The notes under the pieces: generated by a model
The model's input: the letters and a program-made list of their open reading frames with translations, nothing else
Told to the model about the DNA's origin: nothing
Databases searched by the model: none
In this document: positions 1 to 64,000 of the stretch, piece after piece
Numbering within the stretch: the first letter of the stretch is position 1
Layout of the letters: each line of letters opens with the position of its first letter
Position numbers and translations under genes: made by a program
NCBI GenBank assembly: GCA_041665925.1
Contig: JBAYHW010000005.1
Coordinates: 13,819-77,818 of the forward strand
Length of the DNA: 64,000 bases
Direction of reading: 5' to 3'
DNA from: Minisyncoccota bacterium
GTDB lineage: Bacteria; Patescibacteriota; Minisyncoccia; Phycocordibacterales; UBA9973

Positions 1-1
1 A

Positions 2-118
2 GATACCTTAGTCGGCTTGATTGAGCCAGTAATGATAGTGGTTTTAGGGTTGGGCGTTGGGATATTGCTCGTTTCTGTATTAATGCCGATATATAATATG
101 GCTGGAAGTATCAGTTAA
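2..118 (+). CDS. pilC: Type IV pilus assembly platform protein PilC/GspF, C-terminal fragment (5' truncated by the window edge)
   Basis: Frame 2 translates to ...DTLVGLIEPVMIVVLGLGVGILLVSVLMPIYNMAGSIS*, which matches the conserved GspF/PilC C-terminal helix (EPxxIxxLGxxVG...LPIY). It sits directly upstream of pilin genes. Confidence 0.7.
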   Translation, partial: DTLVGLIEPVMIVVLGLGVGILLVSVLMPIYNMAGSIS

Positions 119-233
119 TGCCTGTGGATAACTTAGTTGTGTATATGTTATATAATATAGACATTAAAAATAAGTCGAGATTATTTATTAATTATTAATA
201 ACTTACCCTGTTACGGGGTGAAAAGAATTTCTT

Positions 234-695
234 ATGAAGAAAATGAATAAAGGTTTTACGTTGATTGAACTTTTGGTGGTCGTTGCTATAATCGGTATTT
301 TGGCGTCAGTTGTTTTGGCTTCCCTAAATACAGCACGAAGTAAGGGCAAGGACGCTTCTGTTCAAGCAAGTATGTCTTCTATGAGGGCACAAGCAGAACT
401 TGGAGTTAGCTCATCTGGTACGTATCTTGCAGATCTTTGTACTGCATCAGGTGTTGGCTCCTTGACTACTTTAATTACTGCAGTGAATGCAAGTACAGCT
501 AATGATGTTGTTTGCGGACAAAATACAGCAGCTGGGGTTGGGCCTACTGCATGGGGCGCATCTGTACAATTGCCAAGCTCTGAGGGAGGTACGGCTTCTT
601 TCTTCTGTACAGACAGTACTGGATTTGCTGGAGTTGTTGGAGCAACCGCAACAGTTACAGCTGGAGCTTCCAGTGGAGACGTAGCTTGTAACTAA
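234..695 (+). CDS. Type IV pilin, probable major pilin (153 aa)
   Basis: N-terminus MKKMNKG|FTLIELLVVVAIIGILASVV has a class III prepilin signal: G at -1, F at +1, E at +5. Cys residues near the C-terminus suggest a disulfide loop. A Shine-Dalgarno GGGGTGA lies upstream, and a strong hairpin lies immediately downstream. Confidence 0.85.
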   Translation: MKKMNKGFTLIELLVVVAIIGILASVVLASLNTARSKGKDASVQASMSSMRAQAELGVSSSGTYLADLCTASGVGSLTTLITAVNASTANDVVCGQNTAAGVGPTAWGASVQLPSSEGGTASFFCTDSTGFAGVVGATATVTAGASSGDVACN

Positions 696-721
696 ACATT
701 TCTAGGAACTCATTGTTTTAC

Positions 722-759
722 ACAGACAAAAACCACCCGTAAAGGTGGTTTTTGTCTGT
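722..759 (+). terminator. Perfect 16-bp stem-loop (ACAGACAAAAACCACC-CGTAAA-GGTGGTTTTTGTCTGT) followed by a T-rich run
   Basis: Seen directly in the sequence. The position right after the first pilin gene is typical for major-pilin stoichiometry control (terminator or attenuator). Confidence 0.7.
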
Positions 760-813
760 GTATTTGGTACAATTAATTAATTAAAAGGCATTATAAAATT
801 AATAGTAAAAGTT

Positions 814-1347
814 ATGAATAAATTAAATATTAAAAAAGGTTTTACCTTGATTGAGCTTTTGGTTGTGGTGGCCATTATTGGTATTTTAGCCACCTTAATT
901 ATGGCTTATTTAGGTGGTGCTAAAAATAAGAGTAGTGATGCAAAGATAATGGCACAAGTCGGACAGATGACTGCTCAGGGATTTTTATATAATGGTGAGA
1001 CAAGTACTGGTACTGTTGTTGGTCCAGTAAACACTGGCATAGCTGGAGCAGCAGCCAATGGTACAGCACCTGCGCAATTATTTAACGCAACAACAACTTC
1101 TTTAAGTAGCTTATATCTTTTAGCTAATGAATTACCAGGAGGTACATATATTTATTATGGTTGGGATGGGGTTGATGTAAATAGTGGGGGGAAGTGGTTT
1201 TTTGCAGCTTCGCTTTCGACTGGAGCATTTTGCAATGACAATAAGGGTACGAAAAAAGTTTTTGTTGGGGCTTCGCCGACGATTCTATCTGATTTTACAA
1301 CTGCATTTCCTAATGCTACGGCTAGCGATGGATATCGTTGTGATTAG
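814..1347 (+). CDS. Type IV pilin-like protein (177 aa), second pilin paralog
   Basis: N-terminus KKG|FTLIELLVVVAIIGILATLI has the prepilin cleavage/methylation motif with E+5. Confidence 0.85.
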   Translation: MNKLNIKKGFTLIELLVVVAIIGILATLIMAYLGGAKNKSSDAKIMAQVGQMTAQGFLYNGETSTGTVVGPVNTGIAGAAANGTAPAQLFNATTTSLSSLYLLANELPGGTYIYYGWDGVDVNSGGKWFFAASLSTGAFCNDNKGTKKVFVGASPTILSDFTTAFPNATASDGYRCD

Positions 1348-1360
1348 TTAAAAGTTAAAT

Positions 1361-2152
1361 ATGATTTCAATCCTTACAATTATCTTTTTCCTTTTTGGGC
1401 TCATTATTGGGAGCTTTCTAAATGTGGTTATATTTAGACTAAATACAGAGAAATCTTTCGGAGGGAGGAGTGGTTGTATGGTTTGTAGGCATCAACTTTC
1501 TTGGTATGAGCTTATTCCTATTTTGAGTTTTGTATTTCTTAGAGGTAGATGTAAAAACTGTAAAACTAAAATATCAATTCAGTATCCACTAGTAGAGCTT
1601 ACGACTGGAATTATCTTTGGAGCTCTTTTTTTAAAGTTTCAGGATGTTTTCTTTTTCAGCAATACAGTTATCTTTAGTTTTACCTATGCGTATTATGCAG
1701 TGATGTTTGCTTTGCTTATAGTTATTTCAGTCTATGACTTGAAACATAAAATAATTCCAGATACCCTGTCTCTCATTTTCGGTATTCTAGCTTTTGTCGG
1801 ACTATTTTTATTTTCTAATTATATTTTCTTCCTCCACACACCTTCACTTCTAGAATTCCTTTCGGGGCTATACATAGCCGTACCGTTTGCTTTGTTTTGG
1901 TTGGTATCTGGGGGGAGGTGGATGGGGCTTGGAGATGCCAAGCTTGCCATAGGGCTCGGGTGGTTGCTAGGGCTCTCTGCTGCTCTGTCGGGGATAGTGG
2001 TTGCTTTTTGGGTCGGAGCTGTCGTCGGGATTATGTTAATTATTTTTTCCAGAAAACACGGAATGAAAAGCGAAATTCCATTTGCCCCATATTTAGTTCT
2101 CGGAGCATTATTAGCCTTTCTTTTTGAGCTAAGTATTTTCCCAATTTTTTAG
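1361..2152 (+). CDS. pilD: Prepilin peptidase (A24 family, PilD/GspO)
   Basis: Polytopic membrane protein carrying the N-terminal tetracysteine zinc motif CMVCRHQLSWYELIPILSFVFLRGRCKNCKTKI, plus conserved A24 core motifs. Confidence 0.85.
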   Translation: MISILTIIFFLFGLIIGSFLNVVIFRLNTEKSFGGRSGCMVCRHQLSWYELIPILSFVFLRGRCKNCKTKISIQYPLVELTTGIIFGALFLKFQDVFFFSNTVIFSFTYAYYAVMFALLIVISVYDLKHKIIPDTLSLIFGILAFVGLFLFSNYIFFLHTPSLLEFLSGLYIAVPFALFWLVSGGRWMGLGDAKLAIGLGWLLGLSAALSGIVVAFWVGAVVGIMLIIFSRKHGMKSEIPFAPYLVLGALLAFLFELSIFPIF

Positions 2153-2159
2153 AGAATAG

Positions 2160-2801
2160 ATGAAGAAATTAAATAAAAAAATAAAGACAAATAGGGGAAT
2201 GACTTATGTAGAGCTAATAGTTGTTCTGTCTATTTTTTCGGTGTTGTCTTCGGTGGCGATATTTAATTACGGAGATTTCCAAGCTAGAGTTGATATTAAA
2301 AATTTAGCGAGTGACATAGCTATAAAAATTGTAGAGGCACAAAAAGCTTCCTTAGGCGGAGCACTACCTTTATCTTTTGCCCAACAATCTACCGATCCCA
2401 ACTGGAAACCATCTTATGGAATTCACATAACATCTAATGCCACTTTAGATATTGCTGGAGCTAACGATAAAAACTTTATATATTTTACTGATATTGATAG
2501 CGATAAACTATTTACGGGCGATGGGCCAAATTGTAATGGAGAATGTTTAGATTATATTTCAATAACCAAAGGAGAATACATAGAAAAAATAGAAAAGGTA
2601 TTAGGAAATGCCTATACTCCAATTGCAAATACAGACGCACTTACCATTACCTTCACAAGACCAGATGCGAGTGCAGTTTTTAGTGATTCATTGGGTATAT
2701 TGTCTGGTTTTGATTATGTGAAAATAACCCTTTCCTCGGCCAACCAGCGAGTCAAAGCATCCATAAGAATATATCCATCAGGGAGAATACAGATAGATTA
2801 A
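2160..2801 (+). CDS. Prepilin-type minor pilin / pseudopilin (213 aa)
   Basis: N-terminus NRG|MTYVELIVVLSIFSVLSSVAIF has E+5 and a hydrophobic alpha1 helix. Confidence 0.75.
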   Translation: MKKLNKKIKTNRGMTYVELIVVLSIFSVLSSVAIFNYGDFQARVDIKNLASDIAIKIVEAQKASLGGALPLSFAQQSTDPNWKPSYGIHITSNATLDIAGANDKNFIYFTDIDSDKLFTGDGPNCNGECLDYISITKGEYIEKIEKVLGNAYTPIANTDALTITFTRPDASAVFSDSLGILSGFDYVKITLSSANQRVKASIRIYPSGRIQID

Positions 2802-2803
2802 TT

Positions 2804-3394
2804 ATGAAGAAAATTTTTCCAAAACTGAACAAAAAACAAAGCGAGGGCTATACAATAATTGAAACCATGATAGCGGTTTCTCTTTTTGTGATCATAGTTA
2901 CAGTAGGAATGAATGCACTTTTGAATGCTAATGTACTCCACAATAAATCTCAAGACATGAGATCTATTATCGACAGTTTAAGTTTTGCAATGGAAGATAT
3001 ATCGAAAAATTTAAGAACTGGGTATGATTATCACTGTATCGACGACGGGGACCTTGCACTTATAGATTCCCATAGTTGTATTACGGGAACTGGCATTTCT
3101 TTTAAATCTTCGTCGGGGTTGCAGTTTATATACTATTTAGAGAGTGGAGCTTTTGGGGATAATATTTTTAAATCAGTTGCTGGAGACCCAGCAGTTCAGC
3201 TACTTCCAGATGAGGTTGTCATAGATTCAGTCGATATTTTTACGGTATCTGGGGCGCAGTCTACAACAGCACCAACTCCTGATTTTAATCAACCTTTCGT
3301 CACTATCAGACTCGAGGGTCACATAGACTATAAAGACACCTCTACGCCGTTTTCTTTACAAACTTCAGTTTCTCAAAGAGGAATAGATATTTAA
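2804..3394 (+). CDS. Prepilin-type minor pilin (196 aa)
   Basis: N-terminus SEG|YTIIETMIAVSLFVIIVTVGMNALL has E+5. Confidence 0.75.
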   Translation: MKKIFPKLNKKQSEGYTIIETMIAVSLFVIIVTVGMNALLNANVLHNKSQDMRSIIDSLSFAMEDISKNLRTGYDYHCIDDGDLALIDSHSCITGTGISFKSSSGLQFIYYLESGAFGDNIFKSVAGDPAVQLLPDEVVIDSVDIFTVSGAQSTTAPTPDFNQPFVTIRLEGHIDYKDTSTPFSLQTSVSQRGIDI

Positions 3395-3395
3395 A

Positions 3396-3842
3396 ATGTT
3401 AAAAATTTTTTCAAAAAAAAATAAAGGCGGATTTACTCTAGTGGAAACACTTGTGGCTATTTCAATTTTTACAGTCTCTATTCTCGGGCTTATGTCTATT
3501 TTATCTTCTGGAATTTCTAGTACTACTTATGCTAAAAATAAAATGATTGCCGGGTATTTAGCACAAGAAGGAATAGAGTATGTGAGAAATATGCGCGATA
3601 CTGCCGCACTCACGGCAGCAGATGCTGACACTGGGTGGGCTAACTTTAAAACTAGCGTTGCTCCACCTGCGTTACCTCCTGTATTAAATAGCCCAGATAC
3701 TTATTTTACTCGCATCTTATCAGTGGAAACCACTACTAACCCGGACGAACTCAAGGTTACCTGTGTTGTTTCTTGGACTCAACCTTCCGGTCCTCAAAGC
3801 GTAACCTTGTCAGAGAATTTATTTAATTGGATACAGATATGA
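3396..3842 (+). CDS. Prepilin-type minor pilin, PilV-like (148 aa)
   Basis: N-terminus NKGG|FTLVETLVAISIFTVSILGLMSIL. The stop TGA at 3840-3842 overlaps the next gene's ATG. Confidence 0.75.
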   Translation: MLKIFSKKNKGGFTLVETLVAISIFTVSILGLMSILSSGISSTTYAKNKMIAGYLAQEGIEYVRNMRDTAALTAADADTGWANFKTSVAPPALPPVLNSPDTYFTRILSVETTTNPDELKVTCVVSWTQPSGPQSVTLSENLFNWIQI

Positions 3843-5689
3843 TAATAAAAAATACACAACAAAATAGAGGGTTCGTGATTCTCTTTGCGGTAACCATTGC
3901 GGCGATTCTTTTAACCATAGCTTTAGGTGTGGCCAACATTGCGCAAAAAGAAATAAAATTTAGTACTTCAGCTAAAGATACCAATGAAGCTCTTCTTTCG
4001 GCAGATACCGGTATTGAGTGTGCACTTTTATACGATAAAAATAATGCTTTCCCCATCGGCGGACCAGCAAAACCCCTTACTTGTGCTTCATCTAATATTA
4101 TTCCTGTATTTTCAAGATCGGCTACTGTTGGTTCCTACGATTTTTATATTTCTGGGGTAGGTAATAATATAAAAAATTGTGTCAAAGTAAATGTTACTAA
4201 AGATAGTGCTGCTGTTTCCGCTACGGTAAGAACAACAATAACTTCTAAGGGTTATAACAACAGTGATCCAGGTTCTATAAATTGTGAGTTAGTTAATCCT
4301 GAAAATGTTAACGAGCGTGTTCTCGAAGTGACATACAATACCGGAGATTCTCCAAGCGCTCCTCCATCCACTGTTCCAGTTTGTGATACTACCTTCCCTA
4401 ATGATAAATTTAATGTTTGTTATTTTGCTTTTACTCCTACTGCCGGCGATCCTCCAATTGCTGAACCAATTACAGACGGGACAACTCCAATATTATATAG
4501 TCAGTATCCTGACCCACTAGCAACTAGTGTTGGGTCGTCATCAAGTCCAGTAGGAACTTGGGCAGGTTTTGACCATGATTGGGGAGCTTCACCTCTAGAT
4601 AATGCTATTTCTCCAACCAGTCAAAATAATGAAGTTACTGCTATATGGCGAGGGCGGATAAATTTTAAGGCGGGGACCTATACCTTTAGAACTACTTCTG
4701 ATGATGGAGTTCGTTTAAACGTAGAAGGCGTTGACGTTATTAACAATTGGACTCTTCATGGTATAACCGGGGACAGTGCTTCGGTGACTTTTCCTACTGC
4801 TGGTTATAGAAATGTCCAATTGAGTTGGTTTGAGCATACCGGAGGAGCACGAATTAGATTTAGGTGGGACTATTCAGCTACAGGAATAGGTAGTGGTGGG
4901 GATATAACAAATTCGGGAGGATATACTATCCACACATTTAAGAATAGCGGAACATTTACTGCTCCAAGTACTGTATCTTCTGTTGAAGTTCTTGTGGTGG
5001 GGGGCGGTGGCGGTGGCGGGAAAAGACATGGAGGAGGAGGGGGAGCAGGAGGAGTAATTTACAACGGTTCTTATAGCGTTACTCCAGGTCTAAGTATTCC
5101 CGTGACTGTCGGTGGAGGCGGAGCAGGTGGCATTGAACAGGTTATTGAATCGGATAAAGGAGGACAGCCCGGAGGGGATTCTATTTTTGGAACACTTACA
5201 GCTAAAGGAGGTGGAGGGGGAAGAACGTACGGTCCAGGAGGAACCTCTGGAGCTGGAGGATCTGGCGGAGGAGGCTCAGGGATTTCTCCCGATGCTCGGT
5301 TGGGTGGAACAGGGACATCTGGGCAAGGTAAGAATGGGGGGTCTGGTAGTTCTTCAACGTCAAGTGGAGGTGGTGGTGGGGGTGCGAGTGCATTAGGGGG
5401 AACTGGCGGTACTAATGGCGGAAACGGTGGGGCCGGGTTGCCATATTCTATTTCTGGTTTATCGTTGTATTATGGCGGCGGCGGCGGCGGCGGGAGTGAG
5501 AATGTTGGTGGAAGTGGTGGATTGGGTGGAGGTGGACATGGGGGTGACCAAGGAGGAACAGTAAACCAAACCGCTGGTAGCCCTAATACAGGAGGGGGGG
5601 GTGGAGGGTCTCGAAGTATTATTCCAGAGACAGACAATGGCTCTGACGGTGGGTCTGGTGTTGTAATTATTCGTTACCCTACTCCTTAA
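3839..5689 (+). CDS. PilX-N-like giant minor pilin/tip protein with a PA14-like domain and a long glycine-rich C-terminal tail (about 616 aa)
   Basis: The ATG at 3839 overlaps the previous stop. N-terminus QQNRG|FVILFAVTIAAILLTIALGVANIA resembles the PilX N-terminal pseudopilin helix, which lacks E+5. The central block AIWRGRINFKAGTYTFRTTSDDGVRLNVEGVDVINNWTLHG...VQLSWFEHTGGARIRFRW matches the PA14/GLEYA beta-sandwich signature. The C-terminal 250 aa are runs of GGGGxGG. The ORF track starts at the in-frame TTG at 3827, but the ATG at 3839 is preferred. Confidence 0.7.
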   Translation: MIIKNTQQNRGFVILFAVTIAAILLTIALGVANIAQKEIKFSTSAKDTNEALLSADTGIECALLYDKNNAFPIGGPAKPLTCASSNIIPVFSRSATVGSYDFYISGVGNNIKNCVKVNVTKDSAAVSATVRTTITSKGYNNSDPGSINCELVNPENVNERVLEVTYNTGDSPSAPPSTVPVCDTTFPNDKFNVCYFAFTPTAGDPPIAEPITDGTTPILYSQYPDPLATSVGSSSSPVGTWAGFDHDWGASPLDNAISPTSQNNEVTAIWRGRINFKAGTYTFRTTSDDGVRLNVEGVDVINNWTLHGITGDSASVTFPTAGYRNVQLSWFEHTGGARIRFRWDYSATGIGSGGDITNSGGYTIHTFKNSGTFTAPSTVSSVEVLVVGGGGGGGKRHGGGGGAGGVIYNGSYSVTPGLSIPVTVGGGGAGGIEQVIESDKGGQPGGDSIFGTLTAKGGGGGRTYGPGGTSGAGGSGGGGSGISPDARLGGTGTSGQGKNGGSGSSSTSSGGGGGGASALGGTGGTNGGNGGAGLPYSISGLSLYYGGGGGGGSENVGGSGGLGGGGHGGDQGGTVNQTAGSPNTGGGGGGSRSIIPETDNGSDGGSGVVIIRYPTP

Positions 5690-5707
5690 TTAGAATTTAT
5701 TTCTGCT

Positions 5708-7804
5708 ATGGAAAAAGAGAGAGTTAAAAACCGAATAAAAAAATTGCGGGCGGAGATTGCGCGGTTACGGGGAGAGTATCATATCAAGAATGCCCCAAAC
5801 GTGACGGATGACGTCTATGATTCTTTGACCCGGGAGCTCAAGAGTCTACTGAAAGAATTTCCAGAATTTGAAGATGCTAATTCTAAAGAAAACAGAGTGG
5901 CCGGAAAGCCATTGGATAAATTTGTAAAAGTAAAGCATAAAAACAGGATGCTTTCTTTGAACGATGCTTTCAGTGAAGAAGAACTTAAGGATTGGGAAAA
6001 AAGAATTAAAAAATTACTGGTCGGAGACACAAAGTTCAATTATTTTTGTGAGGTAAAATTTGATGGTTTGGCCGTGTCGCTTATTTATGAAAATGGAAAA
6101 TTTATAAAAGGTGCTACGAGGGGGGATGGATTTGTCGGAGAAGACATAACTCAAAATTTAAAAACAATTCATTCTATACCGCTTGAACTTAAAAGTCCTT
6201 ACCCGAAATATGTTGAAGTTCGTGGGGAAGCAGTAATGTCTAAAAAGACTTTAGAAAAATTAAATAAAATAAACGAAAAAGAAGGTAAAGTCTTATTTGC
6301 TAACACCAGAAATGCAGCTGCTGGGAGCTTGCGTCAGCTCGACCCCAAGCTCGCAGCCGAAAGAAGCTTAGACTTCTTTTCCTATGATATAGCTGAAATT
6401 TCTGAAGACGAAAAATTAATTACGCATTCTGACAAGCATAAGTATCTAAAAAGCTTAGGTTTCCCCGTAGATAGTCATGACGCAGTATGTAAAAATTTAG
6501 GAGAAGTCACTTCTTTTATTAAAAAATTTGAAAAAATTAGGGCGGGATTTGCGTATGGCACAGATGGAGTCGTTATCTCAGTAGATGATTTAAGATTACA
6601 AGAAGTGCTAGGGGTAGTAGGTAAGGCCCCTAGGTATATGTCTGCCTTTAAGTATCCAGCCGAGAGGGCTACTACAGTGGTGAAAGATGTGAAAATAAAT
6701 GTTGGGCGCACTGGCGTGCTTACTCCGCTCGCCATATTTGAGCCCACGCTTGTAGCGGGCTCTATGGTGGGCAAGGCGACCTTGCATAACATGGATCAGA
6801 TAGAACGCTTAGATTTACGTATTGGAGACACTGTGGTTATAGAAAAAGCAGGGGATGTGATTCCGAAAGTGGTGGAAGTTTTAACTCGGATGCGTACCGG
6901 AAAAGAGAAGAAAGTAAAAATGCCGACAATTTGCCCTGTTTGCACTTCACCGGTTCAGAAAATTTCTTCGCGCTTAACCCTAAAGGGCTCCGACACGACT
7001 CAGAAATTTTCCAAACCCGCTACGCAATCAGTGGCTTACTACTGCAGTAATCCTAAGTGTCCGGCAAAAAATGAACGATATTTAGAACATTTTGTTTCTG
7101 TTTTTGAAATATATGAGTTGGGGCCGAAAATTTTAAGACGTTTTAAAGACGAGGGACTTATCACTGATGCTGCAGACTTATTCTCACTGACTAAAGATGA
7201 TTTTACTACTTTGAAAGGCCTGCCCCGTAGGAAGTCGCAGACTTTCCTGTCGGGGTTCGGCGACAAGTCAGCACAAAATATAATCAACGAGATAAACCAC
7301 AAGAAGAAAATTCCATTATCTAAATTTTTATGGGCTCTCGGGATATTGCATGTGGGGGAGGAAACAGCACGAGATCTAGCTGTCCATTTTGGCACATTAG
7401 AAAAATTAACAATTTCAGCACAAAATCACGGAGAAGAAATTGATAGTATAGAAAATATTGGTCCGGCAGTTTTGAAAAGTGTCACCAACTTTTTCAATGA
7501 TAAAAGTAATTTGAACTTTATTAAAAAATTAGAAAAAAATGGAGTAGTAGTAGAAAAAGCAGAAAAAAAGAAAGCGGGGAAATTTTCAGGCATGCTTTTT
7601 GTTCTCACGGGCACACTTTCTACTATGTCTCGCGAAGTAGCGAAAGAAAAAATCTTGGCACTAGGTGGTAAAGTTTCCGGATCCGTTTCTAGAAATACCA
7701 ATTATGTAGTAGCAGGGGAAGAACCTGGTTCAAAACTTGTTACAGCTCAAAAATTAGGAGTAAAAATACTGAGTGAGAAAGAATTTTTAAATTTCCTAGT
7801 ATAG
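5708..7804 (+). CDS. ligA: NAD-dependent DNA ligase
   Basis: Adenylation motif CEVKFDG (KxDG), OB/zinc-finger/HhH regions and a C-terminal BRCT (GxxFVLTG...KLG). 698 aa. Confidence 0.93.
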   Translation: MEKERVKNRIKKLRAEIARLRGEYHIKNAPNVTDDVYDSLTRELKSLLKEFPEFEDANSKENRVAGKPLDKFVKVKHKNRMLSLNDAFSEEELKDWEKRIKKLLVGDTKFNYFCEVKFDGLAVSLIYENGKFIKGATRGDGFVGEDITQNLKTIHSIPLELKSPYPKYVEVRGEAVMSKKTLEKLNKINEKEGKVLFANTRNAAAGSLRQLDPKLAAERSLDFFSYDIAEISEDEKLITHSDKHKYLKSLGFPVDSHDAVCKNLGEVTSFIKKFEKIRAGFAYGTDGVVISVDDLRLQEVLGVVGKAPRYMSAFKYPAERATTVVKDVKINVGRTGVLTPLAIFEPTLVAGSMVGKATLHNMDQIERLDLRIGDTVVIEKAGDVIPKVVEVLTRMRTGKEKKVKMPTICPVCTSPVQKISSRLTLKGSDTTQKFSKPATQSVAYYCSNPKCPAKNERYLEHFVSVFEIYELGPKILRRFKDEGLITDAADLFSLTKDDFTTLKGLPRRKSQTFLSGFGDKSAQNIINEINHKKKIPLSKFLWALGILHVGEETARDLAVHFGTLEKLTISAQNHGEEIDSIENIGPAVLKSVTNFFNDKSNLNFIKKLEKNGVVVEKAEKKKAGKFSGMLFVLTGTLSTMSREVAKEKILALGGKVSGSVSRNTNYVVAGEEPGSKLVTAQKLGVKILSEKEFLNFLV

Positions 7805-7807
7805 GGG

Positions 7808-7892
7808 CGGAGGGTAGGAGATTCGAACTCCTGGTGGATTGCTCCACACACGCTTTCCAAGCGTGCGCACTAGACCGCTATGCGAACCCTCC
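7808..7892 (-). tRNA. tRNA-Ser (anticodon GGA), class II with a long variable arm
   Basis: The reverse complement folds as acceptor GGAGGGT/ACCCTCC, a 3-bp D-stem, anticodon stem CACGC/GCGTG with loop UUGGAAA, a long variable arm, and T-arm AGGAG-UUCGAAU-CUCCU with discriminator G. Confidence 0.85.
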
Positions 7893-8015
7893 AATATTCT
7901 TAATTTACACTATTTTCCCTAAAAAGCTAGAAATAAGCTTATGTCTTGTAATATTTTGACGGATGGAACGACTTAAACAGTAAGGGCTTATCAGTAATTT
8001 CGTTTTTAAAAATAT

Positions 8016-9119
8016 ATGAATTATATACACAAATTTTTACCTTCAATAATAGTAATAGTCTTTTCATTTTTAGTTGTTTCGTCTGTCGGGGCAGTCACTA
8101 ACTCACCCAGCCTGGGGATGGCAAAGACATACGCTGTATTAAGCAGTACATACACCAACACTAGTGCTGGAACCGTAATCAATGGGGACGTTGGATTTAC
8201 TACACCACCAGCCGTTGCCCCTTTAGGGACGCATCTAAATTATGGCTGGCTAGCTCCGTATGCAGTGGCTGGGACAGATCAGGCTACAGCTCTTTCTTCT
8301 TTAACTTCGGAAGGTTGCACTTTTAATTTTCCTGGAGGAGCTATAAATTTATCTACAGATACTACACATGGACCGATAGGTGTATATACTCCGGGTGTGT
8401 ATTGTAGTACTGGAGCAATGGATATAGGAGGACCTTTAAGTTTAAATGGGAACGGAACTTATGTTTTTAGAACAGGTGGTGCACTTACTTCTACTGTGGG
8501 AGCTATCGTTGCATTAAATGACGGAGCATCTGCTTGTAACATATTTTGGATTCCCACTGGGGCGACTACGCTTGCCGCAAACACTACATTTTTTGGAAAT
8601 ATTATAGACGATGCGGGAATTACAGTAGGAGCAAATTCTACTATATTTGGAAGGTTGTTAGCTTTTGCTGGCACTGTAACAACAGATACTAATACTATTA
8701 CAGTTCCAACATGTTCTTCTGGCGTTAATGGGACAATAGGCGGTGGAATACCTTCTCCAGTAAATGGAACAATAGGTGGAAATGTCGGTGGAGGTGGAGT
8801 AAATGGAACAATAGGTGGAAATGTCGGTGGAGGTGGAGTAAATGGAACAATAGATGGAACAGTTGGAGGGTTTGTGAGTGGAACTATTGGCGGAATAATT
8901 GATGGAACATCAGGAGGGGGTGGGGGCGGAAGTAGTAGCGGTAGCAGAAGTAGCGGTGGCGGGAGCGTCTTGGGAGCTAGTACTGGTGGCAATTCGCCTG
9001 GACAAGTCTTAGGAGCCTCTACAGAAAATGTTCCCGGTTTTCCTAACACCGGATATGCTCCTGAAATAAGATATGATTTTATTCAAATTTTCACTCAAAT
9101 GGTCTTGGCTCATATTTAG
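8016..9119 (+). CDS. Secreted ice-binding-like (DUF3494) fold protein with tandem Gly-rich repeats and a C-terminal FPNTG sorting-like motif (367 aa)
   Basis: Signal peptide, then YAVLSSTYTNTSAGTVINGDVGFTTPP...IFGRLLAFAGTVT, matching the DUF3494/IBP beta-helix family pattern. This is followed by 39-bp tandem repeats encoding VNGTIGGNVGGGG. The C-terminus ...VPGFPNTGYAPEIRYDFIQIFTQMVLAHI overlaps the downstream sortase gene. Confidence 0.7.
   Translation: MNYIHKFLPSIIVIVFSFLVVSSVGAVTNSPSLGMAKTYAVLSSTYTNTSAGTVINGDVGFTTPPAVAPLGTHLNYGWLAPYAVAGTDQATALSSLTSEGCTFNFPGGAINLSTDTTHGPIGVYTPGVYCSTGAMDIGGPLSLNGNGTYVFRTGGALTSTVGAIVALNDGASACNIFWIPTGATTLAANTTFFGNIIDDAGITVGANSTIFGRLLAFAGTVTTDTNTITVPTCSSGVNGTIGGGIPSPVNGTIGGNVGGGGVNGTIGGNVGGGGVNGTIDGTVGGFVSGTIGGIIDGTSGGGGGGSSSGSRSSGGGSVLGASTGGNSPGQVLGASTENVPGFPNTGYAPEIRYDFIQIFTQMVLAHI
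8761..8856 (+). repeat. Tandem 39-bp repeat (2.5 copies) encoding the VNGTIGGNVGGGG unit inside the IBP-like gene
   Basis: Exact copies at 8761-8799 and 8800-8838, then a partial third copy. Confidence 0.85.
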
Positions 9120-9654
9120 TATTGTTGGAATAATATTTTTCTTAACATTTTTTTTACTTCAAAATTATGATAGAGGAGTAGGGCTTTGGAATGACGAAGG
9201 GCTATCTCAACTTCCAATGCGACTTAAAATTCCATTAATTAATGTTGATGCAGGGGTAGAAAAAGTGGGACTTACCAAAGAAGGAGTAATGGGGGTACCG
9301 AAAGGTCCAGCTGAAGTAGCGTGGTATATGCTCGGCTCAAAACCAGGTGAATTTGGGAGCGCAGTTATTGCTGGTCATTCTGGATATAAAAACAATCAAC
9401 CCGCGGTGTTTGATAATTTATACAAATTAAAAAAAGGAGATAAAATATATGTAGAAGATGATGTTGGAAAAGTTATTACTTTTATTGTTCGAGAAAGTCG
9501 CAGTTATGACTCGAACGCAGATGCCTCGTCTGTCTTTAATTCTTCTGATGGCCTAGCTCACCTAAATTTAATTACTTGCTCTGGATACTGGAATGAAATA
9601 GAAAAAACCCATTCAAGTAGACTTGTAATATTTACCGATAAAGAAGTAGAATAG
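9073..9654 (+). CDS. Sortase family transpeptidase (membrane-anchored)
   Basis: N-terminal TM segment, catalytic His in VIAGHSG, and the TLxTC-type active site NLITCSGYW. Confidence 0.8.
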   Translation: MILFKFSLKWSWLIFSIVGIIFFLTFFLLQNYDRGVGLWNDEGLSQLPMRLKIPLINVDAGVEKVGLTKEGVMGVPKGPAEVAWYMLGSKPGEFGSAVIAGHSGYKNNQPAVFDNLYKLKKGDKIYVEDDVGKVITFIVRESRSYDSNADASSVFNSSDGLAHLNLITCSGYWNEIEKTHSSRLVIFTDKEVE

Positions 9655-9657
9655 GGT

Positions 9658-10413
9658 GTGAAGAAAATTCTTATTTTAAATAAAAAAGAAGGAGAAACGC
9701 CCTTAGAATGTTTGGGGCGTTTTCGTGCTCATAATAAAAAATATAAAGACATAAAAATGACTTATGCAGGACGCCTGGATCCTATGGCTAGCGGGCTCCT
9801 TTTAGTCCTGGTAGGAGATGAAGTAAAAAACAAAGAAAAATATTTAAAATTAGACAAAGAGTATGAATTTGAGGTTCTTTTTGGTTTCTCTACAGATACT
9901 TATGATATTTTAGGCAAAGTACAACATTCTCACATTCTCAAGAATATTGGAATGTTGGAATTAGAGAAAATTATAAAAAATAATTTGAAACATTTTACAG
10001 GAAAATTTGTTCAAAAGTATCCCTTGTATTCTTCAAAGACAGTCGCTGGGAAACAGCTCTGGGAATATGGCCGTGAAGAAAAAGAAGTAGAAATTCCAAC
10101 CAGAGAGGTGAATGTTAGGAAATTGAAATTTATTAAATTACGAAAAATAAATAACAAAAATCTTTTTGTAAATATTGAAAAAAATATTGAAAAAGTCAAA
10201 GGGGATTTTAGGCAAAGTGAAATTTTGAAAATATGGAAGAAAAATTTAAAGATCAGTTACTCTGTAGTATTTATTGGGAATTTTAAAATCAAATGTAGTA
10301 GTGGCACTTATGTGCGGGGGATAGCCAATTCCCTAGGAGAAAAAATGAATGTTCCAGCTTTAGCATATTCAATAAAAAGGACAAAAATTGGAAAATTTGG
10401 TAAGATGTCGTAA
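9658..10413 (+). CDS. truB: tRNA pseudouridine(55) synthase
   Basis: TruB catalytic motif AGRLDPMASGLLLVLVGD. GTG start; the stop overlaps the next ATG. Confidence 0.85.
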   Translation: MKKILILNKKEGETPLECLGRFRAHNKKYKDIKMTYAGRLDPMASGLLLVLVGDEVKNKEKYLKLDKEYEFEVLFGFSTDTYDILGKVQHSHILKNIGMLELEKIIKNNLKHFTGKFVQKYPLYSSKTVAGKQLWEYGREEKEVEIPTREVNVRKLKFIKLRKINNKNLFVNIEKNIEKVKGDFRQSEILKIWKKNLKISYSVVFIGNFKIKCSSGTYVRGIANSLGEKMNVPALAYSIKRTKIGKFGKMS

Positions 10414-11333
10414 TGGGAGCACAAACAATTTTAACAATTTTATTCGGAGTTGTGGTGGTAGGATTTCTGGTAGCGGACCTTGGGTTTTTCAACAGAAAGA
10501 GCCACAAGATTGAATTTAAGCCCGCACTTTATCAATCTATATTTTGGATTGGTATTTCGCTTGTTTTCGGAGCTTTAATTTTTTTCTTTATAGATAAACA
10601 GACGGCTGTTGAGTTTTTTAGCGCATACGTTACGGAAAAGATGCTTTCTGTGGATAATCTTTTCGTTATTATGCTCATATTTAGCTATTTTAAGTTGGAA
10701 GAAAAATATCACCACAAGGCATTATTCTGGGGGATACTTGGAGCCATAGTTTTCCGCGGTATATTCATCGGCGCTGGAGCATACATTATTCACCAATTTT
10801 ACTGGGTGCTGTATGTCTTTGGAGCCATTCTTTTATACACTGGTATAAAATTATTGGCAGATAAAAAAGAAGAGCACATTGATTTTAAAAATAATAAAGT
10901 TATAAAATTTGCCCATAAAATCTTTCCTTTTACTGATACTCACCACGGAGGTAAATTCTTTTTTAGAGAAAATGGAAAATTTTTCTTCACTTCGCTTTTC
11001 ATGGTAGTTATTATGGTAGAAGCGACGGATATTATTTTTGCTGTGGATTCTATCCCAGCAGTCTTTGCTATCTCTCAGAACCTTTTCGTAGTTTTTACTT
11101 CCAACATCTTTGCCATAATGGGCCTGCGAGCACTTTTCTTTTTACTTGAGAATATTTTGCACCGCTTCCACCACCTCCAGAAAGGGCTAGCTGTTATTTT
11201 GATATTTATCGGAGCTAAAATGCTTTCGGGGATATTTGGCCTTCACATATCTTCCTTTGTGTCCTTCGGAGTAATAATGTTTGCACTCGTGGCTTCTATC
11301 GCATTGTCGTTTATCTTTCCTAAAAAGATTTAA
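10413..11333 (+). CDS. TerC family integral membrane protein
   Basis: Multi-TM protein with TerC-family motifs (paired DNLFVI-type regions and conserved acidic residues in TM helices). Confidence 0.8.
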   Translation: MGAQTILTILFGVVVVGFLVADLGFFNRKSHKIEFKPALYQSIFWIGISLVFGALIFFFIDKQTAVEFFSAYVTEKMLSVDNLFVIMLIFSYFKLEEKYHHKALFWGILGAIVFRGIFIGAGAYIIHQFYWVLYVFGAILLYTGIKLLADKKEEHIDFKNNKVIKFAHKIFPFTDTHHGGKFFFRENGKFFFTSLFMVVIMVEATDIIFAVDSIPAVFAISQNLFVVFTSNIFAIMGLRALFFLLENILHRFHHLQKGLAVILIFIGAKMLSGIFGLHISSFVSFGVIMFALVASIALSFIFPKKI

Positions 11334-11348
11334 AATTTCAGGTGTATA

Positions 11349-14207
11349 ATGTACCCAATGTCTACCAGTATAAAGTTTGAAGACAAATATGAGCATGAGT
11401 ATAAAAAGCTAAACAAAGCCCAAAGGGAGGCTGTGGACATTATAGATGGCCCAGTCATGGTTGTAGCAGGCCCTGGGACAGGCAAGACTCAAGTACTCGC
11501 TCTCCGCATCGCGCAGATTTTAAAGCAAACTGATACCAAAGGGGACAGCATTCTTTGTTTGACCTTTACGAATTCTGCAGTAGGAGCCATGCGTGAGCGC
11601 TTGGTGCGTTATATAGGTGAGGAGGGGAACAAGGTTAATATTTTTACTTTTCATAGCTTCGGTTTAGAAATTATAAAGAAGTTTTTTAAAGTTTTAGGTT
11701 TGCCGAACCCGCCGACACTTCTAGATGAATCCGAAAATGCTGTATTTTTTGACGAGATTTTAGCGAGTGAAGATTGGAAATTTCTTTCACCACGAGGAGA
11801 TAGAGCTCGATACTTTGAAGATTTAAAATCAATAGCCTCTCTTTTAAAACGAGAAAGAATTACGGTGGAAGATTTTACTCTGGCCGTAGAAGTGGAAATA
11901 AAAACCTTAAATGAGAGTGAAGATAGCATGTCTACCAGAGGAGCTCGCAAGGGGGAGCTCAGGCAGGAAGTGATAAAAGAAATTGAAGGCTTAGAGAAAA
12001 GTATAGAAGTCGCGCGATTTTTGAAAGTCTATGAGTCTCGAAAGACAGAAAAGAATATGATTGACTACGATGATATTCTAGAGAGCTTGGTTCGCATTGT
12101 GGAGACTTCCGATGACGCCAAGGCCCACATTCAGGAACAATATCTTTATGTTTTAGTAGATGAACACCAAGATTCCTCTCGGGTGCAAAATGAATTTCTC
12201 GCGCGCACTTGGGGGGAAGTGGAAGCACCAAATATATTTGTGGTGGGGGATGATCGCCAGCTTATTTACGGATTTGCCGGGGCTTCAATTGATCATTTCG
12301 TAGGGTTCCAGAAAACCTTTCCCGAAGCTAGGCTCGTACCTCTCTTAGAAAATTATCGCTCCACGCAAGTTATCCTTGATGCCGCTCACGCTCTTCTGCC
12401 TAGTGTTTTATCTAAAGAAAAGCTTATTAGTCAAAGTATAGAAACGCACCCTATTAAACTCATAGAAGCTCAGACTCCGCGTGAAGAAATATTTATGGCG
12501 GGGGAGGTGATAAAAAATAAAATTGCAGAAGGGCTTGATCCCAATGATTGTGCCTTACTTGTGCCCAAAAATGCACAAGCTCGTACGGCCCTCGAAATCC
12601 TGCACGAAATTGGGTTGCCTCTAACTCTTCAAGAATCACTTAATCTTTTTGACCAAAAAGAAGCACATGCATTGCTGAGAATACTTAAAATCATTTCTCG
12701 CGAGGATGCCCCGTCGCTTGCACTTTCTTTTCTAGACGAATTATCTGGCATACCACCCCTCGAAGCTCATAAATTCTTAGTACAGTTAAATATGCGTGAG
12801 CTTTCTTTAGATAGTTTATTAAAAGCTCCGAAAACTCTCTGGGGTGGTGGGGCCACAGAGATATGGCTTGGGAAACTTGCTAAATGGCGCAAAGATGCAC
12901 AAGGAAATGAGTTATCCGCACTTCTTAAAATTATTGGTCAGGAAATCTTGGATGAAAAAATTAAAAAGAAAAAGCTTGTACCCATTGAAGATATTGTCAC
13001 TACGTTTTTATCTCTTTTAGAAAAACGACCCGAGGCCTCCTTTGATGAGTTCGTGGCTTACTTGGAGAAGGTGGAAGAATATGGAGACCCTATTTCCCTT
13101 ATTACTGGAGAGAAGGATGGCGTGCGAGTACTCACGATGCATAGAGCTAAAGGGCTGGAATTTGATTTTGTGTGGATTGCCCACATGGACGAGCGCTCGC
13201 TTACTGGAGGACGGAGGTTCAATTTTTCTCTACCGGAGAATATTTTAGAAAAAATAGAAGAGCGAGACATTGATGCCGTCAAGCGCAAGCTTTTCGTGGC
13301 TATCACTCGGGCCAAGCGTTTCTGTACTCTTTCTTATGCATTCTCCTCGCATAAAGGACGAGAGCAAGAACTTACAAAAATTATTGCCGATCTTCCAACT
13401 GAAGTTTTTAAAAAAGAAAATGCAAAAATTATGAGGGGAGAAGAAAAAGAAGAGAAGGATTTTTCTGAGCTTAATAAAATGGTTAAAGATAAATATGCTG
13501 AGCGTTACATATCTGCTTCTTCTCTTAATAACTTCTTCGAATGTTCCCGGAAATGGTATTTCAGAAATTTACTCCAGATTCCAGAGCCCGAGAATGAGAA
13601 TTTGGTTTTTGGTAGTTTAGTGCATGCCGGGATTGACCAAATTATAAAATCTAACAAAATAATCCTTCCAGAGGATAAAAATGTATCCAAGGTTGTAAAG
13701 GCCTGGGCAGAAATACGCTTGTCGGAGCTAGCTCCTGATCGTTTGAGCGAACAGAGTGTATCTCTACGCGACGATAGATTCCCGCATCTTTCCATTTATG
13801 GCAGAATAGATTTGATTGAAAAATTAGAGAACAATGAAGTGCGGGTGACTGATTTTAAAACAGGTGGTGTTCGTAAAAAAAGTGAAATAGAAAAATTAGA
13901 CGACGAAGGGAGGATGAGTAATCACCTGCGTCAGCTTTCAATGTATTCTTATCTTTTAAACAAAAGTCCAAAATGGCAAGCGGAAGTGAAAGAGTCGCGA
14001 CTGGAATTCGTAGAGGCTAAAAATCCTAAAGATATCTTCTACAGTACAGAAATAACAAAAGAACAAATGGAGCTTCTAGTGAAAGACATTGAAGATTATG
14101 ATAAATTTATAAAAGAGGGTGAATGGATAAACAGACCATGCAATTATAATTCGTACGGCAAGAATACCGAGTGCGAATATTGCAAAATGGCAGAGATTTA
14201 CAAATAA
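11349..14207 (+). CDS. UvrD/PcrA-like SF1 helicase fused to a C-terminal PD-(D/E)xK RecB/Cas4-like nuclease domain with a Cys cluster (952 aa)
   Basis: Walker A AGPGTGKTQVL plus UvrD motifs (TFTNSAV, VLVDEHQDS, TMHRAKGLEFD). The C-terminal roughly 250 aa carry the nuclease motifs GRIDLIEK...TDFKTG and QLSMYSYLL, and four Cys residues (FECSRKW ... PCNYNSYGKNTECEYC), as in the AddB/Cas4 iron-sulfur nuclease fold. Confidence 0.8.
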   Translation: MYPMSTSIKFEDKYEHEYKKLNKAQREAVDIIDGPVMVVAGPGTGKTQVLALRIAQILKQTDTKGDSILCLTFTNSAVGAMRERLVRYIGEEGNKVNIFTFHSFGLEIIKKFFKVLGLPNPPTLLDESENAVFFDEILASEDWKFLSPRGDRARYFEDLKSIASLLKRERITVEDFTLAVEVEIKTLNESEDSMSTRGARKGELRQEVIKEIEGLEKSIEVARFLKVYESRKTEKNMIDYDDILESLVRIVETSDDAKAHIQEQYLYVLVDEHQDSSRVQNEFLARTWGEVEAPNIFVVGDDRQLIYGFAGASIDHFVGFQKTFPEARLVPLLENYRSTQVILDAAHALLPSVLSKEKLISQSIETHPIKLIEAQTPREEIFMAGEVIKNKIAEGLDPNDCALLVPKNAQARTALEILHEIGLPLTLQESLNLFDQKEAHALLRILKIISREDAPSLALSFLDELSGIPPLEAHKFLVQLNMRELSLDSLLKAPKTLWGGGATEIWLGKLAKWRKDAQGNELSALLKIIGQEILDEKIKKKKLVPIEDIVTTFLSLLEKRPEASFDEFVAYLEKVEEYGDPISLITGEKDGVRVLTMHRAKGLEFDFVWIAHMDERSLTGGRRFNFSLPENILEKIEERDIDAVKRKLFVAITRAKRFCTLSYAFSSHKGREQELTKIIADLPTEVFKKENAKIMRGEEKEEKDFSELNKMVKDKYAERYISASSLNNFFECSRKWYFRNLLQIPEPENENLVFGSLVHAGIDQIIKSNKIILPEDKNVSKVVKAWAEIRLSELAPDRLSEQSVSLRDDRFPHLSIYGRIDLIEKLENNEVRVTDFKTGGVRKKSEIEKLDDEGRMSNHLRQLSMYSYLLNKSPKWQAEVKESRLEFVEAKNPKDIFYSTEITKEQMELLVKDIEDYDKFIKEGEWINRPCNYNSYGKNTECEYCKMAEIYK

Positions 14208-14332
14208 TTTTTAAAATGATAATATCTAAATATGGTTATTAAGCGACAAGTAAACAGTTCTCCGGTACCTCCATCCACAAATTGGGTGGTTGGTTTTTGC
14301 GCTTAAATTCTCTTAAAAAATAAACGCAGACA

Positions 14333-14360
14333 CGGGCCACTCAAAAGGTGGTTCTTTTTT
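14333..14360 (+). terminator. Intrinsic terminator (GGGCCAC-loop-GTGGTTC followed by TTTTTT)
   Basis: Seen in the sequence downstream of the helicase gene and upstream of proB. Confidence 0.55.
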
Positions 14361-14385
14361 ATTAATAATTTAATCAATAAAACAT

Positions 14386-15144
14386 ATGCGTCTAGTAATT
14401 AAAATAGGGACACAAGTTATTTCAAGTAGGACTGGGCTTGATACGAGGCAAGTAGGAAATATTATCAATGACATTTCGAAGCTTTTTAAACTGGGTCACG
14501 AAATTATAATCGTGAGTTCTGGGGCGATAGCTGCTGGTTTACCAGAGCTGAAATTCAAGAGCAAGTTAGAGAAAAAAGTTGCTGCTGCTGTGGGTCAGCC
14601 ATTACTTATACAGAGCTACATAAAAGAAGCGAAAAAACATAAAATTACAGTTGGGCAAATCTTGATACTCAGCGACGACTTTACCAATCATCTTCACTTT
14701 AAAAATTTCCTTTTAAATATTGAAGAAATGTTAAAGCATAAAATTTTGCCTATAATCAACGAGAACGACGTTATGAAAAGAGTTGATTTAAGAGTAAATG
14801 ATAATGATGCATTGGGAGCTATGGTTGCAGTCGGGGTGCGTGCTGATAAGTTAATTATTTTAACTAACCAACAGGGGCTTTTTACTAAAAATCCTGATCA
14901 TGACAAAAAGGCTAAATTAATAAAACAGGTTGATATTATTAACTCTAAAATAAAAGCTCTGTGTCTTAATAAGTCTCAGCTGGGAGTCGGCGGAATGCTG
15001 GCTAAGGTTAATGCAGCTGAGTATGCTACAAAAAGGGGGATAGAAACCTTAATCGGGAATGGGAGAAAAAAAGGTATAATTAACGAGGCCACCAGTGAAA
15101 ATTTTTCTGGGACAAGGTTTATTGCTAGACATAAAAATAAATAA
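14386..15144 (+). CDS. proB: Glutamate 5-kinase (short form, no PUA domain)
   Basis: Amino-acid kinase family N-terminus MRLVIKIGTQVISS...IIIVSSGAIAAG. It is followed by proC and proA. Confidence 0.85.
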   Translation: MRLVIKIGTQVISSRTGLDTRQVGNIINDISKLFKLGHEIIIVSSGAIAAGLPELKFKSKLEKKVAAAVGQPLLIQSYIKEAKKHKITVGQILILSDDFTNHLHFKNFLLNIEEMLKHKILPIINENDVMKRVDLRVNDNDALGAMVAVGVRADKLIILTNQQGLFTKNPDHDKKAKLIKQVDIINSKIKALCLNKSQLGVGGMLAKVNAAEYATKRGIETLIGNGRKKGIINEATSENFSGTRFIARHKNK

Positions 15145-15145
15145 T

Positions 15146-15904
15146 ATGAAAACACAAATAACAATTATAGGTTTTGGTACAATGGGGAAAGCTATAGGTA
15201 AGGCATTAGCAAAACATCGAACATTTAGGGTTATCGGCATAGATAAAATAAATTCTAATTCCAAGCTGACAGAGAAAAATATTAAGCAGTCTGATTTTAT
15301 TATTCTCGCAATCAAACCGCAAGATGCCAAAGTAGCTATTGAGAAATATAAGATATTTTTTAACAAAAAAAGTATATTAATTTCTATTATGGCAGGGGTA
15401 TCAATAAAAAATCTTGCTACGTTGTCTGGACACAAGAAAATAATAAGGATGATGCCTAATTTAGGGCTTTCTGTTAATGAAGGGATAGCAGTTTGGCGGG
15501 CATCTGGATTATCTAAGGAAGAAGTAAAAAATGCTAAAAAGTTAATTGATAAAATTTCGGTAAACTTTGAAGTTAAAAACGAAGATACTATAAATAAAAT
15601 AACAGCAATCTCTGGAAGCGGGCCAGCATATTTTTTCCTATTGGCAAATTGTATGCAAGAAGCTTGTACTAAACTTGGTCTTAATAAAAATCAAAGTAAA
15701 CTATTGGTTCAAAAGACATTTTCGGCTTCAGCCTTACTAGGGAAAGAAGGAGCTTACTCTGAACTTATAAATAAAATTGCATCTAAAAAGGGGACGACAG
15801 AAGCTGCACTGGAGATTTTCAAAAAGAATAGAATAGAAGAAATTGTATTTCAGGCGGTTGCTGCGGCATATCATAGAGCAAAAGAATTAAACAATGAACA
15901 ATAA
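15146..15904 (+). CDS. proC: Pyrroline-5-carboxylate reductase
   Basis: Rossmann N-terminus MKTQITIIGFGTMGKAIGKAL and a P5CR C-terminal domain. The ATG at 15146 is preferred over the upstream in-frame start at 15095, which overlaps proB. Confidence 0.85.
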   Translation: MKTQITIIGFGTMGKAIGKALAKHRTFRVIGIDKINSNSKLTEKNIKQSDFIILAIKPQDAKVAIEKYKIFFNKKSILISIMAGVSIKNLATLSGHKKIIRMMPNLGLSVNEGIAVWRASGLSKEEVKNAKKLIDKISVNFEVKNEDTINKITAISGSGPAYFFLLANCMQEACTKLGLNKNQSKLLVQKTFSASALLGKEGAYSELINKIASKKGTTEAALEIFKKNRIEEIVFQAVAAAYHRAKELNNEQ

Positions 15905-17150
15905 AATATTAAAACAATTGAAAAGTGCAAAGAAGGCTTCAAATAATTTCGGACTTCTGCCCCATGCTAAAAGGATTTCAATTTTAAAAAAAATAGTGAT
16001 AGGGTTGCGTAAAAGTAAAAAATTAATAATTCAAGCAAATACTAAAGATTTAAAAAATCTAAGCTTAAATGATCCAATGCGAGACAGATTGCTTTTAAAT
16101 CAGGAAAGGATAGAAGCGATGATGGGGGATATAGAAAATATCGTAAAACTAGAAGATCCTCTAGGGGATGTTTTTGATTGCAGGAAACGCAACGGGCTTA
16201 AAATTTGCCGCAAGAGAGTACCCATTGGAGTGATAGGCGTTATTTATGAATCACGACCAAATGTCACCACTGACGTGGCTGCTATTTGTATTAAATCTGG
16301 GAACGCTGTAGTTCTAAAAGGAGGGAAGGAGGCCAGAGAGAGCTGCCTAGTTCTCTATAAAATTATTAAAAAGGCGCTAGTATCCGCTGGTGTTAATCCT
16401 GAGGCGGTGCAATTTATTGATCCTAAAATCCCAAACGCAGTATTAGATGTTATTTCAGCGAATAATTTAGTTGACGTTATTATTCCTCGTGGGAGTTCAA
16501 ATCTAATAAATTTTATTCGAGAAAATGCAACTATTCCTGTTATTGAAACAGGTGCTGGGGTTTGTCATACCTTTGTGGATGAATCCGCGAAACTTGATTT
16601 ATCTGCTAAAGTTATTTTTAACGCTAAAACTCAACGGCCAAGTGTATGCAATTCTTTAGATACACTGTTAGTTCACACAAAGGTTGCTGGAGTCTTTTTG
16701 CCAATGGTTGCTCGACTTTTAATTCAAAAGAAAGTAGAGATTTTTGCCGATGTCGAGAGTTTCTCATTGTTAAAAAATATTTACCCAGCTAGCCTTTTAA
16801 AAAAAGCTCACACTGGTGATTTTGGACGAGAATTTTTAAGTCAAAAAATGTCTATAAAAATTGTGTCCAGCTTTAATGAAGCGAAAGAACATATAGAAAA
16901 ATATTCCTCTAAGCATTCCGAAGCAATTCTTTCAGAAAATCAAAAAAATTGCCAAAGGTTTTTAGATGAGATTGATGCAAGTGTTGTTTATGTTAATGCC
17001 TCTACTCGTTTTTCAGATGGCGCGGTGTTTGGATTAGGTGGGGAAATAGGAATATCTACATCTAAGCTTCATGCCAGAGGTCCTATGGGCCCAAAAGAAG
17101 TAACTACATATAAATGGGTAGTACAAGGAAAATACACGACGAGAAAATAA
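15894..17150 (+). CDS. proA: Gamma-glutamyl phosphate reductase (glutamate-5-semialdehyde dehydrogenase)
   Basis: Aldehyde dehydrogenase fold with the catalytic Cys region; 418 aa. Completes the proB-proC-proA cluster. Confidence 0.85.
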   Translation: MNNKILKQLKSAKKASNNFGLLPHAKRISILKKIVIGLRKSKKLIIQANTKDLKNLSLNDPMRDRLLLNQERIEAMMGDIENIVKLEDPLGDVFDCRKRNGLKICRKRVPIGVIGVIYESRPNVTTDVAAICIKSGNAVVLKGGKEARESCLVLYKIIKKALVSAGVNPEAVQFIDPKIPNAVLDVISANNLVDVIIPRGSSNLINFIRENATIPVIETGAGVCHTFVDESAKLDLSAKVIFNAKTQRPSVCNSLDTLLVHTKVAGVFLPMVARLLIQKKVEIFADVESFSLLKNIYPASLLKKAHTGDFGREFLSQKMSIKIVSSFNEAKEHIEKYSSKHSEAILSENQKNCQRFLDEIDASVVYVNASTRFSDGAVFGLGGEIGISTSKLHARGPMGPKEVTTYKWVVQGKYTTRK

Positions 17151-17321
17151 TTTAATTTAGAAAAATTTGGGGCCGTTGTCGAGCCAGCCCAAATAAAAGC
17201 CCACAAGGGTTAAAATGACAGTTACGATAAGTAAAATTATGTAGATTTTTCTAGGTTGGGCATTCATAAGTAAAGTATACTAAAATCTTGTAATTTTGTC
17301 TTTTTCCTATAAGATAACACT

Positions 17322-18248
17322 ATGGCAAATGAGGAATATGAAATAATTCTTTTCTATAAATATGTGCACATTATAGACCCAGAAGCTGTAAAGACGTGGC
17401 AGATGGGTGTATGTCAAAAACTGGAATTAAAAGGTAGGTGCATTGTGGCCACAGAGGGCATCAATGCGACCTTCGAAGGCACGAAAGAAAATATTCAGAA
17501 ATATATTAAAGAACTAGAAAAAGACAATAGGTTTTTAAATATTCATTTTAAACTAAGTGCTGGCACGGGGGATGCTTTCCCGAAACTTTCCATCAAAGTC
17601 CGGAAAGAAATCGTGTCTCTGCATCTAGGCGTGTGTGATATAAACCCAAATGAAGTTACAGGAATACATTTAAAACCGGAAGAACTGCATGAGTGGATAA
17701 AAAATAAAAAAGAATTTTATATCGTAGATATGCGAAATGCCTACGAGCACAAAGTCGGGCATTTTGAAAATTCAATTTTACCACCTATTGAAAACTTTCG
17801 TGATTTGCCGAAAGTGGTAGAGCAAATTTCACATTTGAAAAATAAAACAGTGCTTGCTGTCTGTACTGGGGGAGTGCGTTGCGAAAAAGCTTCAGGGTTT
17901 TTGATTACTCAAGGTTTTGCTGACGTGTACCAGCTCGATGGAGGGATTGTGAGCTATATGGAAAAATATCCGAATGAAGACTTCAAGGGCAAATTGTATG
18001 TCTTTGACGGGCGAGTGACTATGGGATTTTATACAGATGATACTAAGCATACGATAATAGGGAAATGCGATGCTTGCGGGGACACCAGTGAGAATTATGT
18101 GAATTGCGACAATCCTGTGTGCCATAGGCACTTCATAAATTGCAAAAATTGCTTAAATAAGAATAATGGAAAAGCATTTTGCGTTGGCGGATGTGTTCTG
18201 TCTCGCCACGGGCGTAAAATTAGCCCCGTAGAAGCTGATTTGGTATAA
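17322..18248 (+). CDS. trhO: Rhodanese-domain tRNA U34 hydroxylase (TrhO/YceA, UPF0176)
   Basis: N-terminus YEIILFYKYVHIIDP and the rhodanese active site CTGGVRCEKASGFL with a C-terminal Cys-rich tail. Confidence 0.8.
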   Translation: MANEEYEIILFYKYVHIIDPEAVKTWQMGVCQKLELKGRCIVATEGINATFEGTKENIQKYIKELEKDNRFLNIHFKLSAGTGDAFPKLSIKVRKEIVSLHLGVCDINPNEVTGIHLKPEELHEWIKNKKEFYIVDMRNAYEHKVGHFENSILPPIENFRDLPKVVEQISHLKNKTVLAVCTGGVRCEKASGFLITQGFADVYQLDGGIVSYMEKYPNEDFKGKLYVFDGRVTMGFYTDDTKHTIIGKCDACGDTSENYVNCDNPVCHRHFINCKNCLNKNNGKAFCVGGCVLSRHGRKISPVEADLV

Positions 18249-18280
18249 TTATTTATTATAAGTTTAATTAATATAAATAT

Positions 18281-18511
18281 ATGTCAAATGACGAAGAGGT
18301 AAGTTTAAAAATGGGGGAGCATCATGTTAAAGATAATGGGCATACCCATGCATATGAGGCTCTAAAAAACATGAATGAAACGCAACGAGAACAGGTTTTT
18401 CATGCTGCGCGTCATTCTCCGGAAGGAGGGTTTTTTACTGCTCGCAAGGATGGAGTAGATCATCAATTCAGAATATCAAGTAATGGAACAATACATAAAG
18501 TATCACACTAA
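18281..18511 (+). CDS. Small His-rich hypothetical protein (76 aa) translationally coupled to pheS
   Basis: ORF whose TAA stop overlaps the pheS ATG (TAAATG). No family recognised. Confidence 0.4.
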   Translation: MSNDEEVSLKMGEHHVKDNGHTHAYEALKNMNETQREQVFHAARHSPEGGFFTARKDGVDHQFRISSNGTIHKVSH

Positions 18512-19216
18512 ATGTCCGACAACAAAACAGGAACAATTCATCCACTGACACTTCTAGCTGATGAGGCATATCAGACTTTTTCGGAGCTGGGTTTTGAAAT
18601 TGTTACTGGACCAGAGCTAGAAAGTGAGTGGTATAACTTTGACGTGTTGAATGTTCCGAAAGACCACCCCGCTAGAGATATGCAAGATACATTTGTAATA
18701 AAGAATGAAAAGGAAAAAGTTTTACGTACTCACACTACGGCGGTCATTGCTAGAGCAATGGAACAAGCTGGCAAAGACGGCAGGATGCCTGCTGCATTTA
18801 TTTCCGTGGGGAAAGTTTTTCGTAACGAAGCTACCGACTTTTCTCACGAGATGCAATTTTATCAGATTGACGGCGGCATGATTGGAGAAAACATATCCTT
18901 GGCGAATTTAAAAGGCGTGCTCACGCATTTCTATAAAAAAATGTTAGGGGATGAGGTAGAGGTAGAATTTCGACCGAGCTTCTTCCCATTTACCGAGCCG
19001 TCAATAGAAGTCTTTGCTAAATTTAACGGTAAATGGCTTGAAATGATGGGCGCTGGTATGGCGCATCCAAATGTATTAAAAAACATCGGCTTGGATCCTA
19101 AGAAATATCAATGCCTGCTCTTCGGTGGGGGGCTCGACCGCATAGCGATGATAAAGTGGGGGGTGCCAGATGTCCGGCTTTTTTATCAAGGAGATTTACG
19201 CTTGAACCAAATTTAA
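18512..19216 (+). CDS. pheS: Phenylalanyl-tRNA synthetase alpha subunit (minimal catalytic core, 234 aa)
   Basis: Class II motifs FRPSFFPFTEPSIEV and GAGMAHPNVL. Confidence 0.85.
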   Translation: MSDNKTGTIHPLTLLADEAYQTFSELGFEIVTGPELESEWYNFDVLNVPKDHPARDMQDTFVIKNEKEKVLRTHTTAVIARAMEQAGKDGRMPAAFISVGKVFRNEATDFSHEMQFYQIDGGMIGENISLANLKGVLTHFYKKMLGDEVEVEFRPSFFPFTEPSIEVFAKFNGKWLEMMGAGMAHPNVLKNIGLDPKKYQCLLFGGGLDRIAMIKWGVPDVRLFYQGDLRLNQI

Positions 19217-19219
19217 TTT

Positions 19220-21028
19220 ATGAAATATTCTTACAACTGGCTGAAATGGTATATTCCAGATGCTCCAGAACCAGAAAAATTGGCGGATATTTTTACCTAC
19301 CACTTAGCCGAAGTTGAGAATTTAGAAAAATTACCGGATGGGGATACTGTTTTTGATATTAAAATTCTTCCAAATCGTGCACATGACCTACTTTCACATC
19401 AAGGCCTGGCACGAGAACTTTCTTCGCTTTTAAATATTGCATTTGTTGATCCGACGCCGAAATACAAAATCCCTGAATCTAAACCAAGTGATTTAAAAAT
19501 TGAAATAGAGAGCGAGAAATGCCGAAGATATTCTGGAAGAATAATTCGTAATGTAAAAGTGGGCCCAAGTCCAGAGTGGGTAGTAAAACATCTAGAATCT
19601 ATCGGGCAGAGAAGTATAAATAATATGGTGGATGCGGCGAATCTAGTGATGTTTGATTGCGGACAGCCGACGCACATTTTTGATTTAGATAAAGTACAAG
19701 AAAAGCTAGTGATTAGACAAGCCAAGGAGGGAGAAGAATTAACTACCTTAGATAATAAGGAATGTAAATTCAAATCGGCAGATATGGTCATCGCTGATGC
19801 AGAGAGGGCTCTCGCAGTTGCGGGGATTAAGGGAGGGAAGATAGCAGAGGTAGATAATAATACTAAAAACATTATTCTTGAGGTAGCGAATTTTGATCCG
19901 ACAGCTGTGCGCAAAACTGCACAATCATTAAATATATTTACAGATGCTAGAAAGCGTTTTGAAAATGACTTGTCACCAGAGCTTGTGTCGTACGCCATGC
20001 GAGAACTTTCGGCGCTTATTTTAGAAATGTGCCCTGAGGCTATTTTTGAAGATGTGGTGGATGTGTATCCAAAAAAGCAAGAACAACAAAAATTGAAATT
20101 CAGAACAGAGAAAATTTCAAAAGTTTTAGGGCTAGAAGTTTCCGTGGAAGAGATTAAGGATATTTTAAAAAGATACAATTTTTCATATACAGAAAAAGGG
20201 GGAGAATTTGAAATAGAGGTGCCCCACATGCGCTTGGATTTAAATATCGAAGAAGATATGGCTGAAGAAATAGGGCGAGTAATAGGCTACGATAAACTAA
20301 AAGGAGTGGTATCACATGTGGATTTCAAACCTAAGCAAAATGAGCTGTATACGAAAATAGTTTGGGCTAGGAATAAACTTAAAGAAGAGGGTTATAGCGA
20401 AAGCATGACCACAAGCTTTGCCAATAAGGGAGAAGTGGAGGTTATGGCTTCAGCTTCTGATAAAAATTTCTTACGCACGAATTTAACAGATGGACTAAAA
20501 GAAAGTATTAAATTAAATCAGACCAATGCTCCGCTTTTGGGGTTAGAAAAGATAAAAGTTTTTGAAATTGGGACAATATTTAAAAAGAGTGGGGAAGAAA
20601 TGCATATTGCTTACGGAGATAAAAAAGAGATAAAAGAAATAACATTAGATGAATATACTTCACAGATGGAGAAAAATTCTGTCGCTTTACCCGCAAGCGG
20701 GCTCCGACACGAGCAAAATTTTTCTCCATCTGCTTCACCAGTTTTTAAAATGTGGTCATTGTTTCCATTTATTGCGCGCGATGTTGCAGTGTGGGTGTCG
20801 GATACAGTCGAAAGTAATCAAGTTCTTAAAGTAATAAAGGAGAATGCTGGTGACATGGTAGTTCGAGGGCCGGAGCTTTTTGATGAATTTAAAAAAGATG
20901 GTAAAGTTTCCTATGCGTTTAGAATTGTTTTTCAGTCTTATGACAGAACTCTCACGGACACAGAAATAAATGAAGTGATGAACAAAATCTCTGAAAAAAT
21001 CAAAGCTAATGGTTGGGAAGTGAGGTAA
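19220..21028 (+). CDS. pheT: Phenylalanyl-tRNA synthetase beta subunit (reduced, 602 aa)
   Basis: B3/B4 and B5 domain signatures and a C-terminal FDX-ACB-like region. It immediately follows pheS. Confidence 0.85.
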   Translation: MKYSYNWLKWYIPDAPEPEKLADIFTYHLAEVENLEKLPDGDTVFDIKILPNRAHDLLSHQGLARELSSLLNIAFVDPTPKYKIPESKPSDLKIEIESEKCRRYSGRIIRNVKVGPSPEWVVKHLESIGQRSINNMVDAANLVMFDCGQPTHIFDLDKVQEKLVIRQAKEGEELTTLDNKECKFKSADMVIADAERALAVAGIKGGKIAEVDNNTKNIILEVANFDPTAVRKTAQSLNIFTDARKRFENDLSPELVSYAMRELSALILEMCPEAIFEDVVDVYPKKQEQQKLKFRTEKISKVLGLEVSVEEIKDILKRYNFSYTEKGGEFEIEVPHMRLDLNIEEDMAEEIGRVIGYDKLKGVVSHVDFKPKQNELYTKIVWARNKLKEEGYSESMTTSFANKGEVEVMASASDKNFLRTNLTDGLKESIKLNQTNAPLLGLEKIKVFEIGTIFKKSGEEMHIAYGDKKEIKEITLDEYTSQMEKNSVALPASGLRHEQNFSPSASPVFKMWSLFPFIARDVAVWVSDTVESNQVLKVIKENAGDMVVRGPELFDEFKKDGKVSYAFRIVFQSYDRTLTDTEINEVMNKISEKIKANGWEVR

Positions 21029-21065
21029 TTTCTATCCTATTTATATTTGTTTTGTATAATGGTAC

Positions 21066-21321
21066 ACTTTTATTTGGATGAAAGGGGGTGATACAATGCT
21101 GAGTGACCGGAGACACTGGCGAGAGGCTCAGAGTCGAGACGACCAAAATAAATGGTCTCGACTCCCTGGGGCCACGGTGTCCGTCGCTTCTCTCCTTCCC
21201 GACGGGGAGGGAGCGAAGACCGAGAATTGTCTCCCCGACGATTCTCCCTCCGATGAACAGTCGGAGGAAAGCTAGGGGACCAGGAGGCTGTCGCATCTGC
21301 GGCCGCCTCCTCTTCTTTTTT
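21066..21321 (+). ncRNA. GC-rich, highly structured transcription unit of about 255 nt with its own -10 box and intrinsic terminator. Candidate novel structured ncRNA. It alternatively encodes an acidic 59-aa ORF (21096-21275) preceded by the SD AAAGGGGGTGAT.
   Basis: TATAAT at 21055-21060 with an upstream TG. Perfect 10-bp hairpin GAGTCGAGAC/GTCTCGACTC. A 13-bp helix CTCCTTCCC-GACG-GGGAGGGAG. A CCTCCGA/TCGGAGG helix. Terminator AGGAGGC...GCCTCCT plus T-run at 21282-21321. About 60% GC against about 40% in the flanks. Confidence 0.45.
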
Positions 21322-21385
21322 ACCCAATTTTACAACACAAAATTCGCTAAAAATCACTAGCAAAATATATAGGTTTTTGGTATAA

Positions 21386-23476
<2,091 letters not shown>

Positions 23477-23482
23477 TTAAAC

Positions 23483-23509
23483 AAAAAATCCCCAAACGGG
23501 GATTTTTTG
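23483..23509. terminator. Bidirectional intrinsic terminator (AAAAAATCCCC-AAAC-GGGGATTTTTT) between the convergent genes gyrB and thrS
   Basis: Symmetric hairpin with A and T tracts on both sides. Confidence 0.8.
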
Positions 23510-23510
23510 T

Positions 23511-25238
23511 TTATTTTTTATTCTTAATTTCTTCTAAAAGTTTTGAGATAAGTTCTTCTTTTGAAATTTGGCCTAGCTGGCCGGCGTCTCGGCATTCCAA
23601 AGTAATTTTGTTTGCTTCAATTTCTTTATCGCCGATAACTATCCAGTAAGGGAGCTTGTTATTTTTAGCATCGCGGACTTTGCCCCCCAAGTTTCCATCA
23701 TTATCATCTAGTTCAGCGCGAATATTATTTTCTTTCAATAACTCAAAAACCTTTCTAGCTTCAGCGTTATGATTTTCGCGAACAGGGATGACTTTCACCT
23801 GCACTGGTGCGAGCCAGAGAGGGAAGGCGCCGGCGGTGTGTTCTACGAGAATTCCGATGAATCTCTCCAGAGATCCATAAATTACCCTGTGTATTGCTAC
23901 AGGTCTTTTTCTTGTGCCATCTTTATCCATATATTCTAGTTCAAAACGCTGTGGTTGCTGAAAATCTAATTGAATAGTACCCATTTGCCAATCACGACCA
24001 ATTGCATCTTTCATTATGATGTCTATTTTAGGTCCATAAAATGCGCCATCTCCTTCAGCGACAGAATATTCCTTATCTGATTTTTCTAAAACATTTCGGA
24101 GGGCTTGTTCGGCCTTATTCCAAGTTTCTATTTCACCCAAAAAGCTTTCTGGGCGGGTTCCTAACCTGAAACGATATTCCAAATTAAATATTCCATAGAA
24201 TTCTTTACAAATTTCCATAATAGATCGGTATTCATCTTCTATCATGTCTTCGCTGACATAATTGTGAGAATCGTCTTGCTGGAAAGAGCGACAGCGGAGG
24301 AGGCCATTCAATGTTCCTGATCTTTCATATCTATGAAGTCTATCAGTATCTGACAAGCGGAGGGGCAGGTCTTTATAACTCACTTGCATGGATTTGAACA
24401 CTACCATGGCGTTCGGACAATTCATTGGCTTGATACCATAAACTTCATTTTCTCCCATGTCTGCAATGAACATGTCATCTTTATAGTGGTCCCAGTGTCC
24501 AGATGTTTTCCAGAGATCAGATTTATTTACTAATGGGCTTGCAATTTCTAAATAACCAAGTTCATTGTGCCTTTTGCGCCAATAGTTTTCTAACTCTTTA
24601 TATAAGATTAAACCTTTAGGTAACCAATACGGCATTCCTGGAGAAGTTTCATGGAACATAAAAAGCCCTAGCTCGCGGCCAAGTTTCTTATGGTCCCTTT
24701 TTTCTGCTTCCTCTCTTTGTGCTAGATAAGCATCTAGTTCTTCTTTATTTTTGAAAGCTAATCCGTAAATACGGGTGAGCATTTTATTTTTTTCATCTCC
24801 ACGCCAGTATGCTCCGGCTATGCGGTCGAGCTTGAAAGAGTCAGGTAGTACTTCATCCATATTCTCCACATGTCCGCCCTTACATAAATCCCAGTAACTC
24901 CCAGATTTATAAAAAGTTACCTTTTGTCCTTCTTTAGTAAATTCATCTATTAGTTCTGCCTTGTAGGGGTTGCCTGGGTATTCTTTTTTTGCTTCGTTAC
25001 CAGAGAGTTCATGTTTTTCGAATTTCTTCCAAGTAGGTAAAATTTTATGCATTACCTTCTCTATCTTTGGTAAGTCCGCATCCGAAAGGGGGCTAGAGAA
25101 TTCAAAGTCGAAATAAAAACCATTATCTATCGCTGGGCCAATGGTGCGCTTGGTATCTGGGTAGAGTTCCATAACTGCTGCGGCGAGTAGGTGAGCCAAT
25201 GAATGCCTTAAATTGTGCAATTTATCAGGGTTTTCCAT
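23511..25238 (-). CDS. thrS: Threonyl-tRNA synthetase (short form, 575 aa)
   Basis: Class II catalytic core and anticodon-binding domain. The HxxxH/CxxxH-type zinc site region matches ThrRS. Confidence 0.88.
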   Translation of the reverse strand: MENPDKLHNLRHSLAHLLAAAVMELYPDTKRTIGPAIDNGFYFDFEFSSPLSDADLPKIEKVMHKILPTWKKFEKHELSGNEAKKEYPGNPYKAELIDEFTKEGQKVTFYKSGSYWDLCKGGHVENMDEVLPDSFKLDRIAGAYWRGDEKNKMLTRIYGLAFKNKEELDAYLAQREEAEKRDHKKLGRELGLFMFHETSPGMPYWLPKGLILYKELENYWRKRHNELGYLEIASPLVNKSDLWKTSGHWDHYKDDMFIADMGENEVYGIKPMNCPNAMVVFKSMQVSYKDLPLRLSDTDRLHRYERSGTLNGLLRCRSFQQDDSHNYVSEDMIEDEYRSIMEICKEFYGIFNLEYRFRLGTRPESFLGEIETWNKAEQALRNVLEKSDKEYSVAEGDGAFYGPKIDIIMKDAIGRDWQMGTIQLDFQQPQRFELEYMDKDGTRKRPVAIHRVIYGSLERFIGILVEHTAGAFPLWLAPVQVKVIPVRENHNAEARKVFELLKENNIRAELDDNDGNLGGKVRDAKNNKLPYWIVIGDKEIEANKITLECRDAGQLGQISKEELISKLLEEIKNKK

Positions 25239-25286
25239 AATATTATGACTATATCACAATTGTGGGTTTTTTTAAACCCATTTTGC

Positions 25287-25315
25287 TTGACAAAAAATTT
25301 TTTAGGTGTAGCGTG
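25287..25315 (+). promoter_or_regulatory. Candidate sigma70 promoter (TTGACA-16 nt-TAGCGT) for the small GC-rich gene
   Basis: Consensus -35 seen at 25287-25292. The -10 is weak. Confidence 0.4.
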
Positions 25316-25344
25316 AAAACGAGTCTGTAGAAAGGAGACCGATC

Positions 25345-25488
25345 ATGACTCAGACGTACGGTGTCTTCAATCCGCCTCCGGAGTCCAAAAAAGCTCCGCG
25401 GTGGAAGATCATCGTCCTCATTCTGTCTGGGCTCGTTCTCGGTGGCGTTGGTTGGTACCAATTTGTCCACCTTGCGGCACAGCAGTAA
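25345..25488 (+). CDS. Small GC-rich single-TM peptide (47 aa), MTQTYGVFNPPPESKKAPRWKIIVLILSGLVLGGVGWYQFVHLAAQQ
   Basis: Strong SD GAAAGGAG 8 nt upstream of the ATG. A clean hydrophobic helix. A canonical terminator follows immediately. Not in the ORF track because it is under 60 aa. About 58% GC. Confidence 0.55.
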   Translation: MTQTYGVFNPPPESKKAPRWKIIVLILSGLVLGGVGWYQFVHLAAQQ

Positions 25489-25500
25489 AACGGACCAAGC

Positions 25501-25540
25501 GGGGTTGTCGCAGAACATCGCGACAACCCCACTTCTTTTC
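25501..25540 (+). terminator. Intrinsic terminator GGGGTTGTCGC-loop-GCGACAACCCC followed by CTTCTTTTC
   Basis: Perfect 11-bp stem plus a T-run, directly after the 47-aa ORF. Confidence 0.8.
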
Positions 25541-25618
25541 ACGTGACCCCCATTTTAAATGAAATACGATATATTTAGGATTTGCAATTCACCCATAATA
25601 TGCTAGTATAAAAACACT

Positions 25619-25846
25619 ATGGTAGTACGAATGAGACATACAAAATCGCATACGAAAAACAGGCGCTCGCATCATGCACTAAAGAGCACTAGTTTTACGA
25701 AGTGCGAAAACTGCAAAGCTTTAAAGCGACGACACACCGTCTGCTCTGCTTGTGGCTTTTATCGAGGGAAAAAGGTTTTAGATTTGATTAAGAAGACAGA
25801 AAAGAAGCAAAAGAAAGCCAAAGCCAAGAAAGCTGAATCCAAATAA
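25619..25846 (+). CDS. rpmF: 50S ribosomal protein L32 (bL32)
   Basis: N-terminus MVVRMRHTKSHTKNRRSHHAL and the zinc ribbon CENC...CSAC. Confidence 0.85.
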   Translation: MVVRMRHTKSHTKNRRSHHALKSTSFTKCENCKALKRRHTVCSACGFYRGKKVLDLIKKTEKKQKKAKAKKAESK

Positions 25847-25868
25847 GTAATTTTTGTTTTTTAACACA

Positions 25869-26801
25869 ATGGCAAATAGGCACCTTTCCAGATCAATAGT
25901 GCTCCAGACGCTTTTTGAGTGGGACTTCTCATCTCAAGATAAGAAAACTAAAAACCTAAATAGCGAAGAAGTACAAGAAACTTTAAAAAGAAATTTAAAA
26001 GAATTCGCTCCTGGTTTTGAGGATGATGTTTTCGTATTTTCTCTCATAGATAAGGTGTTAAAAAAACAAACAGTCATAGATGAGATTATTGGAAAAGCAG
26101 CCCCGGACTGGCCAATAGATAAAATTTCTGTCATTGATAGAAATATTTTAAGAATTGGGCTTACCGAGCTTCTTTTTGGTGATAGAAAAGAAGTGCCTCC
26201 GAAAGTGGCTATAAATGAAGCGATAGAGTTGGCGAAAACTTTTGGCGGAGAGAACTCTGGCAAATTTGTAAACGGCGTCCTCGGTGCTGTGTATAAAGAG
26301 ATAGGGGAGCCGGGTAAAGAGCAAATCAGTAAAAAGAAAAAAACAGACGAACCTGTCGATATAACAAAGTTGCCTATAGATAAAAAGGGAGGGGCTCTGG
26401 TATACGCTGACCATGATGGGAAAATAATGTTTGCCCTAGTGCACGACGTGTTTGGATACTGGACAATTTCCAAAGGAACAATTGAAGACGGAGAAAACGA
26501 AAAAGAGGCTACTATTAGGGAAATAAAAGAAGAGATAGGGCTTGATATTGAGATACAAGAAAAGTTGGGAGAGAATGAGTACGTTGCTTCTCACCCCGAA
26601 AAAGGAAAAAGTTTAAAAAAGGTGGTATATTTTTTAGCTAAAAGTGAATGTAAGGAATTAGAATTAGAAAAGTCTGGAGGCCTAGACGGAGCTCGTTGGT
26701 TTGAGCTTTCAGCTATACCCGAACTTCGAATTTATAATGATATTATCCCATTGATTAGTAAAGCAATTGAAATATTAACCACCGCCAAAGCGGGACAATA
26801 A
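25869..26801 (+). CDS. nusB: NusB antitermination factor fused to a C-terminal Nudix hydrolase domain (about 310 aa)
   Basis: The NusB fold (RHLSRSIVLQTLFEWDF ... ILRIGLTELLF) is followed by the Nudix box GTIEDGENEKEATIREIKEEIGL (Gx5Ex7REUxEExGU). Confidence 0.8.
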   Translation: MANRHLSRSIVLQTLFEWDFSSQDKKTKNLNSEEVQETLKRNLKEFAPGFEDDVFVFSLIDKVLKKQTVIDEIIGKAAPDWPIDKISVIDRNILRIGLTELLFGDRKEVPPKVAINEAIELAKTFGGENSGKFVNGVLGAVYKEIGEPGKEQISKKKKTDEPVDITKLPIDKKGGALVYADHDGKIMFALVHDVFGYWTISKGTIEDGENEKEATIREIKEEIGLDIEIQEKLGENEYVASHPEKGKSLKKVVYFLAKSECKELELEKSGGLDGARWFELSAIPELRIYNDIIPLISKAIEILTTAKAGQ

Positions 26802-27496
26802 TGATAAAATTTTCAGATTTTGAGAAAAAAATAAAAGTGGTTTTTAAAGATAAAGCATTGCTTCAGCAGTCTTTTACCCATCGTTCATATATAAATGAAA
26901 ATCCAGGAGTGTCTCTGTCTCACAATGAACGCTTAGAATTTCTGGGGGACGCTGTGCTTGAGCTTATCGTTACAGATTTTCTATATAAAAAATATCCACA
27001 ATACACCGAAGGGGAATTGACGGCAGTGCGTTCCGCGCTGGTGAATGCAATTATTATTTCTGAAATTGCTAGCGACATTGGTATGAATGACTACCTGCTT
27101 TTATCTAAAGGTGAAGCTAAAGACAATGGTAAAGCAAGACAATATATCCTAGCCAATACTTATGAAGCTGTTGTTGGTGCCATGTATTTAGACCAAGGGT
27201 ATGATGTCGTGGATAAATTTGTGACACAGACTTTACTCCCAAAGACTTCGGACATAGTCAGTAAAAAACTCTGGCGTGATGCGAAGTCCTTAGTGCAAGA
27301 GAAAGCGCAAGAATTCGTATCTATGACGCCTGCTTATAAAGTTCTCACGCAGTCTGGCCCAGACCACGACAAACATTTTACTGTTGGTATTTATTTCGGT
27401 ACAGATTTAATCGCCGAAGGTAAAGGTAAAAGTAAGCAAGAAGCCGAACAGAAAGCAGCCGAAGCCGCTTTAAAAGTAAAAAATTGGCAAGATTAA
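26801..27496 (+). CDS. rnc: Ribonuclease III
   Basis: RNase III signature ERLEFLGDAVL and a C-terminal dsRBD. Confidence 0.92.
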   Translation: MIKFSDFEKKIKVVFKDKALLQQSFTHRSYINENPGVSLSHNERLEFLGDAVLELIVTDFLYKKYPQYTEGELTAVRSALVNAIIISEIASDIGMNDYLLLSKGEAKDNGKARQYILANTYEAVVGAMYLDQGYDVVDKFVTQTLLPKTSDIVSKKLWRDAKSLVQEKAQEFVSMTPAYKVLTQSGPDHDKHFTVGIYFGTDLIAEGKGKSKQEAEQKAAEAALKVKNWQD

Positions 27497-27514
27497 AATA
27501 AGAAAGAAATAAGG

Positions 27515-29671
27515 ATGCGCTTAAAAACACTTCAACTAAATGGTTTTAAATCTTTTGCACAAAAAACTGTTTTAGAGTTTGAGAGTCCTATCGTGTCTAT
27601 CGTGGGGCCGAATGGCTCCGGGAAGTCCAACGTTGTAGAAGCTATCCGTTTCGTCTTGGGGGAGCAATCAATGAAGTCTATGCGCGGTAAGGGGGGCTCT
27701 GACCTTGTTTTTAAGGGTTCGAAGAATCTATCTAGAGGTTCTAAGGCAGCTGTGACTATTTATTTTAATAATACTGATAAAATTTTTAAATTATCAAACG
27801 ATAACGGAGATGATATAAATTTAAATTATGATGTAATTTCGATTTCTCGTGAAGTTTATTCCGATGGGGTCAATAAATATATTTTAAACGGATCCGAAGT
27901 CAGGCTGAAAGACATACACAACTTACTCGCTTCAGTAAACATCGGCTCTTCGGGGCACCACATCATATCTCAAGGAGAAGCAGACAGAATTTTAAACGCT
28001 TCGGCTCGCGATAAAAAAGAAATGGTAGAAGACGCACTCGGGCTTAAGATTTATCAATACAAAATAAAAGAATCCGAAAGAAAACTAGAAAAGACCACAG
28101 AAAATATGAAAGAGGTGACTATGCTCCGAAGGGAGAATGCACCCCACTTGAAATTCCTAGAAAAACAAGTAGAGAAATTTGAAAAGGCTAAGGAAATGCA
28201 AACAAGTCTGGCTAATCTATACCGAGAATACTTAAGCAAAGAAAGCATTTATATAGAAAATGAAAAGGAAAACCTATCACGAGAGAGGAACAAATTGTCG
28301 GAAGAACTGCGAGGTATAAATATAAAAATTTCTGCCACCGAAGATACTAATAAGCAAGAAAATAAAAAGATTGAGGAATTGCGAATAGTGGAGCAGAGGG
28401 TCAACGGAATCCGTGGAGCGAAGGGAGAGCTCGAGCGCAAGCTAGGGAGAATTGAAGGAATATTAGAATCAAGAGAGAATAAAGTAAAAGTCGCCGGAAA
28501 ATGCCCACTCTGTGGTAGTGAGATAAAAGAAGGAGCAGAACAAATAGAGAAAAAGCATAACGAAGAGAAAGAGCTGGAAGAATTGAAAATTTCACAGGCT
28601 AATACTGTGGCCGAGATTAGAAAAATTGAAGGAGAAGAAAAAGAGGGGATTCAAATTATTGAAAATCTCAAACAAGCAATAAATACAGAGATGGAAGCCT
28701 TGCGTGACTTAGAGCGTGAGAAATTCGCCTTTAAAGTAAGACACCAAGAGCTTTCTTCGGCGCTTGAGCTCGTAGTTATCAAAGAGGCGAACCTAAAGAA
28801 CAGAAAAGAAGCCTTCGAAAACGAGATAAAAGAGGGTGGGGCATTAATTGGCTCGGACATTTTTTCATATAAGAATTATACAGTTGAAGAAAAAGTAGAA
28901 CACGAGACTCAAGAAGAATTAAAAAAGAAAATAGAACGTATAAAGATAAAGCTTGAAGATGCAGGCATGGGCAATGGGGCGGAATTGATGAAAGAATTTG
29001 AACAAGTTTCTGAGCGAGATCAATTCTTAGCCAAGGAGCTTGAAGACTTAGAGAAGAGCATAGAATCTTTAGAAAAACTTATTGTAGATCTGAAAGAAAA
29101 GATAGATTTAGAATTTAAAGAAGGGGTCAAGAAAATAAATGTGGAATTTCAAGAATTTTTCTCACTGATGTTCGGCGGGGGGCACGGAGCGCTTTCAATT
29201 GTCGTAGAAAATAAAAAGTCCCGACGCCCTGCGGGGTCGGGATCCCGACCTGATGCGTCGGGAAAATTTGAAGACGAGGAGTTTGAATTTGAAGACGACG
29301 AAGAAATAGTTTTCGAACAGGGGATAGAGATAAATGTGTCCTTGCCTCACAAAAAAGTCAAAGATTTACATGCGTTTTCGGGAGGAGAAAGATCCCTTAC
29401 ATCCATCGCGCTTCTCTTCGCTATGTCTCAAGTCAATCCGCCGCCATTTCTAGTTCTTGATGAGACAGATGCCGCACTCGATGAAGCCAATTCTCGAAAA
29501 TATGGAGATATGCTAGAAAAACTCTCTAAGCAATCTCAACTCATCGTGGTTACTCACAACAGAGAGACGATGTCTCGAGCTGGAGTGCTCTACGGCGTCA
29601 CCATAGGTGGCGACGGTGCTTCCAAACTTCTCTCTGTGAAGTTCGAAGAAGCCACCCAGATTGCTAAATAG
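27515..29671 (+). CDS. smc: Miniaturised SMC-family ATPase (718 aa) with a CxxC zinc-hook-like apex instead of a hinge
   Basis: N-terminal Walker A MRLKTLQLNGFKSFAQKTVLEFESPIVSIVGPNGSGKSNVVEAIRFVLGEQS. C-terminal signature and D-loop FSGGERSLTSIALLFA...FLVLDETDAALDE. Mid-coiled-coil AGKCPLCGSEI. It sits in the conserved rnc-smc position. Confidence 0.8.
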   Translation: MRLKTLQLNGFKSFAQKTVLEFESPIVSIVGPNGSGKSNVVEAIRFVLGEQSMKSMRGKGGSDLVFKGSKNLSRGSKAAVTIYFNNTDKIFKLSNDNGDDINLNYDVISISREVYSDGVNKYILNGSEVRLKDIHNLLASVNIGSSGHHIISQGEADRILNASARDKKEMVEDALGLKIYQYKIKESERKLEKTTENMKEVTMLRRENAPHLKFLEKQVEKFEKAKEMQTSLANLYREYLSKESIYIENEKENLSRERNKLSEELRGINIKISATEDTNKQENKKIEELRIVEQRVNGIRGAKGELERKLGRIEGILESRENKVKVAGKCPLCGSEIKEGAEQIEKKHNEEKELEELKISQANTVAEIRKIEGEEKEGIQIIENLKQAINTEMEALRDLEREKFAFKVRHQELSSALELVVIKEANLKNRKEAFENEIKEGGALIGSDIFSYKNYTVEEKVEHETQEELKKKIERIKIKLEDAGMGNGAELMKEFEQVSERDQFLAKELEDLEKSIESLEKLIVDLKEKIDLEFKEGVKKINVEFQEFFSLMFGGGHGALSIVVENKKSRRPAGSGSRPDASGKFEDEEFEFEDDEEIVFEQGIEINVSLPHKKVKDLHAFSGGERSLTSIALLFAMSQVNPPPFLVLDETDAALDEANSRKYGDMLEKLSKQSQLIVVTHNRETMSRAGVLYGVTIGGDGASKLLSVKFEEATQIAK

Positions 29672-29716
29672 AAATAGAGTGTTAATCTTTACCTTGGGTA
29701 GCAGGAAGGAGAAACG

Positions 29717-29974
29717 ATGCGAAGTCGCCCCTTTGAGGAGACGATCCTCGAGACGATAAGCGAGATGTGCATTCCCCAGGTCGAACTGGTGGCCAATCTG
29801 ATACTTAGGACCACCATCAACAACAACCACGATGAGATTGCCGTCGCCTGGCGGGAGCGATGCCTGGAACTGGGACTCCGCGACCACATGGATGTGGTCG
29901 CGGCGCTCGAGTTTAAAAGGCGAAGTATCCAGCCCGCCTACAACGCTGTTTTCTCTGGCATTTTCGATCAGTAG
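29717..29974 (+). CDS. GC-rich hypothetical protein (85 aa), MRSRPFEETILETISEMCIPQVELVANLILRTT...
   Basis: Strong SD GGAAGGAGA 4 nt upstream of the ATG. Followed by the hairpin AGCCCG...CGGGCT plus a T-rich tract. About 55% GC. No family recognised. Confidence 0.45.
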   Translation: MRSRPFEETILETISEMCIPQVELVANLILRTTINNNHDEIAVAWRERCLELGLRDHMDVVAALEFKRRSIQPAYNAVFSGIFDQ

Positions 29975-30034
29975 TAGCAGTGAGCCCGTGTGAGGAGTCC
30001 GCGTACTATACGCTACCCCGCGGGCTTTCTCATT

Positions 30035-30202
30035 TTATTTCTTCCAATCTTTAACCTGCACGCCACCTTGGATTTTAGTGACCACGAGCTTCTGCCGTTC
30101 TTTCCAGCCGAGTGCTCGCACGACTTCGATCGGCAGAGTCAAATAATATGACCCGCCCGACTGCTGTAGATTTCTAATTTTTGCATCTTTTATTTTTCTC
30201 AT
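30035..30202 (-). CDS. AbrB/MazE/SpoVT-fold (swapped-hairpin) small DNA-binding protein, 55 aa
   Basis: The minus-strand translation MRKIKDAKIRNLQQSGGSYYLTLPIEVVRALGWKERQKLVVTKIQGGVQVKDWKK shows the characteristic pattern: a G-rich turn followed by a LTIPKEIREKLGL-like strand-helix. Not in the ORF track because it is under 60 aa. Confidence 0.6.
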   Translation of the reverse strand: MRKIKDAKIRNLQQSGGSYYLTLPIEVVRALGWKERQKLVVTKIQGGVQVKDWKK

Positions 30203-30276
30203 CCCGTTAGAAATTAAGCTAATAAATAAATCCTGTTAGCTTGACGGAAATCTAAAGATTTCCTATTTCTAACGGG
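30203..30276 (-). repeat. Inverted-repeat cassette, copy 1: CCCGTTAGAAAT...ATTTCTAACGGG, flanked by ATGAG on both sides and containing a 22-aa mini-ORF (30214-30282)
   Basis: 12-bp terminal inverted repeats seen in the sequence. A second copy is at 33062-33126. Confidence 0.7.
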
Positions 30277-30290
30277 ACTCATACATGTAA

Positions 30291-30338
30291 GTATATACCA
30301 ATCCCTGGGGATATCCCTAGGGAAGTCCCTAGGGATTC
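30291..30338. promoter_or_regulatory. Operator-like repeat block: GTATATACCAATCCCTGGGGATATCCCTAGGGAAGTCCCTAGGGATTC, carrying tandem TCCCTAGGGA palindromes. Direct repeat of 31060-31096.
   Basis: It lies in the divergent region between the AbrB-like gene on the minus strand and the two small GC-rich ORFs on the plus strand. Confidence 0.6.
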
Positions 30339-30404
30339 GCAAGAATCCTATATCTGGACAATAGTAATATTTAATGTTAGAAAATACTTGAAGGAGGACT
30401 CGAT

Positions 30405-30611
30405 ATGAATTATCGAGCAAAGATCAAGCGGGCCAGAGCCCGCCGGTACCACGAACGTTGGAAGGCAGCGCGACGCGCTGGCCTTCCCAAGGGCCCCAGC
30501 GGGACCACCAAGTCGAATCTGCTTCGGCCGAGCAAGCCGGTACGTCGGGCACACCAGAAGGAGGGGGACGGGTGGTGCCCCGAATGCTGGTCTTTCATGT
30601 GCCGGGCGTGA
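30405..30611 (+). CDS. GC-rich small basic protein (68 aa), Arg/Lys-rich, with C-terminal CPECWSFMC
   Basis: Strong SD GAAGGAGGAC 5 nt upstream of the ATG. A candidate -35/-10 pair (TGGACA ... TAGAAA) upstream. Confidence 0.45.
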   Translation: MNYRAKIKRARARRYHERWKAARRAGLPKGPSGTTKSNLLRPSKPVRRAHQKEGDGWCPECWSFMCRA

Positions 30612-30635
30612 GCGGCCTGGGGCTGTCAATCAAAA

Positions 30636-30908
30636 ATGCACAAGGAGGAGGTTACCGTGTTCGTAATTGAGCATCTCGAGCAGTTTTGCCAAGACCACCC
30701 CGAGTTCTTCGGCGATAACACGCGTGAGTGTGTTATCGCCGAAGCCAAGAACCGGGCGAACGAGGAAGGAGTTCTCATGTCCGCTGAAGCCGAGAGCCTT
30801 CTCGGCCCGACTCTCGCGTTCCAGTTCTTCTCGGAGATGACTAGCACGAGCAAGCATCTCCAGATCAGCATGGAAGTTGCGGAGCGTCTGCGGAAGAGCG
30901 TTCGGTAA
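30636..30908 (+). CDS. GC-rich small acidic protein (84-90 aa). The probable start is the GTG at 30657, which is preceded by AAGGAGGAGG.
   Basis: An SD sits 5 nt before the in-frame GTG. The ORF is followed by the CCCCG...CGGGG hairpin and, further downstream, the terminator at 31019-31056. Confidence 0.4.
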   Translation: MHKEEVTVFVIEHLEQFCQDHPEFFGDNTRECVIAEAKNRANEEGVLMSAEAESLLGPTLAFQFFSEMTSTSKHLQISMEVAERLRKSVR

Positions 30909-31018
30909 TCCTGGTTAGCACAACCCCGTCGACGACAGCGAAGTCGGCGGGGTGGGGCTGGTGGGTTCTTTAAAATCGTGTTAGTAAAACACGAACCTTA
31001 AAAGGGTTCGTTGTATCG

Positions 31019-31056
31019 AGCCCTGCAAGGAAAAGAACTCTTGCGGGGCTTTTCTA
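31019..31056 (+). terminator. Intrinsic terminator AGCCCTGCAAG-loop-CTTGCGGGGCT followed by TTTTCT
   Basis: Stem plus T-run at the right edge of the GC-rich island. Confidence 0.7.
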
Positions 31057-31059
31057 ATT

Positions 31060-31116
31060 GGTATATACCAATCACTAGGGAAGTCCCTAGGGACTGATCT
31101 ACGCCATGGCGTAGAT
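31060..31116. repeat. Second copy of the operator-like repeat (TGGTATATACCAATCACTAGGGAAGTCCCTAGGGACT) followed by a perfect 20-bp palindrome ATCTACGCCATGGCGTAGAT
   Basis: TGGTATATACCA (12 bp) and AGTCCCTAGGGACT (14 bp) are perfect palindromes. The 20-bp palindrome is at 31097-31116. Confidence 0.7.
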
Positions 31117-31141
31117 TTCTTAGTATATTATATATGATAGA

Positions 31142-33061
31142 TTAAGGAAGTTTTAATTTTTCCTCTTTGGCAGGGATTATTTTATTTAGTTGGAAAACAG
31201 AGTTAAGTTGGGTTTGATTTTTCTTTACTGATATAGAGCCGTCGCGGTTTAACTTTATTTCTAGAAGCATACCTTGCATCGTAGCTTTACTCCATGATTG
31301 GTCAAACACAAAGTTCCCGAGAGAGTAGGCAATGAAACTCGCGCACGAACTTTGAGTGCAATCTTTCCTGCTGTATACTTCTGTATCTTCAACTACGTGC
31401 GGATGATGTCCGATAACTATTTTTGCCCCCGCATCCACGGCTTTATGGGCGAGATATTCCTGACGAGCATTGTGCCTTGGTTTATATTCATCGCCGAAAT
31501 GGAAAGAAACGACGAGATAATCTACTTGCTTTGCAGCATTTTGAACTATCTCATTAAAACGAGGGTTGCTAGCGAGGAGTACACCTGCTTTTTCTTCTCC
31601 GGCTTCCATCCACGAAGGGCCGACGTCAGAAAACCCAAGGTAACCTATTTTCATCCCATATTTTTCTATGATGACTGGAGTCTCAGCCTCAGCGCGGTTA
31701 TAGCCTCCGCCAGTATAATGTATTTCATTTTCTTTCAAGCGCCCTAGAGTGTCAACGTATGCAGTGCGCCCCCAGTCTCCCACGTGATTATTCGCAAGAG
31801 ATAAAACACCCACTCCGGCCCCTTTGAGCGCGGGGATTACGCCGGGGTCCATTCTAAATGAATATAAATTTTTCTGGTCAACTCCTTGATCTGACGCGGT
31901 GCCCTCTAAATTGGCGAAAGCGATGTCTGACTTTTTAAATATATCTACTTTTTCAAAGATAGCTGAGTAATCATTGTTGAAATTTTTTACCACCGAAGAC
32001 CTCACGCCACGGTCGAGCATTATGTCTCCACCGAAAGCTAGCATTACGAAAGATGGATCTTTTATTTCTGGTAGACCAACTTTTTCTTTAACCCAGTCGG
32101 TGTTAGCGTCAGCTTTCCCTCCATAATAAATATATTTTTTTAAATATTTTACAATTGATTCCACATCTTTCTTCCTATCAGTACTCTGAAGTAGGGTGAT
32201 GGCTATAGGGCGAGTGCCAGTTTCACTAAGAGGAAGATTGAAAAGAGATACTACTGTTTGCTTGGCAGGGTCGGTGTAGCCACTTTTACCTCCTGTGTAT
32301 CCGTCTTGGCCTAAAAATTGGCTGATGTTGGACCAGCTGTGCTTTTTGTTTGTGTAGCTTCTTTTTGTGGTAATGCCCACTAGGTCTGGTTTTTCTTTCG
32401 TTAAGTATCCGGTTAATTTAAAAATATCAGAGACAGTAGATTTATTGTTTATAGAAAGTCCGCTCGGATCGGCAAATGAAGTGTTTGGCATTTTTAGAAT
32501 CTCTGCCACCTCATTCATTTTTGAAATAAAGGAATCTCTACCGAAATGTTCGGCGATGGCTTCAGCCGCGTCGTTGCTAGATTCTAAAAGGAGCGGGTAG
32601 AGCAGGTCGGTAGTTTTTATTTTTTCCCCAAGTTTTAATTCTCCATTGGAGCCAGAGGTAGCTAGAGCTTTTTTGCTGACTTGTACTGTGTCATCTGCGT
32701 TGGTTATTTCTGTGGCTACTAGAGCTGTCATCAGCTTGGAGACCGAAGCGATAGGGAAGGCCACTTCTTGATTTTTTGAGAGAATGACTTCACCAGTATT
32801 CAAATCTCCGACAAGATATGCTTTCGCGGAGACCTTCGGTCCGCCGTTCGTGTCTTTATTGACATAAAAATATTGAGATTTTATCTCTTCGCGGTCTTTA
32901 GGAATAAGCTGAACTACTGAAGCGAGATTGTTTGATGATTGCCGGAAGTCGTTAATATTAAGGGCAGAAAATACTGACGATGTAAAAAATACTCCAATTA
33001 ATATTGAAAATGTGGTCCACAGTATTACATTTATTTTTTTTCTTTTTTGAATAGGACTCAT
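31142..33061 (-). CDS. Fusion protein: N-terminal D-alanyl-D-alanine carboxypeptidase (S11/PBP5-like) plus C-terminal CapA/PGA-type metallophosphoesterase (639 aa)
   Basis: Signal-anchor. The SxxK motif ASVSKLMTALV, the SxN motif ESSNDAAEA and the KTG motif GGKSGYT. Then the CapA motifs FANLEG, GYNRAE, VSFHFGDEY, GHHPHV and GNFVFDQ. Confidence 0.8.
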   Translation of the reverse strand: MSPIQKRKKINVILWTTFSILIGVFFTSSVFSALNINDFRQSSNNLASVVQLIPKDREEIKSQYFYVNKDTNGGPKVSAKAYLVGDLNTGEVILSKNQEVAFPIASVSKLMTALVATEITNADDTVQVSKKALATSGSNGELKLGEKIKTTDLLYPLLLESSNDAAEAIAEHFGRDSFISKMNEVAEILKMPNTSFADPSGLSINNKSTVSDIFKLTGYLTKEKPDLVGITTKRSYTNKKHSWSNISQFLGQDGYTGGKSGYTDPAKQTVVSLFNLPLSETGTRPIAITLLQSTDRKKDVESIVKYLKKYIYYGGKADANTDWVKEKVGLPEIKDPSFVMLAFGGDIMLDRGVRSSVVKNFNNDYSAIFEKVDIFKKSDIAFANLEGTASDQGVDQKNLYSFRMDPGVIPALKGAGVGVLSLANNHVGDWGRTAYVDTLGRLKENEIHYTGGGYNRAEAETPVIIEKYGMKIGYLGFSDVGPSWMEAGEEKAGVLLASNPRFNEIVQNAAKQVDYLVVSFHFGDEYKPRHNARQEYLAHKAVDAGAKIVIGHHPHVVEDTEVYSRKDCTQSSCASFIAYSLGNFVFDQSWSKATMQGMLLEIKLNRDGSISVKKNQTQLNSVFQLNKIIPAKEEKLKLP

Positions 33062-33132
33062 CCCGTTAGAAGTTTTAATAATTTATAATTTATTTTATTA
33101 GTCTCGATAGTTGAACTTCTAACGGGACTCAT
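33058..33132 (-). CDS. 24-aa mini-ORF (MSPVRSSTIETNKINYKLLKLLTG) inside cassette copy 2, translationally coupled on both sides
   Basis: Its ATG overlaps the rnr stop (ATATGA), and its TGA overlaps the ATG of the downstream 639-aa gene (GGATGAGT). Confidence 0.4.
   Translation of the reverse strand: MSPVRSSTIETNKINYKLLKLLTG
33062..33126 (-). repeat. Inverted-repeat cassette, copy 2: CCCGTTAGAAGT...ACTTCTAACGGG, flanked by ATGAGT direct repeats
   Basis: The same termini as copy 1, with a compensatory A/T to G/C change at IR position 11 and unrelated AT-rich interiors. Confidence 0.7.
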
Positions 33133-35087
33133 ATTAAAACGTAATCAATAGTTTTTCTCTCTAAGTCTACACCTTTTACTTTTATTTTTACTTTATCACC
33201 TAGTCTGTATCTTTTTTTTTTCTTTTGCCCGACTAGTTCTAGTTTCTTTTCATTGAAGACATAGAAATCATCATTCATATCTCGCATTCTTACTAGGCCT
33301 TCACACTTCGTCTCTACTTCTTCTACATACATACCCCATTCTGTCATTCCACTAATTACTCCACTAAATTTTTCACCCATACGCTTAGACATATATTCTA
33401 CTTGTTTGTATTTGATAGATGCACGCTCGGCGTCGGATGCGCGTTTCTCTTGCTCTGAGGCGACTTCAGACATTTTTTCATATTCAAATAACTTTGCTTG
33501 AGCTACTTTTTTCCCCACGAGGTGATTTGCGAGGAGCCTGTGGATGATTATGTCGGGGTAGCGCCTGATAGGGGAAGTGAAGTGAGTGTAATGTTCGAAA
33601 GCGAGTCCATAATGCCCGATATTTTTTGTAGAATAGATGGCTTTAGCCATAGACCTTATCACCGCGCGGTTGACTGTATCTTCTTCCGCTTTTCCCGCTA
33701 AATTCTCTAGAAGTTTATTTATTTCAAATGTAGGAATGACTCCATCCCGAAGAGTTACCTTGTGCCCCAAACTACGCAAGAAGAATGCTAAGTCAGTCAT
33801 CTTTTCTTTACTGGGCAGGTCATGAACACGATAAATTGAAACACTCTCTTCTTTCCCTTTTTCCTGCCCGACCGAGTGGCCTCGGCCGTTCGGGCGGGTC
33901 GGAGATAAAATCTCAGCTACTTTTTTATTGGCTAACAACATAAATTCTTCAATAAGTTTGTTGGAGTCGCCACGTTCTTTTTTGATAACTTTTATTGGGG
34001 TGCCGTTTTTGTCTAAGACGAACTTTACTTCTTCTTGATCTAGAGATATTGCGCCTTTGGCAAATCTTTCTTTAGTTAATTTTTTAGCTAAATTGTTTAA
34101 GATAGCAAGCTCATGGTGTAGGGGAGTGCCTGGTTTTTTTATAGAAAGCTCCGCTTCTTCATAAGTAAACCTTTTTTGAGAATGAATCACTGTCCGACCG
34201 AACCAAGCGCTTTTAACTTTGGCATTTTTATCTATTACGAACACAGCGCTCATGGTCAGCCGGTCTTTGTTGGGCACTAGACTGCATAAGTCATTCGAAA
34301 GAATTTCTGGAAGCATGGGGATGGTTCTGTCTACTAGATATACTGAAGTGCCTCGTTCGCGAGCTTCCACGTCTAAGGCACTGCTGACTTTCACATAATG
34401 CGAAACGTCAGCTATGTGGATGCCTACCTCGTATTCTTCTTTTCCTATTTCTTTAAAAGATATTGCATCATCGAAATCCTTTGCATCTGAAGGGTCAATA
34501 GTAAAGGTTAAAACTTTACGGAAATCTTTACGCCCAGCATAATCGCTCTCTCTTATGCCTTCGTGTTTAATTTTTCTCGCTTCTTCTTCTACTTTATTTG
34601 GAAGTTCGGAATCAAAACCTTTTTCCATAGCTATGGCGTGCATTTCGGTGTCATTGTCTCCAGGGTAGCCTAAAACTTTAACCACTTTTCCTAAAGGAGC
34701 TTTCTCTCTTTCTTTCCAAGATGTGATTTCTGCGAAAACCTTCTGCCCAACCTTTGCTCCATTTAGAAATTCTTTTGGAATTAAAATATCCGTATACATT
34801 TTCGTATCATCTGGCTTCAAAAAGAAAATAGATTTCTCTAATTCTAGAATCCCAGCGAAACGCATCTTGGCGCGAGAAATTATTTTCGTCACTTCAGCTG
34901 TCTGCCTACCTTTTCCCTTCGGATGGAGGAGTATCTCCACCGTGTCGCCATGCATAGCGGTGTTCAAGTGCTTGAAGTCAATTTCTGGGTCTTGCCCCTT
35001 ATTTTTACTGTCTCCAAGAGCCACATATCCTGTGCCTTTGGCCGAGATGGAGATAGTGCCCCTTAGCTTATTAGTGTGTTGTTTCAT
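33129..35087 (-). CDS. rnr: Ribonuclease R / RNase II family 3'-5' exoribonuclease
   Basis: The RNB catalytic domain (HYGLAFEHYTHFTSPIRRYPDIIIHRLL), cold-shock-like N-terminal domains and a C-terminal S1 domain. Confidence 0.88.
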   Translation of the reverse strand: MKQHTNKLRGTISISAKGTGYVALGDSKNKGQDPEIDFKHLNTAMHGDTVEILLHPKGKGRQTAEVTKIISRAKMRFAGILELEKSIFFLKPDDTKMYTDILIPKEFLNGAKVGQKVFAEITSWKEREKAPLGKVVKVLGYPGDNDTEMHAIAMEKGFDSELPNKVEEEARKIKHEGIRESDYAGRKDFRKVLTFTIDPSDAKDFDDAISFKEIGKEEYEVGIHIADVSHYVKVSSALDVEARERGTSVYLVDRTIPMLPEILSNDLCSLVPNKDRLTMSAVFVIDKNAKVKSAWFGRTVIHSQKRFTYEEAELSIKKPGTPLHHELAILNNLAKKLTKERFAKGAISLDQEEVKFVLDKNGTPIKVIKKERGDSNKLIEEFMLLANKKVAEILSPTRPNGRGHSVGQEKGKEESVSIYRVHDLPSKEKMTDLAFFLRSLGHKVTLRDGVIPTFEINKLLENLAGKAEEDTVNRAVIRSMAKAIYSTKNIGHYGLAFEHYTHFTSPIRRYPDIIIHRLLANHLVGKKVAQAKLFEYEKMSEVASEQEKRASDAERASIKYKQVEYMSKRMGEKFSGVISGMTEWGMYVEEVETKCEGLVRMRDMNDDFYVFNEKKLELVGQKKKKRYRLGDKVKIKVKGVDLERKTIDYVLI

Positions 35088-35123
35088 TGTATTTAATATA
35101 GCAAATATGGGGCAAAATAGTGG

Positions 35124-35152
35124 TTGACAAGCACCCCAAAATGTGCTATACT
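35124..35152 (+). promoter_or_regulatory. Near-consensus sigma70 promoter TTGACA-17 nt-TATACT
   Basis: -35 at 35124-35129 and -10 at 35147-35152, upstream of the GC-rich lipoprotein gene. Confidence 0.65.
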
Positions 35153-35209
35153 ATACCACAGAAGAGCGAGGTGGCCATTTAAGCACCTGCTCAAAAGGAG
35201 AATTGACAA

Positions 35210-35590
35210 ATGAAGAAGCTCATCGTCATCCTGGTGGCCGTGTTGGCCACCGCCTGCGCCACCACCGGCGTGAAGCTCGCGGAGCAGGCCGCTCCGCAGA
35301 CGGTTCTCTTCGCTGACGTGACCACCTGCCTCAAGGCGGCCATTGACGCAACACTGACTCCGACGGCGGCAGCGGAATTCTGTCTCGAGGCAAGACGTCT
35401 CGAAGCCGACCGCGCAAAAGCCACCGCCGAAGCAGCGGCCAAGGCGGAGGCGAACAAGCCGGCATGTGGGCTCTGCCTCATGCCGGGGACAGGATACGGA
35501 TACTACAACACGTATCCACCGCCTCCGCCGCGACCGATCGGCGGCTACACCAACACCGTCGTAGCATACACGGAACACAAGGTGAAGTAG
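35210..35590 (+). CDS. GC-rich small lipoprotein (126 aa) with lipobox LATAC, an Ala-rich helix and a C-terminal PPPPPRP/Tyr-rich tail
   Basis: SD AAAAGGAGA 8 nt upstream. Signal peptide MKKLIVILVAVLATAC. About 62% GC with high GC3. Its own promoter and terminator. Confidence 0.6.
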   Translation: MKKLIVILVAVLATACATTGVKLAEQAAPQTVLFADVTTCLKAAIDATLTPTAAAEFCLEARRLEADRAKATAEAAAKAEANKPACGLCLMPGTGYGYYNTYPPPPPRPIGGYTNTVVAYTEHKVK

Positions 35591-35622
35591 GCATCACATC
35601 GAAGGGGATGTTTTCGTCCCAA

Positions 35623-35660
35623 GGCGTCGTCGCAATCGCACGACGCCTTTTCATTTTCAT
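35623..35660 (+). terminator. Intrinsic terminator GGCGTCGT-loop-ACGACGCC followed by TTTTCATTTTCATTTTTC
   Basis: 8-bp GC stem plus a T-rich tail directly after the lipoprotein ORF. Confidence 0.7.
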
Positions 35661-35709
35661 TTTTCTATACCAACATTGACAAAATGCTAAAGTATGGTAG
35701 TTTGGAGCA

Positions 35710-36222
35710 ATGTCAAAGAAAGCCTTAGGGTTTATTTTAATAAGTATATTTTTCCTTTTATTTGGATACGCCAAGTCTGCAGCAGCTTGCTACACTTGCT
35801 ACCCGTATTATTACGGATACTCTTTCGGATACGGCACCAACGATCCTTACTATGTAGGGGACTCTATGGGTACTAATAATTATTTCCCAGCGAATCAACC
35901 TATCTTGGTAAATACCGGCAGGCTAAATGTCACTGGAGTGGAATTTAATACCAATGGTGGTTATTACGGAGGGAATACATATTATAGTGGATATAATACC
36001 ATCGGAGTGAATGAATATTTTCTAACAAACCAGAATGTGTCCGTGGGCACCACACAATACAATATCGGAGGAGATATGTATGGAGTAAACAATTACTATA
36101 ACGCCGACGATAGATACTATGCAGACGACAGATATTTCGCTCGCGAAAGACATGATACAAGTGAAAGATATTCTGTAAGGAGAGGAGGGACCGGCGAGAG
36201 TGAGAGGTATAGAGTAAATTAA
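35710..36222 (+). CDS. Secreted Tyr/Gly/Asn-rich low-complexity protein (170 aa) with the N-terminal CYTCYPYYYGY motif
   Basis: Signal peptide MSKKALGFILISIFFLLFGYAKS, then YY/GY/NY-rich repeats and a DDRYYADDRYFARERHD tail. Confidence 0.5.
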   Translation: MSKKALGFILISIFFLLFGYAKSAAACYTCYPYYYGYSFGYGTNDPYYVGDSMGTNNYFPANQPILVNTGRLNVTGVEFNTNGGYYGGNTYYSGYNTIGVNEYFLTNQNVSVGTTQYNIGGDMYGVNNYYNADDRYYADDRYFARERHDTSERYSVRRGGTGESERYRVN

Positions 36223-36280
36223 AAAAGATAACTAGAGATTTCTCGTTTGCCTTTTAAATAATTTGTGTTAAGCTAAGACC

Positions 36281-36589
36281 ATGTTAAAAATAAGATTACA
36301 GAGAATAGGCAGGAAGAACGACCCATCTTTTCGGGCAGTTTTGACTGATTCTAAAAACAGCACCAAGAGCGGAAAGTTTTTAGAAATTTTGGGTACTTAT
36401 AACCCAAAGGCAGGAGAGAAAAATTTAAATGTGGACAGGATAAAGTACTGGATGAGTAAAGGCGCGAAGCCTTCTGATACGATGCACAATTTCTTAGTGC
36501 ACGACAAGGTCATAGCAGGTAAGAAAATAAATGTCTTGCCGAAGAAGAAGCCTACAGTAAAGAGAAAAGAGTTGAAAGCTAAAAAGTAA
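36281..36589 (+). CDS. rpsP: 30S ribosomal protein S16 (bS16)
   Basis: MLKIRLQRIGRKNDPSFRAVLTDS...LGTYNP matches S16. Confidence 0.9.
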   Translation: MLKIRLQRIGRKNDPSFRAVLTDSKNSTKSGKFLEILGTYNPKAGEKNLNVDRIKYWMSKGAKPSDTMHNFLVHDKVIAGKKINVLPKKKPTVKRKELKAKK

Positions 36590-36661
36590 TTCGGTATAAT
36601 TGATGCATAGCAGTAGCTGTCGTAACACTGCAAATTTACAAGAAGATAATTTTAAATTAAT

Positions 36662-37030
36662 ATGGAAGAAGCAGATAAGATATTTCTAGAGTATGTAGTG
36701 AAGGCTCTCGTAGATAATCCGAATGATGTAAAAATAGAAAGGACTGTGGACGAAATGGGCGTACTTATTACCCTTACTGTAAATCCTGCCGACATGGGCA
36801 AGATCATCGGTAGAATGGGGAACACCGCGAAAGCTATCCGCACTTTGCTCCGCATTATCGGTATGAAGAATAACGCTCGCGTTAACTTGAAGATCAACGA
36901 ACCAGCAGGAAGCATGCGACCAGAGCGAGAATCCATCCCACACATGAATGCTACAGGTAGTGGCCTCGGCGCTGCACCTTCTACACTAAAGACTGTAGAT
37001 GAAGCAATGGATGAATTGAAAGGAATCTAG
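36662..37030 (+). CDS. KH-domain RNA-binding protein (KhpA/YlqC-like), conserved neighbour of rpsP
   Basis: KH motif VIGRMGNTAKAIRTLL. rpsP-KH-trmD synteny. Confidence 0.75.
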   Translation: MEEADKIFLEYVVKALVDNPNDVKIERTVDEMGVLITLTVNPADMGKIIGRMGNTAKAIRTLLRIIGMKNNARVNLKINEPAGSMRPERESIPHMNATGSGLGAAPSTLKTVDEAMDELKGI

Positions 37031-37039
37031 TTTCTTTAA

Positions 37040-37117
37040 AGAGCGAATACAAAAGTTTTCTGATGGGCAATACAGTAGCCTCCCATTGCGAAAACCTTTG
37101 TATTCGCTCTTTTTGTT
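37040..37117 (+). terminator. Long extended hairpin (15/16-bp outer stem AGAGCGAATACAAAAG/CCTTTGTATTCGCTCT with nested inner stems) followed by TTTTGTT. Terminator or attenuator between the KH gene and trmD.
   Basis: Seen in the sequence. It overlaps the trmD -10 region. Confidence 0.55.
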
Positions 37118-37131
37118 ATATAATGCCAAAT

Positions 37132-37779
37132 ATGCGTTTTCATATAATTACAATTTTCCCCGAGGTGTTCGATTCTTATCTGAAAGAGTCTATTATTGGG
37201 CGCGGAATTAAGAATCAATTAATTGATGTAAAATTCTACAATCCAAGAGATTTTATCAAAGCACCGAAGAATAATTACAAACCAGTAGACGACAAGCCTT
37301 ATGGCGGGGGACCAGGTATGGTGATGCGTGCTGAACCGATACTGAAAGCAGTAGAAGCTGTATTGAAAAAAATTAAAAGTAAAAAACTTCTTATTATCAA
37401 TTTTATTCCGACGGCACCAAAATTTACTACTTCTTCTGCTAAAATACTTTCTAAAAAATACACTGACCTAATTTTAATTTGTGGCAGGTATGAAGGCATA
37501 GACGCCCGAATAGATAAGATTTTGAAAACTAAAAAGTTTTCTGTGGGGGATTATGTGCTCACGGGTGGGGAGCTTCCTGCGATGATTTTAATTGACTCCA
37601 TTTCTCGTCAGGTTAAAGGGGTCCTCGGTAAATACGAATCCCTAGAAGAAGAACGAGTCTCCAGTAGTGAAGTCTATACTCGTCCAGAAATTTTAAAATA
37701 CAAGAATAAAAATTACAAAGTGCCTAAAGTTTTACTCTCCGGCAACCATAAAAAGATAGACGAGTGGAAAAGGAGATAA
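37132..37779 (+). CDS. trmD: tRNA (guanine37-N1)-methyltransferase
   Basis: MRFHIITIFPEVF... and the SPOUT knot motifs (LICGRYEGIDAR, GGELPAM). An alternative start is the ATG at 37123. The track's 37063 start is an upstream extension with no support. Confidence 0.88.
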   Translation: MRFHIITIFPEVFDSYLKESIIGRGIKNQLIDVKFYNPRDFIKAPKNNYKPVDDKPYGGGPGMVMRAEPILKAVEAVLKKIKSKKLLIINFIPTAPKFTTSSAKILSKKYTDLILICGRYEGIDARIDKILKTKKFSVGDYVLTGGELPAMILIDSISRQVKGVLGKYESLEEERVSSSEVYTRPEILKYKNKNYKVPKVLLSGNHKKIDEWKRR

Positions 37780-38000
37780 TATCCACAGAAAATATTTGAC
37801 AAAAGGAGGGAAATAGAGTAGGCTATTTGAGATTCATTGATTGAGTATCGGATGCAATCCTCGTTTTATTAATAGGTGTTTATTAATAAGTATATCCGAC
37901 GTTAGTTAATAAGAAGTAAAAAGAAGCTAAAGAAAAGCATTTTTCGTCTGTTTTTCTTTTGTTTTTGTTTCTTCTGGTTGCTATCTAGGGCTCAATCAAT

Positions 38001-41000
38001 ATGCAAAAAGCACACGCTCGTCCTAAGAAGTATTTTGGCAGATACAAGAAGCCTCTTGTAGAGTTTCCTAATTTAATAGAAGCCCAAGTCAAAAGTTTCA
38101 AATGGCTCATCGAGACGGGCATTGGGGAAGTCTTTAAAGAATTCTCTCCGATCATAGACTACTCTGGTAAAAAGTTTCAATTGGAATTCACCTCTTTTTC
38201 TTTAGGTGAATCCAAGACTGACGAAAATAATTCTAAAATAAATAAACTCTCTTACCAAGGGCTACTAAAGGCGCGAGTAAAATTGACGAATAAAATTCTT
38301 GGCACCGTGAAAGAACAGGAGATATTCATGTCTGAGCTTCCTCTCATGACTCCACACGGGACATTTATCATAAACGGCGTAGAGCGCGTCATTGTGCCTC
38401 AGCTTGCACGAAGCTTCGGAGTTTTCTTTACCGAATCTGAAACTAAAGGTACACGATATTTCGGAGCGAAGGTTATCCCAGCTCGCGGAGTATGGATTGA
38501 GATAGAGTCTGAAGCAGACGGGGGTATATACATAAGAATAGACAAGAAAAGAAAGTTCCCAGCGACGGCGCTTCTTCGAGCTATGGGTTATGAGACGAAC
38601 GAGATGATCATAGAAGCATTTAAGGGTAATCCAGCAATCCAAGAAACTATTAAAAACTCTTTAGCTAAGGACGGGGTTAAGAGTTTGAACGACGCCTACA
38701 TAGAAATATATAAACGTCTCCGAGACGGGGACATGGCGACAGCAGACAATGCTAAAGAATTTATTAATTCTTTATTTACCCCCGAGAGATACGATCTCTC
38801 TCCTGTCGGACGCTTCCGATTTAATCAAAGATTTAATAAAGACATGGGAGAAACAGAAATGGCTCGCCGAGTTATTTCTAAAGAAGACTTGGTGACGGTT
38901 ATTTCACACATTGTATCTTTAAACAACACCCCCCTAGCGAAAGCAGACGACATAGATCACCTAGGTCAAAGACGAGTACGTTTCGTTGGAGAAATTTTAC
39001 AGCAAAAGATTCGTACAGGTATGATGCAAATCAAAAGAAACATTCAAGACCGAATGTCTATTATTGATGTAGATACAGCTATGCCGATAGCTATCATAAA
39101 CCAGCGTCCACTCCAGGCTAGAATTAAAGAATTTTTCACTACGAACCAACTTTCACAATTTATGGCGCAGGAAAATGTTCTCTACGAGATAGAACACCTA
39201 CGCACACTCTCGGCGCTTGGGCCCGGAGGACTAACTCGTGAACGAGCAGGGCTCGAAGTTCGTGACGTGCACCCTTCGCACTACGGACGCGTGTGTCCTA
39301 TTCATACTCCTGAAGGTCCAAACATCGGACTTATTTTACACCTTTCCACTTACGCAAAAATAAATGATTTCGGAATTATTGAAACTCCTTATGCAAAAGT
39401 AAAAAATGGCAAAATCACTTCCGAAATAGTTTACTTAAATGCACTAGAAGAAGAAAAGTACAACATTGCGCATGCGGGTATTCCTTATGACGAAGAAGGA
39501 AAAATCACTAAAGATAAAGTAGAAGCTAGAATTAAAACAGAACCCGGAATGGTCGCTCGCGACCAAGTGGACTTCATTGACGTTGCTCCGAACCAAGCTT
39601 TCTCTATCGCTACATCCATGATTCCGTTTTTGGAACACAACAATGCGAACCGTGCACTCATGGGTAGTAACATGCAGAAGCAAGCTGTGCCTTGCGTGCT
39701 TCCAGAGATGCCACTAGTTGCGACAGGCATAGAAGAATTAGCGTCTCGAGATTCAGGCAGACTCATAATTGCGCTCGAGGACGGAGTTGTATCTTACCTA
39801 GATGCCAAGAAAATAGTGGTCAAAGGGAAAGACGAAAAACATGAAAAAACTTATCCGTTAATTAACTTCTTACGAAACAACAACTTTGCAGTTTTTCATC
39901 AGCGTCCGCTTGTGAACGTCGGAGATAAGATAAAGAAGGGAGATGTGCTTGCAGATACTTCTAGTACCGTTAATGGGCAGATTTCTCTAGGTCAGAATAT
40001 TTTCTTGGCCTTTTTGTCATGGTCTGGGTCTACATACGAAGACGCGATTATTATTTCTGAAAGATTAGTCAAACAAAGTAAATTTACCAGTGTTTATGTG
40101 GAAGAATTTACAGCTGTAGTTCGTGATACTAAGCTTGGGCCTGAAATTACAACTCGAGATATTCCTAATGTCGGAGAATTAAAATTAAAAGATTTGGATG
40201 AAGATGGAATCGTGCGCATCGGAGCTGAAGTTCGCGAAAACGATATTTTGGTTGGTAAAATTACACCAAAAGGTGAGACAGAGCTTACCCCAGAAGAAAG
40301 ATTGCTTCGTTCAATATTCGCTGAAAAAGCACGTGATGTGAAAGATACATCACTTCGTATGGAACACGGTAAACGTGGACGCATCATCGGAGTAAAGATT
40401 TTCTCTCGTGACTTAGGCCACACCCTTGAAGCAGGAATCATAAAAAAGATTGTTATAGAAGTTGCTCAGATTAGAAATATTTCTGTCGGAGATAAGCTCT
40501 CAGGACGACACGGAAACAAAGGCGTTATCTCTATGATTCTTCCAGAAGAAGATATGCCTTATACCGCAGATGGAACACCAGTAGACATTATATTGTCACC
40601 ACTCGGCGTGCCTTCTCGTATGAACTTGGGACAAATTTTAGAAATGCATCTCGGTATGGCGGCAAATAGTCTGGGTTATCAGGCTATCGTCCCTCCATTC
40701 TTAGGAGCAAAACATGAAGAAATCAGAGAAGAATTAGTGAAAGCGGGGTTACCAGAAAACGGCAAACTTAAACTTTTCGACGGTCGCACCGGAGAAGCTT
40801 TCCAGCAAGATATAGCCGTAGGTTATATGTATATGCTCAAATTGCACCACATGGTGGAAGACAAGATTCATATGCGTTCTATTGGTCCTTACTCACTTAT
40901 CACTCAGCAACCGCTCGGAGGTAAAGCTCAGGGTGGAGGCCAGAGATTCGGAGAAATGGAAGTCTGGGCACTTGAAGGTTACGGGGCAGCTTATACTCTC

Positions 41001-41180
41001 CGTGAAATGCTTACTATTAAATCTGACGATATTCTCGGAAGATCAGCTACTTTTGATTCCATTATTAAAAATGAAACCATCAGACCACCAAATTCACCAG
41101 CATCGTTTAATGTTCTTCTAAATTATTTGCGAGGTCTAGCGCTTGATGTCGATTTAAAAAAAGGAGCAAATAACGAATAA
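38001..41180 (+). CDS. rpoB: DNA-directed RNA polymerase beta subunit (compact, 1059 aa)
   Basis: Conserved beta-subunit blocks, for example GDKLSGRHGNKGVIS and the GGQRFGEMEVWALE region. Confidence 0.95.
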   Translation: MQKAHARPKKYFGRYKKPLVEFPNLIEAQVKSFKWLIETGIGEVFKEFSPIIDYSGKKFQLEFTSFSLGESKTDENNSKINKLSYQGLLKARVKLTNKILGTVKEQEIFMSELPLMTPHGTFIINGVERVIVPQLARSFGVFFTESETKGTRYFGAKVIPARGVWIEIESEADGGIYIRIDKKRKFPATALLRAMGYETNEMIIEAFKGNPAIQETIKNSLAKDGVKSLNDAYIEIYKRLRDGDMATADNAKEFINSLFTPERYDLSPVGRFRFNQRFNKDMGETEMARRVISKEDLVTVISHIVSLNNTPLAKADDIDHLGQRRVRFVGEILQQKIRTGMMQIKRNIQDRMSIIDVDTAMPIAIINQRPLQARIKEFFTTNQLSQFMAQENVLYEIEHLRTLSALGPGGLTRERAGLEVRDVHPSHYGRVCPIHTPEGPNIGLILHLSTYAKINDFGIIETPYAKVKNGKITSEIVYLNALEEEKYNIAHAGIPYDEEGKITKDKVEARIKTEPGMVARDQVDFIDVAPNQAFSIATSMIPFLEHNNANRALMGSNMQKQAVPCVLPEMPLVATGIEELASRDSGRLIIALEDGVVSYLDAKKIVVKGKDEKHEKTYPLINFLRNNNFAVFHQRPLVNVGDKIKKGDVLADTSSTVNGQISLGQNIFLAFLSWSGSTYEDAIIISERLVKQSKFTSVYVEEFTAVVRDTKLGPEITTRDIPNVGELKLKDLDEDGIVRIGAEVRENDILVGKITPKGETELTPEERLLRSIFAEKARDVKDTSLRMEHGKRGRIIGVKIFSRDLGHTLEAGIIKKIVIEVAQIRNISVGDKLSGRHGNKGVISMILPEEDMPYTADGTPVDIILSPLGVPSRMNLGQILEMHLGMAANSLGYQAIVPPFLGAKHEEIREELVKAGLPENGKLKLFDGRTGEAFQQDIAVGYMYMLKLHHMVEDKIHMRSIGPYSLITQQPLGGKAQGGGQRFGEMEVWALEGYGAAYTLREMLTIKSDDILGRSATFDSIIKNETIRPPNSPASFNVLLNYLRGLALDVDLKKGANNE

Positions 41181-41185
41181 AACAT

Positions 41186-44100
41186 ATGAAAACATTAAAT
41201 ACAACAGAATTTGACAGTATTGCATTAAGACTGGCATCTCCAGATCAAATCAAGGAGTGGTCCTTTGGTGAAGTCACTAAACCAGAAACGATAAATTATC
41301 GTACTGGCCGAAGTGAACGCGGAGGTCTTTTTGATGAAAAAATATTTGGACCTGAAAAAGACTACGAATGTTACTGCGGGAAATATCGCCGAATTCGTTA
41401 TAAAGATATTATTTGTGAAAAATGCGGAGTTGAAGTTACCCGTTCTATAGTTCGCAGGGAGAGAATGGGACACATAGAACTCTCTACACCTGTGTCTCAT
41501 ATTTGGTTTTTACGTGGAGTTCCTTCTAGAATGAGTATCTTATTAAATATTTCTGTGTCCGATCTCGAGAAGGTTATATACTTCGCTGGATACATAATCA
41601 CTAAAGTTCACGAAGAAGAAAAAGAATCCATTCTTTCTGGGCTAGACAAGGAATATAAAACGAAATTAAAGAATTCTGCTGATGATGATACTCGAGAGAA
41701 ATTGAAAAATTTGCTTTCAGTTACTAAGAAAGAAATTGGAGAAATTTATGAAGGAAAAGTGTTAAACGAAATTTCATTCCATCATTATTCTCTTAAATAC
41801 GGTACATGCTTTGAAGCAAACATAGGGGCAGAAGCTATCTATTCTATTTTCAAAAATCTTGATTTAAACAAACTCAAAAATCTTACCGAAAAGATGCTTG
41901 AAAAAGCGAGCGCAGCTGAAAAGGAAAAGTTGCAGAAAAGGCTTTCATTAATTCGTGCCATGACTTATGCAGGTATTCGCCCAGAATGGATGTTCCTCAC
42001 TGTTATCCCAGTTATTCCTCCAGTTCTTCGCCCGATGGTGGCGCTTGACGGGGGAAGGCACGCGACTTCTGACTTGAATGATTTGTATCGTCGAGTTATA
42101 AATAGAAACAATCGTTTAAAGAAATTAAAAGAGATAAATGCTCCTGACGTTATTCTTAGAAACGAAAAAAGAATTATTCAAGAAGCCGTGGATGCGCTTA
42201 TAGACAACTCTATCGCGAAACAAAATGATTCTGCAGCAATGAGCCAGTCTCAGAAACGCCCGCTCAAGTCTCTTTCTGATAACTTGAAGTCCAAACAAGG
42301 TCTTTTCCGTCAAAATTTGCTCGGTAAACGCGTGGATTACTCTGGGCGTTCAGTTATTGTTGTCGGTCCACAGTTGAAACTTAATCAATGTGGACTTCCG
42401 AAGCATATGGCTCTGGAGCTTTTCCGTCCATTCGTTATCTCTAAGATTCTGCAGGCTGAGCTTGCCTTCAACATTCGTGGAGCAAATAAATTAATTGAAG
42501 AACGTACTAGTGAAGTCTGGGCAATGCTCGAAGAAGTTATCCAAGGTAAATATGTGCTCTTAAACCGCGCACCGACTTTGCACCGCCTGGGTATTCAGGC
42601 TTTCAATCCGATATTGATCGAAGGCAACGCTATTCAAGTGCATCCTCTTGTGTGTCAGGCCTTTAACGCTGACTTCGACGGAGACCAGATGGCGGTGTAT
42701 GTGCCACTTCTAGAAGAAGCTCAAGCAGAAGCTAGAGACTTGATGGCATCTAATAAAAATTTGCTTAAACCACAGAACGGAGATCCTATTGTTAATCCTA
42801 AAATGGATATGGTGCTTGGAAGTTATTGGATGACTAAATCTGTCGACGGAGAGGTAGGTGAAGGGAAATATTTCTCTAGTCCTAATACAGCTATCACGGC
42901 TTACGATTACGGCGTTGTCTCTTTGCGCGCTAAAATAAAAGTGTTAGCTACTGACTCCCATAAATATAGAAAGTTTGACGGAGGAATTTTCGAAACTTCT
43001 GTCGGAAAACTTTTATTCAATAGTATACTGCCAAATGACTTTGCTTATGTAAATGATGAAATGAACCAAGACAGGTTGTCTTCACTTCTTGATGAAATTA
43101 TTGTTCACTCGGGAGTAGATAACACGCCACCGATACTAGACAAGATAAAAGAATTCGGTTTTAAATACTCTACTGTTTCTGGCACTACTTGGGGATTAGA
43201 TAATGTTTCTCTTTCTCCAGAGAAACCGAAGATTATTGCACAAGGGAAAAAACTAGAAGAAGAAATTATCGCTCAATGGAGCGATGGGTTGCTCTCTGAA
43301 GAGGAAAAATACCAAAAGATTATTGAAATTTGGACTCAAACTAAAAAGAATTTGGAAAAAGTTTTACCAAATACACTTGATAAAAAAGGTTCAACTTATG
43401 ACTTGTTTACTTCTAAGGCGAGAGGAAACATGACTTCCTTGACTCAGATGACAGGGATGATCGGTCTTATCCAAAATAACCAGGGTAAAATTTTGGAATT
43501 TCCAATTATTCCTTGTTATTTAGAAGGATTATCTCCAATTGAATACTTCGTTATTACTCACGGAGCTCGTAAAGGTGCATCTGACACAGCGCTTAACACT
43601 GCTAAAGCTGGATATTTGACTCGAAGACTTGTAGATGTGGCTCAAGACGTGGTGATCACCGAAGAAGACTGCGGTACCAAAGAGGGCAAGATTGTTTCTC
43701 GAGAAAATATCTCAGGAATTGAAATTCCACTTTCTAAAAACATTCGCGGACGTGTCTTAGCTTCCGACTTGAAAGATTCAAGCGGGAAAGTGTTGTACAA
43801 GAGAGGATTTTTAGTTACTAAAGAAGAAGCGTACAACATTGAAGGAGCAGGATTCGCGGAAGTATTCGTTCGCTCACCACTTACTTGTAAAACAGTACAC
43901 GGACTTTGTGTCATGTGTTATGGTCTTGATCTAGGAAGAAATAGACTTGTAGAACCAGGTGAAGCAGTAGGTATTATCGCAGCGCAAGCTATCGGTGAGC
44001 CTGGAACTCAGCTTACTCTTCGTACTTTCCACGCTGGAGGTGTCGCCGGAACAGACATCACCACAGGTCTTCCTCGTGTTGAGGAAATCTTCGAACGAAG

Positions 44101-44794
44101 AATTCCAAAGAACCCAGCTATAATTTCTGAAACAGATGGAGAAGTCCTATCTATTACTGCTAAGGACGGAAAAGAAAAAGTAATTAAGGTCTTGTCCGAT
44201 TCAAAAGAAGACGGCAAGAAAAACGAAATGGAATACATTGTCGCTTTCCGCAGAACACCTATCGTCAAAGCAGGGGATTCTGTAAAGAAAGGACAACTAT
44301 TGACTGACGGTTCTGCTGATATTGCCGAAATGTTTAAACTAGGAAGTAAGGAATTAGTTGAAGAATATATTATCGGTGAAATAAATAAAGTTTACGAATT
44401 ACAGAGTGCGTCCATCTCTAGAAAGCATACAGAGATAATTATTCGTCAGATGTTCTCTCGCCGAAAGATTAAAGATGCCGGAGAGACGAATTTTTCAGCT
44501 GGAGATATCGTTGAAAATACGGCTTTCATTGAAGAAAACGTAAGAGTGGAAGACATAAATGGGAAAAAAGCTACAGCAGAAATAGTGGTACTTGGTATTA
44601 CTGAAGTTTCTCTCCGCACCAAGAGCTGGCTCTCTGCGGCTTCATTCCAAAATACTAACCGTGTCTTAATCGAGAATGCTATCAAGGGTGGAGTAGACTC
44701 ACTCCGAGGCTTGAAAGAAAACGTCATCATCGGACGATTAATTCCAGCAGGAACTGGATTTAAGGGTAAAGTTGTTTCTGTTAAAGAGGAATAA
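41186..44794 (+). CDS. rpoC: DNA-directed RNA polymerase beta' subunit
   Basis: The zinc-binding N-terminus [23 protein letters not shown], the catalytic [11 protein letters not shown] motif and the trigger loop. Confidence 0.95.
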
Positions 44795-44802
44795 AATTAT
44801 TT

Positions 44803-46536
44803 ATGAACTCTCCCGTTACTAAAATTAAGGAGAGGCTATCAATTGAAGAAGTAGTCTCTTCTTATATAAAGTTAGAAAGAGCGGGCGCGAACCTGAAGGC
44901 TCGGTGTCCTTTTCACAACGAGAAGACACCATCTTTCTTTATTTCTACAGACAGGGGAACATATTATTGTTTTGGTTGCGGGGCTTCCGGGGACATCTTT
45001 ACTTTCGTGGAAGAATTTGAAGGCCTGGACTTCAAGGGTGCATTGAAGCTTCTCGCTGATAGAGCAGGAGTACCTCTTGAAACTTATACACCTGCGATGA
45101 AAGAGGCCGAAAGCGAGAAAGAGAAGATTTACAGGGTGATGGAAGAATCGACGCAATATTTTGAAAATAATTTAACAACTAATGCTGAAGCATTGAATTA
45201 TTTGAAATCTCGTGGATTAAATGAAAAAAGTATCAAAGATTTCAGAATTGGCTTTGCAATACTGGATTGGCGTAAACTTTACGACTACTTAAAATCTAAA
45301 AACTTTTCTGAAAAAGAAATCGAACGTGCGGGCTTAGGAAAAAAGCCAGAAGATGCCGGCAAGGCTATGTACGATAGATTCCGTGGGCGAATAATGTTTC
45401 CTATTGCTGACTCTAGCGGAAGGGTAGTAGCTTTTTCTGGAAGATTATTTGTTGAAGATAATAAATCCGCAAAATACTTAAACAGCCCAGAAACACCTAT
45501 TTTTAGCAAAAATGCAGTACTTTATGGAATAGACAAAGCCAAAGATTCTATTCGTAAAAATAATTTCTCTATTTTAGTGGAAGGGCAGATGGATCTTATT
45601 CTTTCACACCAAGCTGGATACAAGAATACCGTAGCTACTTCTGGGACAGCTCTATCTGATTCTACAGTTTCTAAAGAGCGGGTTGTCAGCAACCTTGGGC
45701 TCATACGGCGTCTGTCTAGTAACCTCGTGCTTGCTTTTGATGCTGATAAAGCTGGGGCAAATGCGACTATTCGAGCGGGGAAGATAGCTCTTTCTCTCGG
45801 GATGGACGTAAAGGTTGTAGAAATGGGGGATGGGGTTGACCCAGCCGATTTGATTGTTAAGACGGGAGTAGATGCCTGGAGAGAAGCCATAAAGAATTCA
45901 AAGCATATAATAGAATTTCTATTAAATAAAGTTTTAAAAAGTGTAAATGGGGATATGCGTAAAGCGGGGAGAGAGATAAAAAGCGTTATCCTGCCTTTCG
46001 TTAATGCCCTTGAAAGCTCAATAGAAAAAATGTTTTTTCTCAAAAAGATTAGTGACCAATCTGGTATTTCTATTGATGCCTTACAGGATGATTTAAAGAA
46101 GATTGAAGAAGAATTAAAATATGAAAAAGAAGAAATTAAAGAAGCAGGAGAAGCTTTGAAAAAATTATACAGGAAGGATTACATAGAGCGTAAACTCTTA
46201 GGTATAGCTCTCTGGCAGAAGACACTAGAGACACCGACGGTAGATTTCGAAACTATTTTTAATAAATTAGGAGAAGTTGTAAAAAAGTATGAAGACATAA
46301 AACAAGACCTTATTTTTGAAGCCGAAGTATTTTATACAAATAACGAGAATTTAGACAAGAGTGTCCAAGAGATGTTCCTGAATCTTGAAGAAGAACATAT
46401 TAATGAAGAATTGAGTAAAAAATTACTAGAATTAAATAAAGAACCTGACGAAGAAAAAGGGAAACGAGTTTTACAAGAAATTAACGAATTAAATAAGAAA
46501 AAAGAGCATATTAAAAATAGTCGAATGAAAAAATAA
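44803..46536 (+). CDS. dnaG: DNA primase
   Basis: The zinc ribbon CPFHNEKTPSF...CFGCGASGD, the Toprim motif EGQMDLI, and dnaG-rpoD synteny. Confidence 0.9.
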   Translation: MNSPVTKIKERLSIEEVVSSYIKLERAGANLKARCPFHNEKTPSFFISTDRGTYYCFGCGASGDIFTFVEEFEGLDFKGALKLLADRAGVPLETYTPAMKEAESEKEKIYRVMEESTQYFENNLTTNAEALNYLKSRGLNEKSIKDFRIGFAILDWRKLYDYLKSKNFSEKEIERAGLGKKPEDAGKAMYDRFRGRIMFPIADSSGRVVAFSGRLFVEDNKSAKYLNSPETPIFSKNAVLYGIDKAKDSIRKNNFSILVEGQMDLILSHQAGYKNTVATSGTALSDSTVSKERVVSNLGLIRRLSSNLVLAFDADKAGANATIRAGKIALSLGMDVKVVEMGDGVDPADLIVKTGVDAWREAIKNSKHIIEFLLNKVLKSVNGDMRKAGREIKSVILPFVNALESSIEKMFFLKKISDQSGISIDALQDDLKKIEEELKYEKEEIKEAGEALKKLYRKDYIERKLLGIALWQKTLETPTVDFETIFNKLGEVVKKYEDIKQDLIFEAEVFYTNNENLDKSVQEMFLNLEEEHINEELSKKLLELNKEPDEEKGKRVLQEINELNKKKEHIKNSRMKK

Positions 46537-46539
46537 TAT

Positions 46540-47769
46540 ATGAAAAAGAAAAACAAAAAATTAAAGAAAAAAGCTAAGGTTGTAAAAAAGACGAAGACTA
46601 AAAAAGTTAAGGTAAAAAAAGCGAAAAAGTTAAAAAAGCAAAAGAAGGTTGCAAAAAAAGTTGCCAAGAAGGAGAAAGTAAAAAAACTATCTTCTGGTGA
46701 GAAAAAGGCAGAGAACCTTAATCGTATTTCTAATGAATTAATAGAAAAGGGGAGAAAAAGAGGTTTCATTACTTATGACGAAATACTAAAAACTTTTCCA
46801 GATATAGAAAATAATATTTTGTTTTTAGACGAACTATACGAAAAGTTCTCTATTGCGGGTATTGATGTGCTCGAAGGTGGGAATTTGTTGAACTTAGATC
46901 TTGATTTAAATGATAAAGATTTGAATAAAGGGTCTATGCATGACTCCATTCAGATGTATTTGAAAGAAATAGGGCAGTATCCACTTATTCACGCCGGAGA
47001 CGAAAAGGATTTAGCTAAAAGAATTGAACACGGAGATCTTGAAGCCAAAAATTTACTTGCTAGAGCAAACTTACGTCTGGTGGTTTCTATTGCTAAGAAA
47101 TATGTGGGGAGAAGTGCGAATCTCACCCTTCTCGACCTTATTCAGGAAGGGAATTTAGGGCTTTTTAAGGCAGTGGAGAAATTTGACTGGACTAAGGGTT
47201 ATAAATTTTCAACTTACGCTACATGGTGGATTCGTCAGTCTATTACTCGAGCACTTGCAGATCAGTCTCGAACTATCCGCATTCCAGTACACATGGTGGA
47301 GACAATTTCTAAATATAAACAAGTACACAGGAGACTTTCTCAAGATTTAGGGCGAGAGCCATTAGCAGAAGAGATAGCTACAGAGATGGGTATTCCTGTA
47401 GAAAAAATTCATGTGATTGAAAATATCTCTCAGGAAACAGTATCACTAGAGCAGCCAGTTGGAGATGATGACGATAAGTCAACACTAGAGAATTTTATTC
47501 CAGATGATAAGATTTTACGACCAGACCAAGAATCTTCTCGCAGAATTCTATCTGACCAAATTCGCGAAGTTCTAGACGAATTAAATCCGAAAGAAAGAAA
47601 GATACTAGAAATGCGTTATGGGTTATTAGATGGAATTCAACACACTCTTGAGCGGGTGGGGGAAGAGTTTGGAGTTACCCGTGAACGTATTCGTCAAATT
47701 GAAGCTAAGGTTCATGAAAAACTTCGCCAACACGAAAAGATTTCACGGCTTAAAAATTACTTTGATTAA
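46540..47769 (+). CDS. rpoD: RNA polymerase primary sigma factor (sigma70 family) with a Lys-rich N-terminal extension
   Basis: Region 2 ([13 protein letters not shown]), region 3 and region 4.2 ([20 protein letters not shown]). Confidence 0.92.
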
Positions 47770-47773
47770 ATTT

Positions 47774-47800
47774 AAAAATCCCCCGTATGGGGGATTTTTA
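47774..47800. terminator. Bidirectional intrinsic terminator AAAAATCCCCC-GTAT-GGGGGATTTTT
   Basis: Perfect symmetric hairpin between the convergent genes rpoD and the DsbA-like gene. Confidence 0.85.
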
Positions 47801-47809
47801 AATTAGGTG

Positions 47810-48607
47810 TTACTTCAGTAAGATTCCCAGTATTTTATTTACCATATCAGTAGGTAAGGCACCATTCATGCTCATTACCTTTTTATTATTAGAACTAAAT
47901 GACACAGCTCCAGGGCTACCAATCGCACTTTCTATATCACTTCGCATCTTCGTAGTTATGTCCTTTTTAGTCATGATTACGTTAAATGGAGTTCCAATTT
48001 GACCACTTTTATTTTTTTCATCTATACTAGCCTGTATTTTATCTTTATATTTTCCACTATCAAGGCAGGAATTAAATTTAGCAACATCTAGTCCAATAGC
48101 TTGTGCTATTTTAGGAAGCTCTGAAACTTCAAGTTTATTGTTAGATTCTGTTCTTTTGAAAACTTCATCTATGTATTGCCAAAAAGCATTATTACCTCCT
48201 TGTTCCCAGGCACATTCTGTGGCCTCTGCTTCATAGAAAGCTTTAGGGTGGAGGCTAGGTATAGGGTAATGTCTGAATACCCACGATACTTTGTTGTCAT
48301 TTTGGGATATAACCTCGTGCATAGTGTTGTGGAAAGATTTGCAGAATGGGCATTCAGTATCTGAGTATTCGACTATTACAACCGGGGCGTCTATATTGCC
48401 CAAAACGTGTTCATCAGCCGAAACCTTTTTAACATTCATTGTAGCTGATCTGTCGTTTGGGTCATTTGTGGGGTTTATTGGTTGTGGAGCAGTACCTCTT
48501 AATAAGATAGCTCCAGCTATTAATGCGCCAGCTATAATTATTGCTCCAACTATAGGTTTCTGGCTATTGGTATTATGTTGTTTGTTTTCAAGGTTATTTT
48601 CTTCCAT
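47810..48607 (-). CDS. DsbA-family thiol:disulfide oxidoreductase, membrane-anchored (265 aa)
   Basis: N-terminal TM, a thioredoxin fold with CPFCKSF, and a cis-Pro region. Confidence 0.8.
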   Translation of the reverse strand: MEENNLENKQHNTNSQKPIVGAIIIAGALIAGAILLRGTAPQPINPTNDPNDRSATMNVKKVSADEHVLGNIDAPVVIVEYSDTECPFCKSFHNTMHEVISQNDNKVSWVFRHYPIPSLHPKAFYEAEATECAWEQGGNNAFWQYIDEVFKRTESNNKLEVSELPKIAQAIGLDVAKFNSCLDSGKYKDKIQASIDEKNKSGQIGTPFNVIMTKKDITTKMRSDIESAIGSPGAVSFSSNNKKVMSMNGALPTDMVNKILGILLK

Positions 48608-48801
48608 AATTTTTTATTATTATTTAGTAATGTCCTATTGTAGCATAAATTTTTAATATGATATAATACAAACATTAACATAAATCTGCCCGACTGAATA
48701 GTCGTTCAGGCGGGGGCCTTTTAATAAATTAACTGTTCTACGTAAGTAGGACTACAAAAAATATGTGTAATGTAAATGGTAAGTGTGGCTGGGGAGGGTG
48801 T

Positions 48802-49059
48802 ATGTGTTCAAAGATAGGTAGAGTTCTACTTATTGTTGGAGGTTTAAATTGGGGTGTGTTTGGTGTCGGTTTGTTGATGGGGAGTGAAATAAACGTAGTA
48901 AATATGCTTTTAGGTAAGTGGCCAATGGTAGAGGGGCTTGTATATGTGCTCGTAGGACTTTCTGCACTTATAAAAATGTTTGGCTGTAAGTGTAAAAAAT
49001 GTAAAGAAGCATGTATGGCTTGCTGTGCTGAAGAAGGAAAAATGGAAGAAAAGATGTAA
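48802..49059 (+). CDS. DUF378-family small membrane protein with a Cys-rich C-terminal tail (about 85 aa)
   Basis: LLIVGGLNWGVFGVGLL is DUF378-like. The tail is CKCKKCKEACMACC. The ATG at 48802 is preferred because GGGGAGGG lies 4 nt upstream. The track ORF from 48763 adds a second Cys-rich N-terminal extension. Confidence 0.65.
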   Translation: MCSKIGRVLLIVGGLNWGVFGVGLLMGSEINVVNMLLGKWPMVEGLVYVLVGLSALIKMFGCKCKKCKEACMACCAEEGKMEEKM

Positions 49060-49074
49060 TTTTCTGTAAATTAT

Positions 49075-49109
49075 CCAAAAAACCCCTTACTTACGTACGG
49101 GTTTTTTGG
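49075..49109 (+). terminator. Intrinsic terminator CCAAAAAACCC-loop-GGGTTTTTTGG
   Basis: Seen in the sequence after the DUF378 gene. Confidence 0.7.
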
Positions 49110-49183
49110 ATTATCAATACACTTAAGCATAAGTGTATTGAGTTTACATTTAACATAGAAAGTGTTATATTAGCTATGATATT

Positions 49184-50428
49184 ATGACTTCAATAGGGGA
49201 TATTATATTTTATGTGTCAGTTTTTTTGTCTGTTTATGTGCAGGTCTTTTTTTTCGTTACTTTTCTAGAGAATAGAAAGAAAATAATTACCAGAAATAGT
49301 AATATTAGCCTTGATTTTTATCCAGAAGTAACTATTGCTATACCTTGCTGGAACGAAGAAAAGACAGTAGCCAAAACTGTGCAATCTCTTTTGAACCTAA
49401 ATTATCCAAAAGATAAAATTAAAATACTCATCATTGACGATGGATCTACTGACAATACACGAAAAGTTATAAATAAATTTTCAAAATATTCAAACATAAA
49501 GATTTTCTACAAAAAGAATGGAGGGAAACATACAGCCCTCAACCTTGCGCTAGAAAAGGCTAAAACAGATTTTTTCGGATGCTTGGATGCGGATTCTTTT
49601 GTAGATCCAGAATCGCTTGTGCGAATTATGAGTTATTTCGAGAAAGATCCTACTACCATGGCTGTAGCTCCTTCGGTAATTGTAAATAATCCCAATAATG
49701 TTATTCAAAATGCCCAGAAAGCCGAATATCACATGGGTATTTATTTTAAAAAAATGTTGGGGTTTTTCGGAGCGATAAATGTTACCCCAGGACCTCTTAC
49801 CATTTTTCGTAAAAAAGTCTTTAACGATCTTGGTCCATATAGGCATGGCCACAATACAGAAGACATGGAGATAGCATATAGAATGCAAAAGAATAATTAT
49901 AAAATAGAGCACTGTAATGATGCGTATGTTTATACCAATACTCCGGGGACAGTTGCTAAACTTTATAAACAAAGATCACGATGGATTTATGGATTTATCA
50001 ACAACACCATTGATTACAGGCATATTTTTTTAAAGAAAAGATATGGGAATTTTGCTATTTTTGCTTTACCAATGGGGGTAATATCTATTCTATCCGTTAG
50101 CTTTCTTTTCGGTAGAATTGTTTATAGTATTGGATATTTTTTATATTTAAAAATTATTCAGATCCAAACAATTGGCTTGAACTTCAGTGTCCACAACTTT
50201 AGGCTTGATCCATTTTTTATAAACACAAAATCTTTTATATTCCTAGTTTTTGTTATTTATTTCTTAATAATATTTGCGATTATTTTTGGCAGAAAAATGA
50301 CCAAAGAAAAAACAGCTTTCTCTTGGAATGTTTTATATTTTTTCCCAGTGTTTAGCATAATTGCTCCATTTTGGGTGATTAAAGCCGTTTTCAACACTCT
50401 CTTACAAAGAAAACCAAGGTGGCGTTAG
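49184..50428 (+). CDS. Processive family-2 glycosyltransferase (PgaC/IcaA/NodC/cellulose-synthase-like), membrane-embedded
   Basis: DDGSTDNT, DAD, TED and the QRSRW (QxxRW) motif, with an N-terminal TM and C-terminal TM helices. Confidence 0.8.
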   Translation: MTSIGDIIFYVSVFLSVYVQVFFFVTFLENRKKIITRNSNISLDFYPEVTIAIPCWNEEKTVAKTVQSLLNLNYPKDKIKILIIDDGSTDNTRKVINKFSKYSNIKIFYKKNGGKHTALNLALEKAKTDFFGCLDADSFVDPESLVRIMSYFEKDPTTMAVAPSVIVNNPNNVIQNAQKAEYHMGIYFKKMLGFFGAINVTPGPLTIFRKKVFNDLGPYRHGHNTEDMEIAYRMQKNNYKIEHCNDAYVYTNTPGTVAKLYKQRSRWIYGFINNTIDYRHIFLKKRYGNFAIFALPMGVISILSVSFLFGRIVYSIGYFLYLKIIQIQTIGLNFSVHNFRLDPFFINTKSFIFLVFVIYFLIIFAIIFGRKMTKEKTAFSWNVLYFFPVFSIIAPFWVIKAVFNTLLQRKPRWR

Positions 50429-50445
50429 AATAATATATTAAAAAC

Positions 50446-51159
50446 ATGAATTCAAATCAAATTGATTGGAAAAAATATTTAATTGTCTTCCTGTTGACCA
50501 TGGGTCTATTCATTACTGCGATCTATTTGAGTAATTATTTCAGTGACAGGAAATTGGGCGAACTTAAGTCAATTCAAGACAAGATATCCATAGATATTCT
50601 GTCTTCGGAGACACAATTTTCCCTACTTTCTGAACTTTCCTGTAAGAACATTTCTGACTCAGTATTTTCAGATGAACTAGGCGAATTGGGGAGCAAGCTG
50701 GAGTGGAGTCAAAACAATTTAGGGGCCACCGAAGAAGTTTCTTATTTAAAGAAATATTATTCATTGCTACAAATTAAAGATTATCTTTTGACAAAAAAGA
50801 TTTCTGCACGTTGTGGGGTAAAGTCAGCTTTCATTCTTTATTTTTATACCACTGCTGAAAACTGTAGTTTATGCCAAAAACAAAGCTTGGTGTTATCAAC
50901 CCTACGTACAACATACCCCGAGCTACGAGTGTATTCTTTTGACTACAGCACTGATCTCTCCGCCGTTAAGTCTATGTTACAAATATATAAAATAAAAGAC
51001 ACAGCCTTACCAGCTCTAGTAATAGAAGATGACGTCTTAACTGGTTTTCAAACCTTGGAAGACCTAGAAACTAGAGTTAAAGAATCTTTCAAGCTACAAG
51101 GAGTTGTTCTTCCCGTAGATAAGAACAAAGTTCAACCTGCAGAAAAAGTTAAAAATTAA
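50446..51159 (+). CDS. Membrane-anchored thioredoxin-like protein (CSLC active site, cis-Pro ALPALV), 237 aa
   Basis: N-terminal TM. The beta-strand AFILYFYT is followed by ENCSLCQ, with cis-proline later: the thioredoxin fold pattern. Confidence 0.55.
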   Translation: MNSNQIDWKKYLIVFLLTMGLFITAIYLSNYFSDRKLGELKSIQDKISIDILSSETQFSLLSELSCKNISDSVFSDELGELGSKLEWSQNNLGATEEVSYLKKYYSLLQIKDYLLTKKISARCGVKSAFILYFYTTAENCSLCQKQSLVLSTLRTTYPELRVYSFDYSTDLSAVKSMLQIYKIKDTALPALVIEDDVLTGFQTLEDLETRVKESFKLQGVVLPVDKNKVQPAEKVKN

Positions 51160-52286
51160 ACCACAGCTTTTCTTTTCTTGAAATATTGCATGAAAGGTTT
51201 TTCTATGTATTTATAAGACAGAGTTGCAAAGAGCAAAGTACTACCTATAAATATGAAATACATCAACAAAATATTGAAAATTGAAGGTTGAAGTCTTGGA
51301 TAAATTCCGGCTATGGTTCGCTCTATTGGTCCATGAATCATGTATAGCGAATAAGAAATGTTTCCTAGATATATCAAGGTGGGGTGAATTAAAACATGAT
51401 TTAGTGCGCTTTTTTTGTCTAGGGAGGTAATGAGAATAAAAGGAATTAGAAGCAGCCAGTAAGCAACAATAATATAGGAAGGTATTGTGAAAAACCACAA
51501 GCTAATTCCACCAAAGATAGCTAAATAAATAAAATAAAGATGATCTTTCTTTAAATTAAACTGTTTTATCAGAAAAGCTTTATATAAAAACAACCCTGCT
51601 ATAAATTCAAAGCCAGAACGAATGATTGAGTTGTAAAAATTTGGGCTATCAATAAAAGAAGAGGATTGGTTAAACATAAGTATGCTAGCCAGACTAAGCA
51701 TAATCCCAAATGAGACTAACAGGAATAGTTTTCTTTTTTGCGTATCATCTAAATGCGTATTAACTGATTTGGTATATTTATTTATTACAGAGATAAAGCC
51801 AACAATAACAATGAACCACCAGACCTCAAGGACAAGTGTCCAAGCTGGGTAGTTCCAGGCGAAAAAGTAAGATTTGTCAAAAATAGGAATAATTTGTATC
51901 AGAAAAATTTCCGCTAACCACGATTTAACATTATAAACTCCTGGCAGTGTTATCCCTTTCAATAAAAAAATATAAGATAAAATACTTAATATAATTAATA
52001 TAAATATATGAATAGGGAAAATGCGGGTAATTCGAGCGCGACAGAATGTTAGATAATCACCTAGCTTTTCTGTTGTGTGTATTTTATATGCATGGGCCAA
52101 GACGAAACCGCTTAGAATAAAGAAAAAATCAACAGCTAAATATCCATGTCGGATCATTGGGAAAAATAACACTAAACTAGTAGCTGGGAGTGTCCAAGAT
52201 ATATGCCCCACGGCTACCCAAAGTGACGCTATACCCCTTAGACTGGTGAGATTATAGAAATATTCTTTATTTGAAGTAGGGAGCAT
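51156..52286 (-). CDS. Acyltransferase family 3 (OatA/IcaC-like) polytopic membrane O-acyltransferase
   Basis: Ten or more TM helices and AT3 N-terminal motifs (LRGIASLWVAVGH). The true start is the ATG at 52286. The track's N-terminal extension to 52382 reads through a tRNA gene. Confidence 0.8.
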   Translation of the reverse strand: MLPTSNKEYFYNLTSLRGIASLWVAVGHISWTLPATSLVLFFPMIRHGYLAVDFFFILSGFVLAHAYKIHTTEKLGDYLTFCRARITRIFPIHIFILIILSILSYIFLLKGITLPGVYNVKSWLAEIFLIQIIPIFDKSYFFAWNYPAWTLVLEVWWFIVIVGFISVINKYTKSVNTHLDDTQKRKLFLLVSFGIMLSLASILMFNQSSSFIDSPNFYNSIIRSGFEFIAGLFLYKAFLIKQFNLKKDHLYFIYLAIFGGISLWFFTIPSYIIVAYWLLLIPFILITSLDKKSALNHVLIHPTLIYLGNISYSLYMIHGPIERTIAGIYPRLQPSIFNILLMYFIFIGSTLLFATLSYKYIEKPFMQYFKKRKAVV

Positions 52287-52294
52287 TGTTTTTA

Positions 52295-52370
52295 TGGAGC
52301 CGCCTCTCGGATTCGAACCGAGGACCTTCGCTTTACAAAAGCGTTGCTCTACCAACTGAGCTAAGGCGGC
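52295..52370 (-). tRNA. tRNA-Thr (anticodon UGU) with genomically encoded CCA
   Basis: The reverse complement GCCGCCTTAGCTCAGTTGGTAGAGCAACGCTTTTGTAAAGCGAAGGTCCTCGGTTCGAATCCGAGAGGCGGCTCCA gives a canonical cloverleaf. The anticodon loop is UUUGUAA. Confidence 0.9.
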
Positions 52371-52383
52371 AATACTTAACACA

Positions 52384-52779
52384 TTACAAACTTTCTTCTT
52401 CTTTTACTTTTTGTTTAATTCTTCTAATCTTGTGCTTGTATTCAGAAATAACTTTTAAAAATTTTGAAATTTCTCGTTTCTCGTTTTCCACAGTTTCTTT
52501 TCTTCCCAGATCCTTTATTTTTGTTTTAATTCCTTGATAACTATTTTTTATCAAGCTAGAAGCTCTAAAATAAAATCTTATAGTTGCAACCAAAGCATTA
52601 TAACTATGTTTCCTTGCGCCCCTGATTGTAGAATGTTTCCATTCTTCTAAAACTGGGGCTTTTAATACAAATTCTGATCTTTCTAGAATTTGTCCATTTT
52701 GCAACAGCAACAACTTCCTTCCAATCATAAAGGTTATAGACAGAAGTGATGCAAAGAATAGTATGAGAATAAAAGTCAT
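52384..52779 (-). CDS. Hypothetical membrane-anchored protein (131 aa)
   Basis: ORF with an N-terminal TM. No family recognised. Confidence 0.4.
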   Translation of the reverse strand: MTFILILFFASLLSITFMIGRKLLLLQNGQILERSEFVLKAPVLEEWKHSTIRGARKHSYNALVATIRFYFRASSLIKNSYQGIKTKIKDLGRKETVENEKREISKFLKVISEYKHKIRRIKQKVKEEESL

Positions 52780-52783
52780 GTTT

Positions 52784-53563
52784 TTAAATTGAATAACGTT
52801 TCACTTCCTTTATTTTAGCATTATTTTTCTCTAAAAGTTTGCCTACAGTCAGCTCGCCATCTTTGATGAATACTTGATCCAATAGAGTTTTTTCTTTGAA
52901 ATATGTAGCTATTTTACCATCTAGCATTTTTTTCTTTATATCTTCAGGCTTGTCTATAGAAGCTACTTCTTTGGTGAAAATTTCCTCCATGGTTTTCTTA
53001 ACCTCTTCTGTGATTTCTTCTCTAGACATGTATTCTGGTTTCATCGCAGTAATGTGCATAGCGACATCTTTCGCTAGATCTGCATTGCCACCTTCCAGAG
53101 AAACAATAACTCCTGTTTTGTTATTGTGAACGTAATTTCCCAAAACCGATCCTGAAACTTCAAATGCCTCACCTAAGATAATATTTTCACCAGTTTTTTG
53201 TATTACGGGATCAATCATATCTTTAGCAGAGGTCTTCATTTTTTCTACTCCGTTTTGAAAGGCTTCATTTGTAAGTTTGGTGAGCAGGGTAGAGAAGTCT
53301 TCATTTCTAGCAACGAAATCAGTTTCACAATGTAGTGAGACAAGTACAGCTTTGCCTCCATCCATCTTTATAGAGACTCGGCCATCCTTAACTTCTCGGC
53401 TACCTTTCTTCTCCGCAATGTCAGAGCTAGTCTTTTTCAATATAGCCAGTGCTTTATTCATGTCACCTTCAGCTTCTTCCAAGGCGCGTTTACACTGCAT
53501 TACTGAAATACCAGTAGCATCACGAAGTTCCTTAACTTGTTCTGTGGTTATTTGTATAGACAT
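52784..53563 (-). CDS. tsf: Elongation factor Ts
   Basis: N-terminal UBA-like LRDATGISVMQCKRALEEAEGDMNKALAIL and the EF-Ts core. rpsB-tsf synteny. Confidence 0.9.
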   Translation of the reverse strand: MSIQITTEQVKELRDATGISVMQCKRALEEAEGDMNKALAILKKTSSDIAEKKGSREVKDGRVSIKMDGGKAVLVSLHCETDFVARNEDFSTLLTKLTNEAFQNGVEKMKTSAKDMIDPVIQKTGENIILGEAFEVSGSVLGNYVHNNKTGVIVSLEGGNADLAKDVAMHITAMKPEYMSREEITEEVKKTMEEIFTKEVASIDKPEDIKKKMLDGKIATYFKEKTLLDQVFIKDGELTVGKLLEKNNAKIKEVKRYSI

Positions 53564-53568
53564 ATATT

Positions 53569-54294
53569 TTAAGCTTTTTTTAGAGGTGCACTTGTTTGAC
53601 CTTCTTTATAAGCATCTCGTATTGCTTCGGCAAAAAATTTAATAGAAGGTATTCCTGAATCATTAGCTACAATAGGGTAATCTATACCCTTGATATTAGA
53701 GTCTGAATTAACTAAAGCAATCACTGGGATACCTGATTTTCTGGCTTCTGTTGCCGCAATGTGTTCACTTTTAGCATCTACGACAAACAATGCATCAGGG
53801 GCCTTTTTTAAACCAAGTAAGCCCGTGTAATATCTGGCCAGTTTTTCCATTTTCTTCGCCATAACCACTCTTTCTTTTTTCGTATATTTATCTAGTCCGC
53901 CTGTCGCAGTATCCTTCTGGTAGTTTTCAAGTTCTAAAATTCTCTTTTTGATTTCTGTGAAGTTAGAGAGGGTGCCTCCTATCCAGCGTTCAGTAACATA
54001 CGGCATGTTTAAAGATTCAGCAATATTTTTTGTTGCGACTTTGGCCTCTGGCTTTGTGCCCACGAAAAGAACGGTTTTGTTTTGAGCACCGAGATTCTTT
54101 ATAAACAAAGCGGCTTCATCCAAGAGAGCACTCGTTTTTTCTAGGTTTATAATGTCACCTTTGTTCTTAGTGGTGTATATATACGAAGAAACTGAAGGGT
54201 GTCGGCGTGTTTTACTGTAGCCATAATGAGCCCCAGCTGCGAACATTTGTTCCACTACAGAATCGTTTTCTTTGGCGTTTTTGACTTTTTGCAT
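53569..54294 (-). CDS. rpsB: 30S ribosomal protein S2 (bS2)
   Basis: MQKVKNAKENDSVVEQMFAAGAHYGYSKTRRHP aligns to the S2 N-terminus. The start ATG at 54294 lies 6 nt after a consensus promoter (TTGCAA-17 nt-TATATT). The track ORF extends a further 69 codons upstream without support. Confidence 0.85.
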   Translation of the reverse strand: MQKVKNAKENDSVVEQMFAAGAHYGYSKTRRHPSVSSYIYTTKNKGDIINLEKTSALLDEAALFIKNLGAQNKTVLFVGTKPEAKVATKNIAESLNMPYVTERWIGGTLSNFTEIKKRILELENYQKDTATGGLDKYTKKERVVMAKKMEKLARYYTGLLGLKKAPDALFVVDAKSEHIAATEARKSGIPVIALVNSDSNIKGIDYPIVANDSGIPSIKFFAEAIRDAYKEGQTSAPLKKA

Positions 54295-54333
54295 AGGGAT
54301 AATATAGCAGAAAGCGGGACCTTTTGCAAATTT
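54295..54333 (-). promoter_or_regulatory. Consensus sigma70 promoter TTGCAA-17 nt-TATATT placed 6 nt upstream of the rpsB ATG (leaderless configuration)
   Basis: Minus strand reads tttgcaaaaggtcccgctttctgctatattatccctATG. Confidence 0.6.
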
Positions 54334-54391
54334 TATAGAAAAGTTGGAAATGAATTTTTGTCCTTTGACCAAAAGACTTTTTTCGGGTAAG

Positions 54392-55645
54392 ATGAGCGAT
54401 ATGAGACAATCTAAACTTTTTACAAAAACAAGGAAAGAAGCACCTGCAGACGAAGTGTCCAAGAATGCTGAGCTTCTTATTCGGGCTGGTTTTGTCCACA
54501 AGGAAATGGCTGGTGTGTACAGTTATTTGCCCCTTGGATTAAGAGTTTTAAAGAAAATTGAAAATATCATTAGGGAAGAAATGGATAAGGTTGGGGGGCA
54601 AGAAGTTCTCATGTCTACTTTTCAGCCGAAAGAAAATTGGGAGAAAACTGGTCGTTGGAATGACTTAGATGTTTTATATAAAGTTTCTGATGCGTCAGGG
54701 CACGAGCTTGCTCTTGGTCCTACTCACGAAGAAATTGTGGTTCCAATTTTAAAAAATTACATTTCTTCTTATAAAGATTTTCCTGTGGCTGTGTATCAAA
54801 TTCAAAACAAATTTCGCATGGAGTTACGTTCTAAATCTGGAATTTTAAGAGGCAGGGAATTTATGATGAAAGACATGTATTCCTTTCATACTTCACAGGA
54901 AGACTTTGAAAATTTCTATGAAAAAATGAAAGAAGTTTATAAGACTATTTTCAAGAGATCCGGCGTTGGACACATCACCTATATGACTTTTGCTTCAGGG
55001 GGAACATTTTCAAAATATTCTCATGAATTTCAGACGATCACTTCTGCCGGTGAGGATACTATATATGTAGATGAAGAGCAGGCAATAGCCGTAAATAAAG
55101 AAGTTCTAGATGGCGAAGTTTTGGCTCAGCTTGGTTTAAACAAAGAAAAGTTAGTGGAACATAAAGCCATAGAAGTTGGTAATATTTTTGATTTAAAAAC
55201 CAAATATTCAGCACCTTTTGACCTATCTTTTACCGACGACAAGGGCGAAAAGCATACTGTTTTAATGGGTTGTTATGGTATTGGGCTGGGCCGGCTAATG
55301 GGGACAGTGGTAGAAGCTTTGGCCGACGATAAAGGAATAATCTGGCCAGAATCTATTGCTCCCTATGCTGTGCATCTTTTAGCTTTAGGTGAAGATGAGG
55401 CTGTTTTAAGTGAAGCAAATAAAATCTATGAAAGTTTAGTGAAAGCTGGCATTGAAGTTTTGTTTGATGATCGCACTGGGTTGTCAGCCGGAGAAAAATT
55501 TTCAGATGCTGACTTACTTGGGATACCATTTAGAGCAGTAGTGTCAGCACGAAGTATCAAAGAAAATGGGATTGAGTTGAAAAAAAGAACGGAAGAAAAA
55601 GGAAAAGTGATAACCCTTGATGAATTAATAAAGCATGTTCGATAA
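54392..55645 (+). CDS. proS: Prolyl-tRNA synthetase (compact form)
   Basis: N-terminus MRQSKLFTKTRKEAPADEVSKNAELLIRAGFV, class II motifs and an anticodon-binding domain. The start is the ATG at 54392 or 54401. Confidence 0.85.
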   Translation: MSDMRQSKLFTKTRKEAPADEVSKNAELLIRAGFVHKEMAGVYSYLPLGLRVLKKIENIIREEMDKVGGQEVLMSTFQPKENWEKTGRWNDLDVLYKVSDASGHELALGPTHEEIVVPILKNYISSYKDFPVAVYQIQNKFRMELRSKSGILRGREFMMKDMYSFHTSQEDFENFYEKMKEVYKTIFKRSGVGHITYMTFASGGTFSKYSHEFQTITSAGEDTIYVDEEQAIAVNKEVLDGEVLAQLGLNKEKLVEHKAIEVGNIFDLKTKYSAPFDLSFTDDKGEKHTVLMGCYGIGLGRLMGTVVEALADDKGIIWPESIAPYAVHLLALGEDEAVLSEANKIYESLVKAGIEVLFDDRTGLSAGEKFSDADLLGIPFRAVVSARSIKENGIELKKRTEEKGKVITLDELIKHVR

Positions 55646-56681
55646 ATTTTACAAATTAATTTCTAACGACATCGGCATAGACTTAGGTACTTCGAATACC
55701 TTGGTGTATTTAAAAGGGCACGGCATAGTTATCAACGAGCCTTCAGTTGTGGCGGTGAATATTAAAACGAATCAAATTTTAGCAGTTGGGACTAAAGCTA
55801 AGGAGATGCTTGGGAGAACTCCTGGACACATTAAAGCTATTCGTCCCCTTGTAGACGGAGTTATTTCAGACTTTGAGGTGACGGAAGAAATGTTGGCTTA
55901 CCTTATCAATAAGGCGGACAAAGTTTCTAAAAAATTAGCTAGACCTCGGGTTTTAGTAGGAGTACCTTCTGGGACGACAAACGTGGAGACACGTGCTGTT
56001 TATGATGCGGCAAGAAGTGCTGGAGCGAGAGAAGTTTTTCTCGTAGAAGAACCTATGGCGGCAGCTATCGGGGTTCGTCTTCCTATTAAAGATCCCGTCG
56101 GATCTATGATTATAGATATTGGTGGAGGTACTACAGATATAGCAGTTATTTCTTTAGGAGGAATTGTGAAATCAAAAAATTTAAAGATTGCAGGAGACCG
56201 CTTGAACAACGACATTATTGCTTATATGCGGGATGAATTTAAAATCTTGGTCGGGGAGAGGACAGCGGAAATGGTAAAAATTGCTATTGGTTCTGTGATT
56301 CAAGGAGAATATATGGAGACTGAAGTTCACGGGCGAGATTTACTTACTGGTCTTCCTCGCGAAGTTGTCGTGACAGATTCCGATATTCGAGAAGCTTTGT
56401 CAGTTTCTATTAAAGGTTTAGTTGAAGGTGTAAAAGATATGCTAGAAACTATTCCTCCAGAAATTTTGTCCGATATAATGCACAGAGGGATCACTTTATC
56501 TGGTGGCGGAGCACTTTTGCCAGGACTTGATCAATTACTCGGCCGAGTTCTAAAAATTCCAGTTTATGTCGTGGAAGATCCTCTGTCAGCTGTGGCTCGA
56601 GGCACTGGAGTTATTTTAGACGATATACCTCTTTATAAAGATGTTTTGATAGGTAATCAAGATGAGTTACCTCCTAGATAA
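55635..56681 (+). CDS. mreB: Rod shape-determining protein MreB
   Basis: Actin-fold motifs IGIDLGTSNT, VGVPSGTT and DIGGGTTD. Confidence 0.92.
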   Translation: MFDKFYKLISNDIGIDLGTSNTLVYLKGHGIVINEPSVVAVNIKTNQILAVGTKAKEMLGRTPGHIKAIRPLVDGVISDFEVTEEMLAYLINKADKVSKKLARPRVLVGVPSGTTNVETRAVYDAARSAGAREVFLVEEPMAAAIGVRLPIKDPVGSMIIDIGGGTTDIAVISLGGIVKSKNLKIAGDRLNNDIIAYMRDEFKILVGERTAEMVKIAIGSVIQGEYMETEVHGRDLLTGLPREVVVTDSDIREALSVSIKGLVEGVKDMLETIPPEILSDIMHRGITLSGGGALLPGLDQLLGRVLKIPVYVVEDPLSAVARGTGVILDDIPLYKDVLIGNQDELPPR

Positions 56682-57453
56682 AAAAATAAAACAAAAGAAA
56701 ATTTTTAGAATCACCCTTGGTGTCGGGGCTTTGTTGATTTTATTTTTTTTCCGTTCTGGAATTTTTAGCGGGCTATCATACATAAGTCAGGGGGTTTTCC
56801 ACCCTGTTTTCCTAGTGGGGAATGATCTCGGTGGAAAATTAAAAAATCTTAGTTCATATTTTTATTCAAAAAATTCTCTCACCCTAGAAAACCAAGACTT
56901 AAAAACAAAATTACTCACCGAAGAAATGCGAATTGCCAATTACAATACTCTTTTAGCCGAGAATGAAAACTTGAAAGAAATTTTAGGGAGGAAAAATTCA
57001 AAATCTCCTATGGTCTTGGCTGCTATTTTAGCAAAACCAAACCAAAGTCCTTACGATATCCTAACTATTGATATTGGCACAGCGGAAGGAGCAACAGTAG
57101 GGCAAATAGTATTTGCTTTAGGGAACATACCCATTGGTCGTATTGCGGAAGTTTACCCCAATTCTTCAAAAGTAATTTTATTCTCTAGTGCCGGCGAAAA
57201 AACGCAAGTTTCAGTAGCTGGGCAAAATCTTTTTTTAGAATTAGTTGGGCGTGGAGGAGGGAATTTCGAAATGATTATGCCGAAAGATTTAACTTTAGAG
57301 AAAGGAGTACAAGTTGTATTACCTGGGATTAATTCTTATGTCGTAGCCATAAATGAGACAATAATTTCCGATCCTCGTAATCCTTTTACCAAAGCGCTAC
57401 TTGTTAGCCCTGTTAACATACAAAACCTTAAATTTGTGGAAGTAGAAATTTAA
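56662..57453 (+). CDS. mreC: Rod shape-determining protein MreC
   Basis: N-terminal TM, a coiled coil and beta-barrel domains. It follows mreB. Confidence 0.8.
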   Translation: MSYLLDKKIKQKKIFRITLGVGALLILFFFRSGIFSGLSYISQGVFHPVFLVGNDLGGKLKNLSSYFYSKNSLTLENQDLKTKLLTEEMRIANYNTLLAENENLKEILGRKNSKSPMVLAAILAKPNQSPYDILTIDIGTAEGATVGQIVFALGNIPIGRIAEVYPNSSKVILFSSAGEKTQVSVAGQNLFLELVGRGGGNFEMIMPKDLTLEKGVQVVLPGINSYVVAINETIISDPRNPFTKALLVSPVNIQNLKFVEVEI

Positions 57454-57525
57454 CCTGTCCCGTACTAAATTTTTGATTAAAACAAATGACCATTAAAAAT
57501 AAAAGTTTAAAATTTTAGTACTGGG

Positions 57526-58815
57526 ATGTTTTTCAAAATAGAAAAAAAATTAAAGCGGGGTTTAGGACGAGTTGGAGTTTTAAAAACTCCGCATGGAGAA
57601 ATACATACCCCTGCTTTTGTGGCTGTGGGCACTAAGGCTACCGTGAAGTCGCTTAACCCTGAGCAGGTACGAGAGACTGGTACAGAAGTAGTTCTTGGTA
57701 ATACTTACCATTTATATCTTCAGCCGGGAGATGAAATAGTTCGGGATGCGGGAGGTATAGGAAAATTTATGAACTGGCCAGGGCCGACGATGACTGACTC
57801 GGGAGGTTTTCAGGTTTTTTCACTGGGAGTTGCCTATGGAAAAGATATCTCAAAGGTAACAAAAATTACAGATCCATCGCTTTTAATTCCAGAACGTTTT
57901 GATGATTCGGACGCCCCAAGGCTCGCGAAAATAGGACAAGATGGAGTTTCGTTTAAGTCACATCTTGATGGCTCAATTCACTACATTACTCCAGAAAAAT
58001 CAATTCAGATTCAGCACAACCTCGGCGCAGATATTATTTTTGCTTTTGATGAATGCACTAGCCCGGCGGAAGATTTGCGTTATCAGGAAGAAGCCTTAGA
58101 GCGTACGCATCGTTGGGCAGAGCGAAGTTTGAAAGAACACAAGAAGCTGGGGGAGGAAAAATCTTTCTCTGCGGGGTCGCTGTCTGTGCTTGATAGCACA
58201 GCGCTGCCTCTCGGCTCGTCAGCCTGCGAGACACCCCACAAAGAAAATTTTTCCTCCCCAGCTTTGTTTGGAATTGTGCAAGGTGGACGAGATGAAAATT
58301 TGAGAAAAAAATCAGCGGAGTTTATTGGGAGTTTAGATTTTGATGGTTTTGGTATTGGTGGATCTTTCGCTAAAGAAGATATGTCTACGGCCGTGAAATG
58401 GGTAAATGAAATTCTTCCGGAAGAAAAGCCACGTCATCTGCTCGGCATAGGGGAGCCGGAAGATTTATTTATGGGGATAGAAAATGGTGTAGATCTTTTT
58501 GATTGTGTTTTACCCACTCGCTTGGGTAGAAATGGGACTCTGTATACCAAAAGGGGCAAAATAATAATAATGAATACGAAATTCCGAAATGATTTTTCTC
58601 CGGTTGAAGAAGACTGTGCGTGCTATTCGTGTAAGAATTATACAAAGAGCTATATAGCTCACCTTTTTCACGGCAAAGAAATGCTAGCGGGAACTTTAGC
58701 TTCTATTCATAATCTATATTTTATCGTGAATTTAGTGAATAAAATAAGACAATCAATTTTAGATGATAAATTCTTTGAATTTAAAGAGAAATTCTTGAAA
58801 GAGTATACTAGATAA
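57526..58815 (+). CDS. tgt: Queuine tRNA-ribosyltransferase (tRNA-guanine transglycosylase) with an internal insertion
   Basis: TIM-barrel motifs (GNTYHL, FAFDEC, LLGIGEPEDL) and the zinc site CxCxxC...H (CACYSCKNY). Confidence 0.88.
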   Translation: MFFKIEKKLKRGLGRVGVLKTPHGEIHTPAFVAVGTKATVKSLNPEQVRETGTEVVLGNTYHLYLQPGDEIVRDAGGIGKFMNWPGPTMTDSGGFQVFSLGVAYGKDISKVTKITDPSLLIPERFDDSDAPRLAKIGQDGVSFKSHLDGSIHYITPEKSIQIQHNLGADIIFAFDECTSPAEDLRYQEEALERTHRWAERSLKEHKKLGEEKSFSAGSLSVLDSTALPLGSSACETPHKENFSSPALFGIVQGGRDENLRKKSAEFIGSLDFDGFGIGGSFAKEDMSTAVKWVNEILPEEKPRHLLGIGEPEDLFMGIENGVDLFDCVLPTRLGRNGTLYTKRGKIIIMNTKFRNDFSPVEEDCACYSCKNYTKSYIAHLFHGKEMLAGTLASIHNLYFIVNLVNKIRQSILDDKFFEFKEKFLKEYTR

Positions 58816-58841
58816 GCTATAATATATAGGTTCTGAACAAA

Positions 58842-60896
58842 ATGAAACAAAAAAGGGAACTCAGAGAATTAATGAGGAGATTTATTTTCTTAGGTGTTTT
58901 TGTGTTTTTGTTATTTTTATCTTTGAACACTAAAGCTTTTGCTTCAGAAACACTGGGAAGCATTGATACAGCATATAAATATGCTTGGGGAGAAAATATT
59001 GGTTGGATAAATTTCGGCTGCGATGATTGTAATGTGGAAATCACAGATACCGCTATCACTGGGTATGCGTGGAGTTCTCAATTTGGCTGGATAAACTTAA
59101 ATTCAAGTACTGCTGGGGTGTTGAATACTGCCACGGGAGTTCTTTCAGGCCGTGCCTGGAGTTCAAATTTGGGTTGGATTGATTTTGATGGAGTAACAAT
59201 AAATACGAGCGGAGAATTGCTCGGCTATGCCACTCTAGATTCTGACAGTAGTCAGATAAGTTTCAATTGTGTGAATGGAAGTTCGTGCGCATCTGCTGAT
59301 TTTAAAGTAAAGACAGACTGGCGACCAGCAAGTGTTAGGACAAGTGATTCTGGTGATGGGGGTTCAAGTGGAAGCAGGCCGAATACTCCCGCAAACCCTC
59401 CTGCTAATCCACCCATTCCACCTCAAGCTAATCCACCACCTTTTTCTGGGATAACTAATAATGTTTCTGACATCATAAATAAAGCTTCTGATTTTATTTC
59501 TTATCTGTTTAATGGAAAAGAAAAACCATTACCTTCGGCGATAGTTGAAGTTCCGAAGATTGCTCCATTTGCGTTCCATGCCGAGTGGAATCTTTTGCCA
59601 ATGAGAGCTATAAATTCTTTCGTCTTCGCTCCTCTACCATATGAGATCCGTATCCTTGCAAGTAAATTCCCTGAACTTGATAAAACTCTAAAAGAAGTCG
59701 GCGTAGAAAGATTTTCTGATGTGAATAAATTAACAGGAGTGAGCTTAAACGTTCCGGGGTTGGCAGATATTTTAAACACAACAATTAAAAATGTTGGACA
59801 GAAAGAATTAGCCGAGCTAGAAAAAATACAAGGCGTGACGCTCGGCGTACCGGGAGTTTCTGGCGCTCCAGGAAAACTTCCAGGGAATATCGGCGTGCCA
59901 GGTATCTCTGGGATAGGCGGAGCATTACCAAGCAGTGTCGGCACAGGGAAGATTGCACTTATCGAAGGGTTACCAATAGCGAAGTTTACTCTAACTGCGA
60001 AGAAAAATTTACCATCTGAATTCGTTTTTGCTCGGGGAGCAGGGGAGCTAGTAGATTTGAACGTTGCGCTTTCTGTTGGAGATAGAGGGGAAGTGACTCA
60101 ACGTATTTCTTCTTTGCCAGGTAAAATTTTAAAACTCGTTGTTAAGCCCATAAGCAGTGCTAGAAGTGTGACAGGGTATATCGTGTTTAAAGCACCGACT
60201 CCAAGGGTAGCACAAAATTCAATTCTTCGTTCTTCGCTCACTGCGTCAGCACTTTTCTCTATGAATGATTTGGTTCAGACTATTTCCGACCCTATTCCAG
60301 TTGAGAAAAAATTAGTTTTGTCTTCTTTTGAATATACAGACCCCGACAAAGATGGTATCTATACTGCAGATGTAGTGTCACCCGTGGTTCCAGGAGAATA
60401 TGAAATCATTACCGTTATTGATTATATAGATCCAGTCTTAGGTTCTCGCAAGATGAGTATGGTGACAGTCATAGACCCTGAGGGATATGTATTTGAGAAA
60501 AATAATGGGAAGGAGACACGCATTCCTTCGGCTATTGTGTCTCTTTATGCTCTTAATTTATCTACTAAACAATACGAACCCTGGAAAGCAAAAGACTACA
60601 GCCAAGAAAATCCGCAAATTACAGACATCAGGGGGACATATTCATTCCTAGTACCCGAAGGTTCATATTATTTCCACGTAGAAGCACCAGGATATGAGCC
60701 CTATGAGGGTAAAGCTTTTGTCGTCGTAGAGGGTAGTGGTGTCCACCAAAACATAGAGCTTAAATCAGGGTCGAATTGGCTTGCACTGCTTGACTTCCAA
60801 ACGGTTCTTCTGATTGTTGTGTGCTTATTATTAGTGTATAATTTATATCGTAATAACTTGCGAGATAAATTAAATAAATTATTAAATAAAAAATGA
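58842..60896 (+). CDS. Large secreted, C-terminally membrane-anchored protein (684 aa) with N-terminal tandem GW-aromatic repeats, a Pro-rich linker and a CarboxypepD_reg-like domain
   Basis: Signal peptide. Repeats AWGENIGWINF, AWSSQFGWINL and AWSSNLGWIDF. The PANPPANPPIPPQANPPP linker. A C-terminal TM segment. Confidence 0.55.
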   Translation: MKQKRELRELMRRFIFLGVFVFLLFLSLNTKAFASETLGSIDTAYKYAWGENIGWINFGCDDCNVEITDTAITGYAWSSQFGWINLNSSTAGVLNTATGVLSGRAWSSNLGWIDFDGVTINTSGELLGYATLDSDSSQISFNCVNGSSCASADFKVKTDWRPASVRTSDSGDGGSSGSRPNTPANPPANPPIPPQANPPPFSGITNNVSDIINKASDFISYLFNGKEKPLPSAIVEVPKIAPFAFHAEWNLLPMRAINSFVFAPLPYEIRILASKFPELDKTLKEVGVERFSDVNKLTGVSLNVPGLADILNTTIKNVGQKELAELEKIQGVTLGVPGVSGAPGKLPGNIGVPGISGIGGALPSSVGTGKIALIEGLPIAKFTLTAKKNLPSEFVFARGAGELVDLNVALSVGDRGEVTQRISSLPGKILKLVVKPISSARSVTGYIVFKAPTPRVAQNSILRSSLTASALFSMNDLVQTISDPIPVEKKLVLSSFEYTDPDKDGIYTADVVSPVVPGEYEIITVIDYIDPVLGSRKMSMVTVIDPEGYVFEKNNGKETRIPSAIVSLYALNLSTKQYEPWKAKDYSQENPQITDIRGTYSFLVPEGSYYFHVEAPGYEPYEGKAFVVVEGSGVHQNIELKSGSNWLALLDFQTVLLIVVCLLLVYNLYRNNLRDKLNKLLNKK

Positions 60897-61261
60897 TTGA
60901 AAACAATAAACGTGCTTTATATCTTATAATTTTTGGTGTTCTTCTTGTTGGTAATGTTTTCTTTGCGCTTAATTATTTTACAACCAAGGCAGAGCTGCAA
61001 GAAATACAATCTACTACTACAAAAGCTGTATTAAATGAAAAAGTTGTCAATTTCGCTTCAATGTTTATTAAACAAGTCTTACAAGCGGATAAAGAAGTGG
61101 ACTTTGAGACGCGCTTGTCGCTAGAGAATGCTGTGCGTGATTTAAAAGATGAGCAAATTATGGCAGAATGGCAGAAATTTGTCGGCTCGAAGACAGAAGC
61201 TGAGGCTCAAAATAGTGTGAAGAGGCTTCTCGGTATCTTGATAGGCAAAATTCAGAAATAA
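60893..61261 (+). CDS. Hypothetical membrane-anchored protein (122 aa)
   Basis: ORF with an N-terminal TM. No family recognised. Confidence 0.4.
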   Translation: MIENNKRALYLIIFGVLLVGNVFFALNYFTTKAELQEIQSTTTKAVLNEKVVNFASMFIKQVLQADKEVDFETRLSLENAVRDLKDEQIMAEWQKFVGSKTEAEAQNSVKRLLGILIGKIQK

Positions 61262-61304
61262 GGTTTTTGGAGTGGTTATTGCTTAAATAAAAAACTTTTT
61301 CAAT

Positions 61305-62105
61305 ATGGATAGCATAACAAAAATAGTATTATTTAAAAATAAACAGATACGCAAGACACTTTATAATCATGAGTGGTGGTTTTCTGTAGCAGATGTATGT
61401 GAAGCTCTCACTGATAGTATTGATTCTGGAGCTTATTGGAGAAAACTAAAACAAAGGCTAACAGAAGAAGGTAGTGAAGTCGTGACATTTTGTCACGGGT
61501 TGAAATTATTGGCTCCAGACGGAAAAATGAGAGAAACGGATTGTGCTGATACAGAAGGAATATTTAGGATAGTTCAGTCTATTCCATCACCCAAAGCCGA
61601 ACCTTTCAAGCGTTGGTTAGCTAAAGTAGGCTATGAAAGAATACAAGAAATTGAAAATCCGGAGCTTGCCACAAAAAGGACCAGAATGCTTTACAAGTTA
61701 AAAGGGTATAGTGATGATTGGATAGAAAAAAGAATGCGAGGCATCGTTATTCGCGAGGAATTAACTGATGAATGGAAAAATAGAGGAGCAAAAGAAGATA
61801 GAGATTATGAAATTTTAACAGCAGAGATTTCAGAAGCTACATTTGGAGTTACTCCGAGTGAATATAAAAAATTAAAGGGTTTAAAGCGCCAAAATTTGCG
61901 TGATCATATGGATGATTTTGAATTGATTTTTAATATGCTCGGAGAAAGAGCTACTACAGAAATACATCGTACTGAAAATTCTAAAGGAGTTTTTAAATTA
62001 AAAGCTGATGCTAAAGCAGGGGGCAACATTGCTGGTGGCGCTCGCAAAAAACTTGAAAAAAGATTAAGGCGTTCAATTGTAACCAAGAAGAATTTTTTAA
62101 AATGA
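61305..62105 (+). CDS. BRO-N domain protein (phage antirepressor / DinD-like)
   Basis: N-terminal KTLYNHEWWFSVADVCEALT matches the Bro-N signature (WFVAKDVAKALG). Confidence 0.65.
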   Translation: MDSITKIVLFKNKQIRKTLYNHEWWFSVADVCEALTDSIDSGAYWRKLKQRLTEEGSEVVTFCHGLKLLAPDGKMRETDCADTEGIFRIVQSIPSPKAEPFKRWLAKVGYERIQEIENPELATKRTRMLYKLKGYSDDWIEKRMRGIVIREELTDEWKNRGAKEDRDYEILTAEISEATFGVTPSEYKKLKGLKRQNLRDHMDDFELIFNMLGERATTEIHRTENSKGVFKLKADAKAGGNIAGGARKKLEKRLRRSIVTKKNFLK

Positions 62106-64000
62106 AGTTTATATTTAACAAAAAAATAACTTATATATTCGCAGCGATAGTGCTGTCAGCCTTTTTCGGCAAGATAGTTTTCGCAACTCCGCCTACTTCT
62201 TATTACACCCCAGGCGAAACTTTAAATCCTACTTGTTTACCAACTGACACAAACTGCGATGTGGCAGCGCCCCTTACCTCAAGCAATATTAGTGACACTG
62301 CATATGGAGCGGGATGGGATACTGACACGACTCATGCTCCTTCTAAAAATGCCGTCTATGACAAAATTGAAACTGTTGTCGGCAGTGCACACGACGCACT
62401 CACCTTAGGCACAGCAAACGGACTTTCACTTTCAACACAAGCACTTAGTCTCGCGCTCGCTTCTACTTCTACGACGGGCGCGCTTTCAGATACTGACTGG
62501 GACACTTTTAATAATAAACAAAATGCATTTGATTTTACTCTTTCAGGAACAACAGGCCAAACTTATACTCTCCCTTCAACAACAGCAACCCTCGCCCGCA
62601 CTGACGCCGCGCAGACTTTTACGGGATTACAAACTTTTTCTACAAGTCCGACGAGCCCGGGTAGCGGAGCAAACACAGAAAGGTGGGGTGCTGGGGCAAG
62701 CACTAACAGCACAACATATTCATTGGCCTTAGGAAATAGTGCAGCTGTATCTGGTAATTATGGTGTTGCAGTTGGATATAGTGCCTCGGCAACAGGTGAT
62801 TCAGGAGTTGCAGTTGGTAGGCAGACTACTGCTTCGACGTATGGTGTCTCATTAGGCAATCAATCAAATGCAGGGGCAGATGCAGTTGCAATAGGTAGAT
62901 TAGCGACCGCAACAGGTCCACATGCAATAGCTATAGGTCGCGAATCCGCAAGCGCATATCGAGAATCAATTGCATTTCGATCTTCATCATCGGCCGATTA
63001 CCAATTTCGAGCGGATATGACAAGTGATTGGTACGCCGGTAGTGGGCTGGGTTATTGGCAGTTGCAGCCAGTACCAGCTACAGGTACGGATACTGCAGGC
63101 AAGAACATGATGCTTTCTGGCGGTAAGGGTACAGGTAACGCTATCGGAGGTTCCTTAATTTTTTCAACTTCTGATGCCGGAGCTTCGGGTTCTACTCTAC
63201 AATCTTTGACTCCGAAGATGACGATACTGCCGAGTGGATATGTGGGAATCGGAACCACAACACCTGTTGAAAAACTACACCTTTCCACAGACGGCGCAGA
63301 TGTATCTCAGCTGATTTCTGCTTATGGTACAGGATATGTGCCCAGTTTGAATGTTTATAACGCTAGAGGAACAGAGGCTTCGCCCAGCGCTTCGCAACAA
63401 AATGATGTTTTGGGTCAAGTAGCTTTTCAGGGATTCGATACAGCTCGAAGTACGGGTGCATTAATTAAAGGAGAGTCGGATGGTATCTGGGCATCAGGAG
63501 GAAATAGTTCAGATAATCCTTCGAGGTTGACTTTTTGGACAACCTTAGATGGAGATGGTACTCCAGCCGAGAGAATGAGAATAGATAGTAATGGACGTGT
63601 CGGTATAGGTACCACCTCTTTATTAAGTGGCAATGCTTTAACAATAGCAAGTGGTGACATCGGGACAAGTGGCGGAAGAAGAATATACAATGCAGATGGT
63701 GATTCTGGTGGTGTTACGATCTCTGCAGCCCTTCAACTTCATAGTTATTATGGAATGCATTTTTATTCCAGCGAACACGTATATGCTTCTCAGTTGGAAA
63801 GGATGACTTTAACCAATACAGGGAACTTCGGTATCGGAGACACTACTCCCGACTATCTTCTCGACGTCGCAGGAACTGCGGGGTTTGATGGACTGGTAAC
63901 CGCAACGGGTTTTTCCGGACCGCTTACGGGTAATGTTACTGGTAATCTTACCGGAAATGCAGATACCGTCACCGGACTTTCTGTGGTTTCTGGAAAAACA
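62102..64000 (+). CDS. Large secreted tail-fibre-like protein with repeated xGIGTTxP motifs (partial, runs off the 3' window edge, over 633 aa). It is absent from the ORF track.
   Basis: The ATG at 62102 overlaps the BRO stop (ATGA). The reading frame stays open to position 64000. Signal peptide MKFIFNKKITYIFAAIVLSAFFGKIVFA. Repeats VGIGTTTPVEKLHLS, VGIGTTSLLSG and FGIGDTTPDYLLDV are typical of phage tail-fibre or tailspike beta-helical proteins. Confidence 0.6.
   Translation, partial: MKFIFNKKITYIFAAIVLSAFFGKIVFATPPTSYYTPGETLNPTCLPTDTNCDVAAPLTSSNISDTAYGAGWDTDTTHAPSKNAVYDKIETVVGSAHDALTLGTANGLSLSTQALSLALASTSTTGALSDTDWDTFNNKQNAFDFTLSGTTGQTYTLPSTTATLARTDAAQTFTGLQTFSTSPTSPGSGANTERWGAGASTNSTTYSLALGNSAAVSGNYGVAVGYSASATGDSGVAVGRQTTASTYGVSLGNQSNAGADAVAIGRLATATGPHAIAIGRESASAYRESIAFRSSSSADYQFRADMTSDWYAGSGLGYWQLQPVPATGTDTAGKNMMLSGGKGTGNAIGGSLIFSTSDAGASGSTLQSLTPKMTILPSGYVGIGTTTPVEKLHLSTDGADVSQLISAYGTGYVPSLNVYNARGTEASPSASQQNDVLGQVAFQGFDTARSTGALIKGESDGIWASGGNSSDNPSRLTFWTTLDGDGTPAERMRIDSNGRVGIGTTSLLSGNALTIASGDIGTSGGRRIYNADGDSGGVTISAALQLHSYYGMHFYSSEHVYASQLERMTLTNTGNFGIGDTTPDYLLDVAGTAGFDGLVTATGFSGPLTGNVTGNLTGNADTVTGLSVVSGKT

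What the first reader, a model, noticed from the sequence alone, without database searches (positions are those of the whole stretch)
25280..25545. Stand-alone 47-aa transmembrane peptide gene with its own promoter and terminator between thrS and rpmF
TTGACA at 25287, SD GAAAGGAG, the ORF MTQTYGVFNPPPESKKAPRWKIIVLILSGLVLGGVGWYQFVHLAAQQ, and a perfect 11-bp terminator. It is unannotated because it is under 60 aa. The architecture (a proline-rich N-terminal segment and one TM helix) resembles type I toxin or small membrane stress peptides. A 7-bp palindrome TGGGTTTTTTTAAACCCA lies just upstream at 25265-25280.
Basis: partly seen in the sequence, partly recalled or inferred. Interest (0 to 1): 0.55.

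Follow-up and report, generated by a model that had tools for sequence, protein, structure and literature searches.

The report
Acquired small membrane-protein gene cassette
A real but unannotated 47-residue membrane-protein gene, with its own promoter and terminator, sits on about 318 bp of GC-rich foreign DNA inserted between thrS and rpmF of an AT-rich Paceibacterota (CPR) genome; it has one known relative, and nothing marks it as a toxin.

Summary
The described features are all present, with small coordinate corrections. The ORF at 25345-25488 is most likely a genuine gene. A 59-aa relative (P0002, on the 594-bp groundwater contig L081) shares the transmembrane core LVLGGVGWYQ. It also shares the start codon, a 12/12 identical ribosome-binding block and a 30/33 identical promoter, and it has a hairpin after the stop. 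Differences between the two fit selection on the + frame (dN/dS about 0.21).

Fourteen distinct relatives, with ThrS up to 87% identical, have only 55-88 bp between thrS and rpmF. Window positions ~25260-25580 are therefore a lineage-specific insertion. It is compositionally foreign: GC3 is 0.62 against 0.33 for native genes. It has a strong Shine-Dalgarno sequence in a genome where 3 of 49 genes have one.

The product is predicted to be tail-anchored, with a disordered basic N-terminus and one helix (residues 19-45) that has an invariant glycine-rich face.

The type I toxin idea is not supported. No antisense promoter was found, the ribosome-binding site is not sequestered, the leader is short and there is one copy. 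It is also not a T-box, although some relatives carry one there.

The biochemical function is unknown. This is an orphan accessory gene of moderate interest.

The parts
25260..25580 (.). Inserted block (edges uncertain by about 6 bp) between the native thrS promoter and the native rpmF promoter.
   Evidence: Fourteen distinct relatives have a 55-88 bp thrS-rpmF spacer. These are 10 GTDB species representatives with a compact spacer (the other three GTDB loci examined have 244, 276 and 923 bp there) and the closest relatives L083/L084 and L085 (87% ThrS). L085 aligns as ...CACAAAATCC|TTTGCAATTCACC against the window's ...CACAATTG[insert]TTTGCAATTCACC. The block is 50-56% GC against 28-40% in the flanks.
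25263..25280 (.). Palindrome TGGGTTTTTTTAAACCCA at the left junction. It contains the -35-like TTTAAA of the thrS promoter on the minus strand.
   Evidence: It is not present in L081.
25287..25319 (+). Conserved promoter block: -35 TTGACA (25287-92), an A6T6 spacer, -10 TAGCGT (25309-14) and the discriminator GTGAAAA.
   Evidence: It is 30/33 identical to L081 137-169. This is far more conserved than synonymous sites (Fisher p = 5e-6). It is unique in the window and in 0.93 Mb of related loci. The tool's consensus scan did not score it, because the -10 is weak.
25330..25341 (+). Shine-Dalgarno block GAAAGGAGACCG.
   Evidence: It is 12/12 identical in L081. Only 3 of 49 native gene starts in the window have any SD-like motif.
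25345..25488 (+). Coding sequence for the 47-aa protein MTQTYGVFNPPPESKKAPRWKIIVLILSGLVLGGVGWYQFVHLAAQQ.
   Evidence: The homologue P0002 scores E 2e-4 against 1.84 billion representative proteins. BLASTP gives 52% identity over 42 aa. Over 34 aligned codons there are 11 synonymous and 15 nonsynonymous changes, giving dN/dS 0.21. The BLOSUM62 sum is 103 in this frame and at most 70 in the other five. AlphaFold2 predicts a helix at residues 19-45 and a disordered N-terminus. The best 19-aa hydropathy window is residues 22-40.
25497..25539 (.). Bidirectional intrinsic-terminator hairpin (15-nt arms, 11 of them perfect, 8-nt loop) with a T-rich tail on the + strand. On the minus strand it is followed by GGTCCGTTTT.
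   Evidence: The equivalent hairpin in L081 keeps its pairs through two-sided changes.
25248..25276 (-). thrS promoter (TTTAAA-17-TATAGT with TG). The -10 ends 9 nt before the ATG, so thrS is probably leaderless.
   Evidence: The -10 region ('ATATCACA' in rpmF orientation) is conserved in relatives.
25582..25609 (+). Native rpmF promoter (TTGCAA-16-TAGTAT), retained downstream of the insert.
   Evidence: It aligns with the relatives' TTTGCA(T/A)TTCA...ATATGCTAG(G/T)AT.

Best explanation
This is a genuine, laterally acquired, self-contained gene for a small tail-anchored membrane protein. It is a 'moron-like' unit: promoter, gene and terminator with foreign base composition.

Shown:
- About 318 bp of GC-rich DNA is inserted into the otherwise compact divergent thrS/rpmF promoter region of a Paceibacterota genome.
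- The unit carries a consensus -35, a strong SD, a 47-codon ORF and a strong hairpin terminator.
- The same unit, from promoter to terminator, exists in a second AT-rich genome in a different gene neighbourhood.
- Its coding frame is under purifying selection.

Inferred:
- It is transcribed as a monocistronic mRNA of about 215 nt and translated through the SD.
- The product inserts post-translationally. Its basic, disordered N-terminal ~20 residues stay in the cytoplasm, with one helix (about residues 21-43) across the membrane.
- It acts through tight helix-helix packing on its invariant small-residue face (L-S-x-L-V-L-G-G-V-G-W-Y-Q). The partner would be either copies of itself or a host membrane protein.
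- I favour an accessory modulator or envelope protein over a toxin. The biochemical role is not established.
For: Homology and coding:
- P0002 is the only small-protein hit in 1.84 billion representatives (E 2e-4); the other three hits below E 0.001 are long repetitive proteins matched over about 22 residues.
- The pair shares LVLGGVGWYQ, with third-position changes only.
- dN/dS is 0.21, and the + frame has the best BLOSUM score of the six frames.
- The ATG, the SD block (12/12) and the promoter block (30/33) are conserved.
- The ORF lengths differ by 36 nt, which is 12 codons.

Insertion:
- Compact 55-88 bp spacers occur in 14 distinct relatives, including those with 87% ThrS identity.
- An independent assembly of the same organism (L082) has the identical sequence.

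Foreign character:
- GC3 is 0.62 against 0.326 +/- 0.065 for native genes (binomial p = 1e-5).
- The cassette has an SD, while only 3 of 49 native genes do.

Different context in L081:
- Its flanks are not ThrS or L32, and they have no homologue in the window.

Topology:
-.

Similar units in the same window:
- Other GC-rich, SD-led units are inserted in the same window.
Against: - Only two family members are known. Searches of the 5.8-billion protein index, GTDB species representatives, JGI metagenome contigs, IMG/VR, phage and plasmid records, Pfam, PHROGs, PADLOC, NCBIfam and PDB sequences found nothing else.
- There is no expression data.
- The -10 element is weak (3/6).
- No terminal repeats, target-site duplication or mobility gene explain how the block was inserted.
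- Two sequences cannot separate constraint on the protein from constraint on the RNA with certainty. One antisense frame shares its third codon positions with the + frame.
- The function is inferred from sequence features only.
Confidence: 0.7

Rival explanations
1. It is a type I toxin-antitoxin locus: a membrane-depolarising peptide whose mRNA is held in check by an antisense RNA.
For: The product is a small hydrophobic single-pass peptide encoded by an autonomous cassette. It was acquired laterally and has a very narrow distribution. The mRNA folds much better than shuffles (z = -5.4 in the window and -4.2 in L081). The terminator is bidirectional, as in convergent toxin/antitoxin pairs.
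Against: - No sigma-70-like promoter lies on the antisense strand in either copy, and inspection found no conserved candidate.
- SD/AUG pairing equals the shuffled control: 0.61 against 0.61 in the window, and 0.51 against 0.60 in L081.
- The leader is short.
- Much of the folding z-score comes from the terminator; the ORF alone gives z = -2.9.
- The helix is C-terminal behind a long hydrophilic segment, unlike Hok, Fst, TisB, Ldr or Ibs (from my own knowledge of these families).
- A 10-residue invariant helix face is more than a generic pore former would need.
- There is a single copy.
- There is no match in NCBIfam or PADLOC.
Confidence: 0.13
2. It is a structured small RNA gene, or a dual-function RNA, and the ORF is incidental.
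For: It is a GC-rich island in an AT-rich genome with its own promoter and terminator. Folding z-scores are strong. RNAalifold reports 10 pairs kept through two-sided changes, including the hairpin around the palindromic TGGTACCA. Another GC-rich promoter-terminator unit at 21050-21312 could be an sRNA.
Against: - There is no Rfam match even at E <= 10 apart from terminator-like noise.
- Substitutions fit protein constraint in the + frame (dN/dS 0.21, conservative I/V/L exchanges).
- The SD, the ATG and the stop position are conserved.
- The length difference is a multiple of three.
- With only two sequences, covariation counts are weak evidence.
Confidence: 0.08
3. It is non-functional foreign DNA, such as a fragment taken up by transformation or the truncated N-terminal signal-anchor of a larger gene, that merely still contains an ORF.
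For: The family is extremely rare. There is no expression evidence and no mobility machinery. The motif 'basic residues, then hydrophobic stretch, then GG-x-G-W-Y' resembles N-terminal signal anchors of larger bitopic proteins (a recollection, not tested).
Against: Two diverged copies keep the same architecture: promoter, SD, ATG, a stop 7-8 codons after WYQ, and a terminator. Synonymous sites are saturated (dS about 1.6) while dN/dS is 0.21. No larger protein matched in 1.84 billion representatives.
Confidence: 0.07
4. It is a cis-regulatory leader. One version is a leader peptide and attenuator for the rpmF operon. The other is a thrS leader (T-box or similar) read from the minus strand.
For: The order ORF, hairpin, rpmF has the look of an attenuator. 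Relatives L039, L052, L087 and L088 do carry a T-box-like thrS leader of 244-276 bp in this very spacer.
Against: - rpmF keeps its own conserved promoter downstream of the hairpin, and thrS keeps its gene-proximal promoter.
- L081 has the cassette next to unrelated genes.
- There is no T-box match on either strand at E <= 10.
- The window spacer has no significant similarity to the relatives' T-box leaders.
- On the minus strand the hairpin lies about 260 nt from the thrS ATG, which is the wrong place for an attenuator.
Confidence: 0.02

Closest known systems
Phage/prophage 'morons' (autonomous promoter-gene-terminator units with deviant GC content; for example the HK97 gp15 moron, which encodes a membrane protein for superinfection exclusion; from my own knowledge)
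   Same: One gene is bracketed by its own promoter and intrinsic terminator. Its base composition and translation signals differ from the neighbours. It is absent from otherwise syntenic relatives. The product is a membrane protein.
   Different: It is not inside a recognisable prophage. It sits between two core housekeeping genes. It has no sequence similarity to any phage record or PHROG. An exclusion function has not been tested.
Stand-alone bacterial small membrane proteins that modulate larger membrane complexes (AcrZ, MgrB, MgtS, KdpF, CydX; from my own knowledge)
   Same: It is under 50 aa with a single transmembrane helix. It has its own promoter and terminator, like acrZ or mgrB. The conserved helix face is rich in small residues, which suggests specific helix packing.
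   Different: There is no sequence relationship. The helix is C-terminal (tail-anchored). The partner is unknown. The gene is laterally acquired and nearly unique rather than conserved across a clade.
Type I toxins (Hok, Fst, TisB, Ldr, Ibs, TxpA, BsrG)
   Same: It is a small hydrophobic peptide with a structured mRNA, an autonomous locus, a patchy distribution and a bidirectional terminator.
   Different: No antisense RNA promoter was found, the SD is not sequestered, the leader is short, the helix is C-terminal and there is one copy.

Membership tests
Type I toxin-antitoxin system | Small (<60 aa) hydrophobic peptide with a transmembrane helix. | tested here: met
   The protein is 47 aa. The best hydropathy window is residues 22-40, and AlphaFold2 predicts a helix at 19-45.
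Type I toxin-antitoxin system | Antisense or divergent small RNA gene with its own promoter, overlapping or complementary to the toxin mRNA. | tested here: not met
   The consensus scan finds no antisense-strand promoter in the cassette in the window or in L081. The only hits on that strand in the window are the thrS promoter (two overlapping registers, 25276/25275-25248). The scan uses a sigma-70 consensus only, so a non-canonical promoter is not excluded.
Type I toxin-antitoxin system | Toxin mRNA structure that sequesters the ribosome-binding site. | tested here: not met
   The paired probability of SD..AUG is 0.61 (window) and 0.51 (L081). Controls with shuffled downstream sequence give 0.61 and 0.60.
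Type I toxin-antitoxin system | Toxicity on overexpression. | not testable with these tools
   This needs an expression assay.
Moron-like autonomous gene cassette | A single gene flanked by its own promoter and a factor-independent terminator. | tested here: met
   TTGACA-16-TAGCGT, and a hairpin at 25497-25534 with a T tail. Both are conserved in L081.
Moron-like autonomous gene cassette | Present in one genome and absent at the same site in related genomes. | tested here: met
   Fourteen distinct relatives have a 55-88 bp spacer. Others hold a T-box leader or a different insert.
Moron-like autonomous gene cassette | Nucleotide composition different from the surrounding genes. | tested here: met
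   GC is 50-56% against 28-40%. GC3 is 0.62 against 0.326 +/- 0.065.
Moron-like autonomous gene cassette | Located within a prophage or phage genome. | tested here: not met
   The neighbours are gyrB, thrS, rpmF, nusB-NUDIX, rnc and smc. There is no phage, IMG/VR or PHROG match.
T-box leader (RF00230) for thrS | Match to the T-box covariance model on the thrS strand upstream of thrS. | tested here: not met
   The window region 25200-25640 gives no T-box hit at E <= 10. Relatives do give one: L088 at 36.4 bits (E 8e-7) and L052 at 21.9 bits. There is no sequence similarity to those leaders.
Known small-protein families (Pfam, NCBIfam, PHROGs, PADLOC, PDB) | Profile match above the curated cut-off. 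| tested here: not met
   The best hits are Pfam SpoVAC at 16.5 bits (cut-off 25) and YkpC at 13.5 bits (cut-off 27.7). The other libraries give nothing.

The most novel reading that the evidence does not exclude
The 47-aa gene may be one example of a class of promoter-carrying micro-cassettes circulating among CPR/Patescibacteria. These would be GC-rich, Shine-Dalgarno-led genes for envelope proteins. They would insert, without any recognisable transposase or terminal repeats, into intergenic regions (two of the four lie between divergent genes) of AT-rich genomes that otherwise do not use SD. The window holds four such units: this peptide, a 126-aa lipoprotein at 35.1-35.65 kb, a 1.4-kb island at 29.7-31.1 kb, and a unit at 21.05-21.31 kb. 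The promoter of the 47-aa cassette is more conserved than its synonymous sites, which would then mark a dedicated regulator or a mobility determinant.
Probability: 0.15. Interest if true: 0.6.

Novelty: new member of a known kind. Interest (0 to 1): 0.35.

Why it matters
It adds an unannotated small-protein family with two members to CPR bacteria. It also shows a concrete case where a core, tightly packed divergent promoter region accepted a complete foreign transcription unit. If the several GC-rich, SD-led units in this window share an origin, they would point to an unrecognised gene pool and translation strategy acting on episymbiotic bacteria. Taken alone, however, this is an orphan accessory gene of unknown function.

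Tried and rejected
Searches for further family members all found nothing beyond P0002:
- the word-index protein search with the peptide and with the two-sequence profile;
- back-translated pattern scans of GTDB species genomes, JGI metagenome contigs and IMG/VR;
- the promoter DNA pattern in IMG/VR;
- blastn and tblastn against phage and plasmid records;
- tblastn for paralogues in the window and in 81 loci.

Other checks:
- Rfam on both strands gave only terminator-like noise.
- The T-box hypothesis for the window was rejected.
- The antisense frame that shares third codon positions with the + frame (WYQPTPPRT) was considered as the true coding frame. It was rejected because it diverges non-conservatively outside the palindromic core and scores BLOSUM 66 against 103.
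- A search for terminal inverted repeats or a target-site duplication found only an internal 8-bp repeat (CCCATTTT; seen by eye in the sequence and not reported by the repeat search) and a 20-nt, 75% complementary inverted repeat (25305-25324 / 25531-25550). The position of that repeat is not clearly conserved in L081.
- Similarity between the two copies to the right of the terminator is not above shuffles: score 18 against 15 +/- 2.7.
- The exact-sequence look-up of the window's L32 failed.
- The GC-island ORFs have no relatives in IMG/VR.
- The flanking gene fragments of L081 have no Pfam match.

Full report
OBSERVATION. The region was read directly and every stated element is there.
- TTGACA lies at 25287-25292.
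- GAAAGGAG lies at 25330-25337, with 7 nt between GGAG and the ATG.
- The ORF at 25345-25488 encodes the stated 47 residues.
- A perfect 11-bp stem (25501-25511 / 25520-25530) has an 8-nt loop and the tail ACTTCTTTTC. The stem extends to 15-nt arms at 93% complementarity.
- The same hairpin also scores as a terminator on the minus strand, so it is bidirectional.
- The palindrome is at 25263-25280.
- The likely -10 is a weak TAGCGT, 16 nt after the -35. The tool's consensus scan did not list this promoter.
- The neighbours are thrS (minus strand) and rpmF (Pfam L32p, E 3e-16).

The ORF alone proves nothing, because four ORFs of 53-97 aa overlap it in other frames.

WHAT THE REGION IS NOT. Rfam finds no family here at gathering thresholds. 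At E <= 10 it finds only terminator-like noise. ARAGORN finds nothing here.

COMPOSITION. The stretch 25300-25550 is 50-56% GC, inside flanks of 28-40%. GC3 of the ORF is 0.62. For 49 native ORFs in the window, GC3 is 0.326 +/- 0.065, giving binomial p = 1e-5. Only 3 of 49 native gene starts have any SD-like motif. thrS, rpmF and gyrB have a -10 box ending 8-9 nt before the ATG, so they are probably leaderless. The cassette's strong SD is therefore foreign to this genome's habits.

IT IS AN INSERTION. The ThrS protein places the window in Patescibacteria/Paceibacterota. An identical ThrS is named as being from a Candidatus Paceibacterota MAG. A second assembly, L082, has the identical spacer sequence.

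In 10 GTDB species representatives, rpmF starts 55-88 bp from thrS. The closest relatives found, at 87% ThrS identity (L083/L084, L085), have spacers of about 60-73 bp.

L085 aligns on both sides: ...CACAAAATCC|TTTGCAATTCACC against the window's ...CACAATTG[~318 bp]TTTGCAATTCACC. This places the insert at about 25260-25580. Both native promoters survive. The thrS -10 is next to the gene, and the rpmF promoter is TTGCAA-16-TAGTAT at 25582-25609.

The spacer is a variable spot in this clade.
- L039, L052, L087 and L088 hold a T-box-like thrS leader. L088 scores 36.4 bits (E 8e-7) and L052 scores 21.9 bits.
- L086 holds a 343-aa ORF.
- L003 holds 923 bp.

The window insert has no T-box match and no similarity to those leaders.

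IT IS A CONSERVED UNIT AND A CODING GENE. A phmmer search of 1.84 billion representative proteins returned one small protein, P0002 (59 aa, E 2e-4). The three other hits were repetitive eukaryote-like proteins. P0002 lies on a 594-bp groundwater contig, L081.

L081 carries the whole unit.
- The promoter block is 30/33 identical: TTGACAAAAAATTTTTcAaGTGTAGtGTGAAAA.
- The SD block GAAAGGAGACCG is 12/12 identical.
- The start is ATGAC in both.
- The ORF is GC-rich (GC3 0.77).
- A GC-rich hairpin follows the stop, and its pairs are kept through two-sided changes.

Its neighbours are different genes on AT-rich DNA. They are not ThrS or L32, and they have no homologue in the window.

The peptides share R/K-x-(I/V)(I/V)VL(I/V)LS-x-LVLGGVGWYQ. 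Within LVLGGVGWYQ all differences are synonymous. Over 34 aligned codons there are 11 synonymous and 15 nonsynonymous changes, giving dN/dS about 0.21 with dS about 1.6.

One antisense frame shares its third codon positions with the + frame and reads WYQPTPPRT in both copies. It diverges non-conservatively outside that core. The BLOSUM62 sums are 103 for the + frame and at most 70 for the other five. The ORF length difference is 36 nt.

I conclude that the + frame is translated.

No other member was found in any collection or profile library. There is no paralogue in the window.

PRODUCT. Hydropathy and AlphaFold2 agree (mean pLDDT 74.6). Residues 1-18 are disordered and residues 19-45 form one helix. 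The N-terminal segment carries net charge +3, and KKAPRWK lies just before the helix. Only about 4-7 residues follow the helix.

By the positive-inside rule (established knowledge), the N-terminus should be cytoplasmic. Because the helix is at the C-terminus, the protein would be tail-anchored.

The N-terminal segment varies in length and sequence between the two members. The helix face S-x-L-V-L-G-G-V-G-W-Y-Q is invariant. I infer that function depends on specific helix-helix packing, either self-association or binding to a membrane partner.

TYPE I TOXIN TEST.
- No sigma-70-like antisense promoter exists in either copy.
- SD/AUG pairing probability equals that of controls with shuffled downstream sequence.
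- The predicted leader is about 14-23 nt.
- The strong folding z-scores (-5.4 and -4.2) owe much to the terminator. The ORF alone gives -2.9.
- The locus is single-copy.

The toxin reading is therefore not supported. It is also not excluded, since non-canonical antisense promoters would be missed.

UNEXPLAINED. The 33-bp promoter block, including its A6T6 spacer, is far more conserved than synonymous sites: 3/33 against about 18/27 changed, Fisher p = 5e-6. The block is unique to the cassette among 0.93 Mb of related DNA. A bound regulator, or a role in the unit's spread, would explain this. Neither was tested.

No terminal repeats or target duplication explain the insertion.

CONTEXT. The same window holds other GC-rich, SD-led units.
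- A 1.4-kb island lies at 29,690-31,130. It sits between smc and a 639-aa gene that are only ~20-110 bp apart in relatives.
- A promoter-SD-lipoprotein-terminator cassette lies at 35,120-35,650.
- A promoter-to-terminator unit lies at 21,050-21,312.

So the 47-aa gene is one of several foreign insertions in this genome.

VERDICT. The interpretation as a stand-alone small membrane-protein gene is supported. The toxin analogy is not supported. The best description is a laterally acquired, moron-like cassette encoding an orphan tail-anchored membrane protein. It is a new member of a known kind, of moderate interest.

Noticed in passing
window 29690-31130: This is a GC-rich island between smc (ends 29671) and the 639-aa gene (31142-33061, minus strand). 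It holds small ORFs, each with a strong SD: 29717-29974 (85 aa), 30405-30611 (68 aa, very basic) and 30657-30908 (83 aa). It also holds a MazE/AbrB-like 55-aa ORF on the minus strand (30035-30202; Pfam MazE_antitoxin, E 6e-5). Copies of a 33-nt repeat, GTATATACCAATCnCTnGGGA..CCCTAGGGA, lie at 30291 and 31061 and contain palindromic TCCCTAGGGA sites. In nine relatives smc and the 639-aa gene are ~20-110 bp apart, so this is a second foreign insertion.
   Followed up: partly
window 35120-35650: This is a third stand-alone GC-rich unit, lying between divergent genes. It has promoter TTGACA-17-TATACT (with TG), SD AAGGAGA, and ORF 35210-35590 (126 aa, GC3 0.76). The ORF begins MKKLIVILVAVLATAC, which is lipoprotein-like. 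A terminator, GGCGTCGT..ACGACGCC followed by a T run, comes next. There is no Pfam or Rfam match. The ORF list offers a longer antisense ORF (35093-35578) that is probably spurious.
   Followed up: partly
window 21050-21312: This GC-rich unit lies between pheT and gyrB. It has a TGnTATAAT promoter, a possible 59-aa acidic ORF starting at 21097 or a structured sRNA, and a terminator GGAGGC..GCCTCC followed by a T run. There is no Rfam match at E <= 1. In L082 the opposite strand was called as a 97-aa gene with no Pfam hit.
   Followed up: partly
window, all gene starts: Native genes almost never have a Shine-Dalgarno (3 of 49). thrS, rpmF and gyrB have a -10 box ending 8-9 nt before the ATG, which suggests widespread leaderless translation. 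All the GC-rich inserted ORFs do have strong SDs.
   Followed up: partly
L088 1258-1441; L087 ~1255-1500; L052 5723-5938; L039 ~5757-6000: Some relatives carry a divergent T-box-like leader for thrS. It has a Thr ACC specifier context (GGCTACCAACC), the sequence GGGTGGAACCGCGA and a terminator. It scores well below Rfam's gathering cut-off: 36 and 22 bits against 93. In L089 a 47-aa 'gene' was called inside this leader and is probably spurious.
   Followed up: partly
L086 1408-2439; L003 ~5077-6001: The thrS-rpmF spacer is a variable spot. L086 has a 343-aa ORF with no Pfam domain there, and L003 has 923 bp.
   Followed up: no
window 25287-25319 vs L081 137-169: The promoter block, including its A6T6 spacer, is 30/33 identical, although synonymous sites of the adjacent ORF are saturated (Fisher p = 5e-6). 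The reason is unknown.
   Followed up: partly
window 25305-25324 / 25531-25550: A 20-nt inverted repeat (75% complementary) brackets the transcription unit: GGTGTAGCGTGAAAACGAGT / ACTTCTTTTCACGTGACCCC. L081 has a weaker counterpart (GTAGTG / CACTAC) in a different register. It is unclear whether the left arm is transcribed.
   Followed up: partly
window 25507-25512, 35631-35636, 21290-21295; L081 ~388-393: The hexamer GTCGCA recurs in the 5' arm or loop of the terminator hairpins of several GC-rich units. This was seen post hoc and may be chance.
   Followed up: no
window 25854-26801: This is a NusB-NUDIX fusion protein (Pfam NusB E 1e-34, NUDIX E 9e-14). It is conserved in close relatives (L083, L085, L087, L088), but L086 has NusB alone.
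   Followed up: no

What the first reader, a model, noticed from the sequence alone, without database searches (positions are those of the whole stretch)
25869..26801. NusB fused to a Nudix hydrolase domain
The canonical NusB fold is followed in the same polypeptide by a complete Nudix box (GTIEDGENEKEATIREIKEEIGL). It links the antitermination and ribosome-biogenesis factor to a nucleotide-pyrophosphatase. Possible roles are RNA 5'-end decapping (RppH-like) or alarmone hydrolysis at the transcription complex. The fusion is unusual relative to model bacteria.
Basis: partly seen in the sequence, partly recalled or inferred. Interest (0 to 1): 0.55.

Follow-up and report, generated by a model that had tools for sequence, protein, structure and literature searches.

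The report
NusB fused to a nucleotide-binding Nudix domain
In a large group of tiny-genome (Paceibacteria/CPR) bacteria, the rRNA transcription factor NusB always carries an extra domain derived from an Ap4A-cleaving enzyme, and evolution has preserved that domain's nucleotide-binding pocket but not its catalytic residues, so it probably binds a ligand rather than mainly cutting one.

Summary
Window 25869-26801 (+) is one 310-aa ORF: a canonical NusB (PF01029 1.3e-34; TIGR01951 above cutoff), a disordered linker of about 25 aa, and a complete Nudix fold with a perfect Nudix box. It is not an assembly artefact. All 80 species-representative loci examined have the single fused ORF, within a conserved thrS(-)|rpmF-nusB::nudix-rnc-smc arrangement, and at least 581 species representatives encode a relative. 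Source labels are almost all Paceibacterota/Parcubacteria.

The Nudix domain is of the Ap4A/Ap6A-hydrolase type, not RppH. Across 346 fusion proteins the catalytic residues are not conserved: E218 changed 59 times and E221 58 times, and only 49% keep the full set. The residues equivalent to the Ap4A-hydrolase ligand pocket are nearly invariant (K202, Y238, K250, Y289, D291). Stand-alone relatives keep the catalytic set in 21 of 22 cases. Lineages that lost it show no faster decay of the domain.

Best reading: a housekeeping NusB with a tethered adenine-nucleotide/polyphosphate-binding module whose hydrolase activity is dispensable. The query copy may still be active. I found no description in the searchable literature. 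I class it as a new variant of known kinds, of moderate-to-good interest.

The parts
25869..26801 (+). nusB::nudix fusion gene (310 aa plus stop)
   Evidence: Single ORF; both Pfam domains above gathering score; identical to public protein P0001, which NCBI annotates only as 'NusB'.
25878..26306 (+). NusB domain (aa 4-146), all-helical
   Evidence: TIGR01951 at 123 bits (cutoff 88); T. maritima NusB 1tzt E=2.7e-20; Foldseek 1tzv TM 0.83. The BoxA-U8 stacking residue F133 (= Aa/Ec F122) is invariant in 346 sequences, and D90 (= AaE81) changed 3 times.
26307..26378 (+). Flexible linker (aa 147-170), rich in Lys and Glu
   Evidence: pLDDT <50 for aa 148-161 and pTM 0.50. Length is 10-43 aa (median 26) across 346 homologues, and this is the fastest-evolving segment.
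26379..26783 (+). Nudix-fold domain (aa 171-305) of the Ap4A/Ap6A-hydrolase type
   Evidence: PF00293; PDB phmmer best hits are Ndx1, Aquifex Ap4A hydrolase and C. elegans Ap4A hydrolase; Foldseek 3i7u TM 0.89 and 1vc8 0.85.
26475..26543 (+). Nudix box GTIEDGENEKEATIREIKEEIGL (aa 203-225); complete in the query, not conserved in the family
   Evidence: Read directly from the sequence. Family census of E209/R217/E218/E221/E222: 169 of 346 intact. Changes on the tree: E218 59, E221 58, R217 37, E209 32, E222 5.
26460..26741 (+). Span holding the conserved putative ligand-pocket residues W198, T199, K202, Y238, K250, Y254, W277, Y289, D291
   Evidence: BLASTP to human NUDT2 maps K202=Lys42, Y238=Tyr82, K250=Lys89, Y289=Phe128, D291=Glu130. 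Roles of these residues come from PMC4734340. They changed 0-11 times on the 346-sequence tree.
25619..25846 (+). rpmF (ribosomal protein L32), immediately upstream in the same orientation
   Evidence: PF01783 3.2e-16; present upstream in 76 of the 80 related loci.
26801..27496 (+). rnc (RNase III); its ATG overlaps the fusion's stop codon (TAATG)
   Evidence: PF14622, PF00636 and dsrm; directly downstream in 79 of 80 loci with very short gaps.
27515..29671 (+). Short SMC-like ATPase (718 aa), last conserved member of the gene string
   Evidence: PF02463 1e-56; conserved downstream of rnc.
25582..25610 (+). Promoter-like motif TTGCAA-N17-TAGTAT upstream of rpmF; probable operon promoter
   Evidence: Sequence; the same 'TTGC...TAATATGCTAGTAT' motif recurs in the short thrS-rpmF spacers of related loci. 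Inferred, not tested.

Best explanation
The gene encodes the cell's housekeeping NusB, the BoxA-RNA/S10-binding subunit of the rRNA antitermination complex. A flexible linker of about 25 residues joins it to a Nudix domain that descends from an Ap4A/ApnA hydrolase. It is transcribed with rpmF, rnc (RNase III) and smc. What selection preserves in the Nudix domain is its adenine-nucleotide/polyphosphate-binding pocket, not the catalytic glutamates. So the conserved job of the domain is to bind a ligand at the rRNA transcription and processing complex, not to hydrolyse it. The ligand is most likely an ApnA/ATP-type nucleotide. Less likely, it is the adenylated, polyphosphorylated 5' end of a nascent transcript. 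I propose that ligand occupancy tunes or tethers NusB function, as in ligand-sensing or non-catalytic Nudix domains such as NrtR and CFIm25. In copies that keep a full Nudix box, including this window's protein, the domain probably still hydrolyses its ligand slowly, acting as a self-resetting sensor or local sink. Shown here: the architecture, its conservation and synteny, the Ap4A-hydrolase affinity, the relaxed catalytic residues, the conserved pocket residues, and the absence of decay after catalytic loss. Inferred: the identity of the ligand and any effect on antitermination.
For: - Fusion and synteny: all 80 species-representative loci have one fused ORF, and 67 show the full thrS(-)|rpmF-fusion-rnc-smc arrangement. 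At least 581 species representatives encode a relative.
- NusB is canonical: TIGR01951 above cutoff; F133 (the BoxA-U8 stacking residue, = F122) is invariant and D90 (= E81) nearly so. No second NusB or Nudix in the 64-kb window.
- Nudix subtype: best sequence and fold matches are Ap4A/Ap6A hydrolases.
- Catalytic residues are unconstrained: E218 changed 59 times, E221 58, R217 37, against a domain median of 37. 169 of 346 are intact overall, 57 of 120 at about 80% identity and 8 of 41 among diverse representatives.
- Control: stand-alone relatives keep the set in 21 of 22 cases (Fisher p = 2.8e-9).
- Pocket residues are conserved: K202 1 change, Y289 1, Y238 6, D291 9, K250 11. They map to NUDT2 Lys42, Phe128, Tyr82, Glu130 and Lys89, whose phosphate-binding and adenine-stacking roles are given in PMC4734340.
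- No decay after catalytic loss: the Nudix/NusB divergence ratio is 1.43 (intact), 1.48 (E218 lost) and 1.15 (E218 and E221 lost), and pocket residues stay 93-100% conserved in the degenerate classes.
- Precedents: CFIm25 lacks two box glutamates and binds but does not hydrolyse Ap4A within an RNA-processing complex (PMC2425470). SuhB is an enzyme-fold subunit of the rRNA antitermination complex whose activity is not required (PMC6614801). The NrtR Nudix domain ranks 6th in the fold search.
Against: - No experiment exists; the ligand and any effect on NusB are inferred.
- About half of family members, including the query, keep a perfect Nudix box. E222, G203 and mostly E209 are conserved, so real hydrolase activity in many members is quite possible and could matter.
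- Some conserved 'pocket' residues (W198, Y254, W277) are also fold-core residues, so their conservation may be structural.
- The pocket mapping rests on pairwise alignments at about 27% identity. The loop-5 Tyr lies 13 residues after the box here, against the usual 17 (PMC2425470).
- The linker is disordered and pTM is 0.50, so no allosteric route from the Nudix domain to NusB is evident.
- Substitution counts come from a UPGMA tree with Fitch parsimony on protein sequences, not a codon model. The sequence pairs are not independent.
Confidence: 0.5

Rival explanations
1. The Nudix domain is primarily an active enzyme, an ApnA/Np4A hydrolase or an RNA 5'-end pyrophosphohydrolase/decapping enzyme. 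NusB delivers it to the 5' leader of nascent rRNA to convert or uncap the 5' end and so license processing. This is essentially the first reader's idea, with Ap4A-type chemistry.
For: The query has a perfect Nudix box plus Ap4A-hydrolase pocket residues. 169 of 346 members are intact. NusB binds BoxA near the 5' end of rRNA leaders, and the downstream gene is RNase III, which processes that leader (PMC6614801). Ap4A-type hydrolases are linked to Np4 caps on RNA (title and abstract of PMC13010140). Dcp2 Nudix domains are among the sequence and fold hits.
Against: Catalytic E218 and E221 are among the more variable positions even at about 80% identity, whereas stand-alone relatives keep them in 21 of 22 cases. 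The domain does not decay after losing them. RppH models score far below their cutoffs. The domain is acidic (median net charge -6), unlike typical RNA-body-binding Nudix enzymes.
Confidence: 0.25
2. The Nudix domain is a protein-protein or protein-RNA scaffold inside the antitermination complex, an enzyme fold recruited for structure like SuhB. Ligand binding would be irrelevant.
For: Catalysis is dispensable while the fold is conserved. In SuhB, enzymatic activity is not required while transcription-related roles appear to be its main function (PMC6614801). PMC2425470 says the CFIm25 Nudix domain is thought to facilitate protein-protein interactions, and that its residues 81-160 bind RNA and stabilise such interactions.
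Against: The best-conserved surface-type residues are exactly those that bind phosphate and stack adenine in Ap4A hydrolases (K202, Y238, K250, Y289, D291), which points to a small-ligand pocket. The model predicts no fixed contact with NusB. No partner has been identified.
Confidence: 0.15
3. This is a fusion of convenience. A housekeeping Ap4A hydrolase gene next to nusB became fused in a streamlined genome with no functional coupling, and its activity is being lost where other enzymes make it redundant.
For: CPR genomes are compact and genes here are tightly packed or overlapping. Catalytic residues are lost repeatedly. The linker is flexible and variable.
Against: A redundant domain should be deleted or decay in reduced genomes. 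Instead it is retained in every one of 80 species loci and in fusions down to about 30% identity. Its evolutionary rate is unchanged after catalytic loss and its pocket residues are near-invariant.
Confidence: 0.1

Closest known systems
NusB (N-utilisation substance B; TIGR01951/PF01029), the BoxA-binding partner of S10/NusE in rRNA antitermination
   Same: The N-terminal 146 aa score as the NusB equivalog. They have the NusB fold, the KVAINEAIELAK and KFVNGVL motifs, the invariant BoxA-U8 stacking Phe (F133 = F122) and an acidic residue at the E81 position.
   Different: Model-organism NusB is a stand-alone protein of about 140 aa. Here it always carries a C-terminal Nudix domain and sits between rpmF and rnc.
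Nudix Ap4A/Ap6A hydrolases (Aquifex aq_158 3i7u, T. thermophilus Ndx1 1vc8, C. elegans 1ktg, human NUDT2 3u53)
   Same: These are the best sequence and fold matches. They share the W-T-x-x-K-G motif, a Tyr in the X-loop, the K-x-V-x-Y-[FW]-L strand and a C-terminal aromatic that stacks adenine.
   Different: Those enzymes, and this domain's own stand-alone relatives (21 of 22), keep RE..EE. The fused family does not (49% intact). The His of 'PKGH' is replaced (T204 in the query and highly variable), and the X-loop Tyr lies 13 rather than 17 residues after the box.
CFIm25 / NUDT21, the non-catalytic Nudix subunit of the pre-mRNA 3'-processing factor
   Same: A Nudix fold lacking catalytic glutamates that binds but does not hydrolyse Ap4A/ATP and works inside an RNA-processing machine (PMC2425470).
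   Different: It is eukaryotic, not fused to NusB and not a close sequence relative. Its Ap4A site is displaced from the canonical one. In the present family, catalytic loss is partial and lineage-dependent.
NrtR, Nudix-related transcriptional regulators
   Same: A Nudix-fold ligand sensor covalently joined to a nucleic-acid-binding module that controls transcription. The NrtR Nudix domain (3gz8) ranks 6th in the fold search. The role of NrtR is from my own knowledge.
   Different: The NrtR partner is a winged-helix DNA-binding domain acting as a repressor, and the ligand is ADP-ribose. Here the partner is an RNA-binding antitermination factor and the Nudix subtype is Ap4A-hydrolase-like.
SuhB in the E. 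coli rrn antitermination complex
   Same: An enzyme-fold protein that functions with NusB/BoxA in rRNA antitermination and whose enzymatic activity is not required (PMC6614801).
   Different: It has a different fold (inositol monophosphatase), is a separate polypeptide, and has no known relation to the Nudix domain. Functional equivalence is speculation.
RppH / Dcp2 RNA 5'-end Nudix hydrolases
   Same: Nudix fold. Dcp2 has the same order of a helical domain followed by a Nudix domain and appears among the hits.
   Different: RppH NCBIfam models score 16-32 bits against cutoffs of 116-259. The two-domain Dcp2 superpositions have rmsd of about 14 Å. The domain is acidic and its catalytic residues are not conserved.

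Membership tests
NusB (TIGR01951 / PF01029) | Matches the curated equivalog HMM above its trusted cutoff | tested here: met
   TIGR01951: 123.2 bits against a cutoff of 88.35. PF01029: 119.9 bits against 23.1.
NusB (TIGR01951 / PF01029) | All-alpha NusB fold | tested here: met
   The AF2 model has seven helices in aa 4-145. Foldseek to T. maritima NusB 1tzv gives TM 0.83, rmsd 2.6 Å.
NusB (TIGR01951 / PF01029) | BoxA-U8 pocket residues: aromatic F122 in helix alpha7 and an acidic residue at E81 (Aquifex numbering) | tested here: met
   F133 = F122 has 0 changes in 346 sequences. D90 = E81 has 3 changes, and Asp also occurs there in T. maritima NusB.
NusB (TIGR01951 / PF01029) | Binds S10/NusE and BoxA RNA and supports rRNA antitermination; sole NusB of the genome | not testable with these tools
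   There is no rRNA operon or S10 gene context in the window and no whole-genome access. No second NusB lies within the 64-kb window.
Nudix hydrolase superfamily (PF00293) | Nudix alpha/beta/alpha fold | tested here: met
   PF00293 at 52.1 bits against a cutoff of 21.1. Foldseek 3i7u TM 0.89, rmsd 2.2 Å.
Nudix hydrolase superfamily (PF00293) | Nudix box GX5EX7REUXEEXGU present in this protein | tested here: met
   aa 203-225, GTIEDGENEKEATIREIKEEIGL, matches every specified position.
Nudix hydrolase superfamily (PF00293) | Catalytic box residues conserved among orthologues, as expected if hydrolysis is the selected function | tested here: not met
   169 of 346 are intact. E218 changed 59 times and E221 58, against a domain median of 37. 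Stand-alone relatives keep the set in 21 of 22 cases.
Nudix hydrolase superfamily (PF00293) | Mg2+/Mn2+-dependent pyrophosphohydrolase activity | not testable with these tools
   Needs an enzyme assay.
Nudix Ap4A/ApnA hydrolase subfamily | Phosphate-binding Lys of the (P)KG motif, Tyr in the loop after the box, a second stacking aromatic, and Lys on the following strand | tested here: met
   K202=Lys42, Y238=Tyr82, Y289=Phe128, K250=Lys89 by BLASTP to NUDT2. Roles are given in PMC4734340. All are conserved, with 1-11 changes in 346 sequences.
Nudix Ap4A/ApnA hydrolase subfamily | Stacking Tyr/Phe 17 residues downstream of the box; His of PKGH | tested here: inconclusive
   The conserved Tyr lies 13 residues after the box, and position +17 is H242 (29 changes). 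Position 204 is Thr in the query and highly variable (92 changes).
RppH (RNA pyrophosphohydrolase) | Matches RppH equivalog models above cutoff | tested here: not met
   The best RppH model, NF001936, scores 32.2 bits against a cutoff of 118. The others score 16-21.5 bits against 116-259.
Non-catalytic / ligand-sensing Nudix domains (NrtR, CFIm25 type) | Nudix fold retained, catalytic glutamates dispensable, ligand pocket conserved | tested here: met
   at family level. In the query itself the glutamates are present, so its own status is undetermined.
Non-catalytic / ligand-sensing Nudix domains (NrtR, CFIm25 type) | Demonstrated ligand binding without turnover, and a regulatory output | not testable with these tools
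   Needs binding and functional assays.

The most novel reading that the evidence does not exclude
NusB::Nudix is a ligand-gated antitermination factor. In Paceibacteria, an ApnA/adenine-polyphosphate signal, for example Ap4A made by aminoacyl-tRNA synthetases under stress, is read directly at the rRNA transcription complex by a pseudo-enzyme domain built into NusB. This would couple ribosome synthesis and RNase III processing to nucleotide or stress status. Catalytically intact copies would act as self-resetting sensors. It would be a previously unknown control point for rRNA synthesis.
Probability: 0.2. Interest if true: 0.8.

Novelty: new variant of a known kind. Interest (0 to 1): 0.6.

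Why it matters
NusB is a universal core factor of rRNA transcription, and in all studied bacteria it is a small single-domain protein. Here a whole, very species-rich bacterial lineage has permanently attached a nucleotide-binding domain to it, and public annotation hides this by calling the protein simply 'NusB'. The conservation pattern is ligand pocket kept, catalytic glutamates free to vary, and no decay after their loss. That is the signature of a pseudo-enzyme or sensor, and it gives a concrete, testable hypothesis about how minimal-genome CPR bacteria might link nucleotide or alarmone status to ribosome production. It also adds a bacterial example to the short list of non-catalytic Nudix domains working in RNA machines (CFIm25), and parallels SuhB's enzyme-fold role in antitermination. 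Practically, it warns against inferring enzyme activity from one perfect motif without a family-level check.

Tried and rejected
- **Frameshift or two-gene artefact:** rejected. The fusion is present in every related locus and in hundreds of independent contigs.
- **RppH membership:** rejected on HMM scores.
- **Generic RNA-binding surface:** disfavoured, because the domain is acidic with a median net charge of -6.
- **A second NusB or Nudix nearby:** none in the window.
- **Genome scan with a diverse 23-sequence Nudix alignment:** failed because no stretch was conserved enough. A tighter 10-sequence alignment worked but returned only the nearer clade (62-84% identity).
- **Taxonomy of the distant fusions:** not resolved. 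Cluster look-up gave only 'Parcubacteria/bacterium' labels. The two profile searches drifted back to the large central clade. Genomic context of the distant fusions could not be fetched because representatives-search proteins are not accepted by the contig look-up.
- **Literature searches:** five searches for a prior description found nothing relevant. A sixth, on inactive bacterial Nudix domains in general, also turned up nothing on this fusion. A search for C. elegans Tyr76/Tyr121 found nothing usable, so the pocket mapping was re-based on human NUDT2 numbering from PMC4734340.
- **Rfam scan of the upstream intergenic hairpin:** no credible hit.
- **Model coordinates:** not available to scripts, so spatial clustering of the conserved residues could not be computed.
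Full report
**1. Observation**

Window 25869-26801 (+) is a single uninterrupted ORF of 310 aa.
- Pfam finds NusB (PF01029, aa 7-143, E=1.3e-34) and NUDIX (PF00293, aa 195-288, E=8.8e-14), both far above their gathering scores.
- NCBIfam's NusB equivalog TIGR01951 scores 123 bits against a cutoff of 88.
- PDB sequence matches cover the whole Nudix fold, aa 172-302.
- An AlphaFold2 model (mean pLDDT 79.8) shows a helical NusB domain, a disordered linker (aa 148-161, pLDDT <50) and an alpha/beta Nudix domain. The pTM of 0.50 means no fixed orientation between the domains.

**2. Not an artefact, and widespread**

- The exact protein is public (P0001, a Candidatus Paceibacterota MAG) and is annotated only as 'NusB'.
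Every listed hit carries both Pfam domains. Organism names, where a source gives one, are Paceibacterota, Nomurabacteria, Minisyncoccia, Parcubacteria or Patescibacteria, plus one Moranbacteria.
- An exhaustive search of 1.84 billion 50%-identity representatives with the Nudix domain alone found a NusB domain upstream in 58 of the best 150. About 40-45 of these are full-length fusions of 280-360 aa, whose Nudix domains have diverged to as little as about 30% identity.
- All 80 retrieved loci have NusB and Nudix in one ORF. 67 show the full arrangement thrS(-) | rpmF - nusB::nudix - rnc - smc, and the others are cut by contig ends.
- Gaps between these genes are tiny. In the window the rnc ATG overlaps the fusion's stop codon.
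- One locus titled 'Burkholderiales' has 31% GC and the same synteny, so it is a mislabelled bin.

**3. The NusB half is canonical**

It has the NusB fold (Foldseek TM 0.83 to T. maritima NusB). It shares the KVAINEAIELAK and KFVNGVL motifs with E. coli NusB, as I recall that sequence.

In the Aquifex NusB-NusE-BoxA structure, F122 stacks on BoxA-U8 and the E. coli F122D mutant is defective. E81 reads U8 and is held by NusE-H15 (PMC3177189). By the alignment these are F133 and D90 here. On a tree of 346 fusion proteins F133 never changes and D90 changes 3 times.

The NusB domain evolves more slowly than the Nudix domain, with a median of 22 against 37 changes per site. No second NusB lies in the window. 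I therefore take this to be the housekeeping NusB. That it is the only one in the genome could not be tested.

**4. The Nudix half is of the Ap4A-hydrolase type**

- Best PDB sequence hits are T. thermophilus Ndx1 (an Ap6A hydrolase), Aquifex Ap4A hydrolase, C. elegans Ap4A hydrolase, then Dcp2 and human NUDT2.
- Best fold matches are Aquifex Ap4A hydrolase (TM 0.89), Ndx1 (0.85), C. elegans Ap4A hydrolase and mycobacterial MutT1/Rv2985. The ADP-ribose-sensing Nudix domain of NrtR ranks sixth.
- RppH models score 16-32 bits against cutoffs of 116-259.

**5. The catalytic residues are not what is conserved**

| Sample | Full E209/R217/E218/E221/E222 set kept |
|---|---|
| Relatives about 80% identical to the query | 57 of 120 |
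| Relatives at 61-85% identity | 77 of 114 |
| Diverse 50%-cluster representatives | 8 of 41 |
| All unique full-length fusions | 169 of 346 |
| GTDB species representatives | 29 of 73 |

Substitution counts on a UPGMA tree with Fitch parsimony:
- Catalytic positions: E218 changed at least 59 times and E221 at least 58. E218 is equivalent to the NUDT2 Glu58 that is mutated in the E58A crystal structure 4ijx. R217 changed 37 times and E209 32. The domain median is 37, which puts E218 and E221 at about the 70th percentile of variability.
- Conserved positions: W198 0, T199 1, K202 1, Y289 1, Y254 2, W277 2, E222 5, G203 6, Y238 6, D291 9, K250 11.

A BLASTP alignment to human NUDT2 gives K202=Lys42, Y238=Tyr82, K250=Lys89, Y289=Phe128 and D291=Glu130. 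According to PMC4734340, these are the residues that bind the P1 phosphate (Lys42, Tyr82, and Lys89 by analogy with the Plasmodium enzyme), stack the adenine (the loop-5 Tyr and Phe128) and hydrogen-bond its amino group (Glu130).

**6. Two controls**

- Stand-alone relatives of the same domain at comparable divergence (30-45% identity, about 140 aa) keep the catalytic set in 21 of 22 cases, against 8 of 41 for diverse fusions (Fisher p = 2.8e-9). Relaxation is therefore specific to the fused lineage.
- If the domain were decaying after catalytic loss, it should evolve faster relative to its own NusB domain. It does not. The median Nudix/NusB divergence ratio is 1.43 for intact pairs, 1.48 for pairs lacking E218, and 1.15 for pairs lacking both E218 and E221. 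Pocket residues stay 93-100% conserved in the degenerate classes.

Caveats: these are protein-level parsimony counts on a UPGMA tree, the pairs are not independent, and the alignment to NUDT2 is at about 27% identity.

**7. Interpretation**

Shown here:
- a conserved, operon-embedded fusion of a canonical NusB with an Ap4A-hydrolase-derived Nudix domain;
- a conserved nucleotide pocket;
- dispensable catalytic glutamates.

Inferred: the domain's selected function is ligand binding at the rRNA transcription and processing complex. NusB binds BoxA in rRNA leaders, and RNase III, encoded next door, processes the duplex that includes the adjacent boxC (PMC6614801).

My preferred ligand is an ApnA/ATP-type nucleotide. 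A 5'-terminal adenylated polyphosphate RNA end is possible, but the acidic character of the domain (median net charge -6) makes it less attractive. The query, with its perfect box, may well still hydrolyse its ligand.

Precedents:
- CFIm25 lacks two box glutamates and binds but does not hydrolyse Ap4A (Kd 2.4 µM) within an RNA 3'-processing factor (PMC2425470).
- Non-enzymatic Nudix domains are a recognised class (PMC5389931).
- SuhB is an enzyme-fold subunit of the rrn antitermination complex whose activity is not required (PMC6614801).

**8. Rivals**

- **Active hydrolase or decapping enzyme delivered by NusB.** This fits the intact half of the family and the Ap4A/Np4-cap connection (PMC13010140). 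It does not explain the free variation of E218/E221 or the lack of decay.
- **Pure scaffold, like SuhB.** This fits dispensable catalysis, but not why precisely the phosphate- and adenine-binding residues are the invariant ones.
- **Fusion of convenience.** This is contradicted by universal retention and an unchanged rate after catalytic loss.

**9. Novelty**

Six full-text searches found no description of a NusB-Nudix protein. The large Nudix-clan survey does not mention NusB in its main text. The sequences have been public for years and carry both Pfam hits, so the architecture is visible in databases, but it is unannotated and undiscussed. Both domains and the idea of a non-catalytic Nudix sensor are known. 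Their combination on a core antitermination factor, with this conservation pattern, is a new variant.

**10. Verdict**

- Observation: confirmed.
- Interest: 0.6.

Noticed in passing
window 25345-25530 (+): A 47-aa ORF (MTQTYGVFNPPPESKKAPRWKIIVLILSGLVLGGVGWYQFVHLAAQQ) has an AGGAG about 8 nt upstream, one hydrophobic helix, and a strong GC-rich terminator hairpin with a T-run at 25501-25530. Its GC is 0.52 against about 0.38 in the flanks. Most related loci have only 54-100 bp between thrS and rpmF, so this looks like an inserted small membrane-peptide gene or element. It has no Rfam match.
   Followed up: partly
L006, L031, L052 (thrS-rpmF spacers): A minority of related loci carry different long GC-rich perfect hairpins (-24 to -32 kcal/mol over 50 nt) at the same intergenic position. 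This suggests a recurrent insertion site for small palindromic elements.
   Followed up: no
window 25582-25610 and most L-loci: A conserved promoter-like motif, TTGCA-N17-TAGTAT ('TAATATGCTAGTAT'), lies directly upstream of rpmF and leaves a very short leader before the L32 start codon.
   Followed up: partly
P0213 and P0190 (proteins): The same Nudix subtype occurs in other fusions. P0213 (379 aa) has a DnaA C-terminal DNA-binding domain followed by Nudix. P0190 (577 aa) has a roughly 300-aa N-terminal extension followed by NusB and Nudix.
   Followed up: partly
window 27515-29671 (+): The SMC-like gene downstream of rnc encodes only 718 aa, well short of the roughly 1,200 aa I recall as typical for bacterial SMC. 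It is conserved in this position across related loci.
   Followed up: no
window 31142-33061 (-): A 639-aa protein combines a D-Ala-D-Ala carboxypeptidase domain (Peptidase_S11) with a PGA_cap capsule-synthesis domain, which looks like an unusual fusion.
   Followed up: no
window 18512-19216 (+): PheS is only 234 aa, consisting of the catalytic core domain alone. This fits the domain trimming typical of reduced genomes.
   Followed up: no
L080, and many loci titled 'uncultured Candidatus Saccharibacteria': L080 is titled 'Burkholderiales' but has 31% GC and the Paceibacteria synteny, so it is probably a mis-binned or mislabelled contig. The many 'Saccharibacteria' titles on loci with the same synteny also look like generic labels.
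   Followed up: partly

What the first reader, a model, noticed from the sequence alone, without database searches (positions are those of the whole stretch)
27515..29671. Hinge-less mini-SMC with a Rad50-like CxxC zinc hook, in the conserved rnc-smc slot
The N- and C-terminal head motifs are unmistakably SMC (FKSF...GPNGSGKSN; FSGGERSLTSIALLFA; DETDAALDE). The protein is only 718 aa. In place of a hinge, the coiled-coil midpoint carries AGKCPLCGSEI, a CPxCG zinc-hook motif like that of Rad50/SbcC. It occupies the smc position after rnc, with no sbcD neighbour. This suggests a condensin whose dimerisation interface has been replaced by a zinc hook, which is mechanistically interesting for SMC evolution.
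Basis: partly seen in the sequence, partly recalled or inferred. Interest (0 to 1): 0.75.

Follow-up and report, generated by a model that had tools for sequence, protein, structure and literature searches.

The report
Natural zinc-hook SMC without a hinge
This ultra-small groundwater bacterium's chromosome-organising SMC protein has arms about half the usual length and no hinge, and instead carries a Rad50-type zinc hook at the arm tip; close relatives carry an unrelated cysteine-free helical tip in the same gene, so nature appears to have repeated a published domain-swap experiment.

Summary
ORF 27515-29671 (+) encodes a 718-aa protein directly after rnc. Its head is bacterial Smc: TIGR02168 scores 495 bits, against 72 bits or less for Rad50 and 39 or less for RecN. 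The best solved-structure match is B. subtilis Smc (1e-76), and the top 24 fold hits are all SMC-type heads. No hinge domain is detectable.

In an AlphaFold2 model (pLDDT 87.5), CPLC (aa 330-333) lies in the only loop between two long arm helices. These are the protein's only cysteines. A profile of this region hits the Pyrococcus Rad50 zinc-hook structures first (1L8D, E 1.6e-5).

The protein belongs to a large family of hinge-less mini-SMCs (about 690-800 aa) in Paceibacteria (Patescibacteria/CPR). Most members have a cysteine-free helical apex about 65 aa long. The hook occurs in Nomurabacteria (CPxCG) and in other lineages such as Vogelbacteria (CxYCGQ). Both apex types occupy the same rnc-smc slot, and nearest relatives can differ in type, which points to recurrent cassette exchange.

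Not tested: zinc binding, dimerisation, and whether ScpA/ScpB or a second SMC exists elsewhere in the genome. I found no report of a natural hook-bearing Smc. The closest precedents are an engineered B. subtilis Smc-zinc-hook chimera and hook-less, hinge-less marine SMCs.

The parts
27515..29671 (+). smc gene encoding a 718-aa hinge-less mini-SMC with an apical zinc hook
   Evidence: ORF; SMC_N 1e-56 over aa 3-701; TIGR02168 495 bits; B. subtilis Smc head 1e-76; AF2 pLDDT 87.5; Foldseek top 24 hits are all SMC-type heads
27605..27628 (+). Walker A / P-loop GPNGSGKS (aa 31-38)
   Evidence: Invariant in the 148-sequence family alignment; coordinates verified
27962..27979 (+). Q-loop IISQGE (aa 150-155)
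   Evidence: Q153 invariant; aligns with B. subtilis Smc SIISQG
28046..28492 (+). N-terminal arm helix (aa 178-326, short break at 281-282)
   Evidence: AF2 DSSP, H178-280 and H283-326, mostly pLDDT above 80
28442..28459 (+). LGRIEG motif (aa 310-315), nearly invariant family-wide, immediately upstream of the variable apex cassette
   Evidence: Invariant or nearly invariant in alignments A1, A2 and A5; marks the 5' boundary of the swapped region
28493..28534 (+). Apex loop AGKCPLCGSEIKEG (aa 327-340), the putative zinc hook
   Evidence: Only non-helical stretch between the arms; pLDDT below 50, as expected for a monomer modelled without metal or partner; profile hits Rad50 hooks 1L8D/6ZFF at E 1.6e-5/8.6e-5
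28502..28513 (+). CPLC (C330, C333), the only cysteines in the protein
   Evidence: the only invariant columns in the hook alignment
28535..29173 (+). C-terminal arm helices (aa 341-553), running back to the head
   Evidence: AF2 DSSP, H341-454, H466-483, H488-553; aa 473-563 align with the head-proximal coiled coil of B. subtilis Smc
28877..28975 (+). Interruption of the C-terminal arm helix (aa 455-487), interpreted as the SMC 'joint'
   Evidence: Loop 455-465, H466-483, loop 484-487; best structural match is 5XEI, an Smc head with coiled coil and joint. The joint assignment is an inference.
29213..29311 (+). Acidic, low-confidence insertion in the C-terminal head half (aa 567-599), absent from B. 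subtilis Smc
   Evidence: Low pLDDT: block means 34-56 over aa 571-600 and below 50 over 585-593; about 34 unaligned query residues between aligned stretches 473-563 and 598-715; variable across the family
29375..29392 (+). ABC signature motif FSGGER (aa 621-626)
   Evidence: S622, G623, G624 and E625 invariant
29447..29485 (+). Walker B and D-loop FLVLDETDAALDE (aa 645-657), catalytic Glu650 intact
   Evidence: D649, E650, D652 and D656 invariant; differs from the E-to-Q change described as typical of LmuB (PMC10586767)
29579..29650 (+). C-terminal head strands AGVLYGVTIGGDGASKLLSVKFEE (aa 689-712)
   Evidence: Closely aligned with B. subtilis ADVLYGVTMQESGVSKVISVKLEE. From my own knowledge of Smc-ScpA and Smc1-Scc1 structures, this is the kleisin winged-helix docking region. 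Conservation is suggestive only.
26801..27496 (+). rnc (RNase III), immediately upstream, defining the conserved rnc-smc slot
   Evidence: Pfam Ribonucleas_3_3 1e-37 plus dsrm; rnc lies within 200 nt of smc in 71 of 81 loci
25854..26801 (+). nusB-NUDIX fusion gene, part of the conserved gene string
   Evidence: Pfam NusB 1e-34 plus NUDIX 9e-14; conserved order pheT-gyrB-thrS-nusB-rnc-smc-dac-rnr-trmD

Best explanation
The gene is this organism's orthologue of bacterial smc, the ATPase core of Smc-type condensin, in a miniaturised form. The N- and C-terminal halves fold into a canonical, catalytically intact SMC head. About 150 residues per strand form an antiparallel arm of roughly 22 nm that keeps the head-proximal neck and joint. 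The distal half of a normal arm and the whole hinge are absent.

At the tip, G-K-C-P-L-C-G forms a Rad50-type zinc hook. Each chain supplies only two cysteines, so a tetrahedral Zn(Cys)4 site needs two chains, and this would give a constitutive tip-to-tip homodimer. ATP-driven head engagement, and presumably a kleisin, would then act as in Smc-ScpAB.

The hook is one of two interchangeable apex modules in a hinge-less mini-SMC family of Paceibacteria. The other is a cysteine-free helical element of about 65 aa. The modules have been exchanged between close relatives, most likely by homologous recombination across the conserved arm flanks.

Shown here: gene, motifs, head identity, absence of a hinge, apex position, similarity to the Rad50 hook, family distribution, shared synteny, and discordance between apex type and relatedness. 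Inferred: zinc binding, dimerisation through the hook, kleisin partnership, chromosome-organising function, and the recombination mechanism.
For: Head identity: TIGR02168 SMC_prok_B scores 495 bits, against 72 or less for every Rad50 model, 39 or less for RecN and 54 for ASRP. B. subtilis Smc head structures score 1e-76. The Foldseek top 24 PDB hits are all Smc, cohesin or condensin heads, the best being 5XEI (2.5e-30); Rad50 first appears at rank 25.

Catalytic motifs are intact and invariant across 148 family members, including Walker B Glu650.

No hinge: SMC_hinge is absent from the query at E<=0.01 and from 10 relatives at E<=0.1.

Apex: AF2 (pLDDT 87.5, pTM 0.72) places CPLC in the only loop between the two arm helices.

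Hook: it holds the only two cysteines and is invariant in 120/120 homologues. The hook-region profile hits 1L8D and 6ZFF (P. furiosus Rad50 hook) at E 1.6e-5 and 8.6e-5, with the next hit at 0.067. The same test on the alternative apex gives only designed helical bundles.

Orthology: both apex types sit in the slot pheT-gyrB-thrS-nusB-rnc-smc-dac-rnr-trmD.

Functional plausibility: B. subtilis Smc with its hinge replaced by the P. furiosus Rad50 hook supports normal growth, and some shortened arms are functional (PMC5344682).

Cassette exchange: hooks were never monophyletic in 100 bootstrap replicates. Hook/insert sister pairs have 77-100% support. Flanking housekeeping genes independently make L056 (insert) and L008 (hook), and L074 (insert) and L050 (hook), nearest relatives. 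The L056 apex region, aa about 281-440, resembles other insert-type genes (45-88% identity per 40-aa window) far more than its sister (2.5-62.5%).
Against: No metal, oligomer or dimer model was tested, and the hook loop itself has pLDDT below 50. Pfam Rad50_zn_hook is only sub-threshold: 11.6 bits for the query against a cut-off of 24.3. TIGR02168 is below its equivalog cut-off (495 against 567.35), as expected when about 40% of the model is missing.

ScpA and ScpB were not found in the window, in about 1.6 Mb of flanks from 81 loci (probes validated), or in extended flanks. Their presence elsewhere in the genome, and the absence of a second smc, are unknown.

Close relatives do without any cysteine at the apex, so the hook is not essential to the family. 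The trees are neighbour-joining only, a concatenated flank tree was unresolved, and one SMC-tree sister pair (L041/L062) was not supported by its flanking genes.
Confidence: 0.75

Rival explanations
1. The protein is a true mini-SMC, but the CxxC is not an inter-subunit zinc hook. It could be an intramolecular metal or structural clip, a redox-sensitive pair, or a site that binds a partner, with dimerisation achieved some other way, for example by arm-arm packing as in the cysteine-free relatives.
For: Sister lineages with 0-1 cysteine and a helical apex presumably still dimerise. The hook loop is low-confidence in the monomer model. The Pfam hook model is sub-threshold.
Against: With only two cysteines per chain, four-cysteine zinc coordination requires two chains, and no conserved His or Cys lies nearby. 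The flanking consensus G-[KR]-C-P-x-C-G-x-E-[IL] matches the P. furiosus Rad50 hook at E 1.6e-5. The hook cassette replaces the helical apex rather than adding to it, and hook-type proteins are about 38 aa shorter there, which is what alternative dimerisation modules would look like.
Confidence: 0.12
2. It is an accessory SMC-like paralogue, for repair or another role, and the genome has a separate canonical hinge-bearing Smc-ScpAB elsewhere.
For: Whole genomes could not be searched. No ScpA or ScpB is linked to the gene. TIGR02168 is below its cut-off.
Against: The gene occupies the rnc-smc position in 71 of 81 loci. From my own knowledge this matches the B. subtilis rnc-smc-ftsY arrangement; the smc-ftsY linkage can be seen in the strain genotypes. 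Its heads are closer to Smc than to any other family. All 150 best cluster representatives are short, as expected for a lineage-wide orthologue. A 2025 paper notes that prokaryotic SMC duplication had not been described (PMC12153180).
Confidence: 0.08
3. It is a Rad50/SbcC-type double-strand-break repair ATPase, or RecN, misread as SMC.
For: Zinc hook at the apex; short arms; weak hits to Rad50 models.
Against: Rad50 equivalog models score 72 bits or less against cut-offs of 700-1087, and RecN scores 39 or less against 408-418, while SMC scores 495. Rad50 is first seen at rank 25 in the fold search. No Mre11/SbcD-type gene appears in the annotated neighbourhoods.
Confidence: 0.02
4. It is a defence-system SMC-like ATPase, such as Lamassu LmuB (about 650 aa, about 20-nm arms, often CPxCG) or MADS mad3.
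For: PADLOC mad3 198 bits and LmuB 105 bits. LmuB has the same size class and hook motif (PMC10586767).
Against: These scores are far below the Smc score (495 bits). The gene lies in a fixed housekeeping string in 81 species with no LmuA/LmuC-type neighbours. Walker B Glu is intact and invariant, whereas LmuB generally carries E-to-Q.
Confidence: 0.02

Closest known systems
Bacterial Smc of the Smc-ScpAB condensin (TIGR02168; B. subtilis Smc structures 5XG3, 3ZGX)
   Same: Head sequence and fold; Walker A, Q-loop, signature, Walker B and H-loop; head-proximal coiled coil and joint-like interruption; conserved C-terminal strands; gene position after rnc.
   Different: 718 aa instead of about 1186. 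Arms of about 150 residues per strand instead of 344. No hinge domain. CPxCG at the apex. An acidic insertion of about 33 aa in the C-terminal head half. ScpA/ScpB partnership unverified.
Engineered B. subtilis Smc(Zh) chimera and Mini-Smc constructs (Burmann et al. 2017, PMC5344682)
   Same: An Smc head and arm joined to a Rad50-type zinc hook instead of the hinge, and shortened arms. The chimera supported normal growth, and some short arm lengths were functional.
   Different: Those are laboratory constructs using the P. furiosus hook on B. subtilis arms. This is a natural gene conserved across many species, with shorter arms than the shortest functional range quoted in the sections I read (253-267 aa) and closest to the minor natural mode at 163 aa. 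That survey located arms between head and hinge, so hinge-less proteins would not have been counted.
Rad50/SbcC zinc hook (P. furiosus Rad50, PDB 1L8D and 6ZFF)
   Same: CPxCG at the apex of an antiparallel coiled coil, with similar flanks: [14 protein letters not shown] against GKCPLCGSEIKEGA. Profile E-value 1.6e-5.
   Different: The head is SMC, not Rad50. No Mre11/SbcD neighbour. The Pfam hook model is below threshold. Whether the hook is homologous to Rad50's (acquired) or convergent is unresolved.
Hinge-less SMC variants from marine metagenomes (Sussfeld et al. 2025, PMC12153180)
   Same: [quoted passage not shown]
   Different: Those branch with Actinomycetes and explicitly lack CxxC. 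This family is in Paceibacteria, and a sizeable minority carries a zinc hook.
Lamassu LmuB
   Same: About 650 aa, arms of about 20 nm, and often a CPxCG hook.
   Different: LmuB is described as a Rad50 relative in a defence operon, usually with Walker B E-to-Q. The query has Smc heads, an intact Glu650 and a housekeeping context.
Archaea-specific SMC-related proteins (ASRP: ClsN, Sph1/2)
   Same: SMC-superfamily head, coiled coil and a zinc-hook motif in place of a hinge (PMC9389158).
   Different: Archaeal and a separate family: NF045487 scores 54 bits against a cut-off of 300.

Membership tests
Bacterial Smc (SMC_prok_B, TIGR02168) | Bipartite ABC head with N-terminal Walker A and C-terminal signature and Walker B motifs, of SMC type | tested here: met
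   SMC_N 1e-56; B. subtilis Smc head 1e-76; Foldseek top 24 all SMC-type heads; motifs invariant
Bacterial Smc (SMC_prok_B, TIGR02168) | Whole-protein equivalog score above the curated cut-off | tested here: not met
   495.1 bits against a cut-off of 567.35. The shortfall is expected because the hinge and distal arm are missing.
Bacterial Smc (SMC_prok_B, TIGR02168) | Hinge dimerisation domain (PF06470) | tested here: not met
   No hit in the query at E<=0.01 or in 10 family members at E<=0.1. AF2 shows only a 14-residue loop at the apex.
Bacterial Smc (SMC_prok_B, TIGR02168) | Long intramolecular antiparallel coiled coil with joint | tested here: inconclusive
   Two long helices with a joint-like interruption; best fold match is 5XEI, head plus coiled coil plus joint. 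The arms are about half the normal length.
Bacterial Smc (SMC_prok_B, TIGR02168) | Kleisin ScpA and KITE ScpB partners | not testable with these tools
   None in the window, in 81 loci of up to +/-10 kb, or in extended flanks (probes validated). Whole genomes could not be scanned.
Bacterial Smc (SMC_prok_B, TIGR02168) | Single-copy gene in the conserved rnc-smc position | tested here: inconclusive
   The rnc-smc position is met: rnc within 200 nt in 71 of 81 loci and a conserved gene string. Single copy per genome could not be tested.
Rad50/SbcC | CxxC zinc hook at the coiled-coil apex | tested here: met
   CPLC in the apex loop; profile hits 1L8D and 6ZFF at E 1.6e-5 and 8.6e-5. Zinc binding itself was not tested.
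Rad50/SbcC | Rad50-type ATPase head | tested here: not met
   Rad50 equivalog models score 72 bits or less against cut-offs of 700-1087; Rad50 first appears at fold-search rank 25
Rad50/SbcC | Mre11/SbcD nuclease partner, usually adjacent | tested here: not met
   No Mre11/SbcD-type family among the Pfam-annotated genes. A location elsewhere in the genome was not tested.
Lamassu LmuB | Defence-operon context with LmuA/LmuC, and the usual Walker B E-to-Q change | tested here: not met
   Housekeeping synteny in 81 species; Glu650 invariant; LmuB HMM 105 bits against Smc 495
Archaea-specific SMC-related proteins (ASRP) | NF045487 equivalog score | tested here: not met
   54.2 bits against a cut-off of 300
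RecN | RecN equivalog score | tested here: not met
   39.4 and 37.9 bits against cut-offs of 418 and 408

The most novel reading that the evidence does not exclude
The apex of the Paceibacterial mini-SMC is a swappable dimerisation cassette. A Rad50-like zinc hook of about 30 aa and an unrelated, cysteine-free helical module of about 65 aa have repeatedly replaced one another, by recombination, in the same chromosomal gene of co-resident close relatives. This would mean the identity of the SMC dimerisation domain is functionally neutral in nature. It would also provide near-isogenic natural pairs for asking what an SMC hinge is for. Possible drivers, none tested, are zinc economy (by analogy with zinc-containing and zinc-free ribosomal protein forms) or control over which SMC chains can pair.
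Probability: 0.45. Interest if true: 0.8.

Novelty: new variant of a known kind. Interest (0 to 1): 0.72.

Why it matters
Current reviews separate the two kinds of coiled-coil ABC ATPase by their tips: SMC proteins dimerise through a hinge, Rad50-like proteins through a zinc hook (PMC10586767). What the hinge does beyond dimerisation, such as DNA binding or acting as an entry gate, is still debated. A 2017 engineering study found that B. subtilis tolerates a Rad50 hook in its place (PMC5344682).

A natural Smc orthologue, conserved across many species, that has a hook, no hinge and arms about half the usual length would show that this solution is viable over evolutionary time. It would also set a natural lower bound on arm length for a chromosomal SMC, in cells with genomes of roughly 0.7-1 Mb. 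That genome size is inferred from the longest contigs, which may be near-complete genomes.

The coexistence of hook-type and helical-type apices in nearest relatives offers a ready comparative system. These proteins are currently annotated only as 'AAA family ATPase' or 'chromosome segregation protein'.

Tried and rejected
1. SbcC/Rad50, RecN, ASRP and LmuB/mad3 identities: rejected on HMM scores, fold ranking, synteny and an intact Walker B.

2. First AF2 run on a shallow 30-sequence alignment gave poor heads (pLDDT 64). It was replaced by a run on 148 sequences.

3. Concatenated flanking-gene neighbour-joining tree: unresolved and inconsistent, because of missing genes and an intein-bearing gyrB in some loci. 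I used per-gene nearest-neighbour ranks instead. By that test the L041/L062 pairing from the SMC tree was not confirmed, and I do not count it.

4. For L050, the sliding-window signal of a transferred hook tract was weak. Only L056 shows a clear tract.

5. Linked ScpA/ScpB: phmmer with validated B. subtilis probes found nothing in the window or in 81 loci, and neither did Pfam-annotated extended flanks. This says nothing about the rest of the genome.

6. Is the helical insert a degenerate hinge? There were no hinge hits in Pfam or the PDB, only designed helical bundles.

7. The AFDB fold library was unavailable.

8. Literature searches for a natural hook-bearing or Patescibacterial hinge-less SMC found none. 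The library omits most subscription-journal papers.
Full report
**Observation.** The window contains an ATG-initiated ORF at 27515-29671 (+) encoding 718 aa. All quoted motifs are present and were verified by translation: Walker A GPNGSGKS (aa 31-38), Q-loop IISQGE (150-155), signature FSGGER (621-626), Walker B/D-loop FLVLDETDAALDE (645-657) and AGKCPLCGSEIKEG (327-340). The gene directly follows RNase III (26801-27496) and a NusB-NUDIX fusion gene (25854-26801). C330 and C333 are the only cysteines in the protein.

**What the head is.** Pfam SMC_N spans aa 3-701 (1e-56), and no SMC_hinge match is found. Among NCBIfam equivalogs, bacterial Smc (TIGR02168) scores 495 bits and the second Smc model (TIGR02169) 283. 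Every Rad50 model scores 72 or less, ASRP 54 and RecN 39 or less. The Smc score is below its cut-off of 567, as expected for a protein missing the central 40% of the model. By sequence, the best solved structures are B. subtilis Smc head constructs (1e-76), including the head-proximal coiled coil. In an AlphaFold2 model built on 148 family sequences (mean pLDDT 87.5, pTM 0.72), the top 24 Foldseek PDB hits are all Smc, cohesin or condensin heads. The best is 5XEI, an Smc head with coiled coil and joint (2.5e-30), and Rad50 first appears at rank 25. Defence-system models score far lower: mad3 198 bits and LmuB 105 bits. All catalytic residues are invariant across the family, including the Walker B glutamate that LmuB usually lacks.

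**Where the CxxC sits.** The model has helices 178-280 and 283-326, a single non-helical stretch at 327-340 that contains CPLC, and then helices 341-454, 466-483 and 488-553 leading back into the head. The interruption at 455-487 corresponds in position to the SMC joint; this is an inference from the 5XEI match. The arm is about 150 residues per strand, or about 22 nm at 0.148 nm per residue (textbook coiled-coil rise). B. subtilis Smc has 344 residues, about 47 nm. The loop has pLDDT below 50, as expected for a hook modelled as a monomer without metal. I could not access the model coordinates, so helix-helix packing was not measured directly.

**Is it a zinc hook?** A profile of the 84-aa apex region from 27 diverse hook-bearing members was searched against all PDB sequences. 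The two best hits were the P. furiosus Rad50 zinc-hook structures 1L8D (E 1.6e-5) and 6ZFF (8.6e-5), aligning kisGrCPlCGqeikeedeeql with [21 protein letters not shown]. The next hit was at E 0.067. As a control, the same procedure on the alternative apex (see below) returned only designed helical bundles. The Pfam Rad50_zn_hook model is matched only below threshold (11.6 bits for the query, 17 bits for a Vogelbacterial member, cut-off 24.3). With two cysteines per chain and no conserved histidine nearby, a four-cysteine zinc site requires two chains. That is the Rad50 mechanism, but it is inferred here, not shown.

**The family.** The 120 closest database proteins are 74-82% identical and 706-740 aa long. 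They come from Nomurabacteria, Paceibacterota and Parcubacteria, and all carry C-P-[LTMV]-C-G. An exhaustive search of 1.84 billion cluster representatives found that the best 150 are all short, mostly 690-800 aa. None of ten tested has a hinge. However, only 8 of those 150 have CxxC. The rest have 0-2 cysteines and a helix-prone apex segment 58-97 aa long, against 36 aa in hook-bearing members. A second group of hook-bearing members, with the motif C-x-[YA]-C-G-Q, occurs in Vogelbacteria and other Paceibacterota: 43 of the 116 newly retrieved proteins in the profile search, median length 710 aa against 748 aa. CxxC occurs only around mid-sequence in this family, where the apex lies.

**Apex swapping.** In 81 loci (80 GTDB species representatives and one NCBI contig), 51 full-length genes are hook-type and 27 are insert-type; three further genes are split or partial. 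Both types lie in the same string, pheT-gyrB-thrS-nusB-rnc-smc-dac-rnr-trmD, so they are alleles of one orthologous gene and not paralogues. In a neighbour-joining analysis of heads plus arms with the apex removed, hook-bearing genes were never monophyletic in 100 bootstrap replicates. Hook/insert sister pairs had support of 100% (L041/L062), 87% (L027/L063), 87% (L056 with L008/L019) and 77% (L005 with L057/L033/L060).

A concatenated flank tree was uninformative, but per-gene nearest-neighbour ranks were clear. For L056 (insert), L008 (hook) is the closest of all loci in gyrB, nusB, rnc, dac and rnr. For L074 (insert), L050 (hook) is closest in six of eight genes. L041/L062 was not confirmed by its flanks.

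The difference starts immediately after the nearly invariant LGRIEG motif. About 30 aa of hook cassette replace about 65 aa of helical cassette, between flanks that are about 85% identical. Over aa about 281-440, L056 is 45-88% identical per 40-aa window to insert-type genes of other lineages but only 2.5-62.5% to its sister. This looks like a recombination tract. Both types occur in MAGs from the same groundwater sample series (record titles). I regard recurrent exchange as likely but not proven, because only neighbour-joining trees and protein-level windows were used. The direction of change is unresolved. The helical type is much more widespread and so is probably ancestral within this family.

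**Mechanism proposed.** I propose a rod-shaped Smc homodimer with arms of about 22 nm. It would be joined permanently at the tip by one zinc ion held by C330 and C333 of each chain, and joined transiently at the heads by ATP. It would act on the chromosome as Smc-ScpAB does. The head-proximal coiled coil (kleisin N-terminal site) and the C-terminal strands (kleisin winged-helix site) remain closely alignable with B. subtilis Smc; the assignment of those kleisin sites rests on my own knowledge. This conservation is compatible with a kleisin partner but does not prove one. No scpA or scpB lies in the window, in the 81 loci or in the extended flanks, and whole genomes could not be scanned.

**Comparison with what is known.** A 2023 review defines SMC proteins by a hinge and Rad50-like proteins by a zinc hook (PMC10586767). 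Burmann et al. 2017 replaced the B. subtilis Smc hinge with the P. furiosus Rad50 hook and obtained normal growth. They also found that only certain arm lengths work, with natural modes at 163 (minor), 238, 341, 423 and 515 aa (PMC5344682). Their survey located arms between head and hinge, so it could not have seen hinge-less proteins. The present arm, about 150-190 aa by their estimator, is nearest the 163-aa mode, but this comparison is only approximate. Tatebe et al. 2020 showed the converse swap, a MukB hinge in yeast Rad50 (PMC6969161). Sussfeld et al. 2025 reported hinge-less SMCs in a marine Actinomycetes-like clade and stated that those lack CxxC (PMC12153180). Archaeal ASRP/ClsN and Lamassu LmuB are hook-bearing SMC-superfamily proteins, but they belong to other families. 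I found no description of a natural hook-bearing Smc orthologue or of the Paceibacterial mini-SMC family. The searchable library excludes most subscription-journal papers.

**Verdict.** The protein is one member of a large hinge-less family. The hook alternates with a helical apex rather than directly replacing a hinge. Zinc binding, kleisin partnership and single-copy status remain to be tested. I classify it as a new variant of a known kind, with interest 0.72.

Noticed in passing
Relatives of the finding: P0121-P0270; loci L032, L033, L036, L052, L055-L060, L062, L063, L065, L066, L068-L075, L077-L081: Most hinge-less mini-SMCs carry neither hinge nor hook. They have a cysteine-free, helix-prone apex of about 58-97 aa (consensus around V-x-x-x-x-V ... 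L-x-x-I-x-x-x-x-x-x-F). It has no detectable similarity to SMC or MukB hinges and matches only designed helical bundles. How these proteins dimerise is unknown.
   Followed up: partly
window 29672-31141: A GC-richer 1.47-kb patch between smc and the dac gene. It holds three small ORFs without Pfam hits (85, 68 and 83 aa as called in L082) and a 33-nt direct repeat (30291 and 31061) built around the palindrome TCCCTAGGGA. It is absent from 80 related loci, apart from a 174-nt partial match in L048. L001 has maf at this position. It is probably a strain-specific insertion.
   Followed up: partly
window 29213-29311 (aa 567-599 of the SMC): An acidic, low-confidence insertion (KKSRRPAGSGSRPDASGKFEDEEFEFEDDEEIV) inside the C-terminal head half. 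It is absent from B. subtilis Smc and variable in sequence across the family.
   Followed up: no
window 25854-26801: NusB is fused to a C-terminal NUDIX hydrolase domain (315 aa). The fusion is conserved upstream of rnc in the related loci.
   Followed up: no
window 31142-33061 (-): A single 639-aa protein combines a D-Ala-D-Ala carboxypeptidase domain (Peptidase_S11) with a PGA_cap (CapA-like) domain. It is conserved next to smc in most loci.
   Followed up: no
window 23511-25238 (-) and the orthologous thrS genes in L008, L011, L050, L056, L074: thrS relationships disagree with those of all neighbouring genes. For example, L056 and L008 are 93% identical in gyrB, nusB and rnc but only 66% in thrS, whose closest relative is L011 at 91%. 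This suggests separate horizontal replacement of thrS.
   Followed up: no
L001 852-4229, compared with window 21395-23476: gyrB of GCA_028718635.1 carries an intein (1125 aa, Intein_splicing), whereas the window's gyrB (693 aa) does not.
   Followed up: no
window 35090-35600 and 35710-36222: A second GC-rich patch with overlapping ORFs on both strands, including a 126-aa ORF with a lipoprotein-like signal sequence. It is followed by a 170-aa secreted protein rich in Tyr, Gly and Asn with no Pfam hit.
   Followed up: no
window 61305-62105 and beyond (L083 10001-15537): A Bro-N domain protein is followed by a 1579-aa ORF with no Pfam hit that runs past the end of the window. This may be mobile or phage-derived DNA.
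   Followed up: no
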